Shown here piece by piece: positions 1 through 10,476 of a stretch of DNA of 10,476 nt (the first letter of the stretch is position 1; each line of letters opens with the position of its first letter). Origin of the DNA: Promethearchaeota archaeon (GTDB lineage Archaea > Asgardarchaeota > Lokiarchaeia > Sigyniarchaeales > SOKP01); contig JAEOTS010000002.1 in assembly GCA_016839745.1 (NCBI GenBank), positions 1 to 10,476 of the forward strand, written 5' to 3'. Both the position numbers and the translations under genes were made by a program. The notes beneath the pieces are model-generated. The model saw only the letters and a list, made by a program, of their open reading frames with translations. It had not been told where the DNA came from and searched no databases.

Positions 1-117
1 ACGATCAATTATATAGCAATGGGTTTTGGTGTTATGTTGCTAGTAGTGCTAATAGTATGTATCTGGCCCGTAATCAATAACTTCGGTATAATTGTTAAAT
101 ATATTGATCAAGTTTAA
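1..117 (+). CDS. 3' end of a probable membrane protein (partial, runs off the window start)
   Basis: Frame +1 is open from position 1 to TAA at 115-117: TINYIAMGFGVMLLVVLIVCIWPVINNFGIIVKYIDQV*. It contains a hydrophobic TM-like stretch and is followed immediately by a hairpin and T-tract. Confidence 0.6.
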   Translation, partial: TINYIAMGFGVMLLVVLIVCIWPVINNFGIIVKYIDQV

Positions 118-121
118 TTTT

Positions 122-147
122 ATTGGTCTTTACCAATTTTTTTTTTT
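122..147 (+). terminator. Putative intrinsic terminator (short hairpin plus oligo-T)
   Basis: ATTGGT-cttt-ACCAAT (122-137) runs into an 11-T tract (137-147) just after the stop at 117, in a convergent intergenic region. Confidence 0.55.
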
Positions 148-300
148 AATTTTTTTATTATTATAATGATATATAATTCGTCTTTGAATTCGATAAATTC
201 TATTCTTCTTAAAGCTTGGTTTAAATTATTATAAAAACACAAAACTTACTTTTTAAGTAAAAGTTTTTAGGATAAAATCTCAGAGGTAATAACAATATTT

Positions 301-1134
301 TTAATAAAAATCTAGTAATAGTAAATTCTTTTTTAGGAATGATTGTAAATGCGCGTTACAGGCGATAAATGGAAAATTTATCTTTATTGACAATTCTAGG
401 TCGAAATCGACACCTTTTACGGAAAAGAATTTACCACCCGCCTCTTTTAGTATTAGATATCCCGCGGCTACATCTACAAGACGATTACTCTCTCTTAGAT
501 TAATGAATGCTTCCATGTTCCCACTAGCTATTTGACATAATGTTAAAGCACTACTCCCTAATATTCTAATGCGATGGAATTGCTGAATAATGGGTTTTAT
601 TCTCTCGATATTTTTAAATATATTTTTCTTGGGAAGATTCAACTCAAGAAAGCTCTTATTAGAAAGGTCTAAATCCGAGACATGAATTTTGTTAGCGTTT
701 AAATAAGCTCCTTCTCCCTTTATCGCCCAGTAAATGTCTTTTGATACCAAATCTAAAACCACAGCTTTCTTTATGTCCCCCATATTTTTACCTTTTGCAT
801 AGGCTATTGAAACCGAGCAATAGGGAATGCCTCTTACGGCGTTGTTCGAGCCATCAACGGGATCAACAATCAAGATATTTTGGTTTTCGATTGCTTTTTG
901 TTTATCTCCTATATATTTTTCTCCAATTTCTTCACTAATCAGGAAAATGCTTACATTCTCATTTTCTAAAGTGTTAATTATTATGTTTTCCGCGATAAGA
1001 TCTATTTGCATCGAAATGTCTCCACCTGCGCCTTTCTGAGCCTTTTGCGAGGCTTCCTTTGAGCCTAAGATAGGGTGAATTACGTCATACACATTCAATG
1101 CGATTTTTTTCAATAAATCAATACTAAGTTCCAT
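301..1134 (-). CDS. suhB: Inositol monophosphatase / fructose-1,6-bisphosphatase (archaeal bifunctional IMPase/FBPase, FIG superfamily)
   Basis: Motifs GGDISMQIDLIAE, ISEE, IVDPVDGSNN (DPxDGT/S metal-binding), RILGSSALTLCQIASG and VDVAAGYLILKEAGG. 277 aa. Confidence 0.9.
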   Translation of the reverse strand: MELSIDLLKKIALNVYDVIHPILGSKEASQKAQKGAGGDISMQIDLIAENIIINTLENENVSIFLISEEIGEKYIGDKQKAIENQNILIVDPVDGSNNAVRGIPYCSVSIAYAKGKNMGDIKKAVVLDLVSKDIYWAIKGEGAYLNANKIHVSDLDLSNKSFLELNLPKKNIFKNIERIKPIIQQFHRIRILGSSALTLCQIASGNMEAFINLRESNRLVDVAAGYLILKEAGGKFFSVKGVDFDLELSIKINFPFIACNAHLQSFLKKNLLLLDFY

Positions 1135-1188
1135 AATTTCAAATCAATAATTGGTTAGAATAGAATAAAATACCTATATTTAAGTAAA

Positions 1189-1911
1189 TCATTTTGGAAT
1201 TCCTTGTTTATCGATAATCCATTTATCCACAATAAATGTTTGAGACTTCTTTTTATTCTCCACATCGTATTCACTGTGAATTGTGCTTTTGGGGATCCAA
1301 AATTCTACATCCGATTCAAGTGTTATTAAAAGAGCTTTAGGGCTTTCTACTTTAATTTTTGCTTTTATCTCAATAGTCTCTTTTGAAACCCCAAATTCTG
1401 TAGTTTCTACTACTTGCAATCCATTTCTAGCGAGTATTTGTTCAGAAAATACACCATATTCGCTTTCTCCACGAACATCTTCATCTTTCAATTTTTTCTC
1501 TGTTGGACCGCTAGTAGCAAATTCTATTTTTTCGGTTAATATGTGTTCTAGCATTAAGGTAAAGAAATTTAAATTAGGGAAATGAAGTTTCTTTACATAA
1601 TCACCAACTTTAATTCGTAGTACTTGATGAGATTCTTTTTCCCATCCTACGTAAATTTCCGTCTTTCGCTCCTTAAAGACATGAAAACCTCTCCAATTCG
1701 AACTTTTTCCATGGAGAACTTCTAATATACAAATGATTTCTTCGATAGTTATTTTAACGGTTTTTCCTTCTCCCTCTGATGTTCTCTCCCATGTCCCATC
1801 TTCCTTACGATTTATGCAACTTAAGAAAACAAAAGGAGTCGATTTAGAAGGACTTGTGAGTATAATGCTTGATTTTTGTCCGTAAAATGTTTTAATATGA
1901 AAATCTGCCAT
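1189..1911 (-). CDS. Hypothetical two-domain protein: N-terminal Whirly/PC4-like fold (putative) plus a small C-terminal beta domain with KAxL...WIPKS motif
   Basis: 240-aa ATG ORF co-oriented with both neighbours, with gaps of about 55 nt. The domain assignment is by visual pattern comparison only. Confidence 0.75.
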   Translation of the reverse strand: MADFHIKTFYGQKSSIILTSPSKSTPFVFLSCINRKEDGTWERTSEGEGKTVKITIEEIICILEVLHGKSSNWRGFHVFKERKTEIYVGWEKESHQVLRIKVGDYVKKLHFPNLNFFTLMLEHILTEKIEFATSGPTEKKLKDEDVRGESEYGVFSEQILARNGLQVVETTEFGVSKETIEIKAKIKVESPKALLITLESDVEFWIPKSTIHSEYDVENKKKSQTFIVDKWIIDKQGIPK

Positions 1912-1966
1912 AATTCAAAAAGAGCTCTATGTTTTAAGAACATAATATCTATCTATTGATTTAAAT

Positions 1967-2794
1967 TCATCTTAAAAATTTTAAGTGAATAATTTTACCC
2001 GTTTTAAATCGCTCCGAAATTTTTAGCATTTTATGGGTATTTTTTGACCAGTTTGGATTAATGGGTGTACGTGCCCAAAGAGTATACCAATCAATCACCT
2101 CAATATTTTTCGACCAATTTGAGAAGAGTTTTATTGGATCACCTATTCCAAATTTCACGCGGATGTCAGATCCAGCTTTTTTTGCCCTTCTATTAATAAC
2201 CTTTATCGCTAAGTTTGAAATTCCCTCAAAAATAAATTCACCTCCTGGAAATCTCTCAATTAAAAAGGTAACAAGTCCACGAATTTCTTCTTCTTCAAAA
2301 TAATAAACAAAACCACCCGCGAAAAAAATAACACCATCTTCGGATTTTATATCCACCTCATCGATCCAGCTATAATCAAACACAGATTTAGAAATATTTT
2401 TACTTCGGGAAGTTTCGGGAATAAATTGATTTCGGTAGGTAATTGCATCTGGTAAATCTATATTATACCAATTAATGGTTCCATTGTCGACGCGAGAAAA
2501 AGTGGTATCTAAACCACACCCAATATTTACTACTGATGCGTTAGGATGTCTGGTAATAAATTTCTTAATTGCTACATCAAAATTTCTTGCTCTAACAAGA
2601 AGCCCGAGTGATCTCCATTCTCCAAGATATTTCGCAATTTCAGTAAAATCATAATCAATTTTTTCAACAATTTGGATAGCTTGCAGATCGTTCAATAATT
2701 CAGGATACAGTTTGCTATACTTAGCGCGAGCCCATATTGGGCCTAGCATCGTTTCTTCTATTGATCCAAGTTCAAGAGAAAAATCTTCTGACAT
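1967..2794 (-). CDS. Class I SAM-dependent methyltransferase, leucine carboxyl methyltransferase (LCM)/TcmP/YktD family
   Basis: Family motifs ETMLGPIWARA, RARNFD, VVNIGCGLDTTFSR, WYNIDLP and FFAGGFVYYF. 275 aa. Confidence 0.88.
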   Translation of the reverse strand: MSEDFSLELGSIEETMLGPIWARAKYSKLYPELLNDLQAIQIVEKIDYDFTEIAKYLGEWRSLGLLVRARNFDVAIKKFITRHPNASVVNIGCGLDTTFSRVDNGTINWYNIDLPDAITYRNQFIPETSRSKNISKSVFDYSWIDEVDIKSEDGVIFFAGGFVYYFEEEEIRGLVTFLIERFPGGEFIFEGISNLAIKVINRRAKKAGSDIRVKFGIGDPIKLFSNWSKNIEVIDWYTLWARTPINPNWSKNTHKMLKISERFKTGKIIHLKFLR

Positions 2795-2864
2795 ATTTAA
2801 TAGAACAATTCTTAACTTATTAAATTAAATTAAAATGAATAGATAAGGAAGAATTCTATTTACC

Positions 2865-2873
2865 AAAAAAAAA
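2865..2873 (-). terminator. Oligo-T terminator of rpsJ
   Basis: A 9-T run on the minus strand 2 nt after the rpsJ TGA stop, typical of archaeal termination. Confidence 0.5.
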
Positions 2874-2875
2874 GA

Positions 2876-3181
2876 TCACATTAATTCAATTTCTACTAAA
2901 ACTGATTCTGGAATTTGAATCTTCATAATAAGATGCATCGAACGCTCGTTAGCAGTTATTTCAAAAAGGCGTTTGTGAATTCTCATTTCAAACTTCGCCC
3001 AGGTAGAAGTACCTTGACCAGAAGGAGCTTTTAATACGGGTACTCGTAATCTCTTTGTGGGCAATGGGATGGGACCAAGTTTCCTTATTCCCTGATTTTG
3101 ACAGACGCTTTCTATCTGTTCGCATACCGCTTTAAGAGATGGTAATTGGGTGCTGCTTAATCTGATACGTGCTCGTTGCAT
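2876..3181 (-). CDS. rpsJ: 30S ribosomal protein S10 (uS10), archaeal type
   Basis: MQRARIRLSS, GPIPLPTKRL, P-x-G-x-G-x-x-T-W, EMRIHKRL and IPESVLVEIEL match archaeal uS10. 101 aa. Confidence 0.97.
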   Translation of the reverse strand: MQRARIRLSSTQLPSLKAVCEQIESVCQNQGIRKLGPIPLPTKRLRVPVLKAPSGQGTSTWAKFEMRIHKRLFEITANERSMHLIMKIQIPESVLVEIELM

Positions 3182-3261
3182 ATTTTAAACTTTTTTTATT
3201 TGAAGTAGTAAGAGAAATTATTAAAAATAAATAAATTTTATCATTAATACCTTAAAAGAAC

Positions 3262-4395
3262 TTAATTTTCTATTTTCTTCTTTTTCCTTTGCTCAATTTT
3301 ATTTATAATTATTAAACTTAATACACCCAATTGTGCTTTTAATGAGGCTTTTAGCCCTAACTTTTTATGTAAAACCTTCAATATTAGAGTCATTAAAACA
3401 ATCATCCCGATAGCAGGTAACCATATAATTGCACCATTTAATTGACGATAAAATAAAAAAATCAATGGATCATGAGCTATATAAACCGTAAACGAGTAGA
3501 ATGAGAAATAAAAGAAGAACCTATACCTTTTTTTTGTTCTTAATTTTTCAAATTCTTCCAGATACATAAGAATTGCCAATAAAGTTATAACAGCCCCAAT
3601 AGAATAGAACATCGAAGAAATAGTGCGGCGATATAGAAAATCAAACAGAAATATCTGATTTTGAAAATCATAAAAACGATATATAATTCCAAATAAAGTA
3701 GTAATTAACCCAATTATTAATGTTATTCTAATATACACGCGCTTAATAGCATTCTTTCTTTCTTCTTGATTTTCGATAATGTTGATATCAAAGAAGAAAT
3801 CTCCCAAAGCAGTTCCAATTATAAAAATTGCAAAATAAGCTATAATCGTAAAAGCCTCATCAGGATTGTATAAAACATGGAAGAGTATACCGTATACATT
3901 AGGGTAATCCTTATAGGATAGTAAAAATGGGAAAAGTAATTCATTAACGATTAACAATCCGATTCCCAAACTAATCCTTAAATATTTATTGGTACCTAAT
4001 AAAGGCCATGCCAATAAAAGAGATATTGCAATTGTCTGGAGCGCATTCCACGCCCATATCCACCTAAAGTCATATATCCCTAAAGCAACTAATGTGTTGT
4101 ATATAAAAGCTATAGCTAATAATAGCAATGCTCTAATGATGTAGATGTTCCTAGCTCGATTCATGTCAATATCAGAAGATGTTTTTGCTTTTTCAGCTCT
4201 ACTCTTATACGCTAACGCTGCGCTGAATCCTGAGATAAATAAAAATCCCGTAGCTGCTACTGGCGCTAAAAACGAGAACAAAACAAATATCATCAATCTA
4301 TTTGAAGGAAGTATCCACCAATCGAGCATATGGCCTAAAACCATAAGAAAAATACAGAATCCTCGAACTAAGTCAATACTTTGAATTCTCTTCAT
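3262..4395 (-). CDS. Multi-pass membrane acyltransferase-like protein, DUF1624 / heparan-alpha-glucosaminide N-acetyltransferase (HGSNAT) catalytic-domain family
   Basis: N-terminal RIQSIDLVRGFCIFLMVLGH (R..S.D..RG....M...H), FLFISGFS, NALQTIA and C-terminal SFTVYIAH motifs, with about 10 hydrophobic segments. Confidence 0.8.
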   Translation of the reverse strand: MKRIQSIDLVRGFCIFLMVLGHMLDWWILPSNRLMIFVLFSFLAPVAATGFLFISGFSAALAYKSRAEKAKTSSDIDMNRARNIYIIRALLLLAIAFIYNTLVALGIYDFRWIWAWNALQTIAISLLLAWPLLGTNKYLRISLGIGLLIVNELLFPFLLSYKDYPNVYGILFHVLYNPDEAFTIIAYFAIFIIGTALGDFFFDINIIENQEERKNAIKRVYIRITLIIGLITTLFGIIYRFYDFQNQIFLFDFLYRRTISSMFYSIGAVITLLAILMYLEEFEKLRTKKRYRFFFYFSFYSFTVYIAHDPLIFLFYRQLNGAIIWLPAIGMIVLMTLILKVLHKKLGLKASLKAQLGVLSLIIINKIEQRKKKKIEN

Positions 4396-4513
4396 TTTAC
4401 TCGACTAATTTTTCCCATGCTTATTCCGTTTGATAATAAAGATAGAATGTTGTTTTACTATTAATAATTCCCATTATGAAGAGTGAATAGAAATCTAGAG
4501 AATTAAACCAAAA

Positions 4514-5620
4514 CTACGAAAATCCTAGTAAAAATTTGTTCCCTAAATTCACATGAGTTAAATGCGTTTTTGCTGTTTCGAAGCATTTATTCGCTTGTTT
4601 CCTCGGTGTAATTGGTAAATCATTCATTTGATAATCGGGATGGAACACCAACAAGCTATAAGGTATTTCATTATTAATTTCACTAATAAACTTAGCAATC
4701 TGCTCCACTTCTTCGTGATTCACATAGCCAGGAACTAATAGAGTGCAAGCGGACATTTCAGGCATGCTTTCACCCCGTGACCCAAAATAATTATTAGCTA
4801 AATATTTGAAATTTTCGAGTGTTCTACTATTACTAACGCCACATAGTGCTAGGTTCAACTTTTCATTAAATGACTTTAAATCGAATTTAATATTCCCTCC
4901 AGAATTTACGGCAATCTGCATACATTTATCAACTAAGGTTTTATTACCACTACCATTCCATTCCCAACATACTCTAAATTTTCTCGATTGTTTTTCATTC
5001 TTGATTTTCTCTAATATACGATTTGATAAATTAATAGTAAAAGGTAATTGTACCTCTGGAGTACCCCCAAAATAACAAATACAAGTGATTTTTTTGTTAT
5101 TATATATTTTGTCAGCTAACAATTCGACATCAACCAAATATTTCTTAGAAAAATGCTTATGGGAAGAGTTCTGGCAGAAAACACAATTAAACGAACATCC
5201 ATACAAAAATGCTGCATAGGAGTAGGTGTTATAATCCCCATCACAGAACCATGCATTACAACAGTTAGTTGGTATTGGATCAAGATACCCGTGAATATAA
5301 CCTTGTCTTTTAGAAGGTAGTGGCAACTCTCCGCTCTGATTTTTCACAATATTTCTTAATCCACAATAGCTTACATCATTTTCAGAAAGAGCACATTCGT
5401 TAATGCAAAAATTGCATTTCAATTTAATGGTTCCCTTATTAGCCTTTGGAGGTTTTGAAGGTAGGTCTACTAAGGCTCTAACCTGTTTATGGACATTTAA
5501 AATGTGTGGTTTAACGAGATCCCAATCATTTTTAAGTATGCAATCCCGACATATGTTTAGCACTCCAGAAATGTATTTATCTGTTTTTCCACAAAATTTA
5601 CATATCCCTATAATTTTCAC
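4514..5620 (-). CDS. Radical SAM protein, PflA-like (COG1180; related to the AmmeMemoRadiSam radical SAM family), with a Cys-rich N-terminal region
   Basis: CSFNCVFC (CxxxCxxC), YFGGTP, KFDLK, TLLVPGYV and FHPDYQM motifs. The GTG start overlaps the upstream TGA (GTGA at 5620-5617). Confidence 0.88.
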   Translation of the reverse strand: MKIIGICKFCGKTDKYISGVLNICRDCILKNDWDLVKPHILNVHKQVRALVDLPSKPPKANKGTIKLKCNFCINECALSENDVSYCGLRNIVKNQSGELPLPSKRQGYIHGYLDPIPTNCCNAWFCDGDYNTYSYAAFLYGCSFNCVFCQNSSHKHFSKKYLVDVELLADKIYNNKKITCICYFGGTPEVQLPFTINLSNRILEKIKNEKQSRKFRVCWEWNGSGNKTLVDKCMQIAVNSGGNIKFDLKSFNEKLNLALCGVSNSRTLENFKYLANNYFGSRGESMPEMSACTLLVPGYVNHEEVEQIAKFISEINNEIPYSLLVFHPDYQMNDLPITPRKQANKCFETAKTHLTHVNLGNKFLLGFS

Positions 5621-6273
5621 CGTTTTTTTAATAGTAAAAATGTTTGACCCGATTTTTGATTAGGGTCCTTCTTAACCATAAATCCATCAAAACCATTATC
5701 TTTGAAAGAAGATATAAAAGAATCTAATTCTTCTTCATCTTTTGGGTAAAATTCGATAATAATTCTCCCGTTAGATTTTAAAACTTTTTTCAAATATCTT
5801 GATGTATTATTAATTGTTTTAAAAATGTCTTTAGCCAAATTTTTTCCATGAATTATAAAATTATAAGCCGAAACGGAAATCATATGATCAATCGATGAAC
5901 GTTTTAATGGTAAATAATTGATGTCAGCCAGTATTAGCTCGAGGTCCTTTTCTTCTTTTAAAAATTTTTTTTTGATTTTAGCTTTCGAGAGCATGTCCAT
6001 TAAAATATCTATACCAATAACTCGATGCCCATTTTCTACTAAAATTTCAGAAGAAAATCCTGTTCCGCATCCTAAATCAGCAATTAAGCATTTTTTTTCG
6101 TTTAGATTGTCAACAATTCCAAGTGTATTCAATTCTTCATCGTGTAGATATTGTAGACAAATTAGCGTTGCTTTTTTTTGATTTCTTTCCATCCAAATCG
6201 AATTCTCATATTCTAAAGAATTATCGCCGATGTAAGAATCGGGAAAAATGGGAGTATTGTTGTGATTTGACAT
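5617..6273 (-). CDS. Class I SAM-dependent methyltransferase, Bud23/WBSCR22-like (putative SSU rRNA guanine-N7 methyltransferase)
   Basis: Motif I ADLGCGTGFS, GIDI, ADINYLPL and ISVSA, plus the Bud23-like C-terminal block IEFYPKDEEELDSF...GFDG...DP. The methyltransferase call is firm; the Bud23 subfamily call is by eye. Confidence 0.85.
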   Translation of the reverse strand: MSNHNNTPIFPDSYIGDNSLEYENSIWMERNQKKATLICLQYLHDEELNTLGIVDNLNEKKCLIADLGCGTGFSSEILVENGHRVIGIDILMDMLSKAKIKKKFLKEEKDLELILADINYLPLKRSSIDHMISVSAYNFIIHGKNLAKDIFKTINNTSRYLKKVLKSNGRIIIEFYPKDEEELDSFISSFKDNGFDGFMVKKDPNQKSGQTFLLLKKR

Positions 6274-6361
6274 ATTTGATCCTAAATTTAAACATCTAAA
6301 AAGTATACATATAAATTATCGAAATGAGTTGATATATATTGTTAGTCATCAGAAAAATATC

Positions 6362-6383
6362 TAATTATAAATTTTTATAATTA
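6362..6383. promoter_or_regulatory. Palindromic TATA-like element in the divergent promoter region
   Basis: TAATTATAAA-tt-TTTATAATTA is a perfect 10-bp inverted repeat. TTTATAA (6374-6380) lies about 28-34 nt upstream of the ATG at 6408, the spacing expected for a leaderless archaeal transcript. Confidence 0.4.
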
Positions 6384-6407
6384 TTTTTAAAAAAAAAATG
6401 ATTTAAC

Positions 6408-6788
6408 ATGACAGATAAAAATTCTATTCTTATATGTGATGACGAACCTGATATCGTCAGTCTCGTTCAGAAGTTTTTACAACTTGATCATTTTAACACG
6501 CTTATTTGCAGCAACGGAAAAGAAGCCTTAAAAATTCTTGAAGAAAAATATGAAGAGATCGTCTTAATACTATTAGATATCATGATGCCTGGGATGTCAG
6601 GGTTTGAAGTCCTTAGAACTATAAAATCGAAAGAAACTTATAAAAATATCAAGGTTATTCTTTTTACGGTTAAAAGTTTTAAAGAAGATAAAGAAAAAGG
6701 TAACGAGTTAGGAGCAGATGGATATATTACTAAACCCTTTTCTGGAAACGAACTACGTGATTACGTGAAAAAAATATTAAGCAGTTAG
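6408..6788 (+). CDS. Stand-alone response regulator receiver (CheY-like) protein
   Basis: ILICDDE, LLDIMMPGMSG (phospho-Asp), FT, and GADGYITKPF motifs. No output domain. Confidence 0.93.
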   Translation: MTDKNSILICDDEPDIVSLVQKFLQLDHFNTLICSNGKEALKILEEKYEEIVLILLDIMMPGMSGFEVLRTIKSKETYKNIKVILFTVKSFKEDKEKGNELGADGYITKPFSGNELRDYVKKILSS

Positions 6789-6881
6789 CTATCAAATCCT
6801 TCTCAGACTAGAATCATATGAGTCAATTGCTTATTTCATAGCATTTAAGCGAATTATAATAAATCTCCTTTTAAATGATAA

Positions 6882-6906
6882 TTTTGATCGATACTAGCGA
6901 TCAAAA
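6882..6906. promoter_or_regulatory. 9-bp perfect inverted repeat (candidate transcription-factor site or hairpin) upstream of the second receiver gene
   Basis: TTTTGATCG-atactag-CGATCAAAA, followed by a repeat ATCAAAA (6908-6914) and TATATAA (6918-6924). Confidence 0.45.
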
Positions 6907-6978
6907 CATCAAAATCATATATAATTTTTAAATAAGTAAAAAGAAACAATATTAGTAGAAAAGAAAAAAAGATAATAA

Positions 6979-7377
6979 ATGGAATTTCCAATGTCAGTAG
7001 CTAAAAAAATCTTGATCGTTGACGACGAAGAAGATATAACGATTTTGACCGAGAAATTTCTGCAACTCGAGAATTACGACACATTAACCTGTAGTAATGG
7101 ATATGATGCATTAAGCATTATCGAAGAAAAACACGAAGACATAGCACTCGTTTTGCTTGATATTATGCTTCCCGGAATGAATGGTTATGAAATTTTGACA
7201 GAAATTAAGTCAAAATACCCTAAAATTCTTGTAGTTCTTTTTACTGTAAAAAATTTTTTTGAAGACATCCAGAGAGGAAAAGAACTCGGTGCTGACGGTT
7301 ATTTAGTCAAAGCTATTTCTGGAAATGAAATTATAACTTATATTAAAGACATTCTTAAAAAGAAAATAAATAACTAG
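6979..7377 (+). CDS. Stand-alone response regulator receiver (CheY-like) protein; the real start may be the ATG at 6991
   Basis: ILIVDDE, LLDIMLPGMNG, FT and GADGYLVKA motifs. Paralog of 6408-6788. Confidence 0.92.
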   Translation: MEFPMSVAKKILIVDDEEDITILTEKFLQLENYDTLTCSNGYDALSIIEEKHEDIALVLLDIMLPGMNGYEILTEIKSKYPKILVVLFTVKNFFEDIQRGKELGADGYLVKAISGNEIITYIKDILKKKINN

Positions 7378-7445
7378 CTAGTTTTAAGCCCTTGTTATAA
7401 AATACAATTGTAATATATCAATTAGATTTGAAGGTTTTTACTTCA

Positions 7446-8027
7446 CTAATCTTTCATGTATTTCTTTCCTATTTCCCAAGCTTTTGCGACTCGTTCCCCT
7501 ACTTTCCAATATTGCTTCATAGAATATGTAAAAGTGTTTATCTTGGTTATGTCTGGTGCTCCTTCCGTTAGATATTCGTCTTCAGCGTAAGCATTTACTA
7601 CTTCTCCAATAAAAAGTTCGTGACCTTTTTCAGCACCTGTAAAATCTTTGTTTACTAAAGTTTTGATTACTTTACATTCTAGATTTAGTGGCGCTTTACT
7701 TATCATTGGAGCTGTTTTAAGATCTCCATAGAAAACTTCAAACACTTCTGACTTATCTACTTCTTTTCCAGAAACTATTCCGCAGTAATCAGTACCCTCT
7801 ATTATTTCTTCAGAAGGCGTATTTACGCTGAATGTACCATTTTCATTTATACCAATGTTTGTGAAATGAGTCTCCCAAGAAGCTATCAATATTAAAGGAG
7901 GTTTATCTTCAATGCTACTAATATACGCTAGGGGTTCAAAATTTGGGTTTCCATTAACATTTGCCCCTATAAGGACAACTGGTCTAGGAAATAAGTAAGA
8001 ACTTGATTTTACTTTTTTTTTTGTCAT
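7446..8027 (-). CDS. Flavin reductase-like / flavoredoxin family FMN-binding protein
   Basis: FPRPVVLIGA, NPNF, GTFSVN, DYCGIVSG..VDK, APLNLECKV and HELFIGEVV motifs. The ATG at 8027 is preferred over the ORF-track TTG at 8039. Confidence 0.88.
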   Translation of the reverse strand: MTKKKVKSSSYLFPRPVVLIGANVNGNPNFEPLAYISSIEDKPPLILIASWETHFTNIGINENGTFSVNTPSEEIIEGTDYCGIVSGKEVDKSEVFEVFYGDLKTAPMISKAPLNLECKVIKTLVNKDFTGAEKGHELFIGEVVNAYAEDEYLTEGAPDITKINTFTYSMKQYWKVGERVAKAWEIGKKYMKD

Positions 8028-8129
8028 AATAATATCCAAGATTGTTTTAGTATGTGTATGTATAATATAGTTTGATATTATAAATAGAATTTAGGTTTAA
8101 GAACTCTTTAAGATAGAGAAACACTAATG

Positions 8130-9164
8130 TTATTCAGTATCAATAAACTCCTCAGTGGATTCATTGATTTTATTATCAATTTCTTTCTTATTAATATCCA
8201 TGGTCTCTATCGCAACTTGATACTTACTTAAGACAATTGTAGCGATTACACTAAAAACAACAGCGATGGTAAAGAGATAGATATTAGAAAAAGTCTGTCT
8301 AAAGACAAAGAGACCGGCAGTAATCGGAAGAAGCAAGGCAATCGAATCTAAAATAGGATACATAATAAGAATTTTCCCTTTTTGAAATCCACCTTGATAA
8401 TATGGTAGACTGGAAAGATTGAAAACTGCCATCATCCAAAATCCTAAAAATACCCACAGATGGGCGTAGGTTCCCCCAAGAAAGAACCAAAATATACCAA
8501 AAGGTAACTCGAATAAAGTATACCACTGAAAACCCTCACCTGTTTGAATCAAAGCTTGAGCTAAAACATTCGTAGCAGATCCTCCAAGTGCGAATAAAAT
8601 AGCGCCTCCAAACATTATAAAAAGACCTTCAGAACTTTTACCTCTTTTTTTTTTTGCCAATGTTAATGAGATAAAACAAATTGTTAGTGTGATTGCTAAA
8701 AATATAATAAATGATGGAACAAACTCATATAAATCAAGATCAACATCAGATATGCCGGCAAGTCCAATGAGAATAGGAGATACAGTCAACATTCCGATAG
8801 CTATATATTCAATAATACCTACTCTTTCTTTTAAGATTTTCATTGCTGCAGGGACGAAAAAAATAAATCCCGTTGCCATTACAGGTTCAGTCACCAGAAC
8901 CCCTACCATTCCAATCGATATAATATACGGAAACCATCCAACAACTCCTAAGATAGCACCAATTAACCAAGATTTAACTTTGAACAACTTTAAAAAAGTT
9001 TTTATAAGACTTATAAATCCTTCTTCAGTTTTGATCTCAATACCTTTTGCTTTTGCTTCTTTCAATCCTTTCTTTTGATATACAATACCTATATTAAAGC
9101 AAAAAGTGGTGATTAACGCTAAAATAATTCCAATAATTGCAATAACTAAATCAACTTCTGACAT
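8130..9164 (-). CDS. DMT-superfamily transporter, NIPA/Mg2+-transporter-like
   Basis: About 9 TM segments, with GIVYQKKG after TM1, WLIG, and V..P......F....A..ILKER patterns characteristic of DMT/NIPA proteins. Confidence 0.7.
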   Translation of the reverse strand: MSEVDLVIAIIGIILALITTFCFNIGIVYQKKGLKEAKAKGIEIKTEEGFISLIKTFLKLFKVKSWLIGAILGVVGWFPYIISIGMVGVLVTEPVMATGFIFFVPAAMKILKERVGIIEYIAIGMLTVSPILIGLAGISDVDLDLYEFVPSFIIFLAITLTICFISLTLAKKKRGKSSEGLFIMFGGAILFALGGSATNVLAQALIQTGEGFQWYTLFELPFGIFWFFLGGTYAHLWVFLGFWMMAVFNLSSLPYYQGGFQKGKILIMYPILDSIALLLPITAGLFVFRQTFSNIYLFTIAVVFSVIATIVLSKYQVAIETMDINKKEIDNKINESTEEFIDTE

Positions 9165-9249
9165 AGATATAAGTTAAAAATGTTTATGTCTTATAATTTT
9201 CACTTCTTGGTTTTGTAAGGCGCTAACCTTAAAAAATTAGGTTAAAATT

Positions 9250-10434
9250 CTAGAAAAAGAACAACAGAGATAGAAAGAATACTATAACAACTATGCATAG
9301 ACTTTTTCTAATCATATGGGCTACATGGACGCGAGGTTTTCTTCCGCTTTTATCGAGTAATTTTGGAAACAAAGTAGGATCGTGCGGCTCTCGTTGGTAC
9401 CAATACGCTGTTGAAGACCAATCGTCTCTCCGATGATTATCGTGCCCGTGCTCTATTGTGACAATTATTCTCTTATTAAAGTAGATTGGATCTTCAATGT
9501 GATATCTGTAATAGGAAATTTTACCCCACCAATTTATCCCACCGGGTTTAATTGTGCCATGATAAGGAGCATGATGTTTTTGACGTTGAGCCCATGACTG
9601 GTTTACATAATCTTCTGTACCCGTTCCATGTAGAGTTGGAACTCCTTTTTCGATATCCTCGTCAATATATATCATATCGTCCCCTTCACCTGGCCAATTA
9701 ATGTACCATGGAAAGAAAGTTATATTATCTATATCTAAATGGCACCCAACAAAATGACCTTTACCTTTTGCCTCGAGAATTTTGTAATTTTGAGCCATCG
9801 TATCCTCAATATTGCGCCCCTTGTAACTGAATTTTATTGGTTTAATCTTTAAGATTTTTTTACCAGTTTCATCGTCTTTCTTTTTTGGGGTTGTAGGATT
9901 TTCGCGATGCCATAATGCGTGAAACCTCCCATAATCCTTTTCATTTTCAAATCCTTCTTCATAGGTTTCATAATCAATATAGAAAAAAAGCCTCATTTGC
10001 TTTGAGTTGTCGTTTGCAATAGTTATATTAAATCCACTTGAAAAAGGCATTGGCCACCAACTATTAAATGCTCTACCGCGTTGAGGACTCATCTGGAACG
10101 GTAAAGACACAAAATTTTTATGTTTGGCGTGACCTAAACCAAAAAAATCTCCAATTGGAACCTCAACACTAGGATTAAGCTCTTTCTCGTCATCCCAATA
10201 CATCCTAACTATGACATTTCTCAAATAATAGCGTTCCTTGCATAAGATTGTGCACCATATATGAGTTATACATCCCGCACCTTTTACATCTCCAATGACT
10301 ACCTTTTCTCCTGGTTTTATATCTATCCAGTCGTGATTTCCTCCAGTAACATCGTAACTTGAGACTCTTCTTCTTTTAACAGAATCTGGTTGAATTTTTG
10401 CAATGTCATGCAAACTCGATTTACCTAGTTTCAT
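9250..10434 (-). CDS. DUF2961 / glycoside hydrolase family 172 protein with a C-terminal hydrophobic tail
   Basis: SSYDVTGGNHD, GAGCITHIW, RMYWD, PSVEVPIGDFFG, NSWWPMPF, WPGEGD, GTGTEDY, YRYHIEDPIYF, IEHGH and SSTAYWYQ.EPH motifs. Confidence 0.92.
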   Translation of the reverse strand: MKLGKSSLHDIAKIQPDSVKRRRVSSYDVTGGNHDWIDIKPGEKVVIGDVKGAGCITHIWCTILCKERYYLRNVIVRMYWDDEKELNPSVEVPIGDFFGLGHAKHKNFVSLPFQMSPQRGRAFNSWWPMPFSSGFNITIANDNSKQMRLFFYIDYETYEEGFENEKDYGRFHALWHRENPTTPKKKDDETGKKILKIKPIKFSYKGRNIEDTMAQNYKILEAKGKGHFVGCHLDIDNITFFPWYINWPGEGDDMIYIDEDIEKGVPTLHGTGTEDYVNQSWAQRQKHHAPYHGTIKPGGINWWGKISYYRYHIEDPIYFNKRIIVTIEHGHDNHRRDDWSSTAYWYQREPHDPTLFPKLLDKSGRKPRVHVAHMIRKSLCIVVIVFFLSLLFFF

Positions 10435-10476
10435 AGGTTAAATAAACACATTCTAGTATTTTAACTTTTAAAATCT

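Follow-up and report, generated by a model that had tools for sequence, protein, structure and literature searches.

A methyltransferase gene and its surroundings

The window analysed here is a stretch of 10,476 nucleotides from a Promethearchaeota archaeon of the Lokiarchaeia (contig JAEOTS010000002.1). Its minus strand holds an open reading frame of 218 amino acids at 5617–6273, with an ATG start at 6273 and a stop codon at 5617–5619; the plus strand across the same interval has many stops. The original prediction, which left the strand unstated, had described a homologue of the ribosome-biogenesis methyltransferase Bud23 at these positions, and all four peptide stretches that it cited occur in the translation. 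We refer to the gene as B-type and to a second copy in the same genome as A-type. The features of the locus are as follows.

5617–6273, minus strand: B-type Bud23-family class I SAM methyltransferase gene (218 aa, coordinates including the stop codon), assigned from the reading frame, from Bud23 as best solved relative in sequence and fold, and from clade B
6058–6078, minus strand: motif I, D66-L-G-C-G-T-G72, predicted to bind SAM; G70 aligns to human WBSCR22 G63 (chain 7wtw_q)
6007–6009, minus strand: D89, acidic residue at the end of strand beta2, aligned to human D82
5899–5940, minus strand: residues 112–125, strand beta3 and the next loop, predicted Trm112 contact (beta-zipper) from the complex-model interface
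5857–5862, minus strand: N138-F139 after strand beta4, the clade-B substitute for Q-W, from alignment column counts
5743–5754, minus strand: E174-F-Y-P177 at the end of strand beta5, with E in place of the Q of the family-wide QFYP, from alignment columns
5617–5620, minus strand: GTGA overlap of the methyltransferase TGA stop and the radical SAM GTG start, with two bases in common, read directly from the sequence
4514–5620, minus strand: downstream radical SAM gene, 368 aa, PflA/AmmeMemoRadiSam-like by Pfam and NCBIfam
6274–6407, no strand: AT-rich intergenic region upstream of the methyltransferase, read from the sequence, with a divergent response-regulator gene on its other side; presumed promoter region

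The AlphaFold model of the B-type protein places strand beta3 at residues 111–115. In one RNA library, two contigs of 151 nt map to the radical SAM gene; the methyltransferase has none, an observation that is uninformative for its expression.

Bud23/WBSCR22 family membership and a probable Trm112 partner

Yeast Bud23 and human BUD23 (WBSCR22), together with Trm112 (TRMT112), form the methyltransferase that makes 18S rRNA m7G1575 and m7G1639, respectively (PDB 4qtt/4qtu, 6g4w). The E. coli equivalent of yeast G1575 is G1338. Among all PDB chains, phmmer matched the B-type protein to yeast Bud23 (E 1e-19, residues 44–215) and human WBSCR22 (3e-16), with the next unrelated methyltransferase at 1e-8. 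The AlphaFold model (pLDDT 88.8) yielded Bud23/WBSCR22 structures for all of its top eight Foldseek matches (E 2e-18 to 3e-16; TMt, the TM-score normalised by target length, 0.69–0.90), followed by ChlM at 2e-11. At the profile level, hhalign against 20 eukaryote-type Bud23 sequences covered residues 12–218 over 191 columns (E 1.1e-48). Sequence, fold and profile thus bear out the proposal that the likeness to Bud23 extends beyond generic SAM motifs. Generic best hits and a failure to group with Bud23, the outcome named in advance as contrary to the prediction, were not observed.

The homology takes in the N-terminal lid (Y...Q) and the C-terminal FYP, GF-G and YL-L strands, with Y22, Q32, Y176, P177 and F195 conserved. 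The resemblance first suggested for the N-terminus is not significant in pairwise comparison, where phmmer aligns the proteins from residue 44 onwards, but it holds at the profile level, with equivalents of Y22 and Q32 conserved in all clades. Nearly all of the best 150 matches among 1.84 billion cluster representatives are Bud23-like, being archaeal or having eukaryote-type tails. With the same fold as Bud23/WBSCR22 and 27–30% identity to it over about 200 residues, the B-type protein is almost certainly a member of this family. It stops at the catalytic domain, as had been noted: the chain ends three residues past the last strand, whereas the eukaryotic profile runs about 80 columns further, and a Pfam search gave no WBS_methylT (PF12589) match and revealed no basic tail.

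By alignment, G70 and D89 correspond to human WBSCR22 G63 and D82, and both are invariant or nearly so in clade B. The substitutions G63E and D82K have been used to render WBSCR22 catalytically deficient (PMC4472018). Because the B-type protein retains both SAM-binding residues, it is, judging by its sequence, likely catalytic.

The genome also encodes the Trm112 that such an enzyme was expected to have as a partner (G000:C127:23786–24406, 207 aa; PF03966 and NCBIfam Trm112_arch), and Trm112 is present in 41 of 41 genomes of the Lokiarchaeia-type order. Modelling of the B-type–Trm112 complex, also proposed at the outset, passed its controls with an ipSAE of 0.93 against 0.01 for the best control, although like complexes have been solved and the pass may reflect memory of those pairs. 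Of 80 solved complexes 58 attain this ipSAE mark, as do 2 of 110 mismatched pairs. Model runs share at least 92% of contacts, with a partner pLDDT of at least 91. In the modelled interface, residues 112–117 of B-type beta3 face Trm112 residues 166–173, which matches the beta3/beta4 zipper described for solved Trm112–methyltransferase pairs (PMC5372719) and would use the same strand as in Bud23.

Other archaeal class I methyltransferases, including Trm9, Mtq2 and Hvo_0019 of Haloferax volcanii (PMC6144793) and Trm11 of Archaeoglobus (6zxw), likewise pair with Trm112 through beta3. They are distant fold matches of the B-type protein, with 6f5z and 6zxw ranking 17–27 at E of about 1e-10. Haloferax Trm112 binds many methyltransferases (PMC6144793), and a pass is thus to be expected for many class I enzymes. 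With the gene present and the model passing, we consider Trm112 a likely partner of the B-type enzyme. RsmG, the bacterial 16S m7G527 methyltransferase, modifies small-subunit rRNA by the same reaction as Bud23, but at another site and without a Trm112 partner (PMC5372719). It was not among the matches of the B-type protein in the PDB sequence or fold searches, and is an analogue of the Bud23 family, not a relative.

Two paralogues and their relation to eukaryotic Bud23

The A-type copy (G000:C20:9838–10467, minus strand) matches yeast Bud23 over its full length at 2.2e-29. It exceeds the B-type protein against Bud23 both in bits (106 versus 74) and in profile score (379 versus 322). When the genome was searched with a eukaryote-type Bud23 representative (P0192), the A-type gene came first (6.1e-22, residues 5–201) and the B-type gene second (3.2e-17, residues 47–201). 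The reciprocal comparison thus upholds homology to Bud23 and assigns the best match to the other copy; the role of the genome's Bud23 counterpart, originally given to the B-type gene, suits the A-type gene better.

Three positions set clade B apart from the rest of the family. The Q-W pair after beta4 and the Q of QFYP occur in 100% of 16 eukaryote-type, 26 clade A and 13 clade C sequences, whereas the B-type protein and all or nearly all of clade B have N138, F139 and E174 instead. In terms of Bud23/WBSCR22, the Q-W and Q of the predicted acceptor pocket become N-F and E. The B-type subclade of the family to which this genome belongs (f1) also lacks R38 (the lid arginine), D202 and the C-terminal basic pair K208/R209. 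Compared with Bud23, the B-type protein further has a 12-residue insert after the lid helix and no RPE N-terminus, a feature that the A-type protein retains along with Q-W/Q.

Gene order also links the A-type copy to the ribosome. Of 38 genomes of the order, about 33 have an eS25-like gene, whose PDB matches are all eS25, next to the A-type gene or an A–B tandem. In families f2 and f28 the B-type gene follows the A-type gene in tandem in 12 of 13 genomes; in f1 it has moved away from the eS25–A–B locus. For the B-type copy, the ribosome context is indirect. Outside the order this synteny was not found: the genes lie about 50 kb apart in G001 and G013 and on other contigs in G025, and none was detected in two Micrarchaeota. 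Genomes with only a B-type gene were rejected as evidence that B can replace A: in G071 the eS25 gene stands at the very beginning of a contig, in G077 the entire locus is missing, and each of the two probably has an A copy that escaped assembly.

Phylogenetic trees recover a clan of eukaryotes and clades A, B and C apart from eight generic methyltransferase outgroups (support 89/96), with clade B itself well supported (98/98). AU tests rejected none of the groupings of eukaryotes with A (p 0.56), eukaryotes with B (p 0.61) or B with Lokiarchaeial A (p 0.31). The protein groups with Bud23 at the level of the clan; within it, the trees retain both Euk+A and Euk+B and single out no archaeal clade as nearest to eukaryotes.

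These data bear directly on whether the B-type protein is the functional archaeal Bud23 orthologue and, with Trm112, makes m7G at the guanine of 16S rRNA that corresponds to yeast G1575 (G1338 in E. coli). Clear family membership, intact SAM-binding residues, the presence of Trm112 with a passing complex model and the AU result for eukaryotes with clade B all accord with orthology. Counter to this, the A-type protein has the higher scores and the reciprocal best hit, keeps the RPE N-terminus and Q-W/Q, and owns the eS25-linked locus, and clade B replaces three family-invariant residues, with R38, D202 and K208/R209 lost in f1 as well. We regard orthology of the B-type copy as unlikely. The predicted m7G at the P-site guanine fits the A-type copy better, because this copy is the better Bud23 match and clade B substitutes the three invariant residues; of the two copies, A-type is the stronger candidate for forming m7G at the P/E-site guanine. 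The B-type protein, by its sequence, is the more diverged of two Bud23-family copies, with a pocket that appears altered, and not a direct Bud23 counterpart. An orthologue label for its homologues, such as the KEGG-derived '18S rRNA (guanine1575-N7)-methyltransferase' carried by some of them at JGI, is premature.

Nearly every genome searched from the Lokiarchaeia order has Bud23-like genes, usually a pair of paralogues; such genes also occur in two further Asgard families and a few Micrarchaeota. We did not find them in 23 other Asgard families searched; this gap and the presence in Micrarchaeota speak against plain vertical descent of a 'eukaryotic signature protein'. A contig scan with the clade-A alignment added one true member, Micrarchaeota L042, the scan being swamped by bacterial methyltransferases through the generic motif-I pattern. 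Proteins that are nearly identical carry differing NCBI labels (Loki, Thor, Hod, Hermod, Odin), and these labels were not used for class-level claims. Bud23 is generally treated as a eukaryotic 40S assembly factor, as the original prediction had stated, and archaea are said to lack a Bud23 counterpart and m7G at that guanine (PMC5372719, PMC6144793). Our literature search returned no publication describing archaeal Bud23-like genes or linking 'Bud23' with 'Asgard', and no rRNA modification map for Lokiarchaeia. A 16S rRNA search found no 16S gene in the metagenome-assembled genome.

Possible function of the B-type enzyme

We consider it probable that the B-type protein is an active, Trm112-dependent SAM methyltransferase of the Bud23/WBSCR22 family with a remodelled pocket and an RNA substrate in the translation apparatus. 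From the conserved residues, motifs I–III would bind SAM, and beta3 is modelled as pairing with the C-terminal strand of the 207-aa Trm112, which may stabilise and activate the enzyme. By analogy with class I topology and Bud23, the pocket for a flipped-out base would be built from the lid helix at the N-terminus and the loops that follow beta4 and beta5; the roles of the Q-W and Q positions in Bud23 are themselves deduced from fold topology. In the B-type protein this pocket seems to have been remodelled by the changes from Q-W to N-F and from Q to E, and in f1 by loss of the lid arginine and the C-terminal basic pair. Given such remodelling, the target would be an RNA of the translation apparatus whose methylated site or atom need not be that of Bud23. 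RNA or the ribosome is a reasonable expectation for the substrate, most likely small-subunit rRNA, and action at the same site as Bud23 is rather doubtful.

Alternatively, in f1 the B-type enzyme and the downstream radical SAM enzyme may act on one substrate in a two-step modification of RNA or protein, which would be compatible with the explanation above. The two genes are translationally coupled in this family. At least 40 f1 genomes from eight genera have the radical SAM gene directly 3' of the B-type gene, 3–120 nt away in all genomes but one (about 700 nt), and across them identity has fallen to 46% and 61% for the two proteins. This persistence, the 4-nt GTGA start/stop overlap and the additional changes at conserved positions in the f1 subclade would be in keeping with a shared substrate. 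Adjacency by itself is weak evidence, however, and it does not extend to the B-type genes outside f1 (G094, G025, L122, L123); 181 of 251 Asgard genomes have a member of the radical SAM family, some of them in families without a Bud23-like gene. Joint absence of the two genes was rejected as a sign of functional dependence, as adjacent genes are not independent. A common substrate therefore seems quite improbable.

We think it very unlikely that the B-type gene is a duplicate in decay or one that has lost catalysis, such as a structural assembly factor without methylation. Several family-conserved residues are lost in the f1 subclade, and the role of Bud23/WBSCR22 in ribosome biogenesis is independent of catalysis in yeast and human (PMC4472018). 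However, the SAM-binding motifs are invariant or nearly so across clade B, and the gene is intact and kept at 46–85% identity in dozens of genomes. The substitutes N138 and F139 are themselves invariant in 23 clade-B sequences, which suggests a new constraint and not decay. A generic UbiE/Methyltransf_11-type small-molecule methyltransferase, resembling Bud23 only in its Rossmann-like fold, can be virtually dismissed: Pfam gives only clan-level domains (Methyltransf_31/11/25) and some sources name homologues UbiE, but the NCBIfam matches to BioC, UbiE, ArsM and others reach at best 32–38 bits against cut-offs of 103–575, the E values for Bud23 are ahead of those for generic structures by 11 orders of magnitude in the sequence search and by 7 in the fold search, the homology includes the lid and C-terminal strands, and the tree separates the Bud23-like clan from generic methyltransferases.

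Of the readings considered, an active Bud23-family methyltransferase with a remodelled pocket is therefore the one we favour, and the value of the B-type gene lies in its being a diverged paralogue with an altered pocket. More speculatively, and with considerable doubt, these genes may descend from an ancestral ribosome-linked locus in which eS25 stood beside Bud23-A and Bud23-B, served by an enlarged Trm112; the B-type enzyme, with its remodelled pocket, would then install a second, new modification of the translation apparatus, in f1 together with the radical SAM enzyme. If so, the Bud23–Trm112 step in maturation of the small-subunit head would be older than eukaryotes. Because cultured Lokiarchaeia exist, the rRNA mark can be sought. 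Bud23-family genes that are near-universal in one Asgard order, lie beside eS25 and co-occur with a conserved Trm112 thus offer a testable case for archaeal roots of eukaryotic small-subunit maturation.

Bud23 likeness of the window protein

The window protein genuinely belongs to the Bud23 enzyme family and comes from an archaeon. The window is contig C32 of a 3.5-Mb metagenome-assembled genome (MAG) that is 89% complete, and its G+C content is ~31%. Its gene was read from the sequence as a single ORF:

5617-6273, minus strand: B-type Bud23-like methyltransferase, 218 aa

The plus strand over 5617-6273 holds no open frame, and the peptides quoted in the original prediction are all present in the translation. 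Pfam and NCBIfam assign clan-level methyltransferase domains only, all specific families falling far under cut-off. A search of all PDB chains ranks yeast Bud23 (1e-19) and human WBSCR22 (3e-16) highest, with the next family at 1e-8. A Foldseek search with an AlphaFold model (23-sequence alignment, pLDDT 88.8) placed Bud23/WBSCR22 in the top eight positions (E 2e-18 to 3e-16, TMt 0.69-0.90), with the next fold at 2e-11, and profile-profile comparison of the protein's clade, clade B, with 20 eukaryote-type Bud23 sequences gave an E value of 1.1e-48 in an alignment running from residue 12 to the C-terminus. These three comparisons bear out the claim that the likeness extends past generic SAM motifs. 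When 1.84 billion cluster representatives were searched exhaustively, almost every one of the best 150 matches was Bud23-like; these were short archaeal proteins or else longer sequences carrying the KYTGRKRK-type tail of eukaryotes.

Residues G70 and D89, both conserved, align with G63 and D82 of human WBSCR22, the residues mutated for a catalytically deficient protein (PMC4472018). Whereas Bud23 of eukaryotes carries a basic C-terminal tail, the window protein ends directly past the catalytic domain and therefore lacks it, as had been proposed.

In two papers, the group behind the Bud23-Trm112 structure reports that it could find no archaeal Bud23 counterpart and that the corresponding nucleotide was not known as modified (PMC5372719, PMC6144793). 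An older orthology screen listed BUD23 'orthologs' for all taxa, bacteria included, which we take to be generic methyltransferase matches rather than true counterparts. Our literature search found no paper joining Bud23 with Asgard; a preprint of October 2026 puts forward Trm112 as a new Asgard-eukaryote candidate and leaves Bud23 unmentioned. Automatic JGI annotation names some homologues of the window protein '18S rRNA (guanine1575-N7)-methyltransferase'.

Paralogues and phylogeny

A search of the MAG with the window protein as query recovered a second copy on another contig, C20:

C20 of G000 (the MAG), 9838-10467, minus strand: A-type Bud23-like paralogue, 210 aa

The two proteins are 34% identical. 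The C20 copy matches yeast Bud23 better than the window protein does (2.2e-29, 106 bits, residues 12-208 against 2-200), and a eukaryote-type Bud23 representative searched in the MAG had the C20 copy as its top match (6.1e-22), with the window gene next (3.2e-17). Profile scores to eukaryote-type Bud23 were 379 for the clade of the C20 copy versus 322 for that of the window protein. Thus, the window protein keeps its predicted place in the family but is not the genome's best Bud23 match; its gene is a diverged B-type paralogue.

An IQ-TREE analysis of 88 sequences, in which eight generic methyltransferases served as outgroup, gave four groups. These are the eukaryotes (support 100/100); clade A (74/86), whose members have an 'RPE' N-terminus and include the C20 paralogue and one Micrarchaeota protein; clade B (98/98), with the window protein inside; and clade C, comprising single copies of f3, a small-genome Asgard family, and another protein whose 90% cluster has an NCBI 'Aenigmarchaeota' member. 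Phylogeny sets the whole Bud23-like clan apart from the eight outgroups (89/96) but does not fix the archaeal clade nearest to eukaryotes. AU tests left three enforced groupings unrejected: clade A joined to eukaryotes (p-AU 0.56), clade B joined to eukaryotes (0.61), and clade B joined to the Lokiarchaeial A genes (0.31). A divergent branch beside eukaryote-type Bud23 (99/78; P0238, P0230, P0250, P0228, P0211 and P0253 from the representative search) lacks the KYTGRKRK tail, has long N-terminal extensions, and may represent another Bud23-like paralogue of eukaryotes.

By column counts, every eukaryotic, clade A and clade C sequence has Q-W following strand beta4 and the Q of QFYP. At the same columns, clade B has N-F in all sequences and E in 89-100%. 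Also absent from the window protein's subclade are the lid arginine (R in 100% of eukaryotes), the RPE motif, D202 and a pair of basic residues close to the C-terminus. In class I methyltransferases, the loops past beta4 and beta5 line the methyl-acceptor pocket; given this topology, we infer that the clade B replacements reflect a remodelled acceptor pocket.

Distribution and gene neighbourhoods

Across 251 Asgard genomes, a clade-A HMM found full-length members in 53/54 genomes of the window's family (f1), 5/5 of f2, 3/4 of f3 and 1/1 of f18; the other 23 families gave nothing or partial, generic-level matches only. Within the window's order, 40 of 41 sampled genomes have at least one Bud23-like copy, and most have two. 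Clade-A genes also occur in 6/101 Micrarchaeota genomes, and ESM Atlas neighbours hint, as leads only, at more clusters in Nanobdellota, Bathyarchaeota and Hadarchaeota. Three clade-A genes (G258:C1:1088900-1089511, G249:C16:35715-36305 and G158:C96:3075-3683) are each interrupted by one in-frame stop codon, the two Micrarchaeota genes by TAG and TGA and the Lokiarchaeial one by TAA; they may be pseudogenes, sequencing errors or cases of recoding.

Close homologues of the window protein (60-85% identity) come from marine-sediment metagenomes, those named by NCBI belonging to 'Candidatus Lokiarchaeota' or 'Promethearchaeota' MAGs. Proteins 62-83% identical to it carry five Asgard 'phyla' labels at NCBI (Loki, Odin, Thor, Hod, Hermod). 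Given these mixed names, class-level MAG labels are not reliable.

The A-type gene has a ribosomal protein gene as its divergent neighbour, separated from it by ~140 bp in this MAG:

C20 of G000, 10608-10916 (locus L003, 2268-2579), plus strand: eS25-like ribosomal protein gene, 103 aa, with eS25 as its only PDB relatives

About 33/38 genomes of the order show this eS25-A(-B) arrangement, and A and B stand in tandem, A upstream, in 12/13 genomes of f2 and f28. In f1 the B gene has moved out of the eS25-A locus, and in f3, f18 and Micrarchaeota eS25 is not next to the Bud23-like gene.

Other genes of the window include:

4514-5620, minus strand: radical SAM gene, PflA/AmmeMemoRadiSam-like, directly downstream of the B gene
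6408-6788, plus strand: stand-alone response-regulator receiver gene, 126 aa, no output domain
6979-7377, plus strand: stand-alone response-regulator receiver gene, 132 aa, no output domain
2876-3181, minus strand: uS10 gene
1189-1911, minus strand: 240-aa ORF without Pfam or NCBIfam match

In the window, a GTGA overlap joins the B-type and radical SAM genes, and the two lie side by side in at least 40 f1 genomes. The radical SAM family occurs in 181/251 Asgard genomes at 40-50% identity, families without a Bud23-like gene among them. Beyond f1, B-type genes do not neighbour it, so the coupling is specific to that lineage. The protein, with an N-terminal CxxC...CxxC ribbon and distant likeness to PflA and AmmeMemoRadiSam enzymes, is a widespread, uncharacterised enzyme. 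The two receiver genes adjoin each other and are divergent from the methyltransferase operon. In the window, uS10 is flanked by an acyltransferase_3 membrane protein gene upstream and a leucine-carboxyl-methyltransferase-like gene downstream, with no other translation gene directly beside it.

Trm112 and the probable role of the enzyme

The genome encodes a Trm112, the partner of Bud23 that the original prediction proposed looking for:

C127 of G000, 23786-24406 (locus L001, 1069-1692), plus strand: Trm112, 207 aa

Trm112 is present in 41/41 genomes of the order. At 207 aa, the MAG's protein far exceeds the archaeal (60 aa) and eukaryotic (125-135 aa) forms; an insert of ~120 residues parts its two zinc-knuckle halves, and its C-terminal tail (F-L-K...L-K-P-F) is conserved. 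Modelled in complex with Trm112 from custom alignments, the window protein scored 0.93, against 0.01 for the top-scoring of three controls, and passed a mark reached by 58/80 solved complexes and 2/110 mismatched pairs; because such Trm112 complexes are already solved, the pass signifies likeness to them, not proof of binding. Contact agreement was at least 92% and partner pLDDT at least 91. The modelled interface pairs strand beta3 of the methyltransferase with the last strand of Trm112, the same beta-zipper known from solved Trm112 complexes (PMC5372719). The window enzyme is probably Trm112-dependent.

Looking across the analysis, the original interpretation holds for the enzyme family, but the A-type gene on C20 is a better fit than the window gene for the predicted m7G at the P/E-site guanine. 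The window enzyme itself probably acts on the translation apparatus.
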